DNA of 64,000 bases, taken from contig CP045477.1 of assembly GCA_009392915.1 (NCBI GenBank), positions 640,001 to 704,000 on the forward strand, written 5' to 3'. The translations under genes and the position numbers were made by a program. This document shows positions 1 to 64,000 of the stretch, in pieces (the first letter of the stretch is position 1; the number at the start of each line of letters is the position of its first letter). The DNA is from Candidatus Forterrea multitransposorum CG_2015-17_Forterrea_25_41 (GTDB lineage Archaea; Iainarchaeota; Iainarchaeia; Iainarchaeales; CSSED10-239). The notes beneath the pieces were generated by a model, which worked only from the letters and a program-made list of their open reading frames with translations, did not search any database and was not told the DNA's origin.

Positions 1-1
1 A

Positions 2-322
2 GATGTTGAGCAAAGATTAATTGTTTCAAATGTTATTAAAAGCGTTATCTTAAAGACAGAAAAAAGTGCTTTAGTTGTAGATCATGATCTTTTATTTGTA
101 GACTATATTTCAGATAGAGTTCTTTTATTCCAAGGAGAAGCCTCTGTTAAAGGTTTTGCAAACAAAATAGATAAAATAGAAGCTTCTTTTAATAAATTTT
201 TAAAAGAACAAAACATGACTTTTAGACAAGATCCTGATACTAAAAGACCAAGAGCAAATAAACCAGACTCACAAAAAGATAAAGAACAAAGAAAAGATAA
301 TAGTTATTATTATACTATTTAA
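2..322 (+). CDS. ABCE1 (RNase L inhibitor / ribosome recycling ATPase) C-terminal fragment, 5' end outside window
   Basis: Frame 2 translates without stops to ...VVDHDLLFVDYISDRVLLFQGEASVKGFANKIDKIEASFNKFL...FRQDPDTKRPRANKPDSQKDKEQRKDNSYYYTI*. This matches the conserved ABCE1 C-terminus (FRRDP..RPRINK..S.KD.EQK..G.YFF). Stop at 320-322. Confidence 0.6.
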   Translation, partial: DVEQRLIVSNVIKSVILKTEKSALVVDHDLLFVDYISDRVLLFQGEASVKGFANKIDKIEASFNKFLKEQNMTFRQDPDTKRPRANKPDSQKDKEQRKDNSYYYTI

Positions 323-819
323 GGTCTTCTTTGGAAAATAATTTCTGCAGAAATATAATTATCTACAATTGAAACATTACAATCAGATAAATCACCAGAA
401 ACATCTATTTCTTTATCAAAATAAACTTCTTTTGAAATTTCAGAAGTAATATTTGAAGATTGATTATTACATAATAAATCTAATTTTCCAGAATATCTGT
501 CTCCTGAAAGAGCAGAATTTTCAATTGTAATATCACAATCAAGGCTATTTTTATTTGTTTCATTTAACATAGATGAAAGATAATTATTAACTCTTGAATC
601 ATAATTATTTTTTGTTGCAATTGAACAACTATTAAAAGTTTCATCCAGCAAAGAATCTACAACAATATTATCTGCTGATAAGGCTAAAAGAGAAACATGA
701 TTATAAGAATTTGTTATAACTTCTGTGTTATCAGAAATAATTATTGAAGGAGTTAAAAAAACTATAACAATTAATAAAATAATTCCACTAAACAAACCTT
801 TTTCCATCAAACCCCTCAC
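319..819 (-). CDS. archaeal type IV pilin-like protein (class III signal peptide)
   Basis: N-terminus MEKG|LFSGIILLIVIVF has K-G followed by a hydrophobic helix, like prepilin peptidase (PibD/FlaK) sites. Cys-containing, rich in N-x-S/T sequons; fourth gene of a tandem pilin-like array. Confidence 0.45.
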   Translation of the reverse strand: MRGLMEKGLFSGIILLIVIVFLTPSIIISDNTEVITNSYNHVSLLALSADNIVVDSLLDETFNSCSIATKNNYDSRVNNYLSSMLNETNKNSLDCDITIENSALSGDRYSGKLDLLCNNQSSNITSEISKEVYFDKEIDVSGDLSDCNVSIVDNYISAEIIFQRRP

Positions 820-1090
820 AATAAACTTTAGTTTCTAAATCATTATAACCATTATCAGTTGAAGTAAAATCATAATAAAAATATTCAGTACACCAGTAAT
901 ACTCAGCTAGACTTGTAACTTCTCCTTCTCCTGAATTAAACTCATTGTAGTTAAGTGAATTTAAAATTACTTGCTTATCTGTATTAACTGACCTATAAAC
1001 AACAAAAGTTGTAAGTGTTAAAAACAAAATAAATATCATTACATAATGAAGAGTTGTAATTGTTAAAATATATCCTTTATTTTGTTTCAT
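788..1090 (-). CDS. small pilin-like protein (class III signal peptide)
   Basis: MKQNKG|YILTITTLHYVMIFILFLTL: a charged patch with K-G and then a TM helix. 100 aa; sits in the array with three other pilin-like genes. Confidence 0.4.
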   Translation of the reverse strand: MKQNKGYILTITTLHYVMIFILFLTLTTFVVYRSVNTDKQVILNSLNYNEFNSGEGEVTSLAEYYWCTEYFYYDFTSTDNGYNDLETKVYCEGFDGKRFV

Positions 1091-1600
1091 TTATCTCCAC
1101 ACCTTTAAATTTAGTTCTTGTTTAGTATCTAAAATATTATCATTACCAGATAAACTATCAATATACCTTTTTTTATTAATTGCAAAGTTTGGTGTAATTG
1201 AAACATTAAAATCTATAGAATAATAATTATCAATTGATGGATCTAAAACATCAGTACATTCATTTGTAGTAAAAGCATAACTTGTAAGAGAACATTTATA
1301 GTTTGTAGGAATCCCTAGATTGTTTTTTGAAATATTTGAATTTTCAGTAAGGCATGCAGGAATATGATATCTATTATGAGAATCAAAAGCATAACAATTA
1401 ATATATGGATTATTAACTATATTTTTAAAAGCCATTTTTCCAACATTGTTTAATTGAGAATTAATATTATCTGTTGTTGTAGAATAAACTTTTGATTCAA
1501 CAATATTTACTAAAAGGAAAGAAACAAGTATGATTAGAACAACTGAAAAAAGAATATCTAAAACCATAATTTGTCCTTTTTTATTTTTAATCATAATCAA
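1091..1600 (-). CDS. archaeal type IV pilin-like protein
   Basis: MIMIKNKKG|QIMVLDILFSVVLIILV: KKG-Q then a hydrophobic stretch with an acidic residue near +6, the classic class III signal peptide. Many N-glycosylation sequons. Confidence 0.5.
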   Translation of the reverse strand: MIMIKNKKGQIMVLDILFSVVLIILVSFLLVNIVESKVYSTTTDNINSQLNNVGKMAFKNIVNNPYINCYAFDSHNRYHIPACLTENSNISKNNLGIPTNYKCSLTSYAFTTNECTDVLDPSIDNYYSIDFNVSITPNFAINKKRYIDSLSGNDNILDTKQELNLKVWR

Positions 1601-2070
1601 TCACAAACAATATCTCCAGAACTATTATAACAAGTTACTATTTCTCCACAGTATTTCTCAAAATCACTAAAAGAAAATTTAGTGTTGTTTAAAGACATGT
1701 TTTGATCGTAATAAATAACAGAATCATCATACTCTACAATCATATTTAAAAAACCAGGGTTAATAATAAACTTACATTCTACATTCTTAGAAGGAATCGT
1801 AATGTTTGGAATTTTAAAAGTATTTTCAAAACTTACATTAAAATTATTATCAACAACATCAGTTACAAATATTTCTTGAGACTTTAAAAAACTATAAAGA
1901 GAATCTGAAATTTGAGATTGTTGTTCTTTTATTTTATATAACTCAATTGTTTCAACAGTATTGTTTGAAAGATCATTAAATACAGTTATAAATATTATTA
2001 GAAAGATAATAATGATTACAACTTCAATTGAAACTTGAGCTTTTTTATTTCTATTCATAAATATTAACAA
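1597..2070 (-). CDS. archaeal type IV pilin-like protein
   Basis: MNRNKKA|QVSIEVVIIIIFLIIF: Q at +1 and E at +5 after the KKA cleavage site, a canonical prepilin motif. First gene of the array; overlaps the next gene by 4 nt. Confidence 0.5.
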   Translation of the reverse strand: MLIFMNRNKKAQVSIEVVIIIIFLIIFITVFNDLSNNTVETIELYKIKEQQSQISDSLYSFLKSQEIFVTDVVDNNFNVSFENTFKIPNITIPSKNVECKFIINPGFLNMIVEYDDSVIYYDQNMSLNNTKFSFSDFEKYCGEIVTCYNSSGDIVCD

Positions 2071-2145
2071 TTAATTAGTTATATATTATAAAATAGAATA
2101 AAACATTTATAAACATTAGCAATTTAAAGAAAAAAAAGAAAAAAA

Positions 2146-2412
2146 TTAAAGTAAAGTAGATACTTCAATTTCTATGTCTCTAACACCATCAATAGCTTTA
2201 ATAGCATCTTCAAGTTTATCTAAAAGACCATCTATTTTATCAGGGAAGACAACTCCTAACTTAATTACTTTTAAACCAAAAGCAATTGGTTCAATTTCAA
2301 GCTTTGCAACTTTGAAAGGATCACCAAAACCTTTTTCTAAAGATTCTTTGATCTTATCAATATCTTCTATTTCCTCAGGGTATACTTTGTATACTGAAAG
2401 AATGTCACCCAT
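2146..2412 (-). CDS. translation elongation factor aEF-1 beta
   Basis: 88 aa, MGDILSVYKVYPEE...EIEPIAFGLKVIKLGVVFPD...IDGVRDIEIEVSTLL. Length and EPIAFGLK core match the archaeal EF-1beta family. Confidence 0.8.
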   Translation of the reverse strand: MGDILSVYKVYPEEIEDIDKIKESLEKGFGDPFKVAKLEIEPIAFGLKVIKLGVVFPDKIDGLLDKLEDAIKAIDGVRDIEIEVSTLL

Positions 2413-2458
2413 AAATAATTCACCTACATTATGTTTTTAAAAATAATAAATTTAATAC

Positions 2459-2614
2459 CTAAGGACCTATAAATGAACAACTTGGACACTTATATTTCTT
2501 TGATATAGATTTACATCTGTTACATCTAATAATTTCTACTTTCCCGCAGTTTGGGCATTTAAATTTTGTGAAATTATCTGTAACTTCTATATTACAACTA
2601 CTGCATCTATCCAT
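2459..2614 (-). CDS. small Zn-ribbon protein (COG2888-like), 51 aa
   Basis: Hand-translated: MDRCSSCNIEVTDNFTKFKCPNCGKVEIIRCNRCKSISKKYKCPSCSFIGP*, with four CxxC pairs. A Zn-ribbon gene next to aEF-1beta is a common archaeal arrangement. Not in the ORF track because it is under 60 aa. Confidence 0.5.
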   Translation of the reverse strand: MDRCSSCNIEVTDNFTKFKCPNCGKVEIIRCNRCKSISKKYKCPSCSFIGP

Positions 2615-2705
2615 TAGTAATGCACCTCTAATTTTTTTAAAAAGAATAATTATATATTAACTTAAAACTATATATATTTAATAAACAAATCATTTTTAAA
2701 AGGGT

Positions 2706-2778
2706 GGGGTTGTAGCATAGTGGATAGTGCAGTTGGCTTCGGACCAACAGGTCGTGGGTTCAAATCCCACCAACCCCT
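2706..2778 (+). tRNA. tRNA-Arg (anticodon TCG)
   Basis: Cloverleaf by hand: acceptor GGGGTTG/CAACCCC, D-stem GCAT/GTGC, anticodon stem GTTGG/CCAAC with loop CTTCGGA (T33, anticodon TCG, G37), T-arm GTGGG-TTCAAAT-CCCAC. No CCA is encoded. Confidence 0.8.
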
Positions 2779-2812
2779 TTTTTCTATTTTTTTAAAAAAA
2801 TTAGAAAGAGAA

Positions 2813-3475
2813 CTATAAATCTTTTTCTTCTAAGATATCAAAGACAATAAGCTTTGAAGGAATATTTTGTAATTCCATCTCTTCTCTTAAATTTTCAGGA
2901 GTATATTTTAAAACTTCAAAGGTATCATAATGCATTGGAATTACAATTTTTGGTTTTAAAAGATTTAAAGCATAACAAGCTTCTTTTGGTCCCATATTAA
3001 ACCTACCATCAATAGGAAGCATCACAATTTCTGGAGCATATAAATCTTTAATAATTTTCATATCTAAAAAAACATTTGTATCTCCTGCAAAATAAATACT
3101 TCTTTGATCATATCTAATAATAAAACCTACAGGAACCCCTTTATTTGAGGAATGCTCAGCTTTAACAAAAGTAAAAGAAATACCTTTATAATCAATTGTT
3201 CCACCTAAATTCCCACCAATTGTTGGAACATGAAATTTATTTAGTTCTTGAGCAAGATCAAAAATTGTAATAATCTCTGCACCAGAATGTTTAGAAATCT
3301 CAATTGCATCTCCTAAATGATCGTGATGATCATGAGTTAATAGAATAACATCTGGCTTAACATCTAAAACACCCATTTTAGATAAAGGATTGTTTGTTAT
3401 AAAAGGATCTAAAAGAATTTTAATATTATTAATTGTGATTAAAAAACAAGAATGTCCAATGTATTTAATATTCAT
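2813..3475 (-). CDS. metallo-beta-lactamase-fold metal-dependent hydrolase (UPF0173-like)
   Basis: LLTHDHHDHLGD motif (HxHxDH) plus downstream His/Asp ligands; 220 aa. Overlaps the upstream gene by 4 nt. Confidence 0.7.
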   Translation of the reverse strand: MNIKYIGHSCFLITINNIKILLDPFITNNPLSKMGVLDVKPDVILLTHDHHDHLGDAIEISKHSGAEIITIFDLAQELNKFHVPTIGGNLGGTIDYKGISFTFVKAEHSSNKGVPVGFIIRYDQRSIYFAGDTNVFLDMKIIKDLYAPEIVMLPIDGRFNMGPKEACYALNLLKPKIVIPMHYDTFEVLKYTPENLREEMELQNIPSKLIVFDILEEKDL

Positions 3476-4329
3476 GATTTAAGCTCCTCACTTTTTTTAT
3501 TAATTTTTTCAATAATTGTAAATGGTCCAAAGAAATAAACTTTTCCAAAACTAAATCTTACTAAAATATCATTAATATAGATTTTAAACCTAATAGATAG
3601 ACTTTGTTCAAAATCTTTTAAAAGAAATTCTTTAAAAGAATCAAAATCTTTAATATTTAACTTAAAAGTAAAATCATTTTTTTTAATAAAAATATTATTA
3701 CTCTCAAAAAAAGTTATAGTCTGAGGATATTGATTTGAGCAATCAATAGTTAGTTCTTCAAAAGAATAAAGTTCTAAAACATGTTTAAAAATATCAAATG
3801 TTTTAGCATTAAGGTTAAAAATTAAATAATCTTCAAAATTTTCATTTTTTAAAATAGTTATATGGTTTGAAAGAATAGATGAGATGTAAGCATAATGAGA
3901 AACACTTGAATCAATTTCTTTTTTTAAAATTTCAAGATCACTTATATAAAAATTAGAACTTGTTTTTCCTGTTTTTAAAAAACTAGGATCTTGCTTACTT
4001 CTTTCAAGAAATATTTGTAAATTTTTTACAATCTCATCAACATCTTCTAAAGAACTTTTCTTTCTTGATTTTTCTAAAAGATCATTTATGTTAATTAAAA
4101 TTTTATTTTTAAGTTTAGACTCAATTGTCTGTCTTCCTTTTTCTGTTAAAAAATAATCATCATTATTCTTTTCAACTTCACCAAAAGCCACTAAATTTTT
4201 TAAAGCTCTTGAAAGAGCAGCTTTTGCAGAATTGACTGATGAATAGTTTGAAACCATTTTTGTTAAAAGATCATTATAATTTGTTTTCTTTTGACTTATC
4301 TGTAAAAGAATTGAATCTGAAAGAGCCAT
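3472..4329 (-). CDS. hypothetical protein with N-terminal winged-helix domain
   Basis: The N-terminus (AKAALSRALKNLVAFGEVEK...YFLTEKGRQTI) resembles a PadR/MarR-like wHTH. The C-terminal ~200 aa have no recognisable motifs. Translationally coupled to the MBL hydrolase. Confidence 0.4.
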   Translation of the reverse strand: MALSDSILLQISQKKTNYNDLLTKMVSNYSSVNSAKAALSRALKNLVAFGEVEKNNDDYFLTEKGRQTIESKLKNKILININDLLEKSRKKSSLEDVDEIVKNLQIFLERSKQDPSFLKTGKTSSNFYISDLEILKKEIDSSVSHYAYISSILSNHITILKNENFEDYLIFNLNAKTFDIFKHVLELYSFEELTIDCSNQYPQTITFFESNNIFIKKNDFTFKLNIKDFDSFKEFLLKDFEQSLSIRFKIYINDILVRFSFGKVYFFGPFTIIEKINKKSEELKS

Positions 4330-4514
4330 ATATATATTTCACATCTTAAAATATTATTAATTACTAAATAATTATTAGAAGGAAAAATATATAAAGACAT
4401 GTTAACATATTTATGTATTAACAAAGAAGTGTTAAGAGAAAAAAGAATATTTTATAAATCGTTTTGTGAAATAAATATATATAAGGAATTATTTTTAGAA
4501 AAGGAGGAGAATAT

Positions 4515-4724
4515 ATGTCAGAATTACCAATAGCAGCAATAGACAGACTTATTAGGAAAGCAGGGGCTGAGAGAGTCTCTGAAGATGCAGCAGAAGAACT
4601 TGGAAAAATATTATCAGAAGTTGCAATAGACATATCAAAACAAGCAATAGAACTTGCAAGACATGCAAAAAGAAAAACAGTAACATCAGAAGATATTAAA
4701 CTTGCTACAAAAACAATGCAATAA
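4515..4724 (+). CDS. archaeal histone (HMf/HTa family histone fold)
   Basis: 69 aa, MSELPIAAIDRLIRKAGAERVSEDAAEELGKILSEVAIDISKQAIELARHAKRKTVTSEDIKLA. This matches the archaeal histone fold signature (PIAPVgRIiKkAGAeRVS...A..L...lE....eI...A...A.HAgRKTV..eDi.LA). A GGAGG Shine-Dalgarno-like sequence precedes it. Confidence 0.8.
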   Translation: MSELPIAAIDRLIRKAGAERVSEDAAEELGKILSEVAIDISKQAIELARHAKRKTVTSEDIKLATKTMQ

Positions 4725-4734
4725 AGGTTTTTTT

Positions 4735-5577
4735 ATGGATAGATTTGACCTACATACACACACTCATTTTTCAGATGGAAAGTTAAGTCCAACAGAATTA
4801 GTGATAAAGGCTAAGGAAATTGGACTAAAAGGAATTTCAATCACAGATCATGATAGTATAGAAGGGTATTTTGAAGCAGAAAAAGCAGCAGAGAAAAACA
4901 ACCTAACCCTTATCTCTGGGGTTGAGATTCAAGGAATGGGTACAGAGATTTTAGGATATGGTTTTGATCCTAAGGATAATTATCTTGAAATGTTTCTTGA
5001 AAAACAAAGAATACAGAGAAAAAAGTTTATTAAAAAAAAAATAGAAGGACTTTTAGAGTATGGTATAGAAATTGACTATAATGAAGTTTTAGAAAACTCA
5101 GGAAAAGGTCAAAACCCTAATTCTGCAAATATAGCACAAGTAATGGTTGAAAAAAGACATGTAAAAAGCCTTGATGAAGCATTTAGTGAATATTTAAGAG
5201 AGATTAGAGTTAGACTTGAAACTCCTCCTACTAGAACAAAAAAAGTTATTCAAATTATTAAAGATGCACAAGGAATACCTGTACTTCCACATCCATGGTA
5301 TCTTAAGGATTTTCAAAAGGCAGAAATTGAATCTTTTATATTAAAATTAGTTTCAGAAGGTCTTTTAGGAATAGAAACTAATGGATATATTCCAGAAGAT
5401 TTAATAAAATATAAAAATACTGTTTTTATGGATAAAATAAAAGAACTTACTAAAAAATACGAGCTAATTGAAACTGCAGGCTCTGATTTTCATGGAGATC
5501 TAGTACATGAAAATAATGTTTTAGGAAAATACACTGTTTCTAAAAAAACAATTTTACAATTAAGCTCTAAAGCTTAG
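4735..5577 (+). CDS. PHP-domain metal-dependent phosphoesterase
   Basis: MDRFDLHTHTHFSDG...GISITDHDSIEG carries the PHP motifs (HxH, DH). ATG at 4735 chosen rather than the upstream alternative start at 4702, which overlaps the histone gene. Confidence 0.65.
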   Translation: MDRFDLHTHTHFSDGKLSPTELVIKAKEIGLKGISITDHDSIEGYFEAEKAAEKNNLTLISGVEIQGMGTEILGYGFDPKDNYLEMFLEKQRIQRKKFIKKKIEGLLEYGIEIDYNEVLENSGKGQNPNSANIAQVMVEKRHVKSLDEAFSEYLREIRVRLETPPTRTKKVIQIIKDAQGIPVLPHPWYLKDFQKAEIESFILKLVSEGLLGIETNGYIPEDLIKYKNTVFMDKIKELTKKYELIETAGSDFHGDLVHENNVLGKYTVSKKTILQLSSKA

Positions 5578-6136
5578 ATTTTACAAAATCTAATGTTTTT
5601 TTAAAGACTTGATCTATGTTTATGTTTGTAGTATCTAAAACATAGTTGAAAACAGATAAATCTTTACCAAAATCAAAACCATAAATTTTTTTATAATGAG
5701 CTCTATTAAACTTATCTTTTTTTCTTAAAATTTTATCTGCAGATTCTAAAGAAATTTTATTTCTTAAAGCCATTCTTTCAGCTCTTATCTTATGAGTTGC
5801 TTTAAGCCAAATTTTTAAAACCCCTTTTTTCTTTTTTAAAAGATAAGGAAGAGTTGAAGAATCTAAAACAATATTTTCATTTTCTTTAACTAAAGAAAGC
5901 AAATATTTATCTAAATTTTTATCAAAAGAAAAATCATTTTTTCTAACAACCATAAGATTTGATTTTTCATACCAACCTTTATTCATTTTAGTTTTTTCAG
6001 AAATTGTTTTTTGATTATCTGTAAATTGTTTTAAAACATCAGAAGTATGAACAACTTTATATTTTAGTTGTTTACCTAAATACCTCGAAACCATGCTTTT
6101 ACCAGAAGCTGCATACCCACAAACTAAGATAATCAT
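5567..6136 (-). CDS. cmk: archaeal-type cytidylate (CMP) kinase
   Basis: P-loop MIILVCGYAASGKS. The C-terminal half (LKIWLKATHKIRAERMALRNKISLESA...YKKIYGFDFGKDLSVFNYVLDTT) matches archaeal Cmk (LKIWLDAP.EVRAKRIA.REG...YKEIYGIDIDDLSIYDLVINT). Confidence 0.65.
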   Translation of the reverse strand: MIILVCGYAASGKSMVSRYLGKQLKYKVVHTSDVLKQFTDNQKTISEKTKMNKGWYEKSNLMVVRKNDFSFDKNLDKYLLSLVKENENIVLDSSTLPYLLKKKKGVLKIWLKATHKIRAERMALRNKISLESADKILRKKDKFNRAHYKKIYGFDFGKDLSVFNYVLDTTNINIDQVFKKTLDFVKSKL

Positions 6137-6248
6137 AAATAATCACATATATATTATATAGCAAAGATTTTTAAAACAAATATATTTATAAAACCATATA
6201 GTAACTAATAATATTGGACAAAAAAACATTAAAAAGTGGGGAAAATAA

Positions 6249-6662
6249 ATGGTTGTTAAAGATTCATTGAATGATTTTAAAAAAATTAGTAGTCTAGATT
6301 CATCTTGTCAAGAACTGCATATTACAAAGTCTTTTTCAATAAAAATAATTACAAAAATAATTACAAAATGTAAAAGACTAAAGTTAATAACACTTTCAAA
6401 AACAACAAAAGAAAGAATGGGTGAAAATACAAAAAAATTATTAAAATCAAAAAAAATAGCCCTTCAGATTAAAAATGAACAAGGAAGACCTATTGATATA
6501 CCTGCATCAAAACTTAAAAAAATTATTGAGATGCACAAAGATTTTTCATACAGAGAACTTGAAGAAAAATTAAAAGTTCCAAAAAGCACTATTCATTATT
6601 TAATTAGAAAATCTAAGAAAAAGAAATTAAAAGATGGAAAGAAAATTATTTATTTAAAATAA
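6249..6662 (+). CDS. hypothetical small protein with C-terminal HTH
   Basis: A C-terminal HTH-like segment is followed by a K-rich tail. Contains an internal IITKIITK repeat from a 12-nt tandem repeat. No family assignment. Confidence 0.3.
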   Translation: MVVKDSLNDFKKISSLDSSCQELHITKSFSIKIITKIITKCKRLKLITLSKTTKERMGENTKKLLKSKKIALQIKNEQGRPIDIPASKLKKIIEMHKDFSYRELEEKLKVPKSTIHYLIRKSKKKKLKDGKKIIYLK

Positions 6663-7097
6663 TTTTTCCATTTTAATAGAAGATCCAAAAAAATCAGAAT
6701 TATGGTTTTTTATTTTTTTATAACCTAATTTTGAATAAAAATTAATTGCTGTTAAAGAAGAATAAATAATTACAGAAGAAAAGTTTTTTTTTATTTCTTC
6801 TTCAGCAAAAAAAACTAATTTAGAACCTAAACCTTTTTTAAAAGAAAAAGGTGAAACATATAAAGAATAAATTTGGTTTTCAGAAATACAAATCGTTCCA
6901 ATAATTTTATTTAGATCTTCTAGAACATATATATTTTTTTCTTTAGAGCTAGTTATAATTTTTGAAATAGAATAATGACTTAGCATGTTACTAATTACTT
7001 TTTTAGAATAATCTTTAGAATTAACATTTAAAAGACAATCACTAATAATTACATTTAGTTCTTTAGCATCATCTAATTTAAATTTTCTAATTTTCAT
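6654..7097 (-). CDS. GNAT-family N-acetyltransferase
   Basis: 147 aa; the ...IYSLYVSPFSFKKGLGSKLVFFAEEE... segment resembles GNAT motif A (Q/R-x-x-G-x-G/A). Confidence 0.55.
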   Translation of the reverse strand: MKIRKFKLDDAKELNVIISDCLLNVNSKDYSKKVISNMLSHYSISKIITSSKEKNIYVLEDLNKIIGTICISENQIYSLYVSPFSFKKGLGSKLVFFAEEEIKKNFSSVIIYSSLTAINFYSKLGYKKIKNHNSDFFGSSIKMEKLF

Positions 7098-7137
7098 AAC
7101 ATTAATTTATATAAAGTTAAATTGCTTAAAAATTAAT

Positions 7138-7485
7138 TTAAGCAATTCCTTCAGTATTTGATTCATCCTTTGGTTTATCTTCTTTTTTGTTTTCTTTAGA
7201 TAAATCATTTAATCTTTTTAAAGTGTCGTTTTCTTGTTTTTCAACAGTTTTTAATCTTAATTCAACTGTTTCTTTAGTTTCTTTTGTTTCTTTAATAACA
7301 TCAGTTTTATCTTTTAAAATAAAAATGTTACCAACACCTTTGTAAACTTTAGTTTCTTTTGTATTTTCAAGTTCTTTAACTGTGCTATCTAACACATTTA
7401 CTTGAACTTGTAATTGTTGTTTTTGTTGAGATAAATACATTAATTGTTGTCTATAAGTATTTACCATATTATTATCTTTACTCAT
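7138..7485 (-). CDS. pfdB: prefoldin beta subunit
   Basis: Coiled-coil protein of 115 aa: QQLQVQVNVLDSTVKELENT...VYKGVGNIFILKDKTDV...LRLKTVEKQENDTL. This matches the prefoldin-beta pattern and sits at the distal end of the exosome superoperon. Confidence 0.7.
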   Translation of the reverse strand: MSKDNNMVNTYRQQLMYLSQQKQQLQVQVNVLDSTVKELENTKETKVYKGVGNIFILKDKTDVIKETKETKETVELRLKTVEKQENDTLKRLNDLSKENKKEDKPKDESNTEGIA

Positions 7486-7730
7486 TTTAAATCCACCTCA
7501 TAAACTTTAGAAATTAATTCTAAAAGATTTATGTAATTATTAATTGTTGCTTTAAAAGCAATAATATCTTTAGCATAAATCTCAATAACTAATTTCTTAT
7601 TTTCAATAGTTATTCGAGAATTTGAACGATCATATTTTTTTCTATCAATTTCAAGATCTAAAATTTCTTTTAAATCTTTTGGACTTTTTGTTTTTATTTC
7701 AAAAACAATTGAAAGAACTTGATCAATCAA
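7482..7730 (-). CDS. KEOPS complex subunit Pcc1
   Basis: 82 aa. The C-terminal half (ITIENKKLVIEIYAKDIIAFKATINNYINLLELISKVYEV) aligns with Pyrococcus Pcc1 (IDFKLEGKKIILDIKATDSSALRGTVNSYLRWIKAAIDVIEV). It occupies the conserved superoperon position. Confidence 0.6.
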   Translation of the reverse strand: MIDQVLSIVFEIKTKSPKDLKEILDLEIDRKKYDRSNSRITIENKKLVIEIYAKDIIAFKATINNYINLLELISKVYEVDLK

Positions 7731-8196
7731 AATTACTCACTTTAACTATTTTAAATTTAAATCCTAAATATTCTTCATTTTCAAGAAAATTAAAGACATT
7801 TTCTTCTGATGTTTGAAAAACACCAAAATTACTTTTTAAAGACAAATATTTTTTTTCAAGAAAATAAAATACTTTTTTTAAATCATTAAAAGAAGAATTT
7901 ACTGAAGAAATATATGAAAAAGACTTTAAGTGTCTTAAATCAATAACTTCAATTAAATATTCTCTTTCAAGAAAATAACTATCTTCTCTTAAAGCATAAA
8001 CTGAAAGTAAGATATTTCCTTTAATAGAAGAAACTATTAAAAAATATCTATGTCCTAAATATAATGCTTGTTTAAAAAATTTTAAAAGAGGAGTTTTTCC
8101 TCTTGGCAAATAATTCATTCCAGGAAGATATTTTGTAAGATATTTAGAAAATCTTTTTTCTAAAAGATTTGATTTCCTAGAAACTGTCACAAACAT
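7723..8196 (-). CDS. Brix-domain (Imp4-like) ribosome biogenesis protein
   Basis: MFVTVSRKSNLLEKRFSKYLTKYLPGMNYLPRGKTPLLKF...LGHRYFLIVSSIKGN matches the archaeal Brix signature (TTSRkPS...R.F.keL...P...y.RGk). Confidence 0.7.
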   Translation of the reverse strand: MFVTVSRKSNLLEKRFSKYLTKYLPGMNYLPRGKTPLLKFFKQALYLGHRYFLIVSSIKGNILLSVYALREDSYFLEREYLIEVIDLRHLKSFSYISSVNSSFNDLKKVFYFLEKKYLSLKSNFGVFQTSEENVFNFLENEEYLGFKFKIVKVSNFD

Positions 8197-8198
8197 AT

Positions 8199-8327
8199 TT
8201 AATTTGCCTTAATCTTTTTTAAAACAGGTTCTCTTTTTTTATAAAATATTCTAGAACCGCAAACTCCACATTTATCATTTTCTGGAATTGCATCATATTC
8301 AGTTTTACATCTTGCACAATAATACAT
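8199..8327 (-). CDS. rpoP: DNA-directed RNA polymerase subunit P (RpoP / Rpb12-like)
   Basis: Hand-translated 42 aa: MYYCARCKTEYDAIPENDKCGVCGSRIFYKKREPVLKKIKAN*, a CxxC...CxxC zinc ribbon. Lies between L37ae and Brix as in other archaea. Confidence 0.65.
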   Translation of the reverse strand: MYYCARCKTEYDAIPENDKCGVCGSRIFYKKREPVLKKIKAN

Positions 8328-8339
8328 TATTTTTCACCT

Positions 8340-8564
8340 TTAATTCTTTGAAGAAAGTTTATATGCAGCACCTGCTATTTCAGTTTTACATTTTGAACAT
8401 GTAAATATAGCAGAATCTCTTTTTGAAATTCTTCCCTTATATCCACAATTAGGACATACATAAGAAGATTTATCTGTTTTAGTTGCAAGAAGATATTTTT
8501 GTCTAATTCCTCTTCCGCCTCTAACACCATATTTTCCGGTTTCTTTTACTTTTTTTGTAGCCAT
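8340..8564 (-). CDS. rpl37ae: ribosomal protein L37Ae (eL43)
   Basis: MATKKVKETGKYGVRGGRGIRQKY...YVCPNCGYKGRISKRDSAIFTCSKCKTEIAGAAYKL is the canonical eL43 Zn-ribbon. Confidence 0.85.
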   Translation of the reverse strand: MATKKVKETGKYGVRGGRGIRQKYLLATKTDKSSYVCPNCGYKGRISKRDSAIFTCSKCKTEIAGAAYKLSSKN

Positions 8565-8576
8565 TTTAAATCACAT

Positions 8577-9383
8577 TTATTCTAAAGCCTCTATTTTTTT
8601 TAAAATTTCATTGTATTTATTTACAGAAATATCAACCATTGTAAAAATTTCTTCTTCAGTAAAAACACCATTTTTACTTTTTTGACAAGAAACAACAGTA
8701 TCTTTTACAAGACCTAAACTAAATCTTGCATCTGAAGCATATTCTTCTGATTCTGTAGGATCAACAATTATTTTTCCTTCAATTTTTTCAAAAGTAAAAC
8801 TTAAAGGAATATTTAAAAGTTCTAATTTTTTATCAGAATATTCTTTTGAAATAATATTATTTTTTTCATCAAGTTTTGGTATCTTAGCGTTTTTTAAAGC
8901 TGCAAGAGCTGCAATTTCAGTTGCATCAATTAAATTACCATCAGCATTAATTGCAATACAATCAACGAAAATAATAAATACTTTTTCTCCTGCGACAATT
9001 GAAAGTTTTTTAAAATCTATTGCTTCTGCAGATCTTATTGCTCTATCAGCAACTCTTCCATACTCAAGAGCATCTATTTGTGGAGGACCTGTTGAAAAAT
9101 CAGGAGAAGAAATTCCAGTAAGCTCTAAGTTAAGAGACATGCTTCCTTCATCTGGAGAATCTGGATATGGTGTTCCTACTGCAAATTTAATTCCAGCAAC
9201 AATTTCTGTTTTTCCAAGTTTAACCCAAGCAGAACCATCTGCTGAAGACAAAACTGAAGTTTTAATTTCAAGATCTCTAAAATCTTCAAATCCTCTATTA
9301 TCTTCTCTTTTTCCATTTTTTATTTTTTCTTTAATGCTTCCCGCATTAATTAAATTTAATATATCACTCATTAATATCACCAT
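8577..9383 (-). CDS. rrp42: exosome complex RNase PH-like subunit Rrp42
   Basis: RNase PH fold (ADGSAWVKLGKTEIVAGIK...). Non-catalytic partner directly downstream of Rrp41, overlapping it by ~20 nt. Confidence 0.85.
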   Translation of the reverse strand: MVILMSDILNLINAGSIKEKIKNGKREDNRGFEDFRDLEIKTSVLSSADGSAWVKLGKTEIVAGIKFAVGTPYPDSPDEGSMSLNLELTGISSPDFSTGPPQIDALEYGRVADRAIRSAEAIDFKKLSIVAGEKVFIIFVDCIAINADGNLIDATEIAALAALKNAKIPKLDEKNNIISKEYSDKKLELLNIPLSFTFEKIEGKIIVDPTESEEYASDARFSLGLVKDTVVSCQKSKNGVFTEEEIFTMVDISVNKYNEILKKIEALE

Positions 9384-10068
9384 TTACAGGGTATTTTTCA
9401 AGTAAAGCATTCTTTTGAAGAGCATATACTTTTTCTGCAGCTGAAAAACCCATTGAAACCATTTTTTTCCAATCGTCTTTGTTTACAAAACCATCCATTT
9501 GTAAAAGAGCAATTTCTTTTTGAGGCATAGTAATTGCAATTGCAGTGTCAACTGCATCAGGTGCATCTTCTTCATCTTTAGTTAAATCATAGATTAAATC
9601 TCCATTTGCTCTTCCAATAGCAACCGCTGAAACTAAACCTTTCATTGGAAGACCTGCATCTGCACATGCTAAAGAAGCTGCTGTTAAAGCTGCAACTCTT
9701 GTACCTGCATCAGCTGAAAGAATTAATGTGTTTACATTAATAACTGTGTTTGGAAATTTTTCAGTCATAATAACAGATTCTAAAGCAAAACCTGAAACTA
9801 AAGAAATTTCTTTATCTCTTTTTCCAGGAACTGGAGATTTTCTATCAGAAACTGAAAAAGGAGCCATTCTATATCTATAATCTACAACTGCTCTTTGAGA
9901 ATTTGACAAATGTTTTGGAAACATTGGTCTTGGTCCGTGAACTGTTGCAACAACTGTGTTTTTACCCCATTCAAGATAACATGAACCAGCAGCACTTTTT
10001 ACAACTCCAAGTTCTATCTTGATTGGTCTTAAATCATCTTTTTTTCTACCATCTAATCTTGTACTCAT
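9364..10068 (-). CDS. rrp41: exosome complex catalytic subunit Rrp41 (RNase PH)
   Basis: MSTRLDGRKKDDLRPIKIELGV...AAGSCYLEWGKNTVVATVHGPR...LSADAGTRVAALTAASLACADAG carries the RNase PH signatures. Confidence 0.9.
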   Translation of the reverse strand: MSTRLDGRKKDDLRPIKIELGVVKSAAGSCYLEWGKNTVVATVHGPRPMFPKHLSNSQRAVVDYRYRMAPFSVSDRKSPVPGKRDKEISLVSGFALESVIMTEKFPNTVINVNTLILSADAGTRVAALTAASLACADAGLPMKGLVSAVAIGRANGDLIYDLTKDEEDAPDAVDTAIAITMPQKEIALLQMDGFVNKDDWKKMVSMGFSAAEKVYALQKNALLEKYPVNGDINE

Positions 10069-10074
10069 AATTTA

Positions 10075-10698
10075 TCACTTTAATTTATTTTTTTCAAAAA
10101 AATCTTTTACACTGTTTGTAAGATTTGATTTTTGAGAATTTTTTACAACTAATGAAAATGCTCTCTTTGCAAGGGATACATCTTCTGAGTTATACCAAAT
10201 CCATCCATTTTTACCAATAACTATATTTCCACCTAAATGTTCTTTAAATAAATTTAGCATAGATTCATTTTTACCAATAAGTCTTGGTATCTTAACTGGA
10301 GAGGTTTGAAAAACTCTTGCTTTTGGTAAAATATTTATGTTATCAAACTCTAAAGAACCATTGTCTGCTATATTTTTAATTCTTAAAAAAACAACAGTAC
10401 CAATAGCAAGTTCTTTTCTAATATTTGATTTTAAAAGAAAAGAATCATCAAAAGAATTATATTCTAAAATATAACCATTAAGCACTTCATCTTTTACAAC
10501 AGCAATAATTCCATCTCCAGATATTGGAGAATAAGGGCCGTTTAAAGGTATTACTGAAACAAAATCATTTGATTCAGATAGAATACCAATAATTGAACTA
10601 TATATTTTGTTGTTTTCAAAATAAACATTTTGTCCTAATTTTTTTACCTGATCTGTTATTAAGTCGCCAGGAACAACTATTTTTTTTTCTGTATTCAT
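10075..10698 (-). CDS. rrp4: exosome RNA-binding subunit Rrp4 (S1 + KH)
   Basis: N-terminal VVPGDLITD, S1-like core, and KH motif IGKNGWIW near the C-terminus. Confidence 0.85.
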   Translation of the reverse strand: MNTEKKIVVPGDLITDQVKKLGQNVYFENNKIYSSIIGILSESNDFVSVIPLNGPYSPISGDGIIAVVKDEVLNGYILEYNSFDDSFLLKSNIRKELAIGTVVFLRIKNIADNGSLEFDNINILPKARVFQTSPVKIPRLIGKNESMLNLFKEHLGGNIVIGKNGWIWYNSEDVSLAKRAFSLVVKNSQKSNLTNSVKDFFEKNKLK

Positions 10699-10710
10699 AT
10701 TTTATCACAT

Positions 10711-11436
10711 TTAATTTTCATCAACAACAGTTGCAACTAAATTCCCATGAGTTAAATTATTAAGATCAGAAACTAAATTTTGTTTTTGACCTGCTGGAAT
10801 TTTTATTTTTGCAACTAATGCACCGCTTGAAAGCCATTTTTGATCTACAATTTCTTGTTTGTAGATTACAGATGATATTTTTCCTGCATAATTTGCAGGA
10901 ACTTCAACCATTAAAATAATTTTTTCAAAAGAGATTGGCATTATTCTTTTTAATTTATCTACAATTTCTTCAATTTCTTTTTCTTTGTGTTTACTTAAAT
11001 TTATTTTAATTTTAAGTTCTTCAAAAGCATTAACTATTCTTTGTTCAGGAATAGGAGTTTTGTTTTTAGGATCATGAGCATATTTTGAAATATAATTAAT
11101 TATTTCTTTTTCTCTTTTTTCCATCATTAATTGTTTTTGAGCAGTTGTTAATTGAACATCTCCATCTTTAACAATTTTTTCTGCTATTTTAAAAACATCT
11201 TCAGTTTCAAAATGTTCTAAAAGTAATTCTCTTGAAGCAACATTTGATTTTTGAAGATCAGAATAAACTTCTTCATAAGCTAAAACATCTTCAATCTTTA
11301 AATCAGATTTTCCAAGTCTAAAATCCCATGCTTGGAAAGGATATACTAAAATTTCAAAATTATGATCTGCTCTTTTAATTTTGGCAACAACTGTATTTTC
11401 TAAATTACCTTTATTTTTTTCACCCTTATAAAACAT
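10711..11436 (-). CDS. SBDS/Sdo1 ribosome maturation protein homolog
   Basis: VVAKIKRADHNFEILVYPFQAWDFRLGK..IEDVLAYEEVYSDLQKSNVASRELLLEHFETEDVFKIAEKIVKDGDVQLT matches the SBDS N-terminal FYSH domain. 241 aa, conserved superoperon position. Confidence 0.8.
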   Translation of the reverse strand: MFYKGEKNKGNLENTVVAKIKRADHNFEILVYPFQAWDFRLGKSDLKIEDVLAYEEVYSDLQKSNVASRELLLEHFETEDVFKIAEKIVKDGDVQLTTAQKQLMMEKREKEIINYISKYAHDPKNKTPIPEQRIVNAFEELKIKINLSKHKEKEIEEIVDKLKRIMPISFEKIILMVEVPANYAGKISSVIYKQEIVDQKWLSSGALVAKIKIPAGQKQNLVSDLNNLTHGNLVATVVDEN

Positions 11437-11453
11437 AATTACTCATATCCTCC

Positions 11454-11852
11454 TTAACCTTTTAATTTTTTATTAACATTTTTTAAAATTTCTAAAACTT
11501 CTTTACCTTCTTTTCTATTGATAGCTTTTGAAAATTCTTTTATAAACTCATTATGTTTTTCTGTTTTTGAAAAACTCCATAAAAATTTACTAAAAATATT
11601 CTCAAACAAAGTCTCTGCTTTTTCTTTTTCAACTTTAGAAAGACCATTTACTTTATGTTTTACTCTTGCAGATAAAATTTTATGATTTGCAAGCATTTTT
11701 TGATCTAAAACAACACCTGTACTAAATTTAGATGCATTTGATTTATTTTTCACAAAAGTTTCAGCTAAACTTTTATATTCCTGAATAGAAGGATGTTTTT
11801 TTAAATTTTTAAGATAAGGATTTTTTTTTAATGCAGGATTATTACTTTTCAT
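11454..11852 (-). CDS. uncharacterized small basic protein, paralog A of a tandem pair
   Basis: 132 aa, Lys-rich. Shares blocks NHKILSARVKHK / INRKEGKEVLEIL with the neighbour at 11865-12260. No known family recognised. Confidence 0.4.
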   Translation of the reverse strand: MKSNNPALKKNPYLKNLKKHPSIQEYKSLAETFVKNKSNASKFSTGVVLDQKMLANHKILSARVKHKVNGLSKVEKEKAETLFENIFSKFLWSFSKTEKHNEFIKEFSKAINRKEGKEVLEILKNVNKKLKG

Positions 11853-11864
11853 ATTTTTTTCACT

Positions 11865-12260
11865 CTAAATATATTTTTTTGAAATTTCCATTAATATTTC
11901 TAAAACTTCTCTACCTTTTTTTCGATTTATCTTTTCTGCAAAAACTTTTGAAAATTCAAAATATTTTAAACAACAATTTTTTTCTTCTAAAAGATTTAGT
12001 TTATTATAAATCTTATTTAAGAGAGAGAGTGCTTTTTTCTTGTCTTCAACAGGTAAATTTTTTAGTTTATTTGAAACTCTAACACTTAATATTTTATAGT
12101 TTACTAAATTTCTTTCAATTAACATATGTTTCTTTAAAACTTTATCTGTGGTTCCTTTAAGTTTTGTTGCAAATCCCTTATAATGACTAACAGTATGAGA
12201 TTTTTTTAAATCTGTTATCATTTTATTTTTTTTCAATGAAGGAAGATTTGTTTTTGGCAT
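11865..12260 (-). CDS. uncharacterized small basic protein, paralog B of a tandem pair
   Basis: 131 aa. NYKILSVRVSNK / INRKKGREVLEIL is paralogous to the preceding ORF. Inserted between psmA and SBDS. Confidence 0.4.
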   Translation of the reverse strand: MPKTNLPSLKKNKMITDLKKSHTVSHYKGFATKLKGTTDKVLKKHMLIERNLVNYKILSVRVSNKLKNLPVEDKKKALSLLNKIYNKLNLLEEKNCCLKYFEFSKVFAEKINRKKGREVLEILMEISKKYI

Positions 12261-12283
12261 ATTTTATTTAACACTTAATATTT

Positions 12284-13006
12284 TTAAATTAATTTAGAAT
12301 ATTTTTCAAAAGGTACAACAGAATCGTTATTATCATTTATGTGTATTACTTCTATATTCTTTGAATCTAATTTTTGTTTAGCTTCAAGATTTAAAGATAA
12401 AGTTTTAATTGCAAGTTTTAAAGCATCTTCAAAATTTAAATTATCTTTATAATTCTTTTCTAAATGTGCCATTAATTTTGGTTTATTTTGACCAATAGCT
12501 ATAGCTTTATAAGCTGTTGTTGCTCCACTTGGTTCTATTTCATAAATATGTTTTCCTAATGAATCAATACCTGCAACAATTAAAGAAACACCAAAAGGTC
12601 TTGCTCCTCCATATTGTGTAAAATATTGAACTACATTTCCAACTTTTTTAACTAAAGTATCAATTTCTATAGGATCGTCATAGTAAACTTTATTTTCTTG
12701 AGCCATTTGTCTTGAATAATCAACTAAACGTCTACCATCTCCAATAAGTCCAGAACAAGCAACCCATACATGTTTATCAACTTTAAAAACTTTCTCAACA
12801 GAAGATGGAATTACAAGTGATGAAAAGATTTTTTTATCAGCAACTAAAACAATTCCTTCTTTGTAAGTTACAGCAACAGCTGGACTTCCTTTTTCAATTA
12901 TTTTAGAAGCATAATCAACCTGGTATAAATGTCCTTCAGGACTAAAAACTGTTATTGATCTGTCATATGCTTGTGCCATTGCATTATTATTAGAAATTGG
13001 AAACAT
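12284..13006 (-). CDS. psmA: proteasome subunit alpha
   Basis: YDRSITVFSPEGHLYQVDYA is the proteasome-alpha signature; 240 aa. Confidence 0.95.
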   Translation of the reverse strand: MFPISNNNAMAQAYDRSITVFSPEGHLYQVDYASKIIEKGSPAVAVTYKEGIVLVADKKIFSSLVIPSSVEKVFKVDKHVWVACSGLIGDGRRLVDYSRQMAQENKVYYDDPIEIDTLVKKVGNVVQYFTQYGGARPFGVSLIVAGIDSLGKHIYEIEPSGATTAYKAIAIGQNKPKLMAHLEKNYKDNLNFEDALKLAIKTLSLNLEAKQKLDSKNIEVIHINDNNDSVVPFEKYSKLI

Positions 13007-13200
13007 ATTTTATTCACCTTTTTTTTCCTTTAATTATAATTATAAATAAAAATAGCTTTTTTTAAGATAAAATACTAATTAATAAAAAGCTATTAAATAA
13101 TAGCTAAAAATACTTAAACTTTAGTTACCTCTACTATTCTATACTATATATTATTATAGCAACAGATATAAAAACATTATGATTAATAAAAATATACAAT

Positions 13201-13518
13201 TTAATCTAATGATTTAAGAGTAGAAACTTGCTTAGTTACATAAACTAAACCTAAATCTTGCTTTAAATAGAAAATAGATGTTAAAAAAGAATCTTTGTAA
13301 TCTTTATTAATCCTAACAATTGCTGTGTTTTTTGTTGACTTCATTAAAGTAATATTTGCATTAACTAAACTAAACAAACCAAAAATATTTTGATAATTTT
13401 TTAAAAACAAACTAAAAAGATTATTAGAATATTCCTTTGTAAACTCTAACTTAAAATATATTTTTTTATGTCTTAAAGTTGGTCTTATAACATTTAATTT
13501 TTTTTTTAGTTTCACCAT
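13201..13518 (-). CDS. RNase P protein component Pop5 (Rnp2)
   Basis: VIRPTLRHKKIYFKLEF matches the Pop5 N-terminus (LRPTWRERHRYIAFEI). ~105 aa, conserved position upstream of psmA. Confidence 0.6.
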   Translation of the reverse strand: MVKLKKKLNVIRPTLRHKKIYFKLEFTKEYSNNLFSLFLKNYQNIFGLFSLVNANITLMKSTKNTAIVRINKDYKDSFLTSIFYLKQDLGLVYVTKQVSTLKSLD

Positions 13519-14132
13519 TTATTATCAACCATCCCTTTTGATAAGATTTTTAAAATAAATGATTCTTCTAAATCAAAATTTTTTAATAAACTAAATAAAA
13601 TATCTCTTGAAACTAAATCTTCTTTTGTTTTTGCAAAAGACGCAAATGTAAAATCAACTAGATGTATTTTTAAAAGGTTTACAATAAATAAATTTTGTTT
13701 TAAATATTTATTTTGTAATGGTTTATCTCTTAATAGATTATAATTAAAAATAACTTTTACTTTATGTTGAAAACAAGATCTTGCATTTTGTTCATCAAAA
13801 ATCAATTTATCAGAAAGTGGATTATATAAAAAAGGAATATTTTTACTTGTTGAAATTACTGTATTATTTTTTAAAGATTGAGAAGTTACTAAAAATAATT
13901 CTTTTTTTTTATAAAAATGTGCAAGAGAAGGTTCTTTTAAAAGATAAGCTTTCTTAAGTTTTAATATTTTTGATTTAGGTAAAATAAAATCTTTTTCTAA
14001 ATCTTCTTTTTTAGATATTTCTCTAAAAACATAGATATTTTTTATATTTAATTTTGTAAAAGTCTCTTCTAAATCTTCAATAGAATATTTTTCTATTAAA
14101 TCATCCATTACAAAATCAAATGTATTTTTCAT
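13512..14132 (-). CDS. probable RNase P protein component Rpp30 (Rnp3)
   Basis: 206 aa, translationally coupled upstream of Pop5 as in the canonical superoperon. The sequence is divergent, so the assignment rests mostly on position and size. Confidence 0.4.
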   Translation of the reverse strand: MKNTFDFVMDDLIEKYSIEDLEETFTKLNIKNIYVFREISKKEDLEKDFILPKSKILKLKKAYLLKEPSLAHFYKKKELFLVTSQSLKNNTVISTSKNIPFLYNPLSDKLIFDEQNARSCFQHKVKVIFNYNLLRDKPLQNKYLKQNLFIVNLLKIHLVDFTFASFAKTKEDLVSRDILFSLLKNFDLEESFILKILSKGMVDNKW

Positions 14133-14136
14133 AAAA

Positions 14137-15843
14137 TCACATTTTACTAGGAACTTTTATGCCTAAAAGATTTAAAGCATTATTTAAAGTAATTAAAAAA
14201 GCTTTAATTAATAATAATCTAGTATTTTTTGTATTTTCATTAACAACTAATACAGGACAATTAGTATAGAATTTATTAAAGATATGAGAGAGTTCTAAAA
14301 CATAATTAACCATTACATGTGATTTATAGCCTTTATATGAGACAAATACTTTTTCTTTAAAATCATTTATTTTTAAAGCTAATAAAATTTCATCTTCTTC
14401 TAAAGAATAATCAATAATTAAAGAATCTAAAGATAAATCACTTGAATTTGATTTTTCTAAAATACTTTTAGCTCTAACCCCACTATATTGAACATATGGA
14501 GAAGAATCTCCTTGGAAATCAAGAGCAGAACTTATATCAAATACAATTGTTTTATTTAGATTTGTTTTAAGCATTTCAAATTTAATAACTCCAAAAGATA
14601 TATCTCTAACAATAGAATCATCAAAATCTAAACCATTTTCAATTAATTTATTTTTAACTCCAGAAAACAAAGAATCTCTGAAATCTTCATAAAGAAAACT
14701 CTCGCCTTCTCTTGATTTCATTTTCCCTTCAGAAGTATTTATAAGTCCATGATTAATATGGAAGTGTGTTGTTGAAGGATAAATAAAAGAAAATAATTTA
14801 AATAATTGTTTAAAATAAAAATCTTGTTCACTTGCAACTACATATAAAAAATCATTACAAGAAGGATATCTTTCTTTTTTTAAAGAAACTAAACCAATAT
14901 CTTTTGCTCCATAAAGAGCAGCACCATTTTGTTTAATTAAAATAAAATTACCTAAAGATTCATCTTTTAAATCAGCTACAATAGCGCCATCATCTTCTAA
15001 AAATAATTCTTTATTTTCAGAAAATAATTTATCTTTAACTTCAAAAAATCTTTTTTCAGTATCAGATTCAAAAAAACTACTATCTAAATAAACATCAAGT
15101 TCTTTTCCAACATCCATGTAAGCTTGATGACTTTTATTTGCTAAATTTTTAATTTCTTCTTGAAGAGAACTTGATTGCATAATTTCTACTTGAAGAGAAT
15201 CAATTTCTTTAGTATAAACTTCTTTATTTTCTTCTAAAAGTAAACCTGCTTTAATATAGATACTTCCAAACCATTTAGAAACATCTTTATCAGGAATTTG
15301 CTTTTCTGAATCTGTTAGTTTAGAATAATACCAATACCATTTAGCAACATGAGTTCCTATATCTCCACCATAGGAAACAGGTTTAGGATCTGCTCCAACA
15401 AAGGTTAAAATTCTTGAAACAAAATCACCAGTTACAATGTTTCTTACATGTCCTATATGTAAAGTTTTTAGAGGATTTGCATTAAAGGTATCAATAACAT
15501 ATTGTTTATCATCTATTTTTAATGAACCATACTCTTTATCTTTTGTTAAAACTTCAGTAATTGTTTCTTTTAAAAGAAGAGAATCATTTATTTTTGCATT
15601 AAAATAACCATTAACTTCAGAAAAAGTAAATACTTCATTTGAAGGTATCTTTAAGTATAAATCTTTAGAAATCTCTTGAGGAGATTTTTTTAAAATTTTA
15701 GAAACTGCAAAACAAGGAAATGAAAGATCCCCTAAATCTCTTGAAGGAGGACTTGAGGTTAAGTTAAGTATCTCTTGAAAAGATTTAACATCATCTTTTA
15801 AAACTTGAAAAATAGAGTCTGCAAATAATTTTTTATAATCCAT
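14137..15843 (-). CDS. argS: arginyl-tRNA synthetase
   Basis: Class I HIGH motif (LKTLHIGHVRNIVTGD), N-terminal Arg-tRNA add-domain, and C-terminal DALR-type anticodon-binding region; 568 aa. Confidence 0.9.
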   Translation of the reverse strand: MDYKKLFADSIFQVLKDDVKSFQEILNLTSSPPSRDLGDLSFPCFAVSKILKKSPQEISKDLYLKIPSNEVFTFSEVNGYFNAKINDSLLLKETITEVLTKDKEYGSLKIDDKQYVIDTFNANPLKTLHIGHVRNIVTGDFVSRILTFVGADPKPVSYGGDIGTHVAKWYWYYSKLTDSEKQIPDKDVSKWFGSIYIKAGLLLEENKEVYTKEIDSLQVEIMQSSSLQEEIKNLANKSHQAYMDVGKELDVYLDSSFFESDTEKRFFEVKDKLFSENKELFLEDDGAIVADLKDESLGNFILIKQNGAALYGAKDIGLVSLKKERYPSCNDFLYVVASEQDFYFKQLFKLFSFIYPSTTHFHINHGLINTSEGKMKSREGESFLYEDFRDSLFSGVKNKLIENGLDFDDSIVRDISFGVIKFEMLKTNLNKTIVFDISSALDFQGDSSPYVQYSGVRAKSILEKSNSSDLSLDSLIIDYSLEEDEILLALKINDFKEKVFVSYKGYKSHVMVNYVLELSHIFNKFYTNCPVLVVNENTKNTRLLLIKAFLITLNNALNLLGIKVPSKM

Positions 15844-15894
15844 TCTAAAAAAACCTTTTTAAATTTATTTTACAAAATAGAAATTGTAAAAAAG

Positions 15895-15967
15895 CGAGTC
15901 CGGAGGGATTCGAACCCTCGACCCACAGCTTAGAAGGCTGTTGCCCTATCCACTAGGCCACGGACCC
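15895..15967 (-). tRNA. tRNA-Arg (anticodon TCT)
   Basis: Reverse complement: GGGTCCG-TG-GCCT-AGTGGATA-GGGC-A-ACAGC-CTTCTAA-GCTGT-GGGTC-GAGGG-TTCGAAT-CCCTC-CGGACTC-G. Anticodon loop CT-TCT-AA. No CCA encoded. Confidence 0.8.
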
Positions 15968-16047
15968 ATATATATATTATGAAAGAATAAATATTTAAAG
16001 GAAAGCTATTTTTAACTTTTTTGAAAAAAAGAAAAAAAAAGGAAAAA

Positions 16048-17640
16048 TTAATTTCCTGTGTTGTTAGAAGATAAATTTGTGTATGCTTCTTCTAATTCCT
16101 GAATTTCATCTTGATAATTTAAAGATACAAGATCATATACTGTTTGAACTCCTAAAACAGGATTTAATTCAAATAATTTTCTATTAACATCTAAAGAAAT
16201 ATTTTGATCTTCAGAACATTTTAAGAAAAGTATAGGGAATATTGAAAAAACATCATTTGTAACTAAAGGTTTAATTACAAGATTTATTTTATCAGAATAT
16301 AAATATTCTTCATAAAATTCATCTGTTAAAGTTTCTTTTTCAAATTGATTACAATAAGGACAATCATAATCTGTGAAAAGAACAACTGAAACAGGTGCAT
16401 CTTCTGTACCAATTAATTTATCTGATTCTTTAATAATTGAAGAATAATCTAATATTTTATAGATACCATCAATACCACTACCTAAAGCAAGTTGAGGGAA
16501 AACATCTTCTCTTAAGATATATCCATTGTTAACAGTTTCTTCTTTAAAGATTAAATTAAAAATATCTTTATTTTCAGAACCATTAAAATCAACGGAATTA
16601 ACATCTCCTAAAACATACATTGCAGGTAATGTATTTGAACCAATAGTTTCTAAAATTTCAATTCCTAATTCAGAATCGTATTGTACATATTCAACATCTA
16701 AATCAAATAAAACAGAGAAAATAGAATTTACATTTTCAAGTAATAATTCAGAAGTTTTTAAATATTCAATAAACTCTGTATTCTTTTCAGAAATCATTTC
16801 ATTTTCTTTATCGTAAATATAATACATTTTTAATGAATCTTGAGTATATGAAAATGAAGAATTATCATAATTTAGATCTAATGACTCTACGTTTTCTACA
16901 GAATCAATAAACTCTGTAAAAACATTATAATCTTTAAAACCAGATAAATTATATCCATTTACATAGATTGTTGGAGTTGACATTACATATAATTCTTGTG
17001 CTTGTAAGAAATCATTTTGTATTACACTTACTTTTTCATAATCATATAGATTAGAATCTTTTAAAAGATAATTATTTTCTAAAAGACAAGCATCCATTTC
17101 TTCAGAATTAATATTTAAATCTGAATAACTTTCTTCTAAAATTTCTTTTTGATAAGTTCTCATATCAGTTAAAAGAGTTAAAGTTAAGTTTAATGATTTT
17201 TCTTCAAATTCTTCTGCACTCATAGTAACAGTAAAAGTATTTGAATCAATTGTATTTGTGTCAGTTCCATTTAAAGGATCATCATTTGTTTGAACAGGAG
17301 TTATAGGAATTAAAAATGCTAAAGCAATAATTAAAACTATTAAACCAGCTAAAACACCAATAATTACATAATCTCTTTTTTTAGTAGATCTCTTTTTTGA
17401 AACATCTTTATGTTTTTCGTGAGAATGAACTTCAACTTTTGGTTCGTGTTTTTCAATTTCAACTTTTTTAGGTGTTGAAACTTTTTTTGAACTCATCTTC
17501 TTTGGCATTGCCTTTTTTGAAGTAGTTGATTTTTTTTTTGCTTTGTTTTTATTAACATCTAAAACAGTATTTGTATCTTCAAAAACAACTTGTACTTTTT
17601 TTGGAGATTTAGCTTTAGATTTTTTTTTAGTTTTAGCCAA
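16048..17640 (-). CDS. membrane-anchored DsbA-like thiol-disulfide oxidoreductase with poly-Lys cytoplasmic tail
   Basis: The first ~95 aa are ~35% Lys, followed by one TM helix (YVIIGVLAGLIVLIIALAFLI). The extracytoplasmic region carries thioredoxin-fold modules, including DYDCPYCNQFEKE, a DsbA-type CPYC active site. Confidence 0.55.
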   Translation of the reverse strand: MAKTKKKSKAKSPKKVQVVFEDTNTVLDVNKNKAKKKSTTSKKAMPKKMSSKKVSTPKKVEIEKHEPKVEVHSHEKHKDVSKKRSTKKRDYVIIGVLAGLIVLIIALAFLIPITPVQTNDDPLNGTDTNTIDSNTFTVTMSAEEFEEKSLNLTLTLLTDMRTYQKEILEESYSDLNINSEEMDACLLENNYLLKDSNLYDYEKVSVIQNDFLQAQELYVMSTPTIYVNGYNLSGFKDYNVFTEFIDSVENVESLDLNYDNSSFSYTQDSLKMYYIYDKENEMISEKNTEFIEYLKTSELLLENVNSIFSVLFDLDVEYVQYDSELGIEILETIGSNTLPAMYVLGDVNSVDFNGSENKDIFNLIFKEETVNNGYILREDVFPQLALGSGIDGIYKILDYSSIIKESDKLIGTEDAPVSVVLFTDYDCPYCNQFEKETLTDEFYEEYLYSDKINLVIKPLVTNDVFSIFPILFLKCSEDQNISLDVNRKLFELNPVLGVQTVYDLVSLNYQDEIQELEEAYTNLSSNNTGN

Positions 17641-17688
17641 AAATAATCACCTTTTATTTAATTATAATAATAGTAATTAAAAACAAAA

Positions 17689-18702
17689 ATGTTTAAAAAG
17701 AGTACTAAAGCTTATATTCTTATGGATAAGAAAAATAAAAATACAGAAGAAATATTTAAAGATTTAAAGAAAAAACATTATGGAATTTATGGAAAACACT
17801 CTGCAGTTGAAATCTGTAGCTGGAATAAAAAAGCATTAAGAGGAGAGGGTGTTTGCTATAAAGAAAAATTTTATAATGTAGATTGTCATAGATGTGCACA
17901 AATAACCCCTACAGTTATTAATTGTCATTTTAATTGTAACTTTTGTTGGAGACCTTCAGAATATATGAAAGAATGGGAAATGAATGAAGATTTATTAGAT
18001 GATCCTAAAGATATTGTTGAAGGACTTTTTAAAGAAAGAATCAAACTTTTAACTGGGTTTAAGGGAAACCCAAAAGTTAATCAAGAAAAATATCAAGAAG
18101 GGACAATTCCAACACATGTAGCAATCTCTCTTGCTGGAGAACCTACAATTTATCCTAAAATAGGAGAAATGGTTGGATATTTAAAAAATAAAAAAATGAG
18201 AAGTATATTTATTGTAACAAACGGAATGGAAACAGATAGACTTCTTGAAATGAATAAAAATAAACAACTTCCAACACAACTTTATTTATCTATTGTTGCA
18301 TGTACAAAAGAAATGCATCAAAAAATAAACAGAACAAAAATTAAAGATAGTTGGGAAAGATTAAATAAAACTATTGATATTTATCCAACACTTAATTGTA
18401 GAAAAGTAATTAGATTTACTTTAATTAAAGGAATGAATGATTCACTTAAATATTTAGATAAATTTATTGAAATGTTTGAAAGAAGTAATACAGATTATTT
18501 AGAAATTAAATCATACATGCATTTAGGACTTTCAAGAGAAAACTTAAGTGCAGATAATATGCCTGATCATCAAGAAGTTTTAGAATTTTCAAAAGAAATT
18601 GAAAAAAGAAGTAAATTATTTAAGATTCACAATGAACAAAAAGAATCAAGAATAATTCTTTTAAAAAATAAAAATAGTAAAGTTATAGATTTTATTAAAT
18701 AG
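17689..18702 (+). CDS. radical-SAM tRNA 4-demethylwyosine synthase (Taw1/TYW1-like)
   Basis: CHFNCNFCWRP is a CxxxCxxC radical-SAM cluster motif with the CxFCW context typical of TYW1/Taw1. An extra Cys pair lies upstream (CYKEKFYNVDCHRC). Confidence 0.6.
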   Translation: MFKKSTKAYILMDKKNKNTEEIFKDLKKKHYGIYGKHSAVEICSWNKKALRGEGVCYKEKFYNVDCHRCAQITPTVINCHFNCNFCWRPSEYMKEWEMNEDLLDDPKDIVEGLFKERIKLLTGFKGNPKVNQEKYQEGTIPTHVAISLAGEPTIYPKIGEMVGYLKNKKMRSIFIVTNGMETDRLLEMNKNKQLPTQLYLSIVACTKEMHQKINRTKIKDSWERLNKTIDIYPTLNCRKVIRFTLIKGMNDSLKYLDKFIEMFERSNTDYLEIKSYMHLGLSRENLSADNMPDHQEVLEFSKEIEKRSKLFKIHNEQKESRIILLKNKNSKVIDFIK

Positions 18703-18715
18703 AGAGAAGAAAAAA

Positions 18716-19576
18716 ATGGAACTTAATACTGAACTTATAGATGTTTTAAAAACAATTAATAAAGAAAAAGTTATTTGTCTTTTAGCACCAAGCTTTGTTG
18801 TAGATTTTAAATATCCTAAAATAATTTTAGAACTTAGAAGAATTGGTTTTAATAAAATTGTTGAACTTACATATTCTGCAAAATTAATAAATAAAGAAAT
18901 ACACAAACAAATATTAGAAAATAAAAAAAAACAATATATTTGTGGAAACTGCCCTAGTGTTGTTAAATATATTGAAAATAAATATCCAGAACTTAAAAAA
19001 AATATTATGGATATAGCTTCACCTATGGTTATTATGGCAAGATTTATGAAAGAAAAATATCCTAGTCATATAATTGTTTTTGTAGGACCTTGTTTTTCAA
19101 AAAAACAAGAAGCAAAAGAAAACAAAGAAGTTGATTATGCACTTACCTTTAAAGAAATAAATGATATGTTTTTGTATGCTAAAAAAAATGGTTTTTATAA
19201 AAAACAAGAAAATGAAAATAAGCATTTTGATAAATTTTATAATGATTATACAAAGATATACCCTTTATCTGGTGCAGTTGCAGAAACCATGAATACTAGA
19301 GAAATATTAAAACCAGAAGAAATGATTATTGCAGATGGAATTAAAGAAATTGATAAGGCAATTATGAAATTTAAAGAAAATAAAAAAGTAAGATTTCTTG
19401 ACATGCTTTTCTGTACTGGAGGTTGTGTTGGAGGACCTGGCATAATTTCAACAGAAACTATTGAACAAAGAGAAGACAGAGTTATTCATTATAGAGATAA
19501 ATCAAAAAATGAAAAACTTGGAAAAAACTTTGGAAAATTTAAATATGCAGAAAACCTTAGTTTAAAGAGGAAATAA
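18716..19576 (+). CDS. minimal [FeFe]-hydrogenase-like protein (H-cluster domain only)
   Basis: Three H-cluster motifs in order: ICGNCP (L1, cf. TSCCP), VGPCFSKKQEA (L2, cf. MPCxxKKxE), FCTGGCVGGPG (L3, cf. MACxGGCxxGGGQP). The N-terminal APSFVVDF also resembles the H-domain. No N-terminal ferredoxin domains. Confidence 0.55.
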   Translation: MELNTELIDVLKTINKEKVICLLAPSFVVDFKYPKIILELRRIGFNKIVELTYSAKLINKEIHKQILENKKKQYICGNCPSVVKYIENKYPELKKNIMDIASPMVIMARFMKEKYPSHIIVFVGPCFSKKQEAKENKEVDYALTFKEINDMFLYAKKNGFYKKQENENKHFDKFYNDYTKIYPLSGAVAETMNTREILKPEEMIIADGIKEIDKAIMKFKENKKVRFLDMLFCTGGCVGGPGIISTETIEQREDRVIHYRDKSKNEKLGKNFGKFKYAENLSLKRK

Positions 19577-19579
19577 TAA

Positions 19580-19999
19580 TTAAATAGTTAAAGAAAAAAT
19601 AACAGGAGTCTTTGGTTGTTCAGAAATAAATTTTTTTAAAGCAACTTTTAAAAGATTTAAAGTTAAATAAGCACATCTTACTCTTGTTTGTAAAACTCCA
19701 TCTAAATTTTCAATAATTGATTCTGGTTTTAAATTTATAATTTCATCTATTTTTTTATTTAAGGAAAGCTCGGTTGCAATACAGCCCCCTGCTTTTGAAA
19801 TTACACAACCAGAATGAACAAATGAAATATTTTTAACTATCTTTTTGTCTTTTGAGAATTTAACATAAATTGTGACTTTATCACTGCACCCAGAATTATT
19901 ACCTTCTATTTTTATATCAAAAGGCTTTAATACACCATAATTAACTGGGTTTGAATAATAATCTAAAATTATTTGACTAGGGATATAATCATCACTCAT
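19580..19999 (-). CDS. Fe-S cluster scaffold SufU/IscU-like (NifU N-terminal domain)
   Basis: Three conserved Cys (GCSDKV, HSGCVIS, RVRCAYL) in IscU/SufU spacing. Last gene of the suf operon. Confidence 0.75.
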   Translation of the reverse strand: MSDDYIPSQIILDYYSNPVNYGVLKPFDIKIEGNNSGCSDKVTIYVKFSKDKKIVKNISFVHSGCVISKAGGCIATELSLNKKIDEIINLKPESIIENLDGVLQTRVRCAYLTLNLLKVALKKFISEQPKTPVIFSLTI

Positions 20000-20871
20000 A
20001 ATTTATCTTTTATTTTTTTCTCAATATAATTAATTATTTTTTCAGGATAGAAAGAAATATTTGCTTTTAAAAAAGAAGAAACCATTAAGTTATAAGCATT
20101 TTTTTTAGATAAAGATCTTGAAGATAAATAAAATAATTGTTCATCAGTTACATGTTCAACTGTTGCAGCATGAGTTGCTTTAACATTTTTTGGAACTATT
20201 TCAAGCATTGGGACACTAATAGATCTAGAGGTATCTGAAAGAAGCATACTATTTGTTTCAAGATATGCTTTTGAAAAATCACCAGATTTTAAAATGTTAA
20301 TCATTCCATCATATCTTGAAAAAGATTTATTTTTTAATACATTTTTAATTGTTGTATTAGAAATAGTTTCTTTGTAAAGATGATTATTTCTTATATTTAT
20401 ATATGCTTTTTCAGATTTAGATAAAAGTAAAACATCATTTTGATTTAATTGAGAATCTTTTTTTATAAAAGTTTCTTGATTATATTTTAAATTATTTAAA
20501 TCAAAATAAAGATTTGAAATGTAAATAATAGACTTATCTAAAATAAAATTATTATCATAACTAAAATCATTAACTTTAAAATTTCTTATAAGATTTAAAG
20601 ACTTAGTATTTTGAAAATAATAAATAATATTTTTATGTTTTAAATTTTTAAAATCAGAAATTTCAAATAAATTTTTATTAGAAATTTTATTAAAAATTAT
20701 TAAAGAATTATTTTTAATAGAAGAAATATTAAAACTTGAAAAATCTTTAATAGAATCATCTATTAAATAGACATCACTATAATTAGATAGATTAAGTTTA
20801 TCTAAAGTATTTAGAATACTTTTAAAAATTTGTTTTAATTTATAATTATTTAAATTAATTTTTAGAAACAT
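19996..20871 (-). CDS. sufD: Fe-S cluster assembly protein SufD
   Basis: The C-terminus (HAATVEHVTDEQLFYLSSRSL) is paralogous to the SufB C-terminus. Immediately follows SufB. Confidence 0.7.
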   Translation of the reverse strand: MFLKINLNNYKLKQIFKSILNTLDKLNLSNYSDVYLIDDSIKDFSSFNISSIKNNSLIIFNKISNKNLFEISDFKNLKHKNIIYYFQNTKSLNLIRNFKVNDFSYDNNFILDKSIIYISNLYFDLNNLKYNQETFIKKDSQLNQNDVLLLSKSEKAYINIRNNHLYKETISNTTIKNVLKNKSFSRYDGMINILKSGDFSKAYLETNSMLLSDTSRSISVPMLEIVPKNVKATHAATVEHVTDEQLFYLSSRSLSKKNAYNLMVSSFLKANISFYPEKIINYIEKKIKDKL

Positions 20872-20877
20872 ATAAAT

Positions 20878-22323
20878 CTATCCTACAGAATTTTCAAACT
20901 CCATTTCAATTAATCTATTAAGTTCAACTGCATACTCTAAAGGAATTTGTTTTGAAAATTCACTTATAAAACCTAAAATGATTAAAGTAATTGCTTTAGA
21001 TTCATCAATACCTCTTGACATTAAATAAAATAATTGTTCTTCACCTATTCTTCCGACAGTTGCTTCATGAGAAACTTCTGCAGTAGGTTCATCAACAACT
21101 ATTACAGGATAAGTATCAGTCTTACTTATTGAATCAATTAAAATTGCATCACATCTAACATTAGATTTAACATTTTTAAGACCCTTATCTATTCTTACAA
21201 GCCCTCTATATGCTGATTCACCACCATCTTTTGAAATAGATTTTGAAACAATTGTTCCGGTGGTATTATTTGCTTGATGAACAATTTTTGCACCTGCATC
21301 TTGTTTTTGATTTTTTGAAGCAATTGCAATAGATAATACTTCTCCTCTAGAATTATCTCCTTTTAAATAAATTGCAGGATATTTCATTGTTAGTCTTGAA
21401 CCTAAATTACCATCTACCCATTCAACACTTGCATTTTTATAAGCAAAAGCTCTTTTTGTAACTAAATTATAAATATTATTTGCCCAATTTTGAATTGTAG
21501 TGTATCTTATACTAGCACCTTCTAAAGCAATAACTTCAACAACAGCTGCATGCAATGATTGAGTGGAAAATCTTGGAGCTGTACATCCTTCGACATAATG
21601 GATTTTACTACCTTCATCTGCAATTATTAAAGTTCTCTCAAATTGACCCATATTTGAAGAATTAATTCTAAAATATGCTTGAAGAGGAGTATCAACTTTA
21701 ACACCTTTAGGAACATAAACAAAAGAACCTCCTGACCAAACAGCAGAATTAAGAGAAGAAAATTTATTATCATCAATTGGAATTACAGATCCAAAATATT
21801 TTTTTACAAGTTCAGGATATTTTTTTAAACCTTCATCCATGGATAGAAAAACAACACCTTTTTCTTCAAATTCTTTTTTTGTTTTATGATAAATTACTTC
21901 AGAATCATATTGTGCACCAACACCTGCAAGAAAATCTCTTTCAGCTTTTGGAACCCCTATTCTATCAAAAGTTTTTTTAACATCTTTTGGAACATCTTTC
22001 CAATTTGTTTTTTCAGAATCTCCAACTGATGCAAAATAAGTTATATTTTTAAAATCAATTTCTTCAAGTGGCATTATTCCCCAAGAAGGCAATTTTTGTT
22101 TTATAAATGTTTTATAAGCTTTTAATCTAAAATCAAGCATCCATTTAGGTTCTTTTTTTATTTTTGAAATATTTTTTATAACAGTTTCACTTAACCCTTT
22201 ATCAAACTTAATTTTATAATCTTTTGTAGAATATGAAAAGTCATATTTCTTTATTTTTGTAGCTTTCTTAGCTTTTTTTAGAGAAGAATCTTTTACTCTT
22301 CCATCTATTTTATTTCTATTCAT
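20878..22323 (-). CDS. sufB: Fe-S cluster assembly protein SufB
   Basis: 481 aa; conserved SufB core (...HEATVGRIGEEQLFYLMSRGI...). Confidence 0.9.
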   Translation of the reverse strand: MNRNKIDGRVKDSSLKKAKKATKIKKYDFSYSTKDYKIKFDKGLSETVIKNISKIKKEPKWMLDFRLKAYKTFIKQKLPSWGIMPLEEIDFKNITYFASVGDSEKTNWKDVPKDVKKTFDRIGVPKAERDFLAGVGAQYDSEVIYHKTKKEFEEKGVVFLSMDEGLKKYPELVKKYFGSVIPIDDNKFSSLNSAVWSGGSFVYVPKGVKVDTPLQAYFRINSSNMGQFERTLIIADEGSKIHYVEGCTAPRFSTQSLHAAVVEVIALEGASIRYTTIQNWANNIYNLVTKRAFAYKNASVEWVDGNLGSRLTMKYPAIYLKGDNSRGEVLSIAIASKNQKQDAGAKIVHQANNTTGTIVSKSISKDGGESAYRGLVRIDKGLKNVKSNVRCDAILIDSISKTDTYPVIVVDEPTAEVSHEATVGRIGEEQLFYLMSRGIDESKAITLIILGFISEFSKQIPLEYAVELNRLIEMEFENSVG

Positions 22324-22330
22324 AATTTAT

Positions 22331-23098
22331 CTATTTAGACTTTTTTTTATAGTCTTCAATTATTTTTGTAAAACCATTTTTTTCAATATAGTTTGCAAAA
22401 GAACTATCTCCGCTTTTTATAATTTTTCCTTCATACATTACATGTACAAAATCTGGTTTTAAAAAATCAAGTATTTTTTTATAGTGTGTAATTACAATTG
22501 CAGAAAATTCTTTATTTTCTTTTTTTAAATTATTTATAGAATTACAAACAAGCTTTAAAGAATCAATATCAAGACCAGAATCAGTTTCATCTAAAATTGC
22601 AAGTTTAGGTTTTAATAAATTAAGTTGTAAAATTTCAGCACGTTTTTTTTCTCCACCAGAAAAACCAACATTTAAATCTCTAGATAAAAAATTTTCTGGC
22701 ATGTTTAAAAGAGAAATTCTTTCTTTAACTAAAGTATTAAACTTTAATGGAGAAATTCTTTCTTGATGAGTTGAAGAAAAAGAATTTTTTAAAAAAGAAA
22801 AATAATTAAGACCTTGAATCTCTAAAGGAGATTGAAAAGATAAAAATATTCCTTCTCTTGCTCTCTTGTCAACAGATAATTTTAATAAATCTTTTTCTAA
22901 AAATTTTATTTTTCCAGAAGATATTCTATACTTAGGATGACCCATAATAGAGTATGCAAGAGTTGATTTTCCAGAACCATTTGGCCCCATAATTGCATGA
23001 ATCTCTTGATTTTTTACATCTAAGTTAAAGTTATTTAAAATTTGTTTCTCTTCAACAGAAACTGATAAATTTTTTATAGAAATTAAATTTTTAGCCAT
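22331..23098 (-). CDS. sufC: Fe-S cluster assembly ATPase SufC
   Basis: ABC ATPase with Walker A GPNGSGKST, signature FSGGEKKR, Walker B ILDETDSGLD, and the SufC-specific C-terminus. Confidence 0.9.
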   Translation of the reverse strand: MAKNLISIKNLSVSVEEKQILNNFNLDVKNQEIHAIMGPNGSGKSTLAYSIMGHPKYRISSGKIKFLEKDLLKLSVDKRAREGIFLSFQSPLEIQGLNYFSFLKNSFSSTHQERISPLKFNTLVKERISLLNMPENFLSRDLNVGFSGGEKKRAEILQLNLLKPKLAILDETDSGLDIDSLKLVCNSINNLKKENKEFSAIVITHYKKILDFLKPDFVHVMYEGKIIKSGDSSFANYIEKNGFTKIIEDYKKKSK

Positions 23099-23226
23099 AT
23101 ATTATCACATATAAATGAAATACAATTCATCTATATATGTATTATATAAAAGAATTTAAAAAGGTAAGGTATTTATTTAAATGGAACAACTAAATATGTA
23201 TAGATAAAAAAGGGGGTTTTTTAAAA

Positions 23227-23403
23227 ATGCTTGAAACAATTATAGGAATAATAGGTTTAATTTCTGCAATCTGGGTAATTTATGATGTATTAACAAATAA
23301 TAAAAAATTATCAACAGTTAAAAAAGTTATTTGGATTATTTGTGCTATTTTATTTAGTATACTTACAGCAATAATTTATTTTTTAGTTTACAAAATGAAA
23401 TAA
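23227..23403 (+). CDS. small membrane protein, PLDc_N (PF13396)-like
   Basis: 58 aa, MLETIIGIIGLISAIWVIYDVLTNNKKLSTVKKVIWIICAILFSILTAIIYFLVYKMK. Two TM helices with a W-x-x-x-D-hydrophobic pattern as in the cardiolipin-synthase N-terminal domain family. Below the ORF-track cutoff. Confidence 0.45.
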   Translation: MLETIIGIIGLISAIWVIYDVLTNNKKLSTVKKVIWIICAILFSILTAIIYFLVYKMK

Positions 23404-23448
23404 ATTATAAAAAAAACAGAAAGAAGAAGGAAAGAAAAGAAAAAGAAT

Positions 23449-24522
23449 TTAATCTTCAATTCCTTTTTCTGTAACATTATATGCAACTTCACCATCAGGA
23501 AGTGCAGGAGAATCAACAAGCTTTGCAATTCTTTTTGAACCAGAACTTTTTCTTAAGTATAATCTTGTCTTGGAAGCGTGTTTTACAACATTTCCACCAA
23601 TAGCGTCAGTTGGATCACCAAACAAAACATCTGGTCTTGACATTACTTGGTTTGTAACAAATACAGCAACATTATAAAGTTCTGCAACCTTTTGTAAAAG
23701 TCTCATATGCTTATTTAATTTTTGTTGTCTATCAGATAATTGACCTCTACCAGTAAACTCAGATCTAAACTGACTTGTAAGAGAGTCAACAATTAAAAGC
23801 TTAATATTTTTTTCTTTAATTAAATCAACAGCTTTTTCTGCTAAAAGCATTTGATGATCACTATTATAAGCTCTTGCAACAAATATTTTTTTCATAACTT
23901 CGTCAGGATCAAGACCTTTTGCAATAGCCATCTGACTTACTCTTTCAGGTCTGAAAGAATTTTCAGTATCAATATACAACACAGAACCTTCAAGACCACC
24001 TTTGTCTTTAGGAAGTTGAGTTGTTACACATAATTGAAAACACCATTGAGATTTACCAGAAGCAAACATACCATAAACTTCAGTTATTGATTGACTTTCA
24101 ATACCACCTGCAAGAAGTTCATCAAGACTTGCAGAACCAGTTGTGATTTTATCAATCATTTTTCTTTTTTCTAAAAGAATATCAGCACTCTCAAAGCCCA
24201 TTTCAAGAGAATCTCTTGCAGCCTTAATACATTTAATTGCAGTTCCTTCACCTAAACCTGCAATTGCAACAAGTTCCATTGGAGAAGCAACAGCTATTGC
24301 TTCATAAGTATCAAAACCAGCAGCCTTAAGTTTTTCAGCAGAAGTTGGACCTATTCCTGGAAGATCTAGAATATCCTTTGGTTTTATTTTATCTTTGATT
24401 GGATCAGCATCCTTAGATACCATAGTATCTGTTTCTAAATCTTCTGAATCTAGAGAATCATCTATAGTTTCATTTACAAAATCATTATTTTCTTCATTAT
24501 CCATAATCTTTTCTTTCTTCAT
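23449..24522 (-). CDS. radA: DNA repair and recombination protein RadA
   Basis: N-terminal HhH ([17 protein letters not shown]), Walker [10 protein letters not shown], Walker B LLIVDSL, and RadA/Rad51 loops. Confidence 0.95.
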
Positions 24523-24589
24523 ATTTTCATCACATTTTAATTATTCTAAACAATTATATTAAGGAATTTAAAGAATATATGTGTTTTGG

Positions 24590-24611
24590 TAGGGGGTAGC
24601 TGGCCGAGAAA
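24590..24611. promoter_or_regulatory. GC-rich conserved upstream element (GGGGGTAGCTGGCCGAGAAA), ~80 nt upstream of the radA start
   Basis: The 11-mer TGGCCGAGAAA and its preceding G-run recur at the same distance upstream of mcm (56601-56622), in a genome that is otherwise ~70-75% AT. Confidence 0.3.
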
Positions 24612-24722
24612 AAAACCAAAAATAAGATAAACAAATAAATAGTTTTCTATCTACTATTAAAATAGCTATATAAAATATTATATTATAATAACTATAAATT
24701 ACTACAAAAAGAAAGATAAAAA

Positions 24723-26873
24723 ATGCTTGAAACAAATATTAAATGGCTTAAAGAAATTTCAGATCATGAAGTCCTAGAAGTAGGATATAAAGCACATATT
24801 TTATCAGAAATTTCAAAAGCAAATATTCCACTTCCAAGAGGTTTTGTAGTTAATTATAAAAATTTTTTTAATTTTGTACAAAAAGATAATTTAAAAGAAA
24901 AAATAAATGAAATTTTAAAAACTATTGATTATAACAACAAAGAAGATATTGAAAAAAAATCAATAGAAATAAGAACACTTTTTTTAAAACAAAAATTTGA
25001 TGAAGACTTTATTTCTGATGTCTTAAAAATGTATACAAAGCTTGGAGAATCAAAAGTTGGATTTATGAATACCAAGGTAGATGAATATACAGCTATAAGA
25101 GCATCTGTTTCTTCTGAAGAATATCCTTTAAAAGAACTTGATCCAATAGAAAGACATACAGGTTTTTTAAATATTAAAGGAAGAGAAGAAGTATTAAACA
25201 GTATTAAAGAATGTTGGGCAGATCTTTATGCTCCTGAAATCTTAGAATATAAATATAAAAAAGGTTTTGAAGAAAATAAAATACATCTTTCAATAATTAT
25301 TCAAAAAATGATACCTGGTAAAAAATCAGGAATAATGCTAACTTCTAAAAATGATTCAAAAGATACAATTGTAATTGAAGCAATACATGGTTTTGGAGGA
25401 AAAAGCCTAATTACAGAAGTTACTCCTGATCACTATGAGATTAATAAAAAAACACTAACTACAATTAAAAAAACACAATCAAATCAAGAATGGATGCTTA
25501 AAAGAATTGTAGGAAAAACTACAAAAACAAATGTAGATGTTAAAGATAGTGAAAAACAAAAATTAAATCAAAGAGATCTAAATGAACTTGCAAATATAGG
25601 AAATAAACTTGAAATGATCTATGGAACTTCTTTAGAAGTTAATTGGGTAATGGATGAAAACGAAGAATTTCTAATTGTTAGTGTAAACCCAATTGATCCT
25701 AATCTTAAAAAAATTAAAAAAAAGAAAAAAATAGATATTACTTCTTATCAAGAAAAACTAGATAGTTATAAAAAAAATTTACTTTTAGAAGGTATTGGAG
25801 TTTCAAACGGACTTTCAATTGGTATTGTGAAAATAATTAATAATAAAAAAGATCTTTTAAGAGTTGATGAGAATACAATTTTTGTAACTAAAATGACAAC
25901 TCTTGAAATGTCACAAACATTAAGAAAAGCAAAAGGAATTGTTACAGATGCTGGAAGTACAATCTGTCATGCAGCATTAATTGCTAAAAAATATGATGTA
26001 CCTTGTGTAGTACACACAGAAAGATCAACAGAAATATTAAGAGATGGACAAGCTGTTTTAGTTAATGGATTTAATGGTAAAGTGTATAGTGTTATAGGGT
26101 ACGTTGCACCACCAATTACAAAAACAGTTACAGAAACTAGAAGAGAAAATGAAGTATCTATTGAAAAAGCACAAAATAAAGATCCAGAATATCCAAAGAC
26201 AATTACAAAAATATTTATTAAAATAAATAATTTAGAAGAAGTTAAAAGTATTAACTTACCTGATATTGATGGTATAGTTTTAAGCATAGATTCTTTATTT
26301 ACAAATTATGAAAAAGGAAGTATGCTTGAAAACATTAATTTATTAGTTCCAACAATTAAAAATAAACTTTTAGAAATTACTAAAATATTTGAAGGAAAAG
26401 AAATTTTCTATAAAGTAAATACACATAAACAAAATTTAATTACTGAAAATGTTTCAAGTTATGAAATTGAAGCTATTATGGAACTTAAAAGTAGAATTAA
26501 CATTTTACTTGAAAATATTAAATCTGCAGATGAAATAATTCCTGTTAAAGAAAATACAGAATCAAAAATAGGAGTTTTAGTTGAAAATATTAAAGAAAAT
26601 ATAATTTCTGAATATATTTCAAGAGGTATAGAAAATATAACCTTTAATTTAGAAGAAATTGATTTTGTAAAAGTAAAAGAAGTTATTAAAATATGTAAAG
26701 AAAATAAAATTATGAGAATTGCAGAAATTAATTCTAAAAATACAATTTCAAATATTAAAACATATATTGATTCAAATATCAATGGAGTAATTATTAATAA
26801 AGAACAATTAGAATATAAAGATACAATTTATAAACAAGAAAGAGATCTCTTAAAGAATCTTCTTTCTGTTTAG
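24723..26873 (+). CDS. PEP-utilizing enzyme family protein (PEP synthase / pyruvate phosphate dikinase-like)
   Basis: N-terminal PPDK_N ATP-grasp domain (VGYKAHILSEISKANIPLPRGFVV) and phospho-His mobile domain (GIVTDAGSTICHAALIAKKYDVPCVV). The C-terminal ~250 aa are divergent from the canonical PEP/pyruvate TIM barrel. Confidence 0.55.
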   Translation: MLETNIKWLKEISDHEVLEVGYKAHILSEISKANIPLPRGFVVNYKNFFNFVQKDNLKEKINEILKTIDYNNKEDIEKKSIEIRTLFLKQKFDEDFISDVLKMYTKLGESKVGFMNTKVDEYTAIRASVSSEEYPLKELDPIERHTGFLNIKGREEVLNSIKECWADLYAPEILEYKYKKGFEENKIHLSIIIQKMIPGKKSGIMLTSKNDSKDTIVIEAIHGFGGKSLITEVTPDHYEINKKTLTTIKKTQSNQEWMLKRIVGKTTKTNVDVKDSEKQKLNQRDLNELANIGNKLEMIYGTSLEVNWVMDENEEFLIVSVNPIDPNLKKIKKKKKIDITSYQEKLDSYKKNLLLEGIGVSNGLSIGIVKIINNKKDLLRVDENTIFVTKMTTLEMSQTLRKAKGIVTDAGSTICHAALIAKKYDVPCVVHTERSTEILRDGQAVLVNGFNGKVYSVIGYVAPPITKTVTETRRENEVSIEKAQNKDPEYPKTITKIFIKINNLEEVKSINLPDIDGIVLSIDSLFTNYEKGSMLENINLLVPTIKNKLLEITKIFEGKEIFYKVNTHKQNLITENVSSYEIEAIMELKSRINILLENIKSADEIIPVKENTESKIGVLVENIKENIISEYISRGIENITFNLEEIDFVKVKEVIKICKENKIMRIAEINSKNTISNIKTYIDSNINGVIINKEQLEYKDTIYKQERDLLKNLLSV

Positions 26874-26893
26874 AATTTTTTTAAAAAAAAAAA

Positions 26894-27169
26894 CTATTTT
26901 TTAACAGAAGGAGCTTTTCCTTTACCAATACCTGATAAATAACCCATTTCTTTTAAAACTTCACCAGAAGTAACTCTTGGATTTTTTAGAAACATATCTT
27001 TTAAATGTTCTTTTTGTATTTTTGAAAGACCATGAGGATATACTTTATTTACACTTCCAAGAACATGTGTATAATGCTTTTTAATAGATTCTATAGACAT
27101 GTTTTTTGATTTAGATATTTTTGGTAAAGTTCCTTTTGAAACATAAGGTTTTTTTCTTGTAATTGCCAT
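26894..27169 (-). CDS. hypothetical small basic protein
   Basis: 91 aa, Lys-rich, no recognised motifs. Confidence 0.3.
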   Translation of the reverse strand: MAITRKKPYVSKGTLPKISKSKNMSIESIKKHYTHVLGSVNKVYPHGLSKIQKEHLKDMFLKNPRVTSGEVLKEMGYLSGIGKGKAPSVKK

Positions 27170-27198
27170 ATTTTAAAAATCCTTTTTAAGTAATTTAA

Positions 27199-27269
27199 AG
27201 CCTCAATAGGGAGTCGAACCCTATTCTTCCGCTCTGCAGGCGGATGCATGACCGTTCTGCCATTGAGGC
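27199..27269 (-). tRNA. tRNA-Cys (anticodon GCA)
   Basis: Reverse complement: GCCTCAA-TG-...-TCCGC-CTGCAGA-GCGGA-AGAA-TAGGG-TTCGACT-CCCTA-TTGAGGC plus discriminator T (U73 is typical of tRNA-Cys). Short D-arm with a 3-bp stem. Confidence 0.6.
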
Positions 27270-27354
27270 TAAAAAACATTACACAAACTATAAATAATGT
27301 TTCATAGGTATATATTTAATAATTAGAATAGTTTATAAACATTAGGTAAAATTT

Positions 27355-28554
27355 ATGAAAATTGCAATATTTAGTGATTGGCACTTAGGCCTTAATTTTG
27401 GCACAGATCTTGAAATGGATTCTTTTGTGCAGTTATCAGAAGCTTTCATGCAGATTAAAGAAGAAAATGTTGATTTTATAATTACTTGTGGAGATCTATT
27501 TGATAAAACTATGCCTACACATGAAGTTTATTATGAAGCTATCTCTGTACTTAACAATGTAGATATTGAAAACAAAATTAATCTAAAATCAAGACAAGAA
27601 AGAAAATTAAAAATACCAATGATAGGAATTATTGGAAATCATGAATTTAGAGGTAAAGACTTTAAATCAACTGTTGAACTTTTAGAAGTTATGAATTTTT
27701 TAAGAGTTGTACATGCAGATTCAGTAACTATAGAAAAAGAAGAAGAAAAAGTAAATGTTTTTGGTCTTTCAGGAGTTCCAGATAGATTTGCAAAAGATAT
27801 TTTAGATAAATGGAATCCTACACCTAAAGAAGGATACAATATTTTACTTCTTCATCAATCTTTTAAAGAATATCTTCCTTTTGAAAGTGAAGAAATGTTA
27901 TCTTTAAGTAACCTCCCTAAAGGTTTTGATATTATTGCAAATGGACATCTTCATTGGAAAGTTATAGAACCACTTGATGAAAAAACAAGATTTATAATGT
28001 CAGGTTCAACTGTCTCAACACAAAATAAAAAAATTGAATCAGATACTGAAAAAGGGTTTTTTATTTTAGACACAAAGACAAATAACTTAGATTTTCATGC
28101 AATTAAAAATACAAGGAAAGTTTTCTATAAAGATTTAGATCTTAAGTTAACAACTCCTGAAAAAACAATTGAAATTATAACTTTAGAGATTGAAAAACTA
28201 ATTGAAAAAAAAGAAGATAAAAAACCTCTTCTAAGAATAAGGCTTAAAGGAGAATTACTAAAAGGTTATTTTTTAAAAAGTATTAATCTTAAAGAAATTG
28301 AGGATAAATATAAAGATTATTTTTACATTTCTTTTTCAAATAAAATACAAGAACAGAAATTAAAAGAAAGTGTTGAAAAATTAAAAAGTATTGAACAGAA
28401 TAAAGGTAATCTTTTTGAAATTTCTAAAAGTATTTTCTTTGAACAGATATCTCAAACAAATATCTCCAAAGATTTTGATTATCAAAGATTTTTTGATATT
28501 CTTTATAATGGAGATTTATCTAAAGCAAAAGAGTTTATTTTAGATAAAAAATAA
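27355..28554 (+). CDS. Mre11/SbcD-family DNA repair nuclease (calcineurin-like phosphoesterase)
   Basis: Phosphoesterase motifs I-V in order: FSDWHLG, ITCGDLFD, IIGNHEF, LLLHQSF, IANGHLHW. 399 aa. No rad50 gene adjacent. Confidence 0.7.
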   Translation: MKIAIFSDWHLGLNFGTDLEMDSFVQLSEAFMQIKEENVDFIITCGDLFDKTMPTHEVYYEAISVLNNVDIENKINLKSRQERKLKIPMIGIIGNHEFRGKDFKSTVELLEVMNFLRVVHADSVTIEKEEEKVNVFGLSGVPDRFAKDILDKWNPTPKEGYNILLLHQSFKEYLPFESEEMLSLSNLPKGFDIIANGHLHWKVIEPLDEKTRFIMSGSTVSTQNKKIESDTEKGFFILDTKTNNLDFHAIKNTRKVFYKDLDLKLTTPEKTIEIITLEIEKLIEKKEDKKPLLRIRLKGELLKGYFLKSINLKEIEDKYKDYFYISFSNKIQEQKLKESVEKLKSIEQNKGNLFEISKSIFFEQISQTNISKDFDYQRFFDILYNGDLSKAKEFILDKK

Positions 28555-28617
28555 TTTGAAAACAAGAATAAACTCTAAACAAATAACTATTTAAACATTT
28601 TCTATATAATATTTAAT

Positions 28618-28929
28618 ATGAACTGCGCATCATATTATTTTTTTAATGTAATCTCAAACGAGACCAGATGGAAAATCATTAATTCTTTATATGAATCAGA
28701 TAAGTTTGTAACAGACATCTGTAAAGATATTAATGAAGAACAATCAAAGGTTAGCCATAATTTAAAAATACTTCTTGAATGTAATGTTGTTTTTTCTCAA
28801 AGACAAGGAAAATATATTAAATATTCCTTGAATAAAAAAACCATTAAACCACTTATTAAGATATTAAATGATCATATGAAAAATTTTTGTGGTGGAAAAT
28901 GTAAAAGAAATGTAATTGAGAAAAAATGA
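28618..28929 (+). CDS. ArsR/SmtB-family winged-helix transcriptional regulator
   Basis: A 103-aa wHTH (ETRWKIINSLYESDKFVTDICKDINEEQSKVSHNLKILLECNVV) with a C-terminal Cys cluster (CGGKC). Overlaps the downstream cysteine desulfurase start by 4 nt. Confidence 0.55.
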   Translation: MNCASYYFFNVISNETRWKIINSLYESDKFVTDICKDINEEQSKVSHNLKILLECNVVFSQRQGKYIKYSLNKKTIKPLIKILNDHMKNFCGGKCKRNVIEKK

Positions 28930-30050
28930 ATACTAAATATTTTGATTATGCATCAACTTGTCCTGTGGATACTAGAGTTCTTGAAAAAATGAAGCCTTAT
29001 TTTTCAGAAAACTTTGCAAATACCTCAAGCATGCATTCTTTTGGTGAAAAAATAAAAGATGAAGTTGAAAATGCAAGAGAAGAAATTTTAAAAAAAATAA
29101 ATGGTATTAACCATAAACTAATATTTACTTCTGGAGGAACAGAAAGTAATAACCTAGCCCTTAAAGGAATTGCAGAAACCTATAGAGAAAAAGGAAATCA
29201 TATTTTAATAAGTAAAATAGAACATGATTCAATTTTAAATTCTGCAAAATATCTTAAAACAAAAGGATATGAAATTGAGTATATTGAAAATGATTCAGAA
29301 GGATTAATTGACTTAGAAGACTTAAAACAAAAGATTAGAAAAGATACAATTTTAGTTTCAATAATTCATGGAAATAATGAAATTGGAACTTTACAAGATC
29401 TTGAAAAGATTGGAGAAATTTGTAAAGAAAAAGAAGTTTTTTTCCATACTGATGCATGTCAAAGCTTCTGTAAAAGTGAAATTGATCTTGAAAAACAAAA
29501 TATTGATCTAATAACAATTAATGCACATAAAATATATGGCCCTAAAGGTATAGGTGCGCTAATTATTAAAAAAAATATTAACCTAACTCCTCTTTTTCAT
29601 GGAGGAGGACATGAAAATAATTTAAGAAGCGGAACTTTAAATGTACCTGGTATAATTGGTCTTAGAGAAGCAATAAAATCTTTAGATAAAGAAGAACTCT
29701 TAAGAGAAAAAAAATTAAGAAATTATATTTTTTCAGAAATTGAAAACATTAATTCAATTAAAATATTAGGATCAAAAGAAAACAGACTTGTAAACAATGT
29801 TTGTTTATTATTTGAAAATATTGAATCAGAATCAATTCTTTTATCTTTAGACTTAAAAGGATTTTATGTTTCAACAGGTTCTGCATGTCTTTCAAATAAT
29901 AATGAAAAAAGTCATGTTGTTTCAGCACTAAAAGTTTTAAAAAATAAAAAAAATGGAATCTTAAGAATTTCTTTAGGTAAAGAAAATACTTTAGAAAGCA
30001 CTAAAGAATTAATTATTGAAATTAAAAAAACAATTGAAAAATTTGATTAA
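28926..30050 (+). CDS. cysteine desulfurase (IscS/NifS class)
   Basis: PLP-binding Lys context (HKIYGPKGIGAL) and active-site Cys (STGSACLSNN); 374 aa. Confidence 0.85.
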   Translation: MNTKYFDYASTCPVDTRVLEKMKPYFSENFANTSSMHSFGEKIKDEVENAREEILKKINGINHKLIFTSGGTESNNLALKGIAETYREKGNHILISKIEHDSILNSAKYLKTKGYEIEYIENDSEGLIDLEDLKQKIRKDTILVSIIHGNNEIGTLQDLEKIGEICKEKEVFFHTDACQSFCKSEIDLEKQNIDLITINAHKIYGPKGIGALIIKKNINLTPLFHGGGHENNLRSGTLNVPGIIGLREAIKSLDKEELLREKKLRNYIFSEIENINSIKILGSKENRLVNNVCLLFENIESESILLSLDLKGFYVSTGSACLSNNNEKSHVVSALKVLKNKKNGILRISLGKENTLESTKELIIEIKKTIEKFD

Positions 30051-30052
30051 CT

Positions 30053-30268
30053 ATGAAAATAACTTCAGAAACAAAATTAAAAGAACTTCTTGAAAGAGAA
30101 GATATTTTTGAAATATTAATGGCACACGGTTTTCCATGTGTAACTTGCCCAATGGCAAGAATGGAAATGGATATTCTAGAAATTGGTGCTGTTTGTGAAA
30201 TGTATGGTATTGATCAAATATCTTTACTTGAAGATTTAAATGAATTTTTAGAAAAAAAGGAGAAATAA
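30053..30268 (+). CDS. DUF1858 (ScdA_N-like) redox-disulfide domain protein
   Basis: 71 aa. HGFPCVTCPMARMEMDILEIGAVCEMYGIDQISLLEDLNEFL matches the DUF1858 pattern (HG..C.GCP.A..ET.E.AA..HGID...LL..LN). Confidence 0.6.
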   Translation: MKITSETKLKELLEREDIFEILMAHGFPCVTCPMARMEMDILEIGAVCEMYGIDQISLLEDLNEFLEKKEK

Positions 30269-30271
30269 TTT

Positions 30272-30841
30272 ATGAAATTAAAATATTTATTTATAATTAT
30301 GGTGCTTGTAACCATTTTTTCAAACACAGTCTTTTCAGAAGATGTAAATGTTGATATTAATCAGAATGTAATAATTGATATAAACCAAGAAACAAAAATA
30401 AACGTTTATTTCTTTGGAACTTCAACTTGCCCTTACTGTGCTCAGGAAAAAGAATTTTTCACAGAATATGTTAAAAATAATCCAGATGTAAGAGTTTATT
30501 ATTTTGAACTTGATACTCAAAGAAATAATTCAAAACTATTACTTGAATTTTCAAAAGCTTTTCAAGAAAGAAGCACAAGTGTGCCTATAACTTTCATTTC
30601 AGAGAAAGTATGGATTGGCTTTTCTGAAAGTATACAAGGACAAATGGAAACAATAATTAATAATTGTAGAGAAAACACTTGTAAGGATTCTTATACACTT
30701 CTTGAAAATCAAGAAGAATTTAGAGAATACTTAACTAATGACAAGTATGTTAAATATCTTGGAGAAGAAATTAAAAAAGAGAAAACAGACAAAATTGGTT
30801 TTTTTGAAAGAATAGTTACTTTCTTTAAAAATATATTTTAA
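30272..30841 (+). CDS. secreted glutaredoxin/thioredoxin-like protein (CPYC)
   Basis: Sec signal peptide MKLKYLFIIMVLVTIFSNTVFS, then a Trx-fold with VYFFGTSTCPYCAQEKEF. Paralogous to the N-terminal module of the next gene. Confidence 0.6.
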   Translation: MKLKYLFIIMVLVTIFSNTVFSEDVNVDINQNVIIDINQETKINVYFFGTSTCPYCAQEKEFFTEYVKNNPDVRVYYFELDTQRNNSKLLLEFSKAFQERSTSVPITFISEKVWIGFSESIQGQMETIINNCRENTCKDSYTLLENQEEFREYLTNDKYVKYLGEEIKKEKTDKIGFFERIVTFFKNIF

Positions 30842-30906
30842 ATATATTTAAAACATTATTCATATATAATATTATTAAAACAATAATTAAAATAAGAGAT
30901 GACTAA

Positions 30907-32595
30907 ATGAATTTTAAAAAAATTATACTTTTTATTTTTTTATTTTTAATAATTACAACAACATATATAGGTAGTGTTTCAGCTCTTGAACAAAAAGAAG
31001 TAAACATCTATTTCTTTGGAACCTCAACATGTCCTTACTGTGCTCAAGAAAAAGCTTTTTTAAAAGATTTTGTAAATGAAAATATAAATGTCACTGTTAA
31101 CTATTACGAGCTTGACAAACAAAAAGAAGCATCTAAACTATTACTTGAGCTTGGAGAAGAATTTAATCAAAGAACAACAAATGTACCTTTAACTTTTATA
31201 TCTGACAAATCATGGATTGGTTTTTCAGAAAATATAAAACAAGAAATAATAAATCAAGTAAATGATTGTTCTCAAAACGAATGTAAAGATACTATTAATT
31301 TTCTTAATGAACCTAAATTCTGGGAAAAATATACAACAGATAAAGAATATGTAACAATAATTGAATCTGATAAAAAAGAAACTAGTTTTGAAAAACCAGA
31401 AATTGAAGATGTTTATGTTCATTTATTCTATGTGCCTGATTGTGCACAATGTCTTAATACTTTAGAATATTTTAAATATATTGAAAGTAAATACCCATTT
31501 ATAATTACAGAAAAATATAATCTTTTAGATCCAAAAAATAAAGAACTTTTTGAAGAATATAAAAATTTATATTCTCTACAAGTTGAAATTTTTCCAATAG
31601 TATTTATTGGAGAAACATATATTAGTGGAGAAACAAATATTAAAAATAATCTTGACAAAGAAATTGATAGATGTTATAACACAGACATTAATTGTTCATG
31701 TCCTGAAAAAACAATTCTCTCAAAAACAAATAAAATACCTTCTTCAGAAGAATATGTTTCTGGAGAAGAAAATAAAAAAATTAGTTTTTTTGGAAAACAA
31801 ATCGATCTTGGAAATAAATCTTTATTTTTAAATACTTTAATTATTGCTTTTGTTGATGGGTTAAACCCTTGCTCTTTATGGGTTTTAATGTTTCTATTAA
31901 GTATTGTTGTTTATTCTGGTTCAAGAAAGAAAATATTTTTAATAGGTATAACTTTTTTAGCAGTTACAGCAATTATTTATGGTTTATTTATAACAAGTGT
32001 TTTAAATGCTTTAATTTTCTTTTATAGTCCAATTATAAAAGTTATAATTGTTCTTGTAGCAGTTATTTTTGGACTAATAAACATTAAAGATTATTTTTGG
32101 TATAAAAAAGGAATTTCTTTAACTATATCTGAAAAAGAAAAACCTAAAATCTATGATAAGATAAGAAACATAATGAATCCTAAAAATAGTTTATTTGCAA
32201 TTATGTTAGGAACAATAATCTTAGCTGGAGGAGTTACAATTTTAGAAATTCCATGTACAGCAGGGCTACCTTTGCTTTGGGCAAACATGATTGCAAACAG
32301 TACTCTTTCAAGTACAGGATATTATCTTCTTTTAGGAATATATATGATTATTTATTTGTTAGATGAAATAGTTTTATTCTCAATAGCTATATTTACTTTG
32401 AAGATATCTAAGATGGAAGAAAAACATGGAAAGGTCTTAAAATTATTTAGTGGGCTTTTAATCTTTGGTATTGGTGTTTCCTTTGCAGTTGCAGATAAAT
32501 TTATGCAAAGTATTTTAGGAATATTACTATTAACAATAGGTTCTATTCTTTTAACATATATAATAAACAAAATATATACAAAATATAAAAAGTGA
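30907..32595 (+). CDS. fusion of secreted thioredoxin-like domains (CPYC + CAQC) with a DsbD/CcdA-type transmembrane thiol-disulfide transporter
   Basis: Signal peptide; module 1 IYFFGTSTCPYCAQEK; module 2 FYVPDCAQCL. The C-terminal polytopic domain carries the two conserved DsbD/CcdA cysteines in TM helices (GLNPCSLWVL and LEIPCTAGLPL). Confidence 0.65.
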   Translation: MNFKKIILFIFLFLIITTTYIGSVSALEQKEVNIYFFGTSTCPYCAQEKAFLKDFVNENINVTVNYYELDKQKEASKLLLELGEEFNQRTTNVPLTFISDKSWIGFSENIKQEIINQVNDCSQNECKDTINFLNEPKFWEKYTTDKEYVTIIESDKKETSFEKPEIEDVYVHLFYVPDCAQCLNTLEYFKYIESKYPFIITEKYNLLDPKNKELFEEYKNLYSLQVEIFPIVFIGETYISGETNIKNNLDKEIDRCYNTDINCSCPEKTILSKTNKIPSSEEYVSGEENKKISFFGKQIDLGNKSLFLNTLIIAFVDGLNPCSLWVLMFLLSIVVYSGSRKKIFLIGITFLAVTAIIYGLFITSVLNALIFFYSPIIKVIIVLVAVIFGLINIKDYFWYKKGISLTISEKEKPKIYDKIRNIMNPKNSLFAIMLGTIILAGGVTILEIPCTAGLPLLWANMIANSTLSSTGYYLLLGIYMIIYLLDEIVLFSIAIFTLKISKMEEKHGKVLKLFSGLLIFGIGVSFAVADKFMQSILGILLLTIGSILLTYIINKIYTKYKK

Positions 32596-32603
32596 AAGAA
32601 TCC

Positions 32604-32945
32604 TTAACTTAGGATTCTTTTATCTATTTCTGAAATTTTATCTCTAACATCTTCATTTAATCTATCATAATCTCTTTCAATATTTGAAGGAACATCTTTT
32701 TTTGAAATATTATCTGAGATTGAATGTTGAAGATAAGAAATATCTTTCTTTAAAGCAGTTAAGTCTTCTCTATCTAAAGAATTTAAAGAAATTGAAAGAA
32801 GTCTTTGTAATTTTCTAATATCCGTTACAATTTTTGATAAAGAAACTGGAGAATCATTACCTCTTTGATTATAAGAATAATTTGTTGAGCCTTTTGACCA
32901 AGAAAAACTATCTTTTGATTTTATATTAGCCATATTTTTTAACAC
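32604..32945 (-). CDS. hypothetical protein
   Basis: 113 aa, predicted helical, no motif recognised. Confidence 0.3.
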   Translation of the reverse strand: MLKNMANIKSKDSFSWSKGSTNYSYNQRGNDSPVSLSKIVTDIRKLQRLLSISLNSLDREDLTALKKDISYLQHSISDNISKKDVPSNIERDYDRLNEDVRDKISEIDKRILS

Positions 32946-33140
32946 CTTTTTTATATACTTTTAATAGAAACATTTTTTATTTATATTAATATAATACATA
33001 AGAAGAATATTTATAATATATGGATATTAAAAACATACCAAAAATAAGTTTTAGATATACTTTTTAAACTTAATTAAAAGTTAGGTTTTAATTCTTATTG
33101 GTTAATAACTATAATATAATATTTATAAGAAAGAAAAAAT

Positions 33141-33695
33141 ATGGACACAATAAACATATCTATTTATGGTAGAGGGGGGCAAGGTGCTAAAACCTGTGCT
33201 CAAATCATTGCAGAAGCAGGAGTTAAGGCAGGGAAAAATGTACAAGCTTTTCCTGAGTATGGACCTGAAAGAAGAGGTGCTCCTGTAAGATCTTATGTAA
33301 GACTTTCAAATAAACCTATTAGGACACATGAGCCTATCTTAAACCCTGATGTTGTTATTGTAATTGATGGTAATTTAGCAAATGTTTTAAAAGAAATTAA
33401 AGAATATTCTTCTCCTTTAATTATTAATGGAAATGCAGAGATTAAAGGTTTTAAAAGTAAAGAAATATTTATAGTTGATGGGACTAAAATATCTTTAGAA
33501 GAGATTAAGATTAATAATCCAAATATTGTTTTAATAGGTTCTCTTTTAAAAATCTTAGAAGATAAAAAAATTAATTTTATAAAATATAAAGATGTTGAAA
33601 AAGTTATTAAAGAAACATTTACTAAAAAAAGAAAAGAACATTTTATTATGCCAAACCTTAATTGTCTTAAGAGAGGATATAATTTTAAAAAATAA
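33141..33695 (+). CDS. porG: pyruvate:ferredoxin oxidoreductase gamma subunit
   Basis: YGRGGQGAKTCAQIIAEAGVKAGKNVQAFPEYGPERRGAPV is the POR gamma signature. Confidence 0.85.
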   Translation: MDTINISIYGRGGQGAKTCAQIIAEAGVKAGKNVQAFPEYGPERRGAPVRSYVRLSNKPIRTHEPILNPDVVIVIDGNLANVLKEIKEYSSPLIINGNAEIKGFKSKEIFIVDGTKISLEEIKINNPNIVLIGSLLKILEDKKINFIKYKDVEKVIKETFTKKRKEHFIMPNLNCLKRGYNFKK

Positions 33696-33711
33696 AAAAT
33701 AAGAAATAACT

Positions 33712-33999
33712 ATGACAAAAGAAAATAAAAAAATTGGTGGAGTTTTAGAAGGTGGAACTTCTAAACAATACAGTACTGGTAACTGGAGACATAAAAAACC
33801 AATCTGGGATTCTAAAAGATGTGTTCAGTGTATGTTGTGCTATGTTTATTGCCCTGATAATTGTATTTTAGTAAAAAAAAATAAAGATGGTAAGCTTGTA
33901 AGAACAGAAACAGACTTAGAGTTTTGTAAAGGTTGTGGAATCTGTGAAAAAGTATGCCCTGTTAAATGTATAAAGATGGTTGAAGAAGACAAAGAATGA
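33712..33999 (+). CDS. porD: pyruvate:ferredoxin oxidoreductase delta subunit (2x[4Fe-4S] ferredoxin)
   Basis: Two CxxCxxCxxxCP motifs (CVQCMLCYVYCP, CKGCGICEKVCP). Confidence 0.85.
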   Translation: MTKENKKIGGVLEGGTSKQYSTGNWRHKKPIWDSKRCVQCMLCYVYCPDNCILVKKNKDGKLVRTETDLEFCKGCGICEKVCPVKCIKMVEEDKE

Positions 34000-34577
34000 T
34001 TCTAATGAACTTTATTGAAGAATTAAATCAAATAGAAACAATCATCAAAGTAAAAGAAAGCAAAAGAAAAAGTATTGTTGAAGAAAGATATGAAAGTTCT
34101 GCAGAACACACTTTTGGATGTATTCTTTTAGCACAATATTTTTTAAAAAAAATACCAGATAAATTAGATGAATTAAAAATATTAAAATTATTAAGTTACC
34201 ATGATATTCAAAATATCTATTTTGAAGATATAAATATAACAGATGAAAATTGGAAAAATAAAAAAAATCTTGAAAAAATAGCACATGAAAAAACAATTAA
34301 GACAATTCCAAAAGAAATATCTGAAGAATATAAGACACACTACATAGAATTTGAAGAATTAAAAACAAAAGAATCCAAATTTGCAAAAGCCATTGATGTT
34401 TTAGAACCAGTAATACACGCTAGCAATCATAAAGAACATTGGATAAGAGGAAACTGGAAGGAATCAGATTTAAGAAAACATAAAGAAAAATATTTAACCG
34501 AATTTCCAATATTAATGGAATTCTTTAATGAATTTGTAAATTATGCAAAAGAAAATAATTATTTTATAAAAGAATAG
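33996..34577 (+). CDS. HD-domain phosphohydrolase (YfbR-like 5'-deoxynucleotidase family)
   Basis: SSAEHTFGCILLA (H), LLSYHDIQNIYFEDI (HD), ...FAKAIDVLEPVIHA (D) in YfbR-like spacing. Overlaps porD by 4 nt and ends 13 nt before porA. Confidence 0.6.
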   Translation: MILMNFIEELNQIETIIKVKESKRKSIVEERYESSAEHTFGCILLAQYFLKKIPDKLDELKILKLLSYHDIQNIYFEDINITDENWKNKKNLEKIAHEKTIKTIPKEISEEYKTHYIEFEELKTKESKFAKAIDVLEPVIHASNHKEHWIRGNWKESDLRKHKEKYLTEFPILMEFFNEFVNYAKENNYFIKE

Positions 34578-34589
34578 ATGTGAAAAAAA

Positions 34590-35750
34590 ATGAAAACTAA
34601 AAAAACAGCACTTAACGGCGGAGAAGCAATCTCCTATGCAATAAAACAAGTAGATGTTGATGTGTTTGCAATGTATCCTATAACACCACAAACACCAATC
34701 ATTGAAAGTTATGCAAACCATCATAATAATGGAGAAGTTACAACTGAATTAATCTTAGTTGAATCAGAACATTCTGCTCTTTCAACAGTTATTGGTTCAG
34801 CTGCATCAGGTGCCAGAAGTGTAACAGCAACAGCCTCTCAAGGTTTAATGTACATGTATGAAGTTTTATCAGTTGCATCTGGTTTAAGACTTCCAATTGT
34901 TATGCCTGTTGCAAATAGAGCTATCTCTGCACCTATAAACATACATTGTGATCATAGTGACGCTATGGCTTGTCTTGATCAAGGATGGATGATGGCTTTT
35001 TGTGAAAGTGCACAAGAAGCATATGACATGACAATCTTTGCTTTTAAACTTGCAGAAAAGGTTTCTCTTCCAATCATGGTGTGTATAGATGGTTTTTATA
35101 CTTCACATAATTTAGAAAATTTAGAAACATATGAAGACAAAGTTGTTAAAAAATTTGTAGGAGATTACAAAGGACCTTATAATCTTTTAGATACAAAGAA
35201 ACCAATCTCTATTGGTGCACTTTCTCTTCCAAATACATTTTTTGAAATAAAGGTGGAATTGTTTAAAGCATTTGATGATGTTGAAAAAGATTTTTTAGAA
35301 GTTTCAAAAGATTTTGAAAAGACTTTTGGAAAAAAAATTAATTTCTTTGAAGAGTATAAAGTAAAAGATGCTGAAGTGGTTATTGTTGTAATGTCCTCAA
35401 CTGCTCAGTCAACAAAAAATGTTATTGATAAATTAAGAAAAGAAAGAAAGAAGGTTGGGCTTTTAAGACCTATTCTTTTTAGACCTTTTGTTTATTCTAA
35501 ATATCTTAATACTTTAAAAAAAGCAAAAGAAATAATTGTTCTTGATAGAGCTGAAGGCCCAGGATCCTCTTCTCCTCTTTATAAAGAAATTAAACTTTCT
35601 GTTTGCGATAATGATAAAAAAATAAATGTAACCTCTTATGTCTTTGGACTTGGAGGAAGAGATCTTTTTGAAAAAGATATTGAAGAACTTCTTAATGGTT
35701 TTATAAAAGGAAAACCAAATAAAGAAAAATATTTAGGGCTTAAAAAATAA
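34590..35750 (+). CDS. porA: pyruvate:ferredoxin oxidoreductase alpha subunit
   Basis: 386 aa; conserved POR alpha N-terminus (ALNGGEAISYAIKQVDVDVFAMYPITPQT). Confidence 0.85.
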   Translation: MKTKKTALNGGEAISYAIKQVDVDVFAMYPITPQTPIIESYANHHNNGEVTTELILVESEHSALSTVIGSAASGARSVTATASQGLMYMYEVLSVASGLRLPIVMPVANRAISAPINIHCDHSDAMACLDQGWMMAFCESAQEAYDMTIFAFKLAEKVSLPIMVCIDGFYTSHNLENLETYEDKVVKKFVGDYKGPYNLLDTKKPISIGALSLPNTFFEIKVELFKAFDDVEKDFLEVSKDFEKTFGKKINFFEEYKVKDAEVVIVVMSSTAQSTKNVIDKLRKERKKVGLLRPILFRPFVYSKYLNTLKKAKEIIVLDRAEGPGSSSPLYKEIKLSVCDNDKKINVTSYVFGLGGRDLFEKDIEELLNGFIKGKPNKEKYLGLKK

Positions 35751-35762
35751 AGTGAAAAATTT

Positions 35763-37796
35763 ATGAACTATATTGAACTTGCAAGTAAAATTGAAGAAAG
35801 AAAAGCTATTGTTCCTGGACATAGAACTTGTCCTGGGTGTCCTATAGCCATTATCTTAAGAACAGCATATGCTGCAACTGATAAAAAAATAATAACATCA
35901 TCTGCTACATCCTGTGCAGAAGTTACAACAACAATTTATCCTTACACCTCATGGAATGAACCTTGGATTCATTCTGTTTTTGCAAATGCTGCAGCAACCA
36001 TATCTGGTGTTGAAACTGCTTATAGAGCTTTAAAGAAAAAAGGAAAGATAAAAGAAGAAATTAAATTTATGGCTTTTGCTGGAGATGGTGGAGCTTTTGA
36101 TATTGGACTTCAGAGCCTTTCAGGAGCTCTTGAAAGAGGACATGATTTTGTTTTTGTTTGTTACGATAACGAAGGTTACCAAAACTGTTTATCAATAGAT
36201 TCATTAATAATGACAGAAACAGGTCTTAAAAAAATAACTGAAATTAAAAAAGGAGAGAAAGTCTGGGCTTTTGATCAAAATAAACATTTGCCGGTACTAA
36301 AAGAATGTACAGGGGTCTTTAATAATGGAAGAAAAAGAGTATACGAAATAGAAACTATACATCAAAATATAAAAGCAACATCAAACCACCCATTCTTAAC
36401 TTTAAAAAGAAACGGTAGAGGAAAAGAAAACGAGCTTATCTGGAAAACAGTTTCTCAATTAAAGGTAAATGATGAAATTGTAACTATGAGAAAACTTTAT
36501 GATAAAGGAAAAGCATATGAATTTAATAAAATAAAGCTAACTAAAAAAGGCGATTATAAAGTAAATATTATTAATGATGTTAAGCTTCCAGAAAAATCTA
36601 CAAAAGAATTAATGTTATGGCTAGGTTTATATGTTGGAGATGGATGGATTAGAGAAGAAAGAGGAGAAATTGGATTTGCTCTTCCAGAAAATACAGAAGA
36701 GAGAAAAATACTTCTTAAGATCCATAAGAAAATATTTGGACAAGAAAATAAATCTAAAGATAAATATTACATATACTATAATTCTGTAAATATTTCAAAA
36801 TTTATTAATTCCTTAGGGTTTATGCAAGGTGCTAAAAATAAAACAATACCATCTTGGGTTTTTACTTTACCAATAGATCAAAAAGAAGAATTTGTAAAAG
36901 GTTTATTAATGTCTGATGGATATATTTATAAAAAGAAAAAAGATAGTTGTAGATATTTATCAGCAAGCAAAGAATTAATTAAAAGATTAAGACTTTTACT
37001 TCAAACAATGGATTACAGAGTAGGAAAAATAACTATTCAGAAAAAACCAAAAGGAACTTTTGTAGTTTATAGAGAAATGTTAAATGATGGAGAATACTAT
37101 AGTATTTGTTTTAGTAAAAAAGACAAATGGGATGTTAAAAAATACCCTAACCAATACAAATATCAAAATTATTTTATTGAAAATGAATATTTTGAAACAA
37201 GAAAAATAAAAAATATTATTCCTAGAGGAATTGAACAAACATTAGATTTAAGAGTTGATGGAGAACACAACTTTATTGCAGATGGAATTGTTGTTCATAA
37301 CACAGGAGCACAACGATCCTCTGCAACACCTTATGGAGCTTCAACAACTACCACTCCTGGAGAGAAAAAAGAATTTCAAAAAGATCTTGCAAGGATAGCT
37401 ATTGCTCATAAAATACCATATGTTGCAACTGCAAACCCAGGAAATCTTTTAGACATGCATGAAAAGTTTAGAAAGGCTTTTGAAAAGAAAGGGCCAGCTG
37501 TAATCATTGTTTATGCAGCATGCCCTACAAACATGAAGGCTCCTGAAGACTTAACTATTGATATTTCAAAGCTTGCAACTGAAACTAATTTTTGGCCACT
37601 TTATGAAGTTGAAGATGGAAAATATAAAGTAAACTATAAGCCTGCAAATAAAAAACCTATTGAAGAATTTTTAAAAATGCAAACTAAGTTTAAAGAAGTT
37701 TTAAAAGATAAAAATGAAATTAAAAAAATACAACAAGAAATAGATGATGATTTTAAAGAACTTCTAAAAATGGAAGAAGCTTTTCCTTTAAAATAA
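35763..37796 (+). CDS. porB: pyruvate:ferredoxin oxidoreductase beta subunit, interrupted by an in-frame intein
   Basis: Exteins give a normal ~305-aa PorB. N-extein carries the TPP-binding CPGC / GDGG; the conserved YxNTGxQxSxxTPxGAxTxTTP motif is split as ...YDNEGYQN|[intein]|TGAQRSSATPYGASTTTTPGE. Confidence 0.85.
   Translation: MNYIELASKIEERKAIVPGHRTCPGCPIAIILRTAYAATDKKIITSSATSCAEVTTTIYPYTSWNEPWIHSVFANAAATISGVETAYRALKKKGKIKEEIKFMAFAGDGGAFDIGLQSLSGALERGHDFVFVCYDNEGYQNCLSIDSLIMTETGLKKITEIKKGEKVWAFDQNKHLPVLKECTGVFNNGRKRVYEIETIHQNIKATSNHPFLTLKRNGRGKENELIWKTVSQLKVNDEIVTMRKLYDKGKAYEFNKIKLTKKGDYKVNIINDVKLPEKSTKELMLWLGLYVGDGWIREERGEIGFALPENTEERKILLKIHKKIFGQENKSKDKYYIYYNSVNISKFINSLGFMQGAKNKTIPSWVFTLPIDQKEEFVKGLLMSDGYIYKKKKDSCRYLSASKELIKRLRLLLQTMDYRVGKITIQKKPKGTFVVYREMLNDGEYYSICFSKKDKWDVKKYPNQYKYQNYFIENEYFETRKIKNIIPRGIEQTLDLRVDGEHNFIADGIVVHNTGAQRSSATPYGASTTTTPGEKKEFQKDLARIAIAHKIPYVATANPGNLLDMHEKFRKAFEKKGPAVIIVYAACPTNMKAPEDLTIDISKLATETNFWPLYEVEDGKYKVNYKPANKKPIEEFLKMQTKFKEVLKDKNEIKKIQQEIDDDFKELLKMEEAFPLK
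36186..37301 (+). mobile_element. intein with LAGLIDADG homing endonuclease (372 aa) in porB
   Basis: Begins CLSIDSL (block A Cys1) and has block B ATSNHPF (TxxH). Two LAGLIDADG motifs (LWLGLYVGDGWI, FVKGLLMSDGYI). Ends ...NFIADGIVVHN with +1 Thr. Boundaries were mapped codon by codon. Confidence 0.8.
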
Positions 37797-37849
37797 AAAT
37801 ATAATGGCGGTTATTATAACCACTATTATAAATCATTTTAAAAAAAGAA

Positions 37850-39784
37850 TTAAATCTTTTTAGATTTAATTTTTTCAATAACCTCTGGATTGTAAAGTGT
37901 TGAAAGGTCTCCATAATCTTCAGAGTCATAAGCAATTGCTCTTAAGATTCTTCTTATGATCTTACCACTACTTGTCTTTGGAAGAGAATCTACAAATTGT
38001 ATTTTATCAGGTTTTGCAATTGGCCCGATTTCCTTTGCAACATGCTCTCTTAATTCTTTCACTAAATCTTCAGAAGGATTTATTCCTGCTCTTAAGATTA
38101 CAAAAGCATAAAGAGCTTGACCTTTAATTTCATGTGGGAAAGGAACAACTGCTGCTTCACCAACATTTTTATTTGAAACTAAGGCAGATTCAATTTCTGC
38201 AGAACCAAGTCTATGTCCTGAAACTTTAATTACATCATCCATTCTTCCAATTATGAAAAAATAACCATCTTCATCTATTTTTCCTCTATCTCCACAGAAA
38301 TAATAACCTGGGTATTTAGAAATATAGATATCTAAATATTTTTGATGTTCTCCATAAATTGTTCTCATCATTCCTGGCCATGGTTTTTTAATAACCACAG
38401 AACCTGGTTCATTAACATCTGCTTTAGAACCATCCTCTCTTAAGACATCAGCATCAATACCAAAGAAAGGTTTTGTTGCAAAGCCTGGTTTTAAAGGAAA
38501 GGCACCTGGAAATGGTGCTATTAAAAATCCACCAGATTCTGTTTGCCACCAAGTATCAACTATTGGACAATTACTTTTTCCAATGTTTTCATAATACCAA
38601 ACCCATGCTTCAGGGTTTATAGGCTCACCAACTGAACCTAAAAGTTTTAAGGATGAAAGATCATGTTTTTTTACAGGGTCAGTTCCATATCTCATTAATG
38701 ATCTTATAACTGTTGGAGCTGTATAAAAAATATTTACTTTATGTTTTTCAATAATTCTCCAGTATGTTTCATTATCTGGAAAGGTTGGTATTCCTTCATA
38801 CATTAAAACTGTTGCAGCATTTGCAAGAGGACCATAAACTAAATAAGAGTGCCCTGTGATCCAGCCTATGTCTGCTGTACACCAATAAACATCATCTTGA
38901 TGATAATTAAAAATATATTTAAAAGTCTCCTTTGTGTATACTAAATAACCTGCATTTGTGTGAAGTGTACCTTTTGGTTTTTCAACAGTTCCTGAATTAA
39001 ATAAAATAAATAAAGGATCTTCAGAATCCATTTCCTCTGGTTCGCAAGTGTCCAAGATATCTAGAGATTTTACTTCTTCTTGATAGATATATTCATTTTC
39101 TTTTAAAGTTAAAGGAATATCTATATTTTTAACAACTAATATTTTTTCAATATCTTTAATATCCTCAATTGCTTTTGAAACTTCTTCTTTAAAGTTTATT
39201 TTCTTTCCTGCTCTTAGAGAACCATCAGCTGTGATAAGCATTTTTGATTTTGCAAACTCAATTCTTTCTTTTGTTGTTTGTGTGCTATATCCTGCAAAAA
39301 CAACAGAATGTATTGCACCTATTCTTGCACATGCTAAAAGAGAGATTAGAAATTCTGGTATCATTGGCATATAGATAGAAACACGATCACCTTTCTTTAT
39401 ACCATGTTTCTTTAAAACATTTGCAAATCTTGAAACTTCTAAATGTAATTGTTTATAAGTATATTTTTTTACATTACTTTCTTCTTCCCCTTGAAAGATT
39501 AAAGCTATTTTTTCTGCATTCTTTTCTAAATGCTTATCTAAGCAATTATAAGAAACATTTAGTTTTCCATTCTTAAACCAAGAATAAAGATATTTTTCTT
39601 TATCTTCCCACTCAAAGACAGAAGTATATGGTTTAAACCAAGTAATATCTTTTGCTACTTCTTTCCAAAACTCTTCTGGGTTTTTAATAGAAGCATCATA
39701 TATCTTTTGATATTCTTCCATTGATTTAATATATGCTTTTTCTTGAAAAGCTTTTGAAGGGTAATATTTTTTTTCATCACTCAT
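37850..39784 (-). CDS. acs: acetyl-CoA synthetase (AMP-forming)
   Basis: 644 aa from MSDEKKYYPS. AMP-binding signature (TSGTTGKPKG-like YTSGSTGKPKG variant: FNSGTVEKPKG) and the conserved Acs C-terminal Lys region (SGKIIRRIL). Confidence 0.9.
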   Translation of the reverse strand: MSDEKKYYPSKAFQEKAYIKSMEEYQKIYDASIKNPEEFWKEVAKDITWFKPYTSVFEWEDKEKYLYSWFKNGKLNVSYNCLDKHLEKNAEKIALIFQGEEESNVKKYTYKQLHLEVSRFANVLKKHGIKKGDRVSIYMPMIPEFLISLLACARIGAIHSVVFAGYSTQTTKERIEFAKSKMLITADGSLRAGKKINFKEEVSKAIEDIKDIEKILVVKNIDIPLTLKENEYIYQEEVKSLDILDTCEPEEMDSEDPLFILFNSGTVEKPKGTLHTNAGYLVYTKETFKYIFNYHQDDVYWCTADIGWITGHSYLVYGPLANAATVLMYEGIPTFPDNETYWRIIEKHKVNIFYTAPTVIRSLMRYGTDPVKKHDLSSLKLLGSVGEPINPEAWVWYYENIGKSNCPIVDTWWQTESGGFLIAPFPGAFPLKPGFATKPFFGIDADVLREDGSKADVNEPGSVVIKKPWPGMMRTIYGEHQKYLDIYISKYPGYYFCGDRGKIDEDGYFFIIGRMDDVIKVSGHRLGSAEIESALVSNKNVGEAAVVPFPHEIKGQALYAFVILRAGINPSEDLVKELREHVAKEIGPIAKPDKIQFVDSLPKTSSGKIIRRILRAIAYDSEDYGDLSTLYNPEVIEKIKSKKI

Positions 39785-39853
39785 AAATAATCTCATTTAT
39801 TATATTTCTATTTGTACAGATAAAAGAGTAGATGAAAAGATATTTATATGTTT

Positions 39854-40447
39854 TTAAAGTATCTTTTTTCTAACAATAGGTTTCTTTTTAGAAACTTCTT
39901 TTGCAAAATAATTTTTAGGACTTTTTGTATCAAAAGGATTTAATCTAGGTTTAGGTTTTTTAACTTCTATATATTTTTCAAAAAAATAATCTCTAAACTT
40001 ACTTTTAAAAATAATATTTGATGCTTTTTTATTTTTTTCTAAATTTTTAAAAGCAGAATATTTTTCTAAAACAGGGTAAAGAGAATCTAATTTCTGGTTT
40101 GACAAAGAATTTGTAAAAGCTTTATAAAATCTATTAAAAGCAGGGTAACATGATTTTTTAGTTAAAGTTCCTGCTCTATAATAATCAATATGCTCAATAA
40201 AACTTTTAGCATGGAAAGAAATATCTGGATTTTTTAAAATAAATGAAATTTCTTTAACAACAAAAGCACTATCTTCTTTTGTTAATTGATATTTTTTTGT
40301 TAAAAAATTAGCTTGGTTTTCAAAAAGATATTTTTTTACATTTTCTCTTTTTTTATTTTGATCAATCTTAAGAGTAGAAAAAGTAACAATGGAAGAAACA
40401 CTTAAAATAAATAAAGCCCTTTTAAGCAAATCTCTATCCATAATCAT
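39854..40447 (-). CDS. hypothetical secreted/membrane-anchored protein
   Basis: N-terminal hydrophobic signal/anchor (ALFILSVSSIVTFSTL); no other motifs recognised. Confidence 0.3.
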   Translation of the reverse strand: MIMDRDLLKRALFILSVSSIVTFSTLKIDQNKKRENVKKYLFENQANFLTKKYQLTKEDSAFVVKEISFILKNPDISFHAKSFIEHIDYYRAGTLTKKSCYPAFNRFYKAFTNSLSNQKLDSLYPVLEKYSAFKNLEKNKKASNIIFKSKFRDYFFEKYIEVKKPKPRLNPFDTKSPKNYFAKEVSKKKPIVRKKIL

Positions 40448-40469
40448 TTTTTTTCTTTTTTAAAAAAAT

Positions 40470-41609
40470 CTATAAGAAAATCTCATTATCTATTTTTTCT
40501 GGCAAATACTTTTTAGCAACAAAATCTAAAGATTTGTTTGCAAGAGCCTGCTGTTCAATTCTGATCTTTTTATCAATTGCAAGCTTTAGTTCTTTTTGCC
40601 AAGCAGGAGATTTAAACCAATCATAAGACATAAGCTCTTTTGCTCTCTTAACATCCCCATCTTTCATTTTTTCAGTTACTGCTTGAAGACCGTATTCTTC
40701 AACATCTGTTAAAGTCATACCAACATACTTTGCATCAGGAACTGCTAAAAACTTAGAGTGAGCTGCAAGAGCCATAGAACCACTCTTAATTACAGAATAA
40801 ATATACCAACCATAAGGATCTCCATCAGTGAAAACAACAATTGGAAGATTAAACTCATATCTTAAACGGTGAACAAGTCTTCTTGCACCTCTTGCTGCTT
40901 GACCTGAAGTTCCAATTAATATAGCGTTATGTTTTTTAGGATAGTTTTCTTCAATTAATCTACCATACATCGCAGAAGTCTCTACAACTAAAACAAAATC
41001 AGCATTAACTTCTTTAATTTCAATTTCATCAGGCTCAATTCTGGACATGATAGACCATCCACCTCTTCCAAGATTTTTACAACTAAACTCATCATTGTTG
41101 TGTTTTCTATCAATTAAAGTAATGTCACCATAAAGTGAACCTTTAGGATCAGCTTGAAGTCCTAATTTTTCTCTAATTGTTGAAACAGAATGTTCAATAT
41201 CAACAATTACATCATTAGATTCTTCTTGACCATCAAAAGTATTTTCATTAGATTTTGCAACAGTGTGCTTAAGCTCATAATAAATTTCTCTGATTGATGC
41301 TGTTTTTGAATGTTTTAAATATTCATTACATTTTTCTGTGACTAAAACAGTTTGCATAAATTTTCTTGCAGCACCAAGATTTAAGAAAGGCCTTGTAACG
41401 GTTTTATCTCCAAGTTGTATAAATCCTTTTTCTTGATCAAAATAAACGTTTGAAAGTCCTCTTACCTTTGTTGAAAAAGTTGGAGTATGTTCATGTTCTA
41501 TTTGATGAACAATATTTTCTGCAATTTCATATACTCTTTTACCTATTTCTTTTGCACCCTCAACTTCGTGCTTTTCAAGTTCTTGTTTTTTTGGTTTTTG
41601 GTTTGCCAT
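40470..41609 (-). CDS. top6A: DNA topoisomerase VI subunit A (Spo11-like)
   Basis: Toprim DGDPYGWYIY, a 5Y-CAP region with a catalytic Tyr context, and LVVETSAMYGRL. Confidence 0.9.
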   Translation of the reverse strand: MANQKPKKQELEKHEVEGAKEIGKRVYEIAENIVHQIEHEHTPTFSTKVRGLSNVYFDQEKGFIQLGDKTVTRPFLNLGAARKFMQTVLVTEKCNEYLKHSKTASIREIYYELKHTVAKSNENTFDGQEESNDVIVDIEHSVSTIREKLGLQADPKGSLYGDITLIDRKHNNDEFSCKNLGRGGWSIMSRIEPDEIEIKEVNADFVLVVETSAMYGRLIEENYPKKHNAILIGTSGQAARGARRLVHRLRYEFNLPIVVFTDGDPYGWYIYSVIKSGSMALAAHSKFLAVPDAKYVGMTLTDVEEYGLQAVTEKMKDGDVKRAKELMSYDWFKSPAWQKELKLAIDKKIRIEQQALANKSLDFVAKKYLPEKIDNEIFL

Positions 41610-41654
41610 ATTTTAATCACATTTTTATAAAGTTTTATTTTTTTTAAAAAAGAA

Positions 41655-43382
41655 TCATTCTTCAATTTCTTCTTCTTCTTCAATTTCTTCTTCTATCTTG
41701 TCATCTTTTGCTTTTTGCTTTTGATCTTCTAAATCTTCCATTTTTAATTTTTCAAGAACCATTTTATCTAAATTCTTTTGAAGTTTAGTAGCATCAGCAC
41801 CTGTTATTCTTGAAAGAGCTTGAACAATTTCAGGAGCATATTTTGCAAAGACTTTTCTTTTTTCTAATTTTTCAGCTTCTTTCTTTTTATCAATAATATA
41901 TCTTCCAAGTCTTCTTGAAACATCCATTAAAGCAAGCTTTGTTTCTGCTAAAATTTCTTCTTCATCAGCAATTGCAGATTTACCAGCTGAAGTGTAAGGG
42001 ATATGCACAGAAATTAAATTTACAAAAACAGTTACTGGAGCAGATTCAAAATTATGAATACCATATCTTTTCCAATCAATAGATTGAACAGTTTTTGTAA
42101 TTGCACAACCTCCTGCATCAAATAAAAGAGGAGATTTATTTGCATATCTTATTATTTCAGAAACTCTTACTTCTTTAGTATCTTCTTCATTATCAAGAGA
42201 ATCTTTTCTGTTTTTAGCTTTTGGAGAAGAAACACTTACAAGACGTCCTGCATTACCTCCAAAAGCAACAGCAACTTCAACTTGGAAAGCATATCCTCCT
42301 TTATAAACAGAAGGCTTTCTAGTATACACAAAACAAAATTCAGGCTCAACAATTGTTTGTAAAGACTTTTCAATAAAATTTTCACCAATTGGAACTAAGT
42401 TATTTGTGTTTGGTGCAATAAATTTAGTTTTCTTAATAGCAGATACAATTTCTTCTGCTTCTTCCCAAGTTATTTTTCTTGGATCTTTATTAATATCAAA
42501 ATGAATCATTTTTGCAATTGAATCAACTGCAGTTTGACCAAATCTATCAAAAGTTAACATAAGATAAGAAGATATTTTTCTTGCAGAAGTATATCTTGCA
42601 AGAGATAATAATTCATCAACAGTAACTCCTCTAGGGTGAGGTTTTACTTGTTTTGGTATCTTTGGTAAAGTTTTAACTATTCTTTCATATTTTGTAACTT
42701 CTTGGAAAGGATCTTGAAAAACTATAGTTGCATGAGGATTTGCAATAGCAGTTCTTCTTAAATATTCATCAACAGAACCTTGTCCTTTCTTATACTGGAT
42801 TTCTTTAAATTTAGCTTTTATTCCAGTACCTCTAAATTTTTTTTCTAAATATACTTTATTTGTCATTTTTGGAGAATTAGTTTTTGAATCAATTGTTATT
42901 TCTAAAGAAACTGCTCTTTCTTTTGAAGTTCCAGAAATAACTTTTGTTGGTTTTCCAGTTGTAATTTGTGAAAATAAAATAATTCCTGAAACACCAATTC
43001 CTTGTTGTCCTCTAGTCTGAACTAACCTATGAAATTTAGTTCCAGCTAAAAGCTTTCCTAAAGCAGAACCAATTTTGTTTTCTGGAATACCAGGACCATT
43101 ATCCATTACAGATATTTCATAATATTCTTCTCCAATCTCTGAAATCTTAACTTCAATCTCAGGTAAGATACCTGCTTCTTCACAAGCATCTAAAGAATTT
43201 GTAACTAGTTCGTGAATAATTGTTGTTAAAGTTCTTTGTTTTCCATAAAGTCCTAACATTTGTCTGTTTTTTTTAAAAAAGTCAGCAACTGAATGTTCTT
43301 TAAATTCAGAGAATAAAACATTAGCATCTATTCCATCTTTTGAAACTTGAGTTTCTTGTTTTGTTATTTTTTCATTACTCAT
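41655..43382 (-). CDS. top6B: DNA topoisomerase VI subunit B (GHKL ATPase)
   Basis: Bergerat-fold motifs (ELVTNSLDACEEAG, VMDNGPGIP, GQQGIGVSG). Acidic C-terminal tail EEEIEEEEEIEE. Confidence 0.9.
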   Translation of the reverse strand: MSNEKITKQETQVSKDGIDANVLFSEFKEHSVADFFKKNRQMLGLYGKQRTLTTIIHELVTNSLDACEEAGILPEIEVKISEIGEEYYEISVMDNGPGIPENKIGSALGKLLAGTKFHRLVQTRGQQGIGVSGIILFSQITTGKPTKVISGTSKERAVSLEITIDSKTNSPKMTNKVYLEKKFRGTGIKAKFKEIQYKKGQGSVDEYLRRTAIANPHATIVFQDPFQEVTKYERIVKTLPKIPKQVKPHPRGVTVDELLSLARYTSARKISSYLMLTFDRFGQTAVDSIAKMIHFDINKDPRKITWEEAEEIVSAIKKTKFIAPNTNNLVPIGENFIEKSLQTIVEPEFCFVYTRKPSVYKGGYAFQVEVAVAFGGNAGRLVSVSSPKAKNRKDSLDNEEDTKEVRVSEIIRYANKSPLLFDAGGCAITKTVQSIDWKRYGIHNFESAPVTVFVNLISVHIPYTSAGKSAIADEEEILAETKLALMDVSRRLGRYIIDKKKEAEKLEKRKVFAKYAPEIVQALSRITGADATKLQKNLDKMVLEKLKMEDLEDQKQKAKDDKIEEEIEEEEEIEE

Positions 43383-43537
43383 AAAGTATCACTAAAATAT
43401 ATTTATATATATAATATACTTAAAAAGATTTAAAAAGGTTATCTTAAATCTTTCTAAACTTTTCAAAATAAAAAGTATTAAAGAATATTTAAAGCAATAA
43501 GTATTTATATTTAACTTATAAAAAAGATACATAAAAA

Positions 43538-44812
43538 CTAACTTCTTAAATTAAATTTAAAAACAAAAGCATCTAATGGAAGATTGTTTTTAGCAGCAGT
43601 TACATTTTCTGAAGAATAATGATACATTTCGATATATTCTATATTTCCATTAAATTGTTCTGCAAAAGAATCAATAGAGCCTAAATTTGCAGCACCAAAA
43701 ACATTCTTAGGATTATAATTTTCAGAATAATAAATTGGATCAACATGTCCTCCATATGGCCAAGTCCAAACTTCTGAACAAATAATGTTCCTAAATTCAT
43801 CATAATAACATGCACTAAAGTTTTTTCCAGTCTTAAATAAAATTACTTCATAATAATCACTGGATGGAGGAAATTTAAATTCAGATTGAAAAGGTTCTGC
43901 AAATTCATCCCAACCTCCCCACCACCAAGAATTAGCACCACCAACAGCAACTATGTGTTGAGAAGGAATAATTTGTAATTTAAATCCACTCCTATTAGTC
44001 CCAGTCATTCCAACAGTCCCAGAATATTTATAAGACATTAAAGTATTTGCAGAAGTTAAAGAATCAATTTTAAATTTAAGTTTAATAATAAAATTTGAAA
44101 TATTTGGAAGATCTAGATCTCCATTAACATCAACATAACTTTCATTTACATCTAATCTATAAGCTAAAGGGAAAAGTTCTTCAAAAGAATAAATTTTATT
44201 TCCATCAAAATAATTATTATAATAAGAAAGAGTTTTTTCTCCAGAATCATCCCATCTAAAAGCAAATCTTGAAGAAGTTTTTGATTGATTATTTTTAACA
44301 GACTCAATAGATAAATAATAAGTATCTCCACAAGAAATAGTATCTAAAGGAATATTTGAAACAACTAAATTATTTAAAATATTTGGATTTAAATTTTCAG
44401 AATCCTGAATAACATCATTATAAGTTACAACATATCTACTATTTTCTATTTTTTCATTATTTGAAGTCTCTAAAATAAGTTTATAAGTACCATCTTTTGA
44501 AATTGGTTTCCAAGAAAAATCTAAAAGACCAACTTTATTTTTTGAATTTTCTGGATTAACTAAATAACAATCTAAATATTTTGCGTTTACAGAAACAATA
44601 GTAGGTGCTAAAGGAGCATCTTTTGAAGAAGAAATATTGTTTGCTTGATCTGAAACAGAATCTCTTGATTGTCCACCTAAAGATACAAGAATAGTTATTA
44701 TAATTACAGCAATTAATACAGCACCACCAATTAATATTAAAGTTTCAAGACTTGCTTGACCTTTATTTTTTAATAAATTTAGTAATTTAGAAGGATTTTT
44801 AATAATAGCCAT
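43538..44812 (-). CDS. large pilin-like / adhesin protein with class III (type IV pilin) signal peptide
   Basis: N-terminus NKG|QASLETLILIGGAVLIAVIIITILV (Q+1, E+5) is a textbook archaeal prepilin signal. It is followed by a ~380-aa Cys- and sequon-containing extracellular domain. Confidence 0.5.
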   Translation of the reverse strand: MAIIKNPSKLLNLLKNKGQASLETLILIGGAVLIAVIIITILVSLGGQSRDSVSDQANNISSSKDAPLAPTIVSVNAKYLDCYLVNPENSKNKVGLLDFSWKPISKDGTYKLILETSNNEKIENSRYVVTYNDVIQDSENLNPNILNNLVVSNIPLDTISCGDTYYLSIESVKNNQSKTSSRFAFRWDDSGEKTLSYYNNYFDGNKIYSFEELFPLAYRLDVNESYVDVNGDLDLPNISNFIIKLKFKIDSLTSANTLMSYKYSGTVGMTGTNRSGFKLQIIPSQHIVAVGGANSWWWGGWDEFAEPFQSEFKFPPSSDYYEVILFKTGKNFSACYYDEFRNIICSEVWTWPYGGHVDPIYYSENYNPKNVFGAANLGSIDSFAEQFNGNIEYIEMYHYSSENVTAAKNNLPLDAFVFKFNLRS

Positions 44813-44879
44813 ACATAATCACTTATAATATTAGCTATATTAATGTATAAATACTTTACTAATAATTAAAAAAATCATT

Positions 44880-46988
44880 ATGTGCTCAATAATTGGTTTT
44901 GTAAACTACAAAGAAACTAAAAAAGAAATAATCTCTGCGTTTAAAACTCTAGAAAAAAGAGGTCTTGATGGATATGGAGTTTTTTGTAATGATAAGTGTA
45001 GTTATTTTAAAGAGATTAAAGAGATAGAATCTAAAAACATCCCTGATGATGTTGTTTTTGGACACAACTTACTTTCTATAACAGGAAATGTTTCACAACC
45101 TATTATTATTGATAAAAAAGTACTTTTATCTAATTGTGAAATATATAATTACAAAGAACTTTCTTCAAAATACAAAATAGATTCAAAAAATGATTCTGAT
45201 TTTTTACTTAAAGCAATAATAAAGATTGGAAAAAAAATATTTACTGAAATTAATGGACCTTATGCTATATGTTATTATGATGGCAGAGAAATTTATTTAA
45301 GAAGAGATTTATTAGGGATAAAGCCTTTATGGTATTCAATAGAAAAAAAATCATTTGGGTTTGCTTCAGAAAAGAAAGTTTTAGAAAATGCAGGTTTTAA
45401 AAAAATTGAATTTTTAGATCCTAGAAAAGAACTTTCTTATAATGTTTTAAAAAATAAAATTAGTTTTAAACAAATACCATTCTTTAAAATAGAAAAAAAA
45501 CAAACAACAAAAGAAAAAGTATATGAAAAACTAAAAAATGCAATTTTTAAAAGAGCATCTGGAAAACAAAAAATTGCTCTTTTATATAGTTCAGGAATAG
45601 ATTCTTTAGTTATTGCAAAAATTTTAAAAGATAATAAAATTCCTTTTAAAGGGTACTTTGCATATTCTCAAGATATTTTAAACCCTAAAGATCTTTCAAA
45701 TGTTTTAAGAACAGAAAAAGAATATGGTTTTTCTATTGAAAAGATTAAAATTTCTAAAACAGAAATTGAAAAAACATTACCTTTACTTATAGAGAGAGTA
45801 GAGTCATCAAACCCTATAAAAATTGGTGTGTCCTTACCTATATACTTTGCTTCAAAAAAAGCAAGAAAAGATGGTTGTAAAGTTATTCTTTCAGGACTAG
45901 GATCTGATGAAATTTTTGCAGGATATTCAAGATTTAAAGAATCAACTAATCTTTTAAAAGATACTTTAAACCTTTTATACCAAATGCATGAAAATGATCT
46001 TTATAGAGAAGATGTGGTTTGTACAAATAATAACATAGAAGCAAGATTTCCATATCTTGATAAAGAAGTTATTGAAGAATCTTTTTGCCTTACAGACAAA
46101 CAAAAAATTAATAATGAAGAAAATAAAGTAATCTTAAGAGAGATTGGAAAAGAAATTGGTCTTTTAAAAGAAGATTACAAGAGGAAAAAAACAGCAGCAC
46201 AATACGGAAGTGGATTTGATAAAATGATTGAAAAAATAGCAAAAGAAAATAATGTTAAACAAAAAGGAGAATTTCTTAAAAAACTTTCAAAAAAAGAAAA
46301 CCTTACTTTAGGATGTCTTTTCTCAGGTGGAAAAGATTCAAACCTTGCATACCACATTATGGCAAGACAAAATTATAAGATTGCATGCTTAATGACAATG
46401 GTCACTGAAAACCCAGATTCTTATATGTTTCAAAAAATTGATGAAAAAATACTTTCTCTTCAATCCAAAGCATTAGAAGTGCCTTTTGTTTTTCAAAAAA
46501 CAAAAGGAATTAAAGAAGAAGAACTTAAAGACCTTAAAAGATTACTTTTCAAAGCAAAAGAAAAATATTCTCTTCAAGGAATAATTACTGGTGCTATAAA
46601 AAGTAATTATCAAAGAGAAAGAATACAAGATGTTTGTAATGAACTTGGTTTAAGAATGTTTTCTCCTCTTTGGAACAAAACACAAGAAGGTGTTTTAAAA
46701 GAACTTTTAGATGATGACTACCAAGTAATGATTGTAAAAATTGCAGGACAAGGACTTTCTGAAAATTGGCTTGGAAAAGTTTTAACTAAAGAAGACGTCA
46801 TTAACTTAAAAATAATTAATAAAAAGAAAGGAATTAATGTTGCAGGAGAAGGAGGAGAATATGAAAGTATTGTTCTTGATGCTCCACTTTATAAGCAAAA
46901 AATAGTAATCACAAGTGCAAACCCAATTATGGAAAATGAAATCACTGGTTATTTAGATATTTTAAAATTAGGTTTAGAAGAAAAATGA
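44880..46988 (+). CDS. fusion protein: asparagine-synthetase-like glutamine amidotransferase (AsnB) + diphthine-ammonia ligase (Dph6/MJ0570-like)
   Basis: Residues 1-~460: Ntn-GATase MCSIIGF, then AsnB motifs SSGIDSL, LSGLGSDEIFAGY, REDV...EARFPYLD. Residues ~475-702: PP-loop LFSGGKDS, GAIKSNYQRERIQDVCNELGLRMFSPLW, GEGGEYESIVLDAP, closely matching DPH6/MJ0570. Confidence 0.65.
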   Translation: MCSIIGFVNYKETKKEIISAFKTLEKRGLDGYGVFCNDKCSYFKEIKEIESKNIPDDVVFGHNLLSITGNVSQPIIIDKKVLLSNCEIYNYKELSSKYKIDSKNDSDFLLKAIIKIGKKIFTEINGPYAICYYDGREIYLRRDLLGIKPLWYSIEKKSFGFASEKKVLENAGFKKIEFLDPRKELSYNVLKNKISFKQIPFFKIEKKQTTKEKVYEKLKNAIFKRASGKQKIALLYSSGIDSLVIAKILKDNKIPFKGYFAYSQDILNPKDLSNVLRTEKEYGFSIEKIKISKTEIEKTLPLLIERVESSNPIKIGVSLPIYFASKKARKDGCKVILSGLGSDEIFAGYSRFKESTNLLKDTLNLLYQMHENDLYREDVVCTNNNIEARFPYLDKEVIEESFCLTDKQKINNEENKVILREIGKEIGLLKEDYKRKKTAAQYGSGFDKMIEKIAKENNVKQKGEFLKKLSKKENLTLGCLFSGGKDSNLAYHIMARQNYKIACLMTMVTENPDSYMFQKIDEKILSLQSKALEVPFVFQKTKGIKEEELKDLKRLLFKAKEKYSLQGIITGAIKSNYQRERIQDVCNELGLRMFSPLWNKTQEGVLKELLDDDYQVMIVKIAGQGLSENWLGKVLTKEDVINLKIINKKKGINVAGEGGEYESIVLDAPLYKQKIVITSANPIMENEITGYLDILKLGLEEK

Positions 46989-47010
46989 TTGTTTTTTTAA
47001 AAGAGAACAA

Positions 47011-47457
47011 TCATTTTAAAATATCTTCAACAATTGATAAAAATTCATAAGCACTTTTTTTAATTCCTAAAGAATCTTCTTTAGAACATAAATCTCCAGA
47101 ATATTGAATTGATTCTCTAAAAGATCTATACATGTTTAATAGATTTAAATATTTTAAAACTTGAGGATATTTACTATATTCTTCTTTTAAAAAAGTAATT
47201 AAACAATAATGGCTTCTTTCTGTATATCCTTTATTAAACAATAAAGCTCTTGCTGAATGAAATTAACTATTATAAGACATTAAATAAGAAGTATCATAAT
47301 AATCTATATTAAAACTCCCTTCTGCTCTTTCTAAAAAATGTCTTGAAACTTTAAGTGAACCATTAATTCTTTCAAAAGTATTATTGTCTTTTTTAATTAA
47401 TTTTTTTTCTAAACATTCTTCAAGAGTCATTAATATTAGCACCCCACAAACAAACAT
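47011..47457 (-). pseudogene. HEPN-domain gene interrupted by an in-frame TAA stop (at 47263-47265)
   Basis: ORFs 47263..47457 and 47011..47241 are in the same frame, separated by one TAA. The joined product (...SLKVSRHFLERAEG...SYLMSYNS*FHSARALLFNKGYTERSHY...) has HEPN-like helical layout. Confidence 0.45.
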
Positions 47458-47989
47458 GATTATTTAAAATAGAAGTTATAAATTCATCCTTTTGATTTAA
47501 TTTTTTAACCCATTGGTTTAAAGATAACTTAGTTATATTAATCTCTTTTTTAAAAACATTTTCAAGATTTAAAATTGAATTATAATTTATTTTATCAGAA
47601 TTATAAATTATTAATATATCAACATCGCTATTTTCTGAATAATTACCAGAAGAATATCCACCATAAAGGATTAATGAAACTAAACTAGATTTATTTTCTT
47701 CAATAAATTTAGAAAAAGAAGAAGAATTTAATATACTTCCAATAAAATATGATTTTTTAAAAGATTTTACAAAAACATTATCATTATTAAGACTAAAAAA
47801 AACAGAATTTGATTTTTTCTCTTTAAAAAGAACAGTATCTTTAACATAACTATTACAGTATTTTAAAACACTACTTGCACTTACATTTAATTTTCTAGCA
47901 AGTTCATTTAAATGAATCTTTGTATTTGGATTTTCTATAAAATAAGAGAGAACTTTAAAACCAGTATATTGAGACCATTCTTTAAGCAT
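47420..47989 (-). CDS. wHTH-fused minimal nucleotidyltransferase (MNT, antitoxin-like)
   Basis: NTase motif LYGGYSSGNYSENSDVDILI (GS...DxD); the N-terminal ~70 aa are wHTH-like. Overlaps the HEPN gene, a typical MNT-HEPN pair. Confidence 0.55.
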   Translation of the reverse strand: MLKEWSQYTGFKVLSYFIENPNTKIHLNELARKLNVSASSVLKYCNSYVKDTVLFKEKKSNSVFFSLNNDNVFVKSFKKSYFIGSILNSSSFSKFIEENKSSLVSLILYGGYSSGNYSENSDVDILIIYNSDKINYNSILNLENVFKKEINITKLSLNQWVKKLNQKDEFITSILNNHVCLWGANINDS

Positions 47990-48063
47990 AAATATAATAG
48001 AACCATTTTATTTAAAAAACAATTGTTTTTTTAAAAGAATAATCATTCTTTTAAAAGAATGAT

Positions 48064-48909
48064 TTATTTTCTTACAAACTTTTGCTTAATTCTTGAAAAA
48101 AGACTTTTTTTTTCTTTTAAAGATTCTTTTTTAATTTCTTTTAAATGAAGTGGTTCTTTATGTCTTTCTTTAAAAGAAGTTCTTTCTTTAAATCTTGAAA
48201 GATAATTTTTCATTTCTTCTTTCAATGAGGCTAATTCATTTCTAGAATAAGGATCTGTTCTTAAAGAAAGAATAGCATCTCTTCTACTACTAAGCTTTAT
48301 TTTAGAAGTGTCTTTTAAAGAAAAAACATTTGAAATGCCTGCAAGATTATATATTTTAAAACTCTTAGGATCTAATATTAAAGAAGAAAAACCTAAATTT
48401 TCTGAAGGATTTTTAGAAAGTCCAACAAAAGTTTTTATAAAAACTCTTCTATTTTCTCCATCAATATTTATTTTTGTTGAAAAAACAGAATCTTGTTTAA
48501 AAGCTCTAATAAAACCAAATATAGTTTCTTTACAAGTTGCATAACCAGTATGAAAGATTAACCCTTTAGGAATAATTCCTTTTTTAATCCTCCAAAGCTC
48601 TCTTTCAAGAGAATTAAAGGAATTAATTTTTTTAGAAAATTTATAATTATAACTATTGTTATCAATTGCAAGTAAAAATAAGTTTTTTTGATTAAAAGAA
48701 AGAGATTTATAAACATTTAAAGCACTATTAAGTTCTTTTGAAGAAAAATTATTTAAGTAAGAAAATAATTTAGGATAATCAAGAGTATGAAAATGAAAAA
48801 CTGGACTTCTATGATTATCTGATTTTTGTTTTTTAAAAAGTTTTAAATTTTTACTTTTTTCAGAAATTAATATTTTTTCTAAACTATTTATAAAATCTAG
48901 AGCATCCAT
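48064..48909 (-). CDS. hypothetical protein (last gene of the eIF1A-RIO-KH cluster)
   Basis: 281 aa, basic C-terminus, no motif recognised. Confidence 0.3.
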   Translation of the reverse strand: MDALDFINSLEKILISEKSKNLKLFKKQKSDNHRSPVFHFHTLDYPKLFSYLNNFSSKELNSALNVYKSLSFNQKNLFLLAIDNNSYNYKFSKKINSFNSLERELWRIKKGIIPKGLIFHTGYATCKETIFGFIRAFKQDSVFSTKINIDGENRRVFIKTFVGLSKNPSENLGFSSLILDPKSFKIYNLAGISNVFSLKDTSKIKLSSRRDAILSLRTDPYSRNELASLKEEMKNYLSRFKERTSFKERHKEPLHLKEIKKESLKEKKSLFSRIKQKFVRK

Positions 48910-48924
48910 AAATATTTCTTATTT

Positions 48925-49491
48925 TTAAGAAAAATCAATATCATCAATTTTTTCTTCTTCTTTAACTTCTTTATAACCTTCAAGAAGAGAACTTCTTTTG
49001 ATTGCTTTAATTACAGTTGAATGTTTAGCACCAGCAAGAATTTTTTCAACAGCATCTCTTGCATCTTTAATATTATCTTCAGATGCAATTATTGAAACTG
49101 TTTTTCCATAAACAGAAATAATTGAAGAAAATTTACTTTCAATTAATTTTTTAATTCTTCCTTCTCTACCAATAACTCTTCCCTTTATTTGAGTATGTCT
49201 ATGTCTTGAGTTTTTAACATAATCTTCAAGAGGAATAACTTCTAAAACAAAATCATCTTTTAAAAGATTAAAAGCATTCTCTGGAGAAAAACCTCTTCCA
49301 ATTGCAGAAATAATATTCTTTGCAGTATGTACTTCAAAAAAAGATTGATCAGAAGAAATTGTAACTTCTCCTAAATGAGAATCAATATCTATCTTTGTTT
49401 TTGTTTTCTTTTCAATCTGTTTTTTAACAGTTCCATTTGGTCCAATTAAGACAGGAAGTCTATTATGACCAACTCTAATTATTTCTTCCAT
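48925..49491 (-). CDS. KH-domain RNA-binding protein (Dim2/Pno1-like)
   Basis: Two KH-like GxxG segments (IGPNGTVKK, IGREGRIKK). Conserved position after RIO kinase. Confidence 0.7.
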   Translation of the reverse strand: MEEIIRVGHNRLPVLIGPNGTVKKQIEKKTKTKIDIDSHLGEVTISSDQSFFEVHTAKNIISAIGRGFSPENAFNLLKDDFVLEVIPLEDYVKNSRHRHTQIKGRVIGREGRIKKLIESKFSSIISVYGKTVSIIASEDNIKDARDAVEKILAGAKHSTVIKAIKRSSLLEGYKEVKEEEKIDDIDFS

Positions 49492-50212
49492 AAAGCTCTT
49501 CTTTTTTTGTTTTTAAATCTTCTAAAAAAGATTCATAAGTAATATTTTTATTTTTAAATTTTTTATTTAAAAAATCAGTAATAGAAATTATATCTCTTTT
49601 TAAAAAATCTTTAGATAAAGGATGACTATAAACAACAGCTTGGCCCATATCAATAATTGTAATTTCTTCTGTTTCTGGATTTATTAAAATATTAAATGCA
49701 GAAAAATCTGCATGAACAATCTTTGCACCATATAACATTTTTGCATAATTTTCAATTATCTGTGGATAAACCACATCAAAAGAAAACTTCACCTCTGAAA
49801 GTTTAGGAAAAGGAATCCCATCTTTTGAACCTAAAAAAGACATAACAATTATATTTTTTTCTTTTGCAATAACAATTGGAACCTTAACATTATTTCTTAA
49901 AGCTAAAGTTAGATTTTTATATTCTTTTGAAGCCCAGATTAAGAATAACTCTCTTCTGTCTTTAGAGATTCTTTTAAATCTGTGATCTCCAATAATATAT
50001 TTATCCATGTTTTTAAAATCAGAAGTTTCTACTTTATATATCTTTAAAGCAAGAGGAGTATCATTTAAATAACCAAGAAAAGTTATAGCTTCTTTTCCAC
50101 TTGATATTGGAGAATCTATAGTATCCATTATACCATTCTTTGAAAGTTTAAAAATAGCTTCATGTGTTCTATTATCAAACACATAACCTTCAACTTTTCT
50201 TTTTTCAATCAT
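49475..50212 (-). CDS. RIO-type serine/threonine protein kinase (Rio1-like)
   Basis: ISSGKEAITF (P-loop-like), ALKIYK, catalytic VHADFSAFNILI, and metal-binding IIDMGQAV. Confidence 0.8.
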   Translation of the reverse strand: MIEKRKVEGYVFDNRTHEAIFKLSKNGIMDTIDSPISSGKEAITFLGYLNDTPLALKIYKVETSDFKNMDKYIIGDHRFKRISKDRRELFLIWASKEYKNLTLALRNNVKVPIVIAKEKNIIVMSFLGSKDGIPFPKLSEVKFSFDVVYPQIIENYAKMLYGAKIVHADFSAFNILINPETEEITIIDMGQAVVYSHPLSKDFLKRDIISITDFLNKKFKNKNITYESFLEDLKTKKEELYGRNN

Positions 50213-50226
50213 TTAAAATAACATCC

Positions 50227-50571
50227 TTAATATCTATTTCTATTACCAGTAGAACTTTGTGCGTGCTTACTCATTTCTGTTAAAAGACCACGTTTTTCAA
50301 GAGCATTTACTTGGAAACCTAAATATCTCCAAACAACATCTCCTTTTGTAGGTTGGAAATCCCATAATTTTACAATTACTAAATCTCCTTGCTTTATCCA
50401 GATGTGTTTAAACATTTTACCAGGAATTCTACAGATTCTTTCTTTTCCATCTTCACACATTATAGAAATATTATTAACACCCATTAATTGAGTAACCACA
50501 CCAAACATTTCAAGTTCTTTTTTATTTGGTGTTTTTAATCTAATATTTGTATTATCAGTATTTGGTTCCAA
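50227..50571 (-). CDS. eif1a: translation initiation factor aIF-1A
   Basis: An S1-like OB fold (MFGVVTQLMGVNNISIMCEDGKERICRIPGKM...) plus a C-terminal extension containing WDFQPTKGDVVWRY. Confidence 0.85.
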   Translation of the reverse strand: MEPNTDNTNIRLKTPNKKELEMFGVVTQLMGVNNISIMCEDGKERICRIPGKMFKHIWIKQGDLVIVKLWDFQPTKGDVVWRYLGFQVNALEKRGLLTEMSKHAQSSTGNRNRY

Positions 50572-50592
50572 AAATTAATCAACTCCTTTTCT

Positions 50593-50883
50593 CTAAACTT
50601 TATAAATTTGAACATGAGGAATTTTTTCAATATAAATAATTGACTCTTTTACAATTATTTTTTCCTCTAAAAGTAAATTGCAGACTTTTTCTCCAAAAAT
50701 ATTTGCAGAATGACAACTATCAATATACTTTAAAATTTCTTCTTTAGAAAGTAATCTATCACCATAAAAAGATTCTGAAAAATAGATTTCAAAATCATCT
50801 GTAATAATTGTTTTTCCAACTAAAGATTTATCACAAGATGCAAAAATTTTATTTCCACTTACATCATGTATTTTACCAATCAT
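50593..50883 (-). CDS. small beta-barrel protein, possibly Gar1-like (tentative)
   Basis: 96 aa. MIGKIHDVSGNKIF...VGKTIITDD loosely resembles the Gar1 N-terminus (GKVLHVSGNRLIVR...GSKVVDE). The assignment is weak. Confidence 0.25.
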   Translation of the reverse strand: MIGKIHDVSGNKIFASCDKSLVGKTIITDDFEIYFSESFYGDRLLSKEEILKYIDSCHSANIFGEKVCNLLLEEKIIVKESIIYIEKIPHVQIYKV

Positions 50884-50913
50884 AAAAAGTACCTTTCTTT
50901 TAAAACTTAAGAT

Positions 50914-51351
50914 TTACAACTTAGGTAATGGACTTATTGCTCCGCAAGCAGTACATTTTAATATCTTAACATTATTTTGAACAACAATCTCTGTATCTGG
51001 TTTTTTACATGCAGAACAAAGTACAAAATATTTTAGATATTTATCTAATATCTGATTCATCTTTTGATTATTAAAAATACCATTTAATACTAAAGTACCA
51101 TTAACAATAGTAGAAGATGTTGAAATTTCTTTCATAACAAACTTATACATTTGCAATTCTTCTCTTTTTAGGTCTTTTGCACATTTTGAAAAATTTTTCC
51201 AAATAGTTTGTTTACCTTGAACAATAGAGTCAACTGTTGGAAGTTCAAACCTTGTGTTTTCTAATGTTTTTGTTGGAAGAGACATGTAAAGTCTATCTAA
51301 CAAAGAATTATAATCTAAAGGATTATCAGTATTTGTTTTTTCTTTAACCAT
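50914..51351 (-). CDS. translation initiation factor aIF-2 beta
   Basis: C-terminal C4 zinc ribbon (CSACKKPDT...CTACGA) and a conserved central region (LDKYLKYFVLC). Confidence 0.8.
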   Translation of the reverse strand: MVKEKTNTDNPLDYNSLLDRLYMSLPTKTLENTRFELPTVDSIVQGKQTIWKNFSKCAKDLKREELQMYKFVMKEISTSSTIVNGTLVLNGIFNNQKMNQILDKYLKYFVLCSACKKPDTEIVVQNNVKILKCTACGAISPLPKL

Positions 51352-51668
51352 AATATATTATATGTTTAGAAGTGTTTATAAATATTAGTTAGTTTGGAAA
51401 TTTTGATAAAAAGTAAAGTATAAACATTAAATCAAAAGAGAGTAAAATTTAAGTTTAAAACATTATTTCTTTTCAATCTTATTAATCTCTTTTATAAAAA
51501 GACTATAATTTTCAGCATATGTTAAAGGATCAAATAAATAAAGATCTATTGGTTTTTTGGAAAAATCTATAAAACAATTATTCTTTGTTAAATCAAGATC
51601 CTTAAAACCTATTTTTTCAAGTGATTTGTTTAATTTTAAAAATTTAGAATTAATTTCTTTTTTATCTT

Positions 51669-52265
51669 CTAAAGTAAGTTTTTTTTCTTAATGGCATCAC
51701 TAACTGTTATTAAATAAGATAAATCATAAGCAATAAAAGATCTAAGATCAGAAGCATTATAAAAAAATCCTTTTTTTTGAGAATAATTATCAAATGCAAA
51801 ATGAGGTTTAATTATTTTAAAACCAGACTTTTTTGCTTCTTTTTCAATTAATCTTAAAGCAAGTAATTCTTCTGTTAGAGACATGTCTACCTTACCTTTT
51901 GTTTCTTTTATAAAAAACCTAATTGGTTTTTTATTATTAACAATTAAAACAAAACCATTAGAGGTGTTAAGAACACTGGTATTTCTGTTATTAAGAATTT
52001 GATTTGTAACTTTTAAAATTTCAAAATTACCTTTTTTATCAACAAATCTTATTTCTTTTTTATTTTTTGACAAAAAATCAATTGCTTTAATAATTCCTGG
52101 ATTTTCTATTAATACTTTCCTTGCAAAATTATTATAGATTAATTTTTTACCTAGATATCTGTAAGGCCGATTATCTTTATAAGTTAATTGATCTGGATGT
52201 TTAGAAGTTTTTGATGGAACTATTTTTTTCTTTTTTTCAAAAGCACTTTTTAATAACTTAAACAT
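51669..52265 (-). CDS. hypothetical protein; may continue by a frameshift at a T8 run into a 72-codon ORF (51463-51680)
   Basis: The ORF ends ...AIKKKNLL* just after the A8/T8 homopolymer at 51681-51688. A 1-nt shift there would read KLTLEDKKEINSKFLKLNKSLEKIGFKDLDLTKNNCFIDFSKKPIDLYLFDPLTYAENYSLFIKEINKIEKK*. Confidence 0.3.
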   Translation of the reverse strand: MFKLLKSAFEKKKKIVPSKTSKHPDQLTYKDNRPYRYLGKKLIYNNFARKVLIENPGIIKAIDFLSKNKKEIRFVDKKGNFEILKVTNQILNNRNTSVLNTSNGFVLIVNNKKPIRFFIKETKGKVDMSLTEELLALRLIEKEAKKSGFKIIKPHFAFDNYSQKKGFFYNASDLRSFIAYDLSYLITVSDAIKKKNLL

Positions 52266-52350
52266 TATATCAAAACCTTTTTACATAAAATATAAATATT
52301 AAAAATAACAAACCATTTATAAAGATTGTTTTAATGGCTGTTAAAAAAAA

Positions 52351-53292
52351 TTAAAAACTAATTAAAATAACCATCACAATAATCATAAACAAAGCTTGCA
52401 AAGGAAGAGCAGGCATTGCCTTAAATTTATATTTCTTTAAAAGATAAAATGTTAAAAATAAACCTAAAAGAGAAGAAAGTAAAACTAAAGAAACATAGAG
52501 AAGAGAACAAAACAAAGTTATTTTAGAGCTTAAAAAGAAATAAAAAGAAGAAGCCACAACTAAAGGAATTACTAAATCTCCTCCACCTAACTGATAGGTT
52601 TTTTCTTTTGTTGGAATATAAAAGATTAAAGCCATTTTAGTTTTTGAAAATGTTTTTGCTAAAGTTATCATGTGCTTTGTATAGAAAACAGCAATAATAT
52701 CATAAATAGATAAAAGAATTAAAAAAACTAAAACAGGAATAAAACCTAAAGAAAGCCCAATTATTGATCCTGCTCCTGCAATAGAGATTGCAAGAAGTAT
52801 ATTATTGTACCAAGAAACTAGGTTTAAAGATAGTTTTTTGCTTTTATCCATTAAATATTTAATAAATAAAAAAATTACTGTTAAGTACATTGCAAGAGTT
52901 TCAAAAAAGAAAACATCAAAAACAATTGTAATACCAACAAATAAAGCTAAATATTCAAATATTCTTAAATAAGAGGTTTTTTTTGAAAATCTTTTTATTA
53001 AAAGAATAATTCCTGTAACTACAAGAATTTGAACAATTATGAAAACAGAATTAATAATATCATCAGGATTATCAGTGATTAAAGCAATTCTTAGATCTGT
53101 TAAAGAAGAATAATAAGATGCAGTGTAAAGTCCTATGACTTGAACAATTACAAAAATGATTATTAAGTAAAATATAAAAGATGTTGAAAAAGAAGTTTCT
53201 TTAAAAGACTCTTTTTTACTATTCTTAAGAGGTTTATCCTTCTTAAGAGGTTTATCCTTTTTAACAAATTTTGTTTCTTTTTTAGAGCTCAT
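52351..53292 (-). CDS. presenilin/signal-peptide-peptidase homolog (A22 intramembrane aspartyl protease)
   Basis: Polytopic; YD in a TM helix (LSIYDIIAVF), GxGD (QLGGGDLVIP) and PAL (AMPALPL) in the canonical order. N-terminal K-rich cytoplasmic tail. Confidence 0.6.
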   Translation of the reverse strand: MSSKKETKFVKKDKPLKKDKPLKNSKKESFKETSFSTSFIFYLIIIFVIVQVIGLYTASYYSSLTDLRIALITDNPDDIINSVFIIVQILVVTGIILLIKRFSKKTSYLRIFEYLALFVGITIVFDVFFFETLAMYLTVIFLFIKYLMDKSKKLSLNLVSWYNNILLAISIAGAGSIIGLSLGFIPVLVFLILLSIYDIIAVFYTKHMITLAKTFSKTKMALIFYIPTKEKTYQLGGGDLVIPLVVASSFYFFLSSKITLFCSLLYVSLVLLSSLLGLFLTFYLLKKYKFKAMPALPLQALFMIIVMVILISF

Positions 53293-53819
53293 TTTCTACC
53301 ATGCTTTTTAATTAAAATATTTGTTTTTGGTTTTATTTTTTTAAATTTATCAATATACATTTCAGATTTTTTTTCTAAAGAATATTCTTTTTTAAAAGAT
53401 TTATTTCTTCGATTAACTATATCTTCATTTATAGAATATATTTTTTTAGAAATCACAGCACCACTCTCTATTTTTTCAACCTTATATTTAGAAGACATAA
53501 AAGTTGTAACTCTTAGTTTTAGTTTTCTACCTAAACCTTTATTTTGAAAATCAGGATGAATATAAAGATTATTTATAAAAAAAGATTTATTCTTTAAATT
53601 TCCTTGACAAACACCAACAATCTTTGAATCTGATTTTAGTAAAAATAAATGAGTGTTTTTCTTTAAAAGATCTTTTTTAAAAAGAGAAACTTCTCTTGAA
53701 GTGAAATTTTGAATCTTTGTTAAATATTGCATCAATATTGAAAAAGTCTCATTAACTTCACTTCTGTTTTTAATAAATTCAGATATATTTTCTGAAGAAT
53801 AATGTTTATAATTAATCAC
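53289..53819 (-). CDS. GNAT-like acetyltransferase
   Basis: IHPDFQNKGLGRKL matches the GNAT motif A region. Paralogous N-terminus with the neighbour. Confidence 0.45.
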   Translation of the reverse strand: MINYKHYSSENISEFIKNRSEVNETFSILMQYLTKIQNFTSREVSLFKKDLLKKNTHLFLLKSDSKIVGVCQGNLKNKSFFINNLYIHPDFQNKGLGRKLKLRVTTFMSSKYKVEKIESGAVISKKIYSINEDIVNRRNKSFKKEYSLEKKSEMYIDKFKKIKPKTNILIKKHGRK

Positions 53820-53822
53820 AAC

Positions 53823-54326
53823 TTATTTCCTCTTTAAACTTGTTTTTTTAAAAACCTTAAAAGATTTTTTAGAAAATAAAGTATCTTGAAAATAACTAAT
53901 TCTTTTTGATTTATTTTCTCTAGAGAACATTTTTTTAAAAGAATTTGTTGTTTCTGGAGATAAAATATAACTTGATTCAAAATGTTTAATATCTTTTTTA
54001 ACTCTTAAATATCCAATTGCTCTTGTAATTAGCTTTTGCTCAATCAACGATTTGTTTGTTCCTTTTAAAACAAAAAAATGATTTAAAGTAAAATGATCTT
54101 TAAAAACACTACCTTGAGCAATTGCAATTAATTTTTTATTTTCAAAAGCCATAAACAAAGAAGTATTTAAGACATCTTTTAAAAGTTGATTTTTTATTTT
54201 TTGAGAATAAGAAATTGGAATTTTTTCAACATTAAAATAAATTTTATAAACTTCTTTTAAAAATTCTGGTTTATGAATTATTTTTTCATAAATCTCATTT
54301 CCAAAATATTGTTTGTAAGTTATCAT
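53823..54326 (-). CDS. GNAT-like protein, degenerate paralog
   Basis: N-terminus MITYKQYFGNEIYEKI is paralogous to MINYKHYSSENISEFI of the previous gene. The acetyl-CoA motif is degenerate. Confidence 0.35.
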   Translation of the reverse strand: MITYKQYFGNEIYEKIIHKPEFLKEVYKIYFNVEKIPISYSQKIKNQLLKDVLNTSLFMAFENKKLIAIAQGSVFKDHFTLNHFFVLKGTNKSLIEQKLITRAIGYLRVKKDIKHFESSYILSPETTNSFKKMFSRENKSKRISYFQDTLFSKKSFKVFKKTSLKRK

Positions 54327-54391
54327 ATCTTTTTACCTATATTTATTTATAAATAAAAAAATATATAAAAGACTTTATAAAACCTATTTTT

Positions 54392-56530
54392 CTAAAAAGC
54401 ATCAGGCTCTGTTGCTTTTAAAAGACCAGATCTAGGTTCATAAATATCCCCTATTTTCTTAAGCTTTGAAATAGCATCCATTACTTTATCTTTATCATGA
54501 CCTTCTTTTGTTGTAAAATCAATAAACTCTTTTGTGGTAATAGGATCTTTTGAAGATAAATCTTTTAAATATTTTAAAACAACTTTAATAAAGTTTCTCT
54601 CACTTTGAGATTGACCAGTCTGCAAAATATCAATATCAATCTTACCAGTCTCTTTATCCATAGCAACTTGCTCTAAAGAAGTTTTAAATATCCTAATTGC
54701 TCTTTGAGCATCTTCTGCATCAATGGTTTTTTTAAGTTTTATTTTAGCACTAGCTTCAGATAATCTTATAAAACCTTCAAGCTGTCTTGGTGTTGCAGTA
54801 AAACTTCTATTTTTTCTACCTAAATCTCTTAACTCAACATAATATTTTAAAATAATATCAGAAGCTTCTTTTGAAAGAACAGGACGTATATTCTGTCTTG
54901 CAAAAGCTACAAATTTTTTAAAAAGATTAGGATCAATTGAAGGAAGTATTTCTTTTTCAATATCATTTAATTCTTCTTTTGAAATAGTTTTATCTCTACC
55001 AGATAATTTTTCTGCAAGTTCTTGAGTTCTTAAAACATGTTTTGCAATATCTGAATCCATTTGTCTATCTAAAAGATCTGGAATTACAAAATAAAGATCA
55101 AATCTTGAAAGAAGAGAAAAAGGTAAGTCAATTTGTTCTAAAGGATTCTTATAAGGATCAAACCTATTGTATTTTGGATTTGCAGCAGCTAAAACTGATG
55201 TATCAGCTCTAAATTTACTATATAAACCTGCCTTAGATACAGAAACTGTAGCTTGAGCCATTGCTTCGTGAAGAGAAGATCTATCATCTGCACCAATCTT
55301 ATCAAACTCATCAATCATTGCAATTCCACCACTTGCTAAAATAATAGCACCGGCTTTTAAAGTCCAACCACCTTCTCCATATTCATCTTTCACAGCAGAA
55401 ACTGTAAGACCAGCACCAGAAACTGTTTTTCCTGCAACATATATACTTTTTGGAGCTAAAATATTTGCATATTCTAAAATTTTAGATTTACCAGTAGAAG
55501 GATCTCCCACAAGAAGAATATGTATGTTTCCTCTAAACTTTTGTTTTGCAATTTCTTTTTTAACACCACCAAACATTTGTAAGGTTACAGCTTCTTTTAC
55601 AACTTCATGTCCAAAGATATTAGGAGCAACTGATTTTGATAATAATTGATAAACATCTTCTTTTTTTGAAAGAGCTTTAATATCTTGTTCTTCTTCATAA
55701 GATATTTTTAATTCTTCATACTCTTGATCTATTTTTTCAATATGGTTTGCAACTAGATATCTTGAAAAAATATTAATGTCTCCTTTTGGAGGTCTTAATT
55801 TTAATGTACCAGTTACAATTATTTTATCTCCAGCTGAACATCTATTAACTAAATCATCTGATAAATAAACATCTATGTTAGAGGCTTGTTCTGAACCTTT
55901 TAAGTTTTCTAAAGGTTCTTGAATTTGTATTTTTTGATAATCAATAAATTTAGATTGTTCTAAATCTAAATCAAACTCTCTAGATTTACATTCATTACAC
56001 ATTACAGGTTTTACAAGTTGTTGTGTTTTTTGAGATAAAACAACTGGAGTTGAACATTTTCTACAAATATAATAAGCTTGAGTTAATTTTTCTAATTTTT
56101 CAGTAATAACTCTTATTGTTCCTTCAACAGAGACAAGATCAGTTAAATGTTCAGAACCAACTTCCCTTATTGAAACTCTGTATTCTTCAGGAAGATTAAA
56201 AAATCTTACAATAGGTTCAAAATTATCTTCAATTTCTGAATCTAAAATACCAAGATCTATTTTTTTAATAGCAACATTTGCTGCTTCAAAAATAATACCT
56301 GGAGAAGATAATAACCTTTCTGCTAAATTTAGATCAAAATCTTCTAATTTTTTATAATCAATATCTAATGATTTTTTTGTAGGATAATTAGAGGCTAATT
56401 GTTCAATTTCTTTTTTATAAACATCTTCAAAAAAATCTATAAAGAGATCAACATATTCATCAACTAAAATACTCTTTGATTCTTTAATATCAAACTCGTT
56501 TAATTCTTTTTCAAGATCTATATCAACCAT
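54392..56530 (-). CDS. mcm: MCM replicative helicase
   Basis: Zn finger (CRKCSTP...CNECKS), Walker A GDPSTGKS, Walker B IDEFDKI, arginine finger SRFDL, and a C-terminal wHTH. Confidence 0.95.
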   Translation of the reverse strand: MVDIDLEKELNEFDIKESKSILVDEYVDLFIDFFEDVYKKEIEQLASNYPTKKSLDIDYKKLEDFDLNLAERLLSSPGIIFEAANVAIKKIDLGILDSEIEDNFEPIVRFFNLPEEYRVSIREVGSEHLTDLVSVEGTIRVITEKLEKLTQAYYICRKCSTPVVLSQKTQQLVKPVMCNECKSREFDLDLEQSKFIDYQKIQIQEPLENLKGSEQASNIDVYLSDDLVNRCSAGDKIIVTGTLKLRPPKGDINIFSRYLVANHIEKIDQEYEELKISYEEEQDIKALSKKEDVYQLLSKSVAPNIFGHEVVKEAVTLQMFGGVKKEIAKQKFRGNIHILLVGDPSTGKSKILEYANILAPKSIYVAGKTVSGAGLTVSAVKDEYGEGGWTLKAGAIILASGGIAMIDEFDKIGADDRSSLHEAMAQATVSVSKAGLYSKFRADTSVLAAANPKYNRFDPYKNPLEQIDLPFSLLSRFDLYFVIPDLLDRQMDSDIAKHVLRTQELAEKLSGRDKTISKEELNDIEKEILPSIDPNLFKKFVAFARQNIRPVLSKEASDIILKYYVELRDLGRKNRSFTATPRQLEGFIRLSEASAKIKLKKTIDAEDAQRAIRIFKTSLEQVAMDKETGKIDIDILQTGQSQSERNFIKVVLKYLKDLSSKDPITTKEFIDFTTKEGHDKDKVMDAISKLKKIGDIYEPRSGLLKATEPDAF

Positions 56531-56600
56531 TAATTATCAACTTTTTTTTGTTCTATCATTATATTTAAGTTCCCAAAACCTTTTTAAAGGTAAATTGGGA

Positions 56601-56622
56601 GGGAGAGGATGTGGCCGAGAAA
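56601..56622. promoter_or_regulatory. GC-rich conserved upstream element (GGGAGAGGATGTGGCCGAGAAA), ~82 nt upstream of the mcm start
   Basis: Same TGGCCGAGAAA 11-mer and G-run as upstream of radA, in the same orientation and at the same spacing relative to the downstream gene. Confidence 0.3.
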
Positions 56623-56980
56623 GAAAAAAAAAAATTTTTTCTAAAAGATAATTTATTTTTCCTTTAACTTTTCACAAACCTCTTTTTTATTGATAACTAT
56701 TATATGTTTATAAAAAAGCAGAATTTTATATAAAGTAATTATACAGTAAAATGATTATAATTAGATTTAGTTTAGAAAACTAAGAAAATTGTTAAAAATA
56801 GATATAAATTGAACTAAATATAGTTAATTTATTTAAGTTAACGAAAAGTTTATAAAAGAAAAATTAAAAAAGAAAAGAAATAACCCTCTTTTTCTCTTTT
56901 AAAAAAGAAATAAAGGTTATTTTTTATTTTAAGATTGTATTTTTAAGTTTTAAACAAATAAGGATTCTAATGTTTTAAAA

Positions 56981-57172
56981 TTAAACTTTTTGAACATTAA
57001 TTGCTTTTTGACCTTTTTCATCTTCTGTAACTTCAAAAGTAACAGGCATACCATCTTTAATCATTTGTCCGTCAGCAACGCCTGAACTATGAACAAAGTA
57101 GTCTTTACCATCTTCTCCAGTTATAAAACCGAAATTTTTTTTAAAATTATAGAATTTAACAGTACCATTCAT
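56981..57172 (-). CDS. cold-shock protein (CspA family, bacterial type)
   Basis: MNGTVKFYNFKKNFGFITGEDGKDYFVHSS carries the RNP1-like KGFGFI core; 63 aa. Confidence 0.8.
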   Translation of the reverse strand: MNGTVKFYNFKKNFGFITGEDGKDYFVHSSGVADGQMIKDGMPVTFEVTEDEKGQKAINVQKV

Positions 57173-57546
57173 ATTTTTTTCACTCTTTTTTTATATTTTT
57201 TTTTTATTTAAAACAATATCTTAGATAACCAAGTTTTCTTTATAAAAATAAGTTATTTAAAAGAATCATTAAAAATAAAGATTTTTAATTCATAGTATAA
57301 AAATTTTATTAAAAATAGTTAATTATTGTTTTATTGTCAATTGTAGTATAAGGATTTGATAATAAATAGTTTTTATTTTTATTAAAACATTTTCCATTGA
57401 ATTTATTTTTTATTTTTATTTTCTTTAACAACACATTTTATTTTTTCAACTTTGTTATTAATCATTTATCATTTTATAATGTAATTATAGATTAGAAAAG
57501 TATATAAAGGGTTTTATTTTGTATTATATAAAAACTGTGATTATAT

Positions 57547-58323
57547 ATGACTATATTTAAAAAAATAATAACAACTTATAATAATGAAGGATTAAAGAAA
57601 TTATTATTAAAAAGTAAAAATTATATTAATAGAAAATATTTTAAAAAAGATAAAAATATATTTCACAATATAATTACACTAATAAAAATAAAAAGATTTA
57701 TTAAAAATAATAAAAACCCAAATATTAAAAAAATTATTAATTTTTTATTTAATAATAACTTAACTATTAGACCAGCACAAATAAAATATGAACTTAAAGA
57801 ATTATTAGAATTATTAATTTTAAATAATCCAAAATATGTCTTGGAAATTGGCACATACAATGGGGGAACACTATTTACTTTTTCTCAAATTAGTAATAAA
57901 AAGTCAACAATTATTTCTTTAGATCTACCAAATGGAAAATATGGCGGTGGATACCCTAATTGGAAAAAAAAAATATACAAAGCATTTATTTTAAAAACAC
58001 AAAAAATACATTTAATTAGAAAAAACTCTCATCTTAAAGAAAGCTACTTAGAAGTTAAATCAATACTTAAAAACAAAAAACTAGACTTTCTATTTATAGA
58101 TGGTGATCACACATACGATGGAGTTAAAAAAGATTTTAAATTATATAGTACTTTTGTTAAAAAAGGAGGTATAATTGCATTACACGATATAGTTGTTCAC
58201 CCTCCTAAATTAAATTGTCATGTAAATGAATTTTGGAAAGAACTAAAAAATAAATACAAATATAAAGAGATAATAAAAAATAAAAATCAAGGATGGGGGG
58301 GAATTGGGATAATTTACAAATAA
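57547..58323 (+). CDS. class I SAM-dependent methyltransferase (CmcI/Methyltransf_24-like, glycan O-methyltransferase type)
   Basis: VLEIGTYNGGT (motif I), SLDL, FLFIDGDHTYDGVKKDF, and IALHDI match the CmcI-like O-MTase layout. Confidence 0.6.
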   Translation: MTIFKKIITTYNNEGLKKLLLKSKNYINRKYFKKDKNIFHNIITLIKIKRFIKNNKNPNIKKIINFLFNNNLTIRPAQIKYELKELLELLILNNPKYVLEIGTYNGGTLFTFSQISNKKSTIISLDLPNGKYGGGYPNWKKKIYKAFILKTQKIHLIRKNSHLKESYLEVKSILKNKKLDFLFIDGDHTYDGVKKDFKLYSTFVKKGGIIALHDIVVHPPKLNCHVNEFWKELKNKYKYKEIIKNKNQGWGGIGIIYK

Positions 58324-58330
58324 GATAAAT

Positions 58331-59134
58331 ATGAATACAAAAGTATCAATCTTAATTTGCACATATAATTGTGAAAAATACATAAAAAACACAATTCAAA
58401 CAATATTAGATCAAACTTACAAAAATTGGGAACTTTTAATATTAGATAATAATTCTAAAGATAGCACTAAAAATATACTTTCAAAATACAAAAAAAATAA
58501 AAAGATAAAATTATTTTTTTCAAAAAATAATAAAGGAGCATATTCTGGACTTAACTATCTAATTAAAAAAGCAAAAGGAAAATATATTGCAATCCAAGAT
58601 CATGATGACCTATGGCACCCTAATAAATTAAAAGTACAAGTTAAATTTTTAAACGAAAATAAAAAATATATAGGGTGTGGAACAAATCAAATTACTTATT
58701 ATGAAAAAGAAAAAAAAATTTATTTTGGGTCAGTTAAAAAAGATAATTTTTTTGCATGCCACACTACATTAATGTTTAGAAACAATAATTTTTATTACAA
58801 TCCTAATATTTCTTTTGAAACAGACCTATATTTTATGAAAAAAATTATTTGCAAAGATGAATTAAAAATATATAATATTAATAAATTTTATAGTGTACAT
58901 ATTATTAGAAAAGATCAAAATAACTTAACAATAAAAACAATTAAAGAAAATAGTTTAATAGAAATAATAAAAATAATAAAAATAAATAATAGATCTAATA
59001 TAAAATATTTTTTAAAAATAATATTTATAAAATATTTTTATAAAATTTACAAAATAATTGAAAATAAAAAAATAAAAAAAATAAAAAACAAAAATAAAAT
59101 TAACTATTTTAAAAAATATTTAAAAGTAGATTAA
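58331..59134 (+). CDS. family 2 glycosyltransferase
   Basis: VSILICTYNCEKYI...LDNNSKD (DxD-type) and IQDHDD. Confidence 0.7.
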   Translation: MNTKVSILICTYNCEKYIKNTIQTILDQTYKNWELLILDNNSKDSTKNILSKYKKNKKIKLFFSKNNKGAYSGLNYLIKKAKGKYIAIQDHDDLWHPNKLKVQVKFLNENKKYIGCGTNQITYYEKEKKIYFGSVKKDNFFACHTTLMFRNNNFYYNPNISFETDLYFMKKIICKDELKIYNINKFYSVHIIRKDQNNLTIKTIKENSLIEIIKIIKINNRSNIKYFLKIIFIKYFYKIYKIIENKKIKKIKNKNKINYFKKYLKVD

Positions 59135-59135
59135 A

Positions 59136-60053
59136 ATGGATTTAATTAGCATAGTATTACCAGTATTTAATTCAGAAAAATTTATTTTTAAATCAATAAA
59201 AAGTATTCTTAATCAAACATACAAACATATTGAATTAATTATAATTAATGACGCATCTACAGACAATAGCGAAAAAATTATTTTAAAATTTAAAGATAAA
59301 AGAATAAAATATATTAAAAATAAATTTAATTTAGGAGAACAAAAAACTACTAATGTAGGTTTAAAACTATGTAAAGGAAAATATATATCTATAATGCACT
59401 CAGACGATATAGCTCATAAAAATAAAATAGAAGAACAAACAAACTATTTAAATAAAAATAAAAATATATTTTTAGTTGGCACAAGTTATAATATTATTGA
59501 TGAAAATGAAAAAATAATAAAAATAGTTAATAAAAAAATAACACCAAAAAAAATAAATAAAAAAATACTTAAAGGAAAAAATATAATCTGCCATCCTACA
59601 ATAATGTTTAGAAAAGAAAAAATAAATTACAGATCAAAAATATACTATTGCCCAGATTTAGATTTGTATTTAAGATTAATTAAAAAAAATAAAAAAATAG
59701 CTATTTTAAATAAAGTTTTATTAAACTACAGAGTACACTTTAATCAAATAAGTATTTCTAAAAAATATAAACAAAACTTATTTAAAAAAATAACTCTAGA
59801 AATTAACAATGGAGAAAGAAAATATAAATTATTTAATCCTCAAAAAATATTAAACATAAATGAAAAAAAATTAGATTACAAAGAACAGATTATATACCAC
59901 TATTTATATAAAAATCCTAAAAAAATTAGAGATAATTATATCAAATACATATATAAAGAAAAAAAAATTGACAAATATTTATTTTATTATTTATATTCTT
60001 ATTTAATTAACATTTACATTTTATTTAGAAACAATAAAAGAATATATTTTTAA
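59136..60053 (+). CDS. family 2 glycosyltransferase
   Basis: ISIVLPVFNSEKFI...INDASTDNS and IMHSDD. Confidence 0.7.
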   Translation: MDLISIVLPVFNSEKFIFKSIKSILNQTYKHIELIIINDASTDNSEKIILKFKDKRIKYIKNKFNLGEQKTTNVGLKLCKGKYISIMHSDDIAHKNKIEEQTNYLNKNKNIFLVGTSYNIIDENEKIIKIVNKKITPKKINKKILKGKNIICHPTIMFRKEKINYRSKIYYCPDLDLYLRLIKKNKKIAILNKVLLNYRVHFNQISISKKYKQNLFKKITLEINNGERKYKLFNPQKILNINEKKLDYKEQIIYHYLYKNPKKIRDNYIKYIYKEKKIDKYLFYYLYSYLINIYILFRNNKRIYF

Positions 60054-61208
60054 AATAGCAATATTAATTTTTGAAATATAATAATTTTTAGAATATTTCA
60101 TAATTTTTTTATATTCCCATTTTTTATTTAATCCATAATTAATTAAAAAAAACAATTTGTTAAAATTATAAGGATCATCTAATATAATTCCTATGTCTGG
60201 AAAAATAATTTCTTCCATTCCACCAGCACTTGAACCTAAAAAAGGACATCCACAAGTCAATGCCTCTAACATAACAGTAGGGTTTCCTTCAAAATAACTT
60301 GGCAAAACAAATAAATCAGAAGCACTCATCCAAATAGGTATTTCATTGTGAGATTTTGAACCAACTACTTTAATATATTTAGTTAAATTTAATTTAATTA
60401 TTTCTTGTTTAATTTTAAATTCATCTTTTCCAGAACCTATTAAATATAGAACAAAATCACCTCTTACTTTTGATAATTCATTAATAGCTTTTATTAAATT
60501 AATTTGATTCTTAATATCAACAATATAATTACCAACATGTAAAATAATTTTCTTGTTTAGAGGTAATTTTAATTTTTTCCTAGCAATTACTTGTGACGTA
60601 TTTTTAAAATAATTAGGAATTCCATTAGGAATTATTTTATATTTATCTTTAACGTCAACAATTGAATTTACTTTATTCATATTTTTTTTAGAAACAGTAA
60701 TAAAATAATCACAATTATTTAAAGTATAAATAAACTTACTTTTATTATTTTTATTTCTAAAAGGAAAATCATAAACATCAAATCCATGACCAGTAACAAT
60801 TAATTTAATACCATATTTCTCTTTTAATTTACTTGCAACATATCCAGAAGGATATGTGAAATGAGCATGCATTAAATCAAATTTCAAGTTATTTTTTTTA
60901 ATAACACTATCGACTGAATCAAATAAATTAAATGTTTTATAACTAATTTTATTTGGAAGTTTAAAATAAGTTGTATAATAAACTTCTATATTTTTATAAC
61001 AATAATTCTTATTATTAAGTCTATTTTTATAACCTTTAACAAACTTACTTAAAAAAATAGAAAAATAAGGTGTTGGTACAATTACATACACTTTTTTAAA
61101 ATATTTTGAAAGTTCATCAACCTGTGTTTTTACAAAAGTACAATCTATACTACCTTCTTTATTAGGATAACCATTAGAAATAATCAATAAGTTCTTATCT
61201 TTAAACAT
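60021..61208 (-). CDS. GT-B glycosyltransferase (GT4-like)
   Basis: C-terminal E(x7)E-type motif SYFEGNPTVMLEALTCGCPFLGSSAGGMEEI. Confidence 0.7.
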   Translation of the reverse strand: MFKDKNLLIISNGYPNKEGSIDCTFVKTQVDELSKYFKKVYVIVPTPYFSIFLSKFVKGYKNRLNNKNYCYKNIEVYYTTYFKLPNKISYKTFNLFDSVDSVIKKNNLKFDLMHAHFTYPSGYVASKLKEKYGIKLIVTGHGFDVYDFPFRNKNNKSKFIYTLNNCDYFITVSKKNMNKVNSIVDVKDKYKIIPNGIPNYFKNTSQVIARKKLKLPLNKKIILHVGNYIVDIKNQINLIKAINELSKVRGDFVLYLIGSGKDEFKIKQEIIKLNLTKYIKVVGSKSHNEIPIWMSASDLFVLPSYFEGNPTVMLEALTCGCPFLGSSAGGMEEIIFPDIGIILDDPYNFNKLFFLINYGLNKKWEYKKIMKYSKNYYISKINIAILKIYSFIVSK

Positions 61209-62242
61209 TATTTTTTACTCCTTTTTAATGAATTAAATAGCAAATCCACAAATTTAGATATGTTTGTAGATTTTAACTTTTTAGCTTTATTTTTTTTAAC
61301 AAGCATAATATTTTTAACAGTTTTTAACTTTTTTAAATAACCTTTTTTTAATAAATATTTATCAACACCCCCTATTTTTAAAGCTAATATAGTGTATACC
61401 GGAGTGCCTAATGCACAAGCCTCTCTATTCATAGTGCCACCTGCGCTTATCACTAAATCAGATTGTTTAATTAAACTAGGAGCGTCAATAGCTTTAACAG
61501 GAATTATAAAATTATTATATTTATTAGATTTTATTAAATTAATTTGATCTACATCTCTCCCTAAATATACTACAACTACATTTTTTTTATTTGATAAATA
61601 ATTTATTAAATCTAAATAAATATTATTTTTAATCCCTTTATGATATAAAGATTTTTCAGCAGGAGGTCTAAAAACTACAATTATCTTTTTAGAATCTATA
61701 TTTAATTTTTTTAAAATTTTATTATCAAAATTATAATCAGAAAGATACATTTGCTCTTTAAGACCATCATATTTAATAATTTTTTTATCATTAACACCAA
61801 ATTTATATAAATCTTTTGAATTTATATATTTAGGACAAACTATTTTTGTTGCACATCTAAAATTAATATGATGGAATTGAGCATACTCATAATCAAAGAT
61901 ATCTATTATAGGTATTCTTGAAATCCAAGAAACGATACAAATATCAATAGAATTATGAGATAAAGATAAATGAAATTTATGTTTTATTGAAAAAAATAAT
62001 AATCGAATAGACCTTGTTATAAGGAACAATATTTTTTTAAATAAATTATTTCCTGCATATTTTCCAAATTTATAATACTTAATATTATATTGATCTAGTA
62101 AATCATAGGTCTGCGCAAAATCTCTTGCAGTAACTATAACTTTAAAGCCTCTTTTTTCTAAATTTTTTATAATAGGTCTAAAAAACAAAACGTGAGGTGA
62201 ATTTGTAACATCAATCCATATTTTTTTAACCATAATAATCAA
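61208..62242 (-). CDS. DUF354-like GT-B fold protein (putative glycosyltransferase/epimerase)
   Basis: N-terminus KKIWIDVTNSPHVLFFRPIIKNLEKRGFKVIVTARD resembles the archaeal DUF354 pattern (IWIDI.N.PHVHFF..I...L...GH.V.ITARD). Confidence 0.45.
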   Translation of the reverse strand: MIIMVKKIWIDVTNSPHVLFFRPIIKNLEKRGFKVIVTARDFAQTYDLLDQYNIKYYKFGKYAGNNLFKKILFLITRSIRLLFFSIKHKFHLSLSHNSIDICIVSWISRIPIIDIFDYEYAQFHHINFRCATKIVCPKYINSKDLYKFGVNDKKIIKYDGLKEQMYLSDYNFDNKILKKLNIDSKKIIVVFRPPAEKSLYHKGIKNNIYLDLINYLSNKKNVVVVYLGRDVDQINLIKSNKYNNFIIPVKAIDAPSLIKQSDLVISAGGTMNREACALGTPVYTILALKIGGVDKYLLKKGYLKKLKTVKNIMLVKKNKAKKLKSTNISKFVDLLFNSLKRSKK

Positions 62243-63691
62243 TTATTTTTTAAAAGTAAATAATATTTCTTTAATTTCAGTAATAGAAAGTATTTTTGTA
62301 ACAAATAATAAAATTAAATAAATAAAACCACTAATTAATAATATAAATAATATATCTAAAGAATTATAAAAGAATCTAATTACATAAATATTTTTTAAAA
62401 AATAAACTGCAAAACACATTAAAATACTAGATAAAAATAATTTAATAAAATCTATTTTAAAACTAAAAAAGGTGATTTTTTTAGTATGAATAGATAAATA
62501 TATTAAATTAATAATTTCAGATATAACAGTTGTTATTGCAGCTCCGATTATTCCAAATAAAGGTATAAATATAAAATTTAAGAAAATATTAATTCCAGTT
62601 GATATTCCTCTTATTTTTAAAACAAATTTTTCTTTATTATGAGCCATTAAAAAAATAGTGAAAATTACTGAAAAAGACATAAGGAAGAAAAATAAAAGTA
62701 ATATAGAAAAAGAAGTGCTTGCTAGAATATACTCACTACCAAAAACTAATTGAATAATCTCTTTTGAAAGTAATATTCCACCTAAAAAAATTGGAAAAGA
62801 AATAATCATTGAAACTTTTAAAAATTTATTTAATATTGAAGATACTTGTTTTTTAAAAGAATACTTTGAAAATAAATTAAAAAATACAAAACTAAATAAA
62901 CTAATTATTGCAGTTAAAAAACTAATCAATGTAACACTTGAAGAATAAAGCCCTAATTGAAAATCATTTATAAAAAAAGAAATAAATAATTTATCAAAAT
63001 TAAAAAAAATTATTGTAAAAAGATTAGACAAAGCAAATGGCCAAGAATATTTTAACTTTTCAATAAAAAAAGAAATATTTAATTTTAAATTAAGTTTAAC
63101 ATATTTTTTAACAATAAAAAACAAATATAAAAAAACAATAAAGAAAGCAATTACTTGAGATAAAAATATACCTAATAGCCCTTGATTAAAATAAATAACA
63201 ATTATTGCTAAAACAGTATATAATAATTTAGATAATAATTCTTGATAAGCCTGATATTTAAAATTTTGAAGAGAAGATAATAAATTATAAATTGTATTAG
63301 AACTATAATGAAAAATTAAATAAAATAAACCTAAAAAAATCATTTCTTTAACAATAAATGGCTTATCTATAAACAAAGAAACAAAAATCATTACAAGAGA
63401 TACTAAAAATAACAAAAACATCTTTGGCAGAAAAAGATCATTAAAATATTTATCCTTAAGAGAAGGATTCTTTGAAACATCCCTAAATATCAAAGTGTTT
63501 ATCCCTAAATCACCAAAGATTGCAAAAAGTCCAATAAATGACAAAACAAAATTTAAATAACCATAATTTTCAACACCTAAATATCTAGGAATTAAAGTAA
63601 TAGTTACAATAGATAATAGATAAACTAAAAACTTAGAAATAGATAAATAACCAATATTTCTAATAACTCCTCTTTTTTCTTCTAACTCCAT
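62243..63691 (-). CDS. polysaccharide/oligosaccharide flippase (Wzx/MOP superfamily)
   Basis: 482 aa with ~12-14 predicted TM helices. Sits with the GT genes. Confidence 0.6.
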   Translation of the reverse strand: MELEEKRGVIRNIGYLSISKFLVYLLSIVTITLIPRYLGVENYGYLNFVLSFIGLFAIFGDLGINTLIFRDVSKNPSLKDKYFNDLFLPKMFLLFLVSLVMIFVSLFIDKPFIVKEMIFLGLFYLIFHYSSNTIYNLLSSLQNFKYQAYQELLSKLLYTVLAIIVIYFNQGLLGIFLSQVIAFFIVFLYLFFIVKKYVKLNLKLNISFFIEKLKYSWPFALSNLFTIIFFNFDKLFISFFINDFQLGLYSSSVTLISFLTAIISLFSFVFFNLFSKYSFKKQVSSILNKFLKVSMIISFPIFLGGILLSKEIIQLVFGSEYILASTSFSILLLFFFLMSFSVIFTIFLMAHNKEKFVLKIRGISTGINIFLNFIFIPLFGIIGAAITTVISEIINLIYLSIHTKKITFFSFKIDFIKLFLSSILMCFAVYFLKNIYVIRFFYNSLDILFILLISGFIYLILLFVTKILSITEIKEILFTFKK

Positions 63692-63742
63692 AATAAATAT
63701 AAATATATAAACAAATTTATAAAAACATAGTTTTTTTTAATA

Positions 63743-64000
63743 TTAAAATAATTTCTTATACCATAAAAACAAACCAATAACAACAGATATAACAAAAGAA
63801 ATTAAAAGTATAAATATAAAAGCACTAGGATTATCTTGAAAAGGCAAAATAACATTCATACCATAAAGACTTGCAACTAAAGTAGGAATTGCAATAATAA
63901 TTGACATAGATGTTAAAAATTTAACAATTCTATTTAAATTATTAGAAATTAAGGAAGAAACTACATTTAAAGTATGCTTTAAATTATCAGAATAAATATT
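63743..64000 (-). CDS. CorA-family Mg2+ transporter, C-terminal fragment (5' end outside window)
   Basis: Hand translation of the minus strand gives ...PTLVASLYGMNVILPFQDNP...FVISVVIGLFLWYKKLF*. It carries the CorA YGMN signature between the two C-terminal TM helices. Confidence 0.55.
   Translation of the reverse strand, partial: NIYSDNLKHTLNVVSSLISNNLNRIVKFLTSMSIIIAIPTLVASLYGMNVILPFQDNPSAFIFILLISFVISVVIGLFLWYKKLF

Follow-up and report, generated by a model that had tools for sequence, protein, structure and literature searches.

A probable class-1 LAGLIDADG intein in the PFOR beta subunit of an Iainarchaeota archaeon, shared by anaerobic archaea and bacteria

In the window, i.e., the whole 64,000-nucleotide stretch of Forterrea DNA that was analyzed, the gene for the beta subunit (porB) of a four-subunit pyruvate (2-oxoacid):ferredoxin oxidoreductase (PFOR) is interrupted in frame by what is very probably a canonical class-1 intein with a LAGLIDADG homing endonuclease, capable of self-splicing and homing. 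The host belongs to the Iainarchaeota (DPANN). This reading is carried by the anatomy, predicted fold, conservation and presence/absence polymorphism of the insert, by purifying selection on its endonuclease, and by its discordance with its host, from which we infer both protein splicing and DNA cleavage. The porB gene is the final gene of a por operon, and the features referred to below are as follows.

33141-33695: porC, in the por operon upstream of porB (from profile models)
33712-33999: porD, in the por operon upstream of porB
33996-34577: HD-domain ORF, between porD and porA
34590-35750: porA, directly upstream of porB
35763..37796, + strand: porB precursor ORF, 677 aa plus stop, frame intact over 2034 nt
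35763..36185, + strand: N-extein, aa 1-141, with C23, C26, C51, the GDG motif (D108), Asn136 and the -1 residue Asn141
36156..36185, + strand: putative left half of the homing site, which with 37302-37331 rebuilds the sequence of an empty allele; the width of the recognition site is presumed
36186..37301, + strand: intein, 372 aa, class 1 (Cys1 ... His371-Asn372), precursor residues 142-513, between Asn141 and Thr514
36186..36224, + strand: block A (CLSIDSLIMTETG), with Cys1 as the N-terminal nucleophile, present in 179/179 homologues
36378..36389, + strand: block B, T65-S-N-H68, with T65 and H68 in 179/179
36609..36647, + strand: LAGLIDADG motif 1, LMLWLGLYVGDGW, aa 142-154, with catalytic Asp152; Asp in 174/179
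36891..36923, + strand: LAGLIDADG motif 2, FVKGLLMSDGY, aa 236-246, with catalytic Asp244; Asp in 176/179
37233..37301, + strand: blocks F and G (EQTLDLRVDGEHNFIADGIVVHN), with Asp354, His361, His371 and Asn372, each in 179/179
37302..37796, + strand: C-extein, from Thr+1 to the stop, starting TGAQRSS and holding the fourth [4Fe-4S] ligand, Cys587

The HD-domain gene was considered as a conserved part of the por operon and rejected, being missing from the closest relative (L001).

The original prediction had described a PorB of 677 aa where about 305 is normal, and the ORF at 35763-37796 does encode 677 aa, or 305 aa without the insert. Translation of nt 36186-37301 (CLSIDSL...GIVVHN, flanked by ...CYDNEGYQN and TGAQRSS) agreed with the proposed 372-aa insert that starts with Cys and ends in HN before a Thr. 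The block B TxxH sequence and both LAGLIDADG motifs that had been claimed for it were located, and the flanks YQN/TGAQRSS show that the Y-x-N/T-G-x-Q-x-S motif is split exactly between N and T. Block F reads EQTLDLRVDGEHNF and block G reads VVHN, followed by Thr+1; the C-terminal end of the intein reads ...DLRVDGEHNFIADGIVVHN/T. When the insert was searched with profile models for inteins and LAGLIDADG endonucleases, four models scored above their curated cut-offs, namely Pfam Intein_splicing (60.3 bits; cut-off 35.8), Pfam LAGLIDADG_3 (37.5 bits; cut-off 22.5), NCBIfam intein_Nterm (28.6 bits; cut-off 24.5) and NCBIfam intein_Cterm (25.4 bits; cut-off 15.6). A chance match is excluded by E-values of 1e-16 to 1e-9, together with the recurrence of the same architecture in hundreds of independent assemblies. 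Within the window, no further inteins were found in MCM, SufB, a PEP-synthase-like protein, TopoVI-B, ArgRS, acetyl-CoA synthetase and others.

The extein-only product (305 aa) gave a single continuous match to the PorB model NF008819 (profile positions 5-298 of 300, 344 bits); the match of the full 677-aa precursor to this model was broken into two stretches. The score of the spliced product does not reach the 405-bit cut-off of NF008819, a PorB equivalog model, and the VOR-beta model NF008818 gave 309 bits. Judged by its sequence, the spliced protein may safely be called the beta subunit of a PFOR/VOR-type 2-oxoacid:ferredoxin oxidoreductase, with pyruvate as its probable substrate. Alignment with PorB sequences, which had been proposed as a check on the prediction, ran contiguously through the junction, which was gapless against OOR beta 5c4i_C (YANTGIQTS), PFOR beta 9bt4_C (YMNTGIQRS) and Desulfovibrio africanus PFOR 1b0p (YSNTGGQSS). 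By alignment with D. africanus PFOR (numbered on the 1232-residue chain 7plm_A), D108, N136 and N141 correspond to positions 963, 991 and 996, and C23, C26, C51 and C587 (precursor numbering; the last encoded at nt 37521-37523) to positions 812, 815, 840 and 1071. We take Cys812/815/840/1071 to be the proximal [4Fe-4S] ligands of the D. africanus enzyme, presumably matched here by C23/C26/C51/C587, and the alignment numbering agrees with this assignment. The GDG motif and Asn function in Mg/TPP binding, and Asn996 of D. africanus PFOR lines the pyruvate pocket (PMC5020499).

The insert had been placed in the TPP-binding motif, which was roughly right; more precisely, it borders the GDG-X-N Mg/TPP motif on the C-terminal side, five residues past Asn136 and immediately past Asn141. 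Few parts of PorB are more conserved than this one (rank 17 of 294 sliding windows). Some relatives have a second intein site, after the GDGG motif, and the two insertion sites bracket the TPP/Mg-binding segment of PFOR beta.

We propose that porB is translated into a 677-aa precursor that would be inactive, because the insert parts the Mg/TPP segment (GDG...N136...N141) from the TGxQRS loop and three of the proximal [4Fe-4S] cysteines from the fourth. Splicing would begin with an N-S acyl shift at Cys142, continue with transesterification onto the side chain of Thr514 and cyclization of Asn513, helped by His512, and end with an O-N shift. The products would be a 305-aa PorB with the native ...YQN-TGAQ... 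sequence and a free 43-kDa intein. The latter may act as a site-specific DNA endonuclease, cutting intein-less porB at the conserved sequence over the insertion point, and recombinational repair would then copy the intein into the cut allele. Homing of this kind would account for the patchy yet very wide distribution of the PorB intein.

Inteins at the same site of PorB were found in at least 120 protein clusters (90% identity). Other porB alleles interrupted at the identical N/T position, which had been suggested as something to look for, proved abundant: the N/C...HN/T arrangement was present at this site in 121 of 121 homologues, all 121 of which also have Thr+1. Relatives of the intein occur in 234 GTDB species-representative genomes, the nearest among GTDB genomes being in a Candidatus Iainarchaeum MAG (94% identity). 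Hosts of the PorB intein include both DPANN archaea and bacteria. Organism names in MAG titles are unreliable, and the host of one bacterial copy, in an Omnitrophota single-cell genome, was checked by its neighbouring genes, i.e., dnaX and recR, which the copy adjoins. A 671-kb contig and a single-cell genome are among the hundreds of independent assemblies that share the arrangement, and such proteins are automatically labelled 'beta subunit/intein/homing endonuclease' by the JGI pipeline. When 2.9 million viral contigs were scanned with the intein alignment in search of a viral vector, no PorB-type copy turned up; the matches were all distant relatives, with a full-length identity of about 29% at most. 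The PorB intein is common among anaerobic archaea and bacteria, and it is apparently still spreading.

Across 179 distinct copies of the intein, C1, T65, H68, D354, H361, H371 and N372 are 100% conserved, and the LAGLIDADG aspartates are kept in 174 and 176 of the 179 (97-98%); both catalytic aspartates are intact in the copy of the window. The dN/dS of the endonuclease domain was 0.15 when compared with L001 and 0.14-0.24 when compared with other relatives, and the endonuclease is under purifying selection. For the extein, a dN/dS of 0.06 indicates that the host gene porB is itself under selection. An extein value of 0.405 obtained for L003 was set aside as an apparent artefact of alignment or truncation. 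The conservation data effectively refute the view that porB is a pseudogene, interrupted by a dead insertion that does not splice or by an artefact of assembly. That metagenome assemblies can be chimeric is a general possibility, and nothing else favors this view; the frame, however, runs unbroken through 2034 nt, every splicing residue is conserved, hundreds of independent assemblies show the same arrangement, and the exteins are constrained. Judging from these residues, from the endonuclease dN/dS and from the allele comparisons that follow, the PorB intein looks active.

Evidence on mobility came from comparing alleles with and without the intein. In the extein tree, intein-bearing and empty alleles are interleaved. 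The exteins of one near-identical pair share 303 of 305 aa, P0003 having the intein and P0124 lacking it; those of a second intein-bearing/empty pair share 302 of 308 aa, and within the window's own clade empty alleles occur at 86-89% extein identity. At the putative homing site, the empty alleles L081-L083 are identical in amino acids and in 25 of the 30 central bases. Intein identity exceeded extein identity in 93% of 2775 pairs (mean 62% vs 50%), with inteins 71-81% identical in some pairs whose exteins are only 35-46% identical, and clusters defined by intein cut across those defined by extein. In principle, the higher identity of the inteins could result from strong constraint instead of transfer. 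In two pairs the intein had a smaller dS than the extein, with bootstrap intervals that touch or overlap, and this difference could stem partly from the stronger A+T bias of the intein (25.8% vs 33.2% G+C). Among relatives at the same site, P0257 is a mini-intein and P0250 has LAGLIDADG motifs that are degenerate, and all four stages of the homing cycle, i.e., full, degenerate, mini and empty, are represented among the alleles.

For the Forterrea genome itself, we consider it unlikely that the intein still splices while its endonuclease has become inactive, leaving a vertically inherited passenger. Intein and extein identities do co-vary within the window's clade (98/98, 96/94, 85/89 and 76/80%), and this divergence in step suggests that the intein may be old and vertically inherited in this genome. 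At 25.8% G+C, the intein matches the window as a whole (24.5%), the extein standing at 33.2%; it therefore gives no sign of compositional foreignness, which argues against a recent arrival. Nor was a co-conversion tract found when intein-bearing L084 was compared at the DNA level with empty L082/L083: the 28 differences in 918 nt were evenly spread, and the comparison consequently fails to tell recent gain from precise loss. A passenger, however, fits poorly with the two intact catalytic aspartates of the window copy, with the endonuclease dN/dS of 0.15 against its closest relative, and with presence/absence polymorphism inside the very same clade. We therefore favor an intein whose endonuclease continues to serve homing.

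A reading compatible with this one is that the intein is kept as a useful conditional switch, e.g., one sensitive to redox state or oxygen, which would delay or block the maturation of PFOR, an oxygen-labile enzyme, as long as conditions are not reducing, with the endonuclease being secondary. In keeping with this, the intein is at least as conserved as the core enzyme that it interrupts, its insertion point directly adjoins the active-site Asn and separates the Fe-S ligands, and, besides Cys1, every copy has Cys41. Some archaeal inteins are documented to splice under disulfide control. Empty alleles are nonetheless common, even among near-identical exteins, which implies that the host has no need of the intein. 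Mini and degenerate copies occur, and conserved catalytic residues and purifying selection in the endonuclease fit a selfish mobile element but would be superfluous for a switch, which we regard as distinctly unlikely. A broader proposal, in which the PorB intein family (at the Asn141 and GDGG sites) would be a cross-domain element now homing among habitat-sharing ultra-small anaerobes (DPANN, Patescibacteria, Omnitrophota and others), and in which its strong conservation and invariant Cys1/Cys41 would reflect co-option as a redox-gated switch on the maturation of oxygen-sensitive PFOR, strikes us as speculative and quite improbable as a whole.

No description of a PorB/PFOR intein was found in the searchable full-text literature, and the main text of the survey by Novikova et al. 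2016 (PMC4760082) makes no mention of one. The PorB intein is genuine, but of an ordinary kind. It had initially been called unusual, which holds for the type of host; it does not hold for the element, as the intein is common (at least 120 clusters) and precedents in metabolic or energy enzymes exist, i.e., VMA ATPase (7qsu, 1vde) and SufB. Understanding of how inteins work is unchanged by it. Its significance is that a core enzyme of anaerobic carbon metabolism, PFOR beta, joins the intein hosts, and that a rich natural data set becomes available for study of the homing cycle, with hundreds of alleles, near-identical invaded/empty pairs and hosts in both prokaryotic domains. Furthermore, gene callers and metabolic reconstructions should take 'PorB' proteins of 670-1020 aa in DPANN, CPR and Omnitrophota genomes for functional precursors rather than for fusions or pseudogenes, and the compact, highly conserved 372-aa intein with Thr+1 could serve as a protein-engineering part.

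An AF2 model of the intein (pLDDT 94.3, pTM 0.92) predicts a pseudo-dimeric alpha/beta endonuclease fold nested in the intein, with helices from both LAGLIDADG motifs, each followed by strand pairs. By Foldseek, its best PDB matches were TliVMA 7qsu (E 7e-21, TM 0.74), PhoVMA, PI-PkoII, PI-SceI and PI-PfuI, and these endonuclease-bearing inteins (PI-PkoII, PI-SceI, PI-PfuI and Tli/Pho VMA) span the full length of the model. The HINT fold was also evident from matches to mini-inteins (DnaB, RecA, gp41-1) and hedgehog Hint.

Among known systems, the VMA inteins (TliVMA 7qsu/7qss, PhoVMA 7qst and PI-SceI 1vde) are nearest in structure, with E-values of 7e-21 to 1e-12 and TM scores of at most 0.74. 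Like the PorB intein, they combine a class-1 HINT domain with a nested two-motif LAGLIDADG endonuclease, and their host, too, is an energy-conversion enzyme that is split at a conserved segment for ligand binding. However, sequence identity is just 13-19%, and their host is the catalytic subunit of the A/V-ATPase, whereas PorB is a TPP/Fe-S enzyme. PI-SceI, which has an extra DNA-recognition region, is also larger (chains of about 405-450 residues) than the compact 372-aa PorB intein.

In sequence, the nearest relatives outside PorB, sought in a library of 1.84 billion representatives, are the inteins of SufB, T4-like phage portal proteins and ClpP, which match over the full length at 29-36% identity (at most 276 bits). 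Their architecture is that of the PorB intein, but hosts and insertion sites differ. The PorB intein family forms a tight, separate group with an internal identity of at least about 55%, and clustering at 50% leaves it with two full-length representatives. Among solved structures, the top sequence matches were the Ssp DnaB intein (1mi8), which matches the splicing blocks (E 2e-9), and PI-PkoII (2cw7), which matches the endonuclease domain (E 4e-8). The former is a 158-residue mini form without an endonuclease domain and the latter is much larger (537 aa), and both reside in replication proteins, unlike the PorB intein. Archaeal metabolic-enzyme inteins listed in InBase include those of Methanocaldococcus jannaschii PEP synthase, GlmS and UDP-glucose dehydrogenase, which lie in conserved catalytic motifs. 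These inteins are precedents for hosts outside replication and repair, in enzymes other than PorB.

Translation of nt 36186-37301 of the window yielded a 372-aa block running from CLSIDSL to GIVVHN, within the 677-aa porB precursor ORF (35763-37796, + strand) and flanked by ...CYDNEGYQN and TGAQRSS.... This is the arrangement put forward in the original prediction, i.e., an insert that starts with Cys, carries a block B TxxH and two LAGLIDADG motifs, ends in HN before Thr, and splits the YxN-TGxQxS motif exactly between N and T. Each element was located by its coordinates (residues numbered from Cys1 of the intein):

36186-36224, block A, starting with Cys1
36378-36389, block B, T65-S-N-H68
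36609-36647, LAGLIDADG motif 1, LMLWLGLYVGDGW, with Asp152
36891-36923, LAGLIDADG motif 2, FVKGLLMSDGY, with Asp244
37233-37301, blocks F and G, EQTLDLRVDGEHNFIADGIVVHN, followed by Thr+1

When intein models were run on the insert, as had been proposed, four curated cut-offs were exceeded, i.e., those of Pfam Intein_splicing (60.3 bits; cut-off 35.8) and LAGLIDADG_3 (37.5; 22.5), and of NCBIfam intein_Nterm (28.6; 24.5) and intein_Cterm (25.4; 15.6). The top PDB matches of an AlphaFold2 model built with 120 homologues as input (pLDDT 94.3, pTM 0.92) were all endonuclease-bearing inteins, namely TliVMA (7qsu; E 7e-21, TM 0.74), PhoVMA, PI-PkoII, PI-SceI and PI-PfuI, and the splicing half was also matched by mini-inteins and hedgehog Hint domains. 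Judged by sequence and predicted fold, the insert is a class-1 intein of the textbook kind that carries a DOD endonuclease, and it has all of the defining features that can be checked in these ways.

The 305-aa product left after removal of the insert gave one continuous match to the PorB model NF008819 (profile 5-298 of 300) and aligned without gaps over the junction to solved beta subunits, i.e., oxalate oxidoreductase beta (5c4i_C), four-subunit PFOR beta (9bt4_C) and D. africanus PFOR (1b0p/7plm), which bears out the predicted contiguity of the exteins with PorB. Because the NF008819 score of 344 bits is below the NCBIfam equivalog cut-off of 405, with the VOR-beta model close at 309 bits, the safe name for the host is "PFOR/VOR-type beta subunit". 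PorA, PorC and PorD beside it likewise fall under their own equivalog cut-offs. The enzyme is divergent within the PFOR/VOR group, and its substrate is probably pyruvate.

The place of the intein within the enzyme was read from its alignment to D. africanus PFOR, which has no gaps; positions follow the 1232-residue chain 7plm_A:

Asp108, D. africanus 963, Asp in the GDG motif
Asn136, D. africanus 991, with the insertion point five residues further on
Asn141 (-1 residue), D. africanus Asn996, a pyruvate-pocket lining residue

The Mg2+ of TPP is bound by the GDG motif together with an Asn further downstream, which is Asn118b in the Sulfolobus enzyme; Asn996 forms part of the pyruvate-pocket lining and rotates upon pyruvate binding, and the equivalent residue affects substrate specificity in Sulfolobus OFOR (PMC5020499). 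We infer that Asn136 is the counterpart of Sulfolobus Asn118b, D. africanus PFOR having Thr at 991. Three N-extein cysteines (C23, C26, C51) and Cys587 of the C-extein (precursor numbering) align with D. africanus 812, 815, 840 and 1071, positions that we take to coordinate the proximal [4Fe-4S] cluster. The insert parts the cofactor-binding segment from the following loop, and three cluster ligands from the fourth; given this division, the unspliced precursor would be inactive and splicing would therefore be obligatory. Among 241 PorB exteins, the junction window ranked 17 of 294 in conservation, and inteins typically insert at such conserved sites.

Another LAGLIDADG intein, of ~340 aa, was found directly after GDGG (AGDGG↓CY...N↓S(F/Y)DIG) in three related PorB proteins (P0008, P0252, P0257) and in the por locus of a further relative (L069). 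It ends in GN or MN, with no penultimate His. Some genes hold both inteins, resulting in PorB precursors of ~1020 aa (1019 aa for the L069 ORF). The window has nothing inserted at this second site (GDGG-AFDIG). Together, the two sites flank the TPP/Mg-binding segment, and both are within the most conserved part of PorB.

The porB precursor is the last gene of the por operon, which also comprises:

33141-33695, porC
33712-33999, porD
33996-34577, +, additional HD-domain ORF (Pfam HD_3, 77 bits)
34590-35750, porA

The HD-domain ORF lies between porD and porA, with a 4-nt overlap with the porD stop. The closest relative's locus (L001, 94% identical) has no gene at this position, and three intein-free loci (L081-L083) hold other, unrelated ORFs, with lengths of 263 aa and 192 aa in the porD-porA interval and of 242 aa in the porA-porB interval. 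In this clade, the por operon seems to be a hot spot where small genes insert.

Querying 5.8 billion proteins with the precursor answered the call to look for the same N/T site in other genomes: at least 120 clusters were returned, those listed being 647-1023 aa long, and all with the insert placed identically (N↓C...HN↓T). JGI automatic names read [quoted passage not shown], i.e., the PorB intein is already flagged by automatic annotation. A GTDB scan with one genome per species detected a relative in 234 genomes, the closest (94%) coming from a Candidatus Iainarchaeum MAG, in which it lies on a 671-kb contig. Taken with local synteny, TopoVI, MCM and a G+C content of 24.5%, this match assigns the window to a Iainarchaeota (DPANN) archaeon. 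According to genome titles, in which MAG labels can be wrong, the hosts include archaea (Woese-, Nano-, Aenigmat- and Micrarchaeota, Altiarchaeales, Hadesarchaea, Bathyarchaeia) and bacteria (Omnitrophota, Patescibacteria, Aerophobetes, Planctomycetia, Clostridia, Cloacimonadota, Vermiphilus). One host was checked by neighbouring genes: in an Omnitrophota single-cell genome (L012, 1183-7623), the intein-bearing por operon comes immediately downstream of the bacterial genes dnaX and recR, and the family thus spans both prokaryotic domains. PorB exteins of many bacterial bins also group at 55% identity or more with those of Woese- and Nanoarchaeota which, together with the dnaX/recR neighbours, suggests that the por operon itself, besides the intein, moved between domains. 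The allele is real and widespread; a dead insertion or assembly artefact was effectively excluded.

Across 179 distinct copies, none of the splicing residues varies, the endonuclease catalytic aspartates are retained in 174/179 and 176/179, and conservation is equally high in the endonuclease and splicing domains. The endonuclease domain has a dN/dS of 0.15 versus the closest relative and 0.14-0.24 versus others. It is unlikely, in our estimation, that the window copy is splicing-competent with an endonuclease that is inactive in this genome. High intein conservation and an invariant Cys41 could also speak for a regulatory role, e.g., a redox-gated switch, but empty alleles are common among near-identical exteins and the intein is therefore evidently dispensable to its host, making such a role unlikely.

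Searching with the spliced sequence recovered empty alleles of up to 89% extein identity, and invaded and empty alleles were interleaved throughout a neighbour-joining extein tree, two such pairs being nearly alike (303/305 and 302/308 extein residues identical). Empty sites have unchanged amino acids, and 25/30 central bases match the window's flanks. Intein identity exceeded extein identity in 93% of 2775 pairs from 75 genomes (means 62% vs 50%), some pairs having inteins 71-81% identical though their exteins were only 35-46% identical, and clusters of inteins cut across clusters of exteins. In two close comparisons, dS was lower for the intein than for the flanking extein (0.30 vs 0.44; 0.64 vs 1.08), with intervals that touch or nearly overlap; the A+T bias of the intein may contribute. 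At the same site as the window intein, the LAGLIDADG motifs of P0250 are degenerate (Asp to Ser, Asp to Asn) and internal stretches are deleted, and P0257 carries a mini-intein of ~153 aa with the endonuclease deleted. These two represent stages of decay, and the full, degenerate, mini and empty states represent all stages of the homing cycle. On these sequence comparisons, the PorB intein family is apparently a mobile, active element. Within the clade to which the window belongs, the intein and its exteins diverge in parallel, and intein base composition equals the genome's (window 24.5% G+C), so the intein is probably not a recent arrival in this genome.

Three large ORFs of the window encode proteins that are classic intein hosts elsewhere, i.e., MCM (54392-56530, -), SufB (20878-22323, -) and a PEP-synthase/PPDK-like protein (24723-26873, +). 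All three are intein-free here, leaving PorB as the sole intein host among the large ORFs checked. Other ORFs drew attention in their own right:

44880-46988, +, 702 aa, glutamine amidotransferase and asparagine-synthase domains with a C-terminal diphthamide-synthase domain (Diphthami_syn_2); looks like an unusual fusion
30907-32595, +, two CxxC-type thioredoxin-like modules, then multiple hydrophobic segments (by inspection only)
16048-17640, -, Pfam Thioredoxin_4 domain

The latter two ORFs encode large proteins (530-560 aa), perhaps membrane proteins that handle disulfides.

The PFOR/PorB intein is apparently undescribed in the literature, with no description in the full texts searched or in the body text of the principal survey of prokaryotic inteins. 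Its chief interest is evolutionary, i.e., cross-domain spread, very high conservation, two sites in one cofactor motif and abundant invaded/empty polymorphism. The host had been called unusual, and inteins in energy and metabolic enzymes are indeed a minority, although VMA and SufB are precedents. In a 50%-identity library of 1.84 billion representatives, the PorB intein reduces to two full-length representatives, and scanned viral contigs held distant relatives only. The next relatives after the PorB family, i.e., inteins in SufB, T4-like phage portal proteins and ClpP, share only 29-36% identity. Among solved structures, sequence similarity is highest to the Ssp DnaB intein over the splicing blocks and to PI-PkoII over the endonuclease. 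The predicted splicing and DNA cleavage would be mechanistically ordinary.

Follow-up and report, generated by a model that had tools for sequence, protein, structure and literature searches.

A three-domain Dph6 protein with a divergent AsnB-type amidotransferase module in Candidatus Forterrea multitransposorum, and its possible coupling to glutamine

The window analysed here is a stretch of 64,000 nucleotides from the genome of Candidatus Forterrea multitransposorum. At positions 44880-46988 of its plus strand (stop codon included) lies one continuous ORF for a 702-aa protein that begins with MCSIIG and in which a glutaminase, an AsnB-type PP-loop and a Dph6 domain follow one another. The gene is monocistronic, with minus-strand genes on both sides, and a scan for bacterial promoters and terminators returned 15 promoter-like sites against 15.2 expected by chance, the models being bacterial and the host an archaeon. 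Based on Pfam (GATase_6/7), family conservation and a fold match to 1ct9, the N-terminal domain (aa 1-190; 44880-45449, plus strand as for all features below) is a class-II (Ntn) glutamine amidotransferase; it contains an HNLLS motif (45063-45077) in which, by alignment, Leu64 occupies the position of Arg49 of AsnB. The middle domain (aa 191-465; 45450-46274), delimited by Pfam Asn_synthase and family conservation, is an AsnB-type PP-loop ATP-pyrophosphatase with a first PP-loop, SSGIDS, at 45588-45605, identified by motif and alignment, and an SGLGSDE motif at 45891-45911, where Leu340 aligns with the catalytic Glu348 of AsnB (SGEGSDE). An 11-aa linker, LKKLSKKENLT (46275-46307), in frame and without a stop, leads into the C-terminal domain (aa 477-702; 46308-46985), which profiles, alignment and fold match identify as Dph6 (diphthine--ammonia ligase, DUF71/PF01902) and which carries a second PP-loop, SGGKDS (46323-46340), followed by SNYQRER (46602-46622), PLW (46665-46673) and EGGEYE (46848-46865).

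On the 702-aa protein, Pfam places GATase_7/GATase_6 at aa 55-169, Asn_synthase at aa 214-357 and in a second stretch, and Diphthami_syn_2 (PF01902) at aa 479-696 (E=1.8e-56), while sequence matches in the PDB include PF0828 (3rjz, E=2e-51), PH1257 (2d13) and Escherichia coli AsnB (1ct9, E=5e-22). Together with NCBIfam, these matches bear out the first-pass annotation, which had read the gene as a fusion of an AsnB-type amidotransferase with Dph6, and the motifs that it quoted from the C-terminal part (SGGKDS, SNYQRER..PLW and GEGGEYE) are all present. The AlphaFold2 (AF2) model has a pLDDT of 93 and a pTM of 0.90, and the fusion is confidently predicted to be compact. That the junction is an artefact of assembly or a frameshift, for which a check had been proposed, is ruled out: the frame is uninterrupted, the identical protein is present on many independently assembled contigs (87 blocks of the indexed assemblies contain it, 49 of them with contigs of 0.2-1 Mb), and at least 120 orthologues have the same junction.

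The identity of the C-terminal domain is well defined. Its assignment to a PP-loop family other than Dph6 had been named beforehand as a possible refutation of the fusion; the domain search returned Dph6, with the fusion protein scoring 235.8 bits against NCBIfam TIGR03679 (Dph6_archaeal), for which the cutoff is 197.3. There is ~45% identity to PF0828 and PH1257, on which the AF2 model superposes with TM 0.94-0.96 and an rmsd of ~1.4 Å. The residues that are specific to the Dph6 subfamily, and that separate it from the B12-salvage DUF71 subgroup, have been listed for PF0828 as S44, Y45, E78, Y103, Q104, A149, E183, E186 and E188 (PMC3541065). All nine are kept here, as S514, Y515, E548, Y577, Q578, A622, E657, E660 and E662, and SGGKDS, EGGExE and the subfamily residues are conserved in 87-100% of 119 fusions. 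With TIGR03679 passed and every Dph6-specific residue in place, the B12-salvage subgroup and other PP-loop families are ruled out; models of the PAB0415/TTX_0299 type reach only 46-62 bits versus cutoffs of 250. In the complete genomes of Methanohalophilus mahii and Methanosalsum zhilinae, the fusion is the sole DUF71 copy. Genes for dph2 (often split) and dph5 are present in DPANN genomes (PMC6143161); neither these nor the gene for elongation factor 2 (EF-2) was found in the 64-kb window or within 10 kb of the fusion gene, and none of the three was found near standalone copies of the AsnB-like module or at the loci of Nanosalina and Methanohalophilus. That the fusion is real and conserved, and that its Dph6 domain is bona fide, we regard as close to certain, and the gene product is predicted to be, through its C-terminal domain, the Dph6 (diphthine--ammonia ligase) of this organism.

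A look for the same fusion in related genomes had been proposed, and at least 120 full-length orthologues of ~700 aa share its architecture, with identities of 40-77%. They occur in DPANN lineages and Methanosarcinales, with species representatives in the Iainarchaeota, Woese-/Nanoarchaeota, Altiarchaeota, Nanosalina and Methanosarcinales, and both NCBI and JGI already label such fusions diphthine--ammonia ligase, JGI also using 'asparagine synthase (glutamine-hydrolysing)'. Mean pairwise identity is 0.52 for the glutaminase, 0.56 for the middle domain and 0.56 for Dph6; by this measure the N-terminal module is as conserved as Dph6, and the fusion appears to be under selection. Several variant forms accompany the full-length proteins. 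Standalone copies of the AsnB-like module, with the same residue signature, are present in many DPANN contigs and, in the four contigs examined, do not adjoin dph6. In one split form (L042), the Dph6 ORF lies directly downstream of an AsnB-like ORF, and this arrangement is a functional link between the module and Dph6. Methanohalophilus sp. RSK has a truncated glutaminase next to IS605, and three proteins (P0230, P0266 and L031) consist of the PP-loop domain and Dph6 alone, with the PP-loop intact. Retention of the middle domain is therefore not explained by the glutaminase, which, judged from these sequences, is dispensable in some lineages.

Within the glutaminase domain, Cys2 takes the place of the N-terminal nucleophile (Cys1 of AsnB) once Met1 is removed. 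In AsnB numbering, Cys1 is kept in 117 of the 119 fusions, Asn74 and Asp98 in all of them and Glu76 in 118. Across the oxyanion hole (Asn74/Gly75) and the ligands (Arg49/Glu76/Asp98) of AsnB there are two departures: the Arg49 position is Leu in 119/119 (Leu64 here) and the Gly75 position is Cys in 117/119 (Cys86 here). The roles of the residues of this site have been described for asparagine synthetase, where Arg-48/49 binds the carboxylate of glutamine (PMC6748925). With the α-carboxylate ligand replaced by Leu in every member and Gly75 by Cys, glutamine binding would be non-canonical, and glutamine use is therefore plausible rather than established.

The middle domain is AsnB-like, yet very probably does not form, with the glutaminase, a canonical asparagine synthetase. 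The N-terminal module scores 245 bits against TIGR01536 (asparagine synthase), below the cutoff of 267.1, and standalone members of the subfamily also fall below it (248-257 bits; 245-257 among subfamily members at large); archaeal relatives of the R49 or Q348 type pass at 333-348 bits. The Glu348 position of AsnB is Leu in 117/119 fusions, and the equivalent residue of human ASNS, Glu-364, is required, since E364A and E364Q are inactive (PMC6748925). Additionally, the TTIR motif (chain positions 321-324 in 1ct9) has become xKxG, and Lys376 has become Gly or Leu. The N-terminal part ends at about residue 476 of AsnB and so is without the last ~75 residues of that enzyme; the E. coli AsnB sequence used in the alignments is, for residues 40-437, consistent with the one that HMMER aligned from 1ct9. 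The description in the first-pass annotation of a 'complete AsnB-like enzyme' was thus too strong. With these residues lost, the C-terminus missing and the TIGR01536 score below cutoff, the module is predicted to work like an amidotransferase of the AsnB family that stands outside the asparagine synthetase equivalog. The nucleotide site is intact. In 95% of the family the first PP-loop is SGGxDS (the clade of the present protein has Ser as the second residue), and S234, G236, D238, S239, S346, G347, K429 and K449 are invariant in the 119 fusions, so that the PP-loop and the nucleotide/PPi ligands of AsnB are all represented. Equivalents of AsnB D351/E352, Y357, D384 and R387 are conserved as well, and the pocket contains residues that are invariant in, and specific to, this family (Y375, D378, an AAQYGS motif and K314). 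With its nucleotide site intact and under strong purifying selection, the middle domain probably functions in ATP binding or adenylation and is not an inert spacer.

Taken together, the best explanation, to which we give about an even chance, is a three-domain Dph6 coupled to a divergent amidotransferase module that does not make asparagine, most likely rendering the amidation glutamine-dependent. By homology, the Dph6 domain would adenylate the carboxylate of diphthine on EF-2 and then amidate it to diphthamide, which is known chemistry. The two N-terminal domains would form the divergent AsnB-family module, an Ntn-Cys glutaminase with a PP-loop ATP-binding domain, and most likely deliver ammonia through an intramolecular tunnel of the AsnB type, in line with the hypothesis of 2012. 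For the specific step in which glutamine-derived ammonia is used to amidate diphthine, the odds seem to us slightly short of even. Characterized Dph6 enzymes act alone with free ammonium (EC 6.3.1.14; PMC3541065), which counts against coupling; furthermore, an AsnB-type tunnel would lead ammonia to the site of the middle domain, and not obviously to that of Dph6. A search of the literature turned up no biochemical assay of the fusion or of glutamine-supplied ammonia. The earlier suggestion of glutamine-dependent diphthine amidation is a reasonable reading, tempered by the Arg49 replacement in 119/119 and by the apparent dispensability of the glutaminase in some lineages.

A different view, unlikely but deserving of weight, is that two or three separate activities share one chain, with the AsnB-like module amidating a non-aspartate carboxylate of its own, and Dph6 using free ammonia. 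A small molecule might be the substrate, or else a further site on EF-2 or in the translation apparatus, and the domains would be joined for co-expression or because they share a macromolecular substrate, not to channel ammonia to Dph6. The standalone occurrence of the module in DPANN contigs speaks for this view, as do its invariant ATP-site residues and Dph6-like level of conservation, a pocket that is remodelled rather than degraded, and the glutaminase-less variants that keep an intact PP-loop beside Dph6; the same possibility was put forward in 2012 by a referee of the paper by de Crécy-Lagard et al. (PMC3541065). However, no candidate substrate is known, and retention of the fusion across several phyla, with a short linker and a high pTM, suggests more than co-expression. 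Moreover, diphthine offers one carboxylate only, and we know of no second amidation on archaeal EF-2 (aEF-2).

It is rather improbable, in our estimate, that the middle PP-loop domain is a second active adenylating enzyme for a non-aspartate substrate tied to diphthamide or EF-2 biology. In that case, the loss of Glu348 (to Leu), TTIR and Lys376 and the gain of invariant Tyr375, Asp378 and AAQYGS would be the remodelling of its pocket, and a candidate substrate would bear a cationic group, e.g. the trimethylammonio-carboxylate of diphthine itself. Such activity would explain why the PP-loop domain and Dph6 stay fused where the glutaminase has been lost; if it is true, many DPANN archaea and some methanogens modify EF-2 by an unrecognized glutamine-dependent step or route in which Dph6 is an obligate partner. 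Still less probable is a non-catalytic middle domain that serves as scaffold or tunnel, holding the glutaminase to Dph6 or mediating dimerization or EF-2 docking; ATP binding, if any, would then be an allosteric switch. In this way AsnB would most simply be turned into a source of ammonia for Dph6, and the loss of the aspartate-activating residues and the compact architecture suit this view, but the full nucleotide-binding set is strictly invariant across orthologues of ~40% identity, the domain is kept even where there is no glutaminase for it to regulate, and it is as well conserved as the catalytic Dph6 domain. A bifunctional asparagine synthetase/Dph6 (the 'Asn/diphthamide amidase' of the first-pass annotation), in which the module converts aspartate to asparagine with ATP and glutamine, is very improbable, for although TIGR01536 and AsnB are the best family matches, AsnB and ASNS the closest folds and D351/E352, Y357, D384, R387, K429 and K449 conserved, the score falls short of the cutoff, the required Glu is Leu in nearly every member, and TTIR, Lys376, Arg49 and the C-terminal ~75 residues are gone.

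Diphthamide on EF-2 is a conserved modification in archaea and eukaryotes; it influences the fidelity of translation, and diphtheria toxin targets it. To our knowledge, the last step of its synthesis has been described solely as ammonium-dependent. If it is glutamine-coupled in the present proteins, this extends the pathway in a modest but genuine way and gives an example of an ammonia-channelling enzyme with a protein substrate. The idea is not new, contrary to what the first-pass annotation had supposed: the AsnB-DUF71 fusion has been described, with the glutaminase proposed as the source of ammonia, by de Crécy-Lagard et al. (2012, Biol Direct 7:32, PMC3541065), so that the window adds another member and not a discovery. 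What is added here is residue-level detail and the variant forms, the architecture being already known. The role of the second, strongly conserved PP-loop domain, about which a reviewer also asked in 2012 (PMC3541065), can be approached by experiment from the residue signature, the standalone modules and the variants that have no glutaminase.

Among known systems, the nearest are the fusions reported in 2012 for M. mahii, M. zhilinae and 'Ca. Nanosalinarum' (PMC3541065). The present protein belongs to that AsnB-DUF71 class, being a single polypeptide with the same domain order (GAT-II, Asn_synthase PP-loop, DUF71) and homologous to the examples from Methanosarcinales and Nanohaloarchaeota; it differs from them only in lineage, the host here being an Iainarchaeota-like member of the DPANN, and in sequence (34-40% identity). 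Homologues from Nanosalina and from Methanohalophilus/Methanosarcinales, recovered with the N-terminal module of the window, have the same L49/C75/non-Glu348 signature. In the eukaryotic Dph6 of yeast, YLR143W, DUF71 is joined to two RidA/YjgF domains, and the idea of local ammonia generation is alike (PMC3541065), whereas the accessory domains are unrelated, C-terminal and RidA deaminase-like in yeast and an N-terminal glutaminase plus PP-loop here. Standalone Dph6 (Pyrococcus furiosus PF0828, 3rjz/3rk1; P. horikoshii PH1257, 2d13) has its fold, SGGKDS, EGGExE and signature residues in common with the C-terminal 226 aa, but is a single-domain protein that uses free ammonium, whereas here a linker of 11 aa connects the domain with an amidotransferase module of 465 aa. 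That module has the Ntn-Cys glutaminase and PP-loop synthetase domains of AsnB (1ct9) and human ASNS (6gq3) in the same relative orientation, domains 1 and 2 of the AF2 model superposing jointly on 1ct9 with TM 0.79; Cys1, Asn74, Glu76, Asp98, the PP-loop, S346/G347, K429 and K449 are common to both, and the differences are Arg49 to Leu, Gly75 to Cys, Glu348 to Leu, TTIR to xKxG, Lys376 to Gly/Leu and the absence of ~75 C-terminal residues. Finally, GAT-QueC of the Crenarchaeota, which acts in archaeosine synthesis, likewise joins a class-II glutaminase with a PP-loop enzyme that works on a macromolecule of the translation machinery, but its PP-loop family and substrate are others, and it has two domains, not three.

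The fusion of an AsnB-type amidotransferase to a diphthine–ammonia ligase (Dph6) on one chain, as recognized in the first-pass annotation, is real and conserved. The gene (44880–46988, + strand) is an uninterrupted ORF of 702 aa starting MCSIIG, in which Pfam detects GATase_6/7 (aa 55–169), Asn_synthase (aa 214–357 plus a second stretch) and Diphthami_syn_2 (aa 479–696; E=1.8e-56). Against NCBIfam, the C-terminal part exceeds the cutoff of the TIGR03679 Dph6_archaeal equivalog (235.8 bits, cutoff 197.3), whereas the N-terminal part falls below that of TIGR01536 asparagine synthase (245 bits, cutoff 267.1); sequence matches in the PDB comprise PF0828 (3rjz, E=2e-51), PH1257 (2d13) and E. coli AsnB (1ct9, E=5e-22). 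The domain junction (nt 46275–46307, +) is an 11-aa in-frame linker, and a frameshift or assembly artefact there is excluded, because exactly this protein turns up in 87 indexed blocks of the assembly collection (49 of these blocks have contigs of 0.2–1 Mb) and NCBI lists it as 'diphthine--ammonia ligase [archaeon]'.

The window has a G+C content of ~24 % and contains housekeeping genes of archaeal type (Topo VI A, MCM, eIF-1A, eIF-2β, RIO1, exosome, proteasome α, SBDS, RadA, SUF and PFOR). Among named genomes, the nearest is that of 'Candidatus ainarchaeum sp.' (98 % identity at L007), a member of the DPANN phylum Iainarchaeota. The fusion gene is monocistronic, with minus-strand genes on both sides, and no dph2, dph5 or EF-2 gene was found within the 64 kb. 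A TATA-like A/T-rich element (GTATAAATA, 44836–44850) ~30 nt 5' of the ATG and an inverted repeat carrying a T-run (TGATTGTTTTTTTAAAAGAGAACAATCA, 46986–47012) and starting at the stop codon both fit an archaeal gene transcribed on its own, although such elements are weak evidence in 24 % G+C DNA. The upstream divergent neighbour (43538–44812, −; 424 aa) is without a Pfam match, and its N-terminus (…KNKGQASLETLILIGGAVLIAVIIITILV) looks like a class-III (type IV pilin-like) signal peptide of archaea; a surface-protein gene (Laminin_G_3) is similarly placed before the fusion gene in Nanosalina (L021), probably by coincidence. On the other side, a gene for a nucleotidyltransferase (NTP_transf_2/Polbeta), followed downstream by small ORFs (47011–47989, −), resembles part of a minimal nucleotidyltransferase toxin–antitoxin-like pair, and similar NTP_transf_2 genes occur near a standalone AsnB-like gene at L004/L005. 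Elsewhere, a TPP_enzyme_C gene (35763–37796, +; 677-aa product) carries an intein (Pfam Intein_splicing plus weak LAGLIDADG_3) and, adjoining a POR_N/PFOR_II gene, probably encodes a pyruvate:ferredoxin oxidoreductase subunit. A Tyw1-like radical-SAM gene (Wyosine_form) is directly followed by one whose 286-aa product has the C-terminal domain of an Fe-only-hydrogenase large subunit (Fe_hyd_lg_C; together 17689–19576, +), a pairing unusual for a reduced DPANN genome.

A database search found the same architecture in at least 120 proteins of full length (~700 aa, 40–77 % identity), the sources being Woesearchaeota, Nanoarchaeota, Diapherotrites/Iainarchaeota and unclassified archaea. Among GTDB species representatives, the fused gene is present in Iainarchaeota, Woese-/Nanoarchaeota, Altiarchaeota, Nanosalina (including one occurrence on a complete chromosome), Methanosarcinales MAGs and Methanohalophilus sp. 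RSK. The first-pass annotation had taken a glutamine-coupled route to be undescribed; that claim fails because both the architecture and the NH3 hypothesis were already known from de Crécy-Lagard et al. 2012 (PMC3541065), who described DUF71 preceded by an AsnB domain (GAT-II plus Asn_Synthase PP-loop) in Methanohalophilus mahii, Methanosalsum zhilinae and 'Ca. Nanosalinarum', and suggested that the PP-loop domains receive NH3 from hydrolysed glutamine. One of the paper's reviewers wanted to know which PP-loop consumes this NH3 and what reaction the AsnB-like PP-loop performs; a literature search found no later experimental test of the hypothesis.

Judged by homology and predicted fold, the C-terminal domain is a genuine Dph6. 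Besides passing the TIGR03679 cutoff, it keeps all nine Dph6-subgroup-specific residues listed in 2012 (PMC3541065), namely S514, Y515, E548, Y577, Q578, A622, E657, E660 and E662 (in PF0828, S44, Y45, E78, Y103, Q104, A149, E183, E186 and E188), which are 87–100 % conserved among 119 fusions, and its AF2 model superposes on PF0828/PH1257 with TM 0.94–0.96. Only one DUF71 homologue is listed for each of the complete genomes of M. mahii and M. zhilinae (2012 supplement, PMC3541065), which means that in these species the Dph6 function must reside in the fusion. Genes for dph2 (often split) and dph5 have been reported in DPANN genomes (PMC6143161).

The N-terminal ~460 aa, initially read as a complete AsnB-like enzyme, belong to the AsnB family and do not look like an asparagine synthetase. 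When the 119 fusions were aligned with E. coli AsnB (numbering anchored by HMMER alignment to 1ct9), the glutaminase site was seen to retain Cys1 (117/119), Arg30, His47, Asn74 (119/119), Glu76 (118/119) and Asp98 (119/119), with Arg49 replaced by Leu in all 119 and Gly75 by Cys in 117. Nothing is replaced in the synthetase nucleotide site, where the PP-loop Ser/Gly/Asp/Ser, S346/G347, K429 and K449 are invariant (119/119) and E352, Y357, D384 and R387 are also kept. Nothing is conserved in the aspartate-specific site: Glu348 has become Leu (117/119), TTIR (321–324) xKxG, and Lys376 Gly/Leu. In human ASNS, the Arg-48 side chain (AsnB Arg49) is placed for glutamine contact, Glu-364 (Glu348) is shared by the known asparagine synthetases, the E364A and E364Q variants being inactive, and Lys-466 (Lys449) is essential (PMC6748925). 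Asparagine synthesis by the module is therefore very unlikely, and glutamine binding, if any, would be non-canonical. Nor is the module decaying, since mean pairwise identity of the middle domain equals that of the Dph6 domain (0.56; glutaminase, 0.52).

The N-terminal module is also a separate unit. Searched exhaustively, its aa 1–470 matched 324 cluster representatives at E<1e-30, and among the best 147 a full Dph6 domain is present in 51 and absent from 96; the L49/K322/L348 signature is common to most of them. Four members on long contigs of DPANN type lack any Dph6 within 5 kb and so truly stand alone; these four, like the query, lie below the TIGR01536 cutoff and more distant archaeal AsnB-like proteins above it. 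In an uncultured Methanosarcinales MAG (L042, 110–1488), the AsnB-like ORF is closed by a stop and a Dph6 ORF (MKLGILCSGGKDS...) follows a few bases on in another frame, so that there may be two genuine genes here or else a sequencing frameshift. Two-domain PP-loop–Dph6 proteins without glutaminase occur at L087 (3001–4485, P0230) and L088 (2164–3579, P0266), both directly preceded by unrelated genes, and at L031 (~3900–5632, P0136-like) only a glutaminase remnant precedes PP-loop and Dph6. In Methanohalophilus sp. RSK (L030), an IS605-family OrfB (TnpB-like) transposase gene (2420–3532, −) immediately precedes the fusion gene (3545–5776, +), whose product has no Pfam GATase match, an unrecognizable stretch in place of the first ~120 aa of the glutaminase domain, and homology to the query from its residue 123 on; the glutaminase was probably disrupted by an insertion sequence in this cultured methanogen. 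PP-loop 1 and K429/K449 are intact in the glutaminase-less forms, and so the middle domain is kept beside Dph6 even where glutamine hydrolysis is impossible.

By homology, then, one chain combines a functional-looking Dph6, an Ntn-Cys hydrolase site and a second nucleotide-binding PP-loop site. The Dph6 domain would adenylate and amidate diphthine on aEF-2. As to the ammonia source, the 2012 hypothesis is tentatively preferred: NH3 passed from the glutaminase through an AsnB-type tunnel would make the step glutamine-dependent. It is possible, if rather unlikely, that the module is an independent amidotransferase with a non-aspartate substrate. A non-catalytic scaffold is quite improbable, since strict conservation of the middle domain, glutaminase-less variants included, speaks against a purely structural role or a purely allosteric one in switching the glutaminase; that the module is a true Asn synthetase is more improbable still. 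What remains of interest is the second PP-loop domain, and the finding would gain interest if that domain catalysed a new step tied to EF-2 modification, an unlikely prospect. AF2 (86-sequence alignment; mean pLDDT 93, pTM 0.90) confidently predicts a compact arrangement of the three domains, and no solved structure spanning all three was found (best query-normalised TM 0.57). The module differs from E. coli AsnB in missing the last ~75 residues, as the alignment stops near AsnB residue 476; its glutaminase and middle domain jointly superpose on that enzyme (TM 0.79, rmsd 3.3 Å), in which the same glutaminase/synthetase juxtaposition houses the ammonia tunnel.
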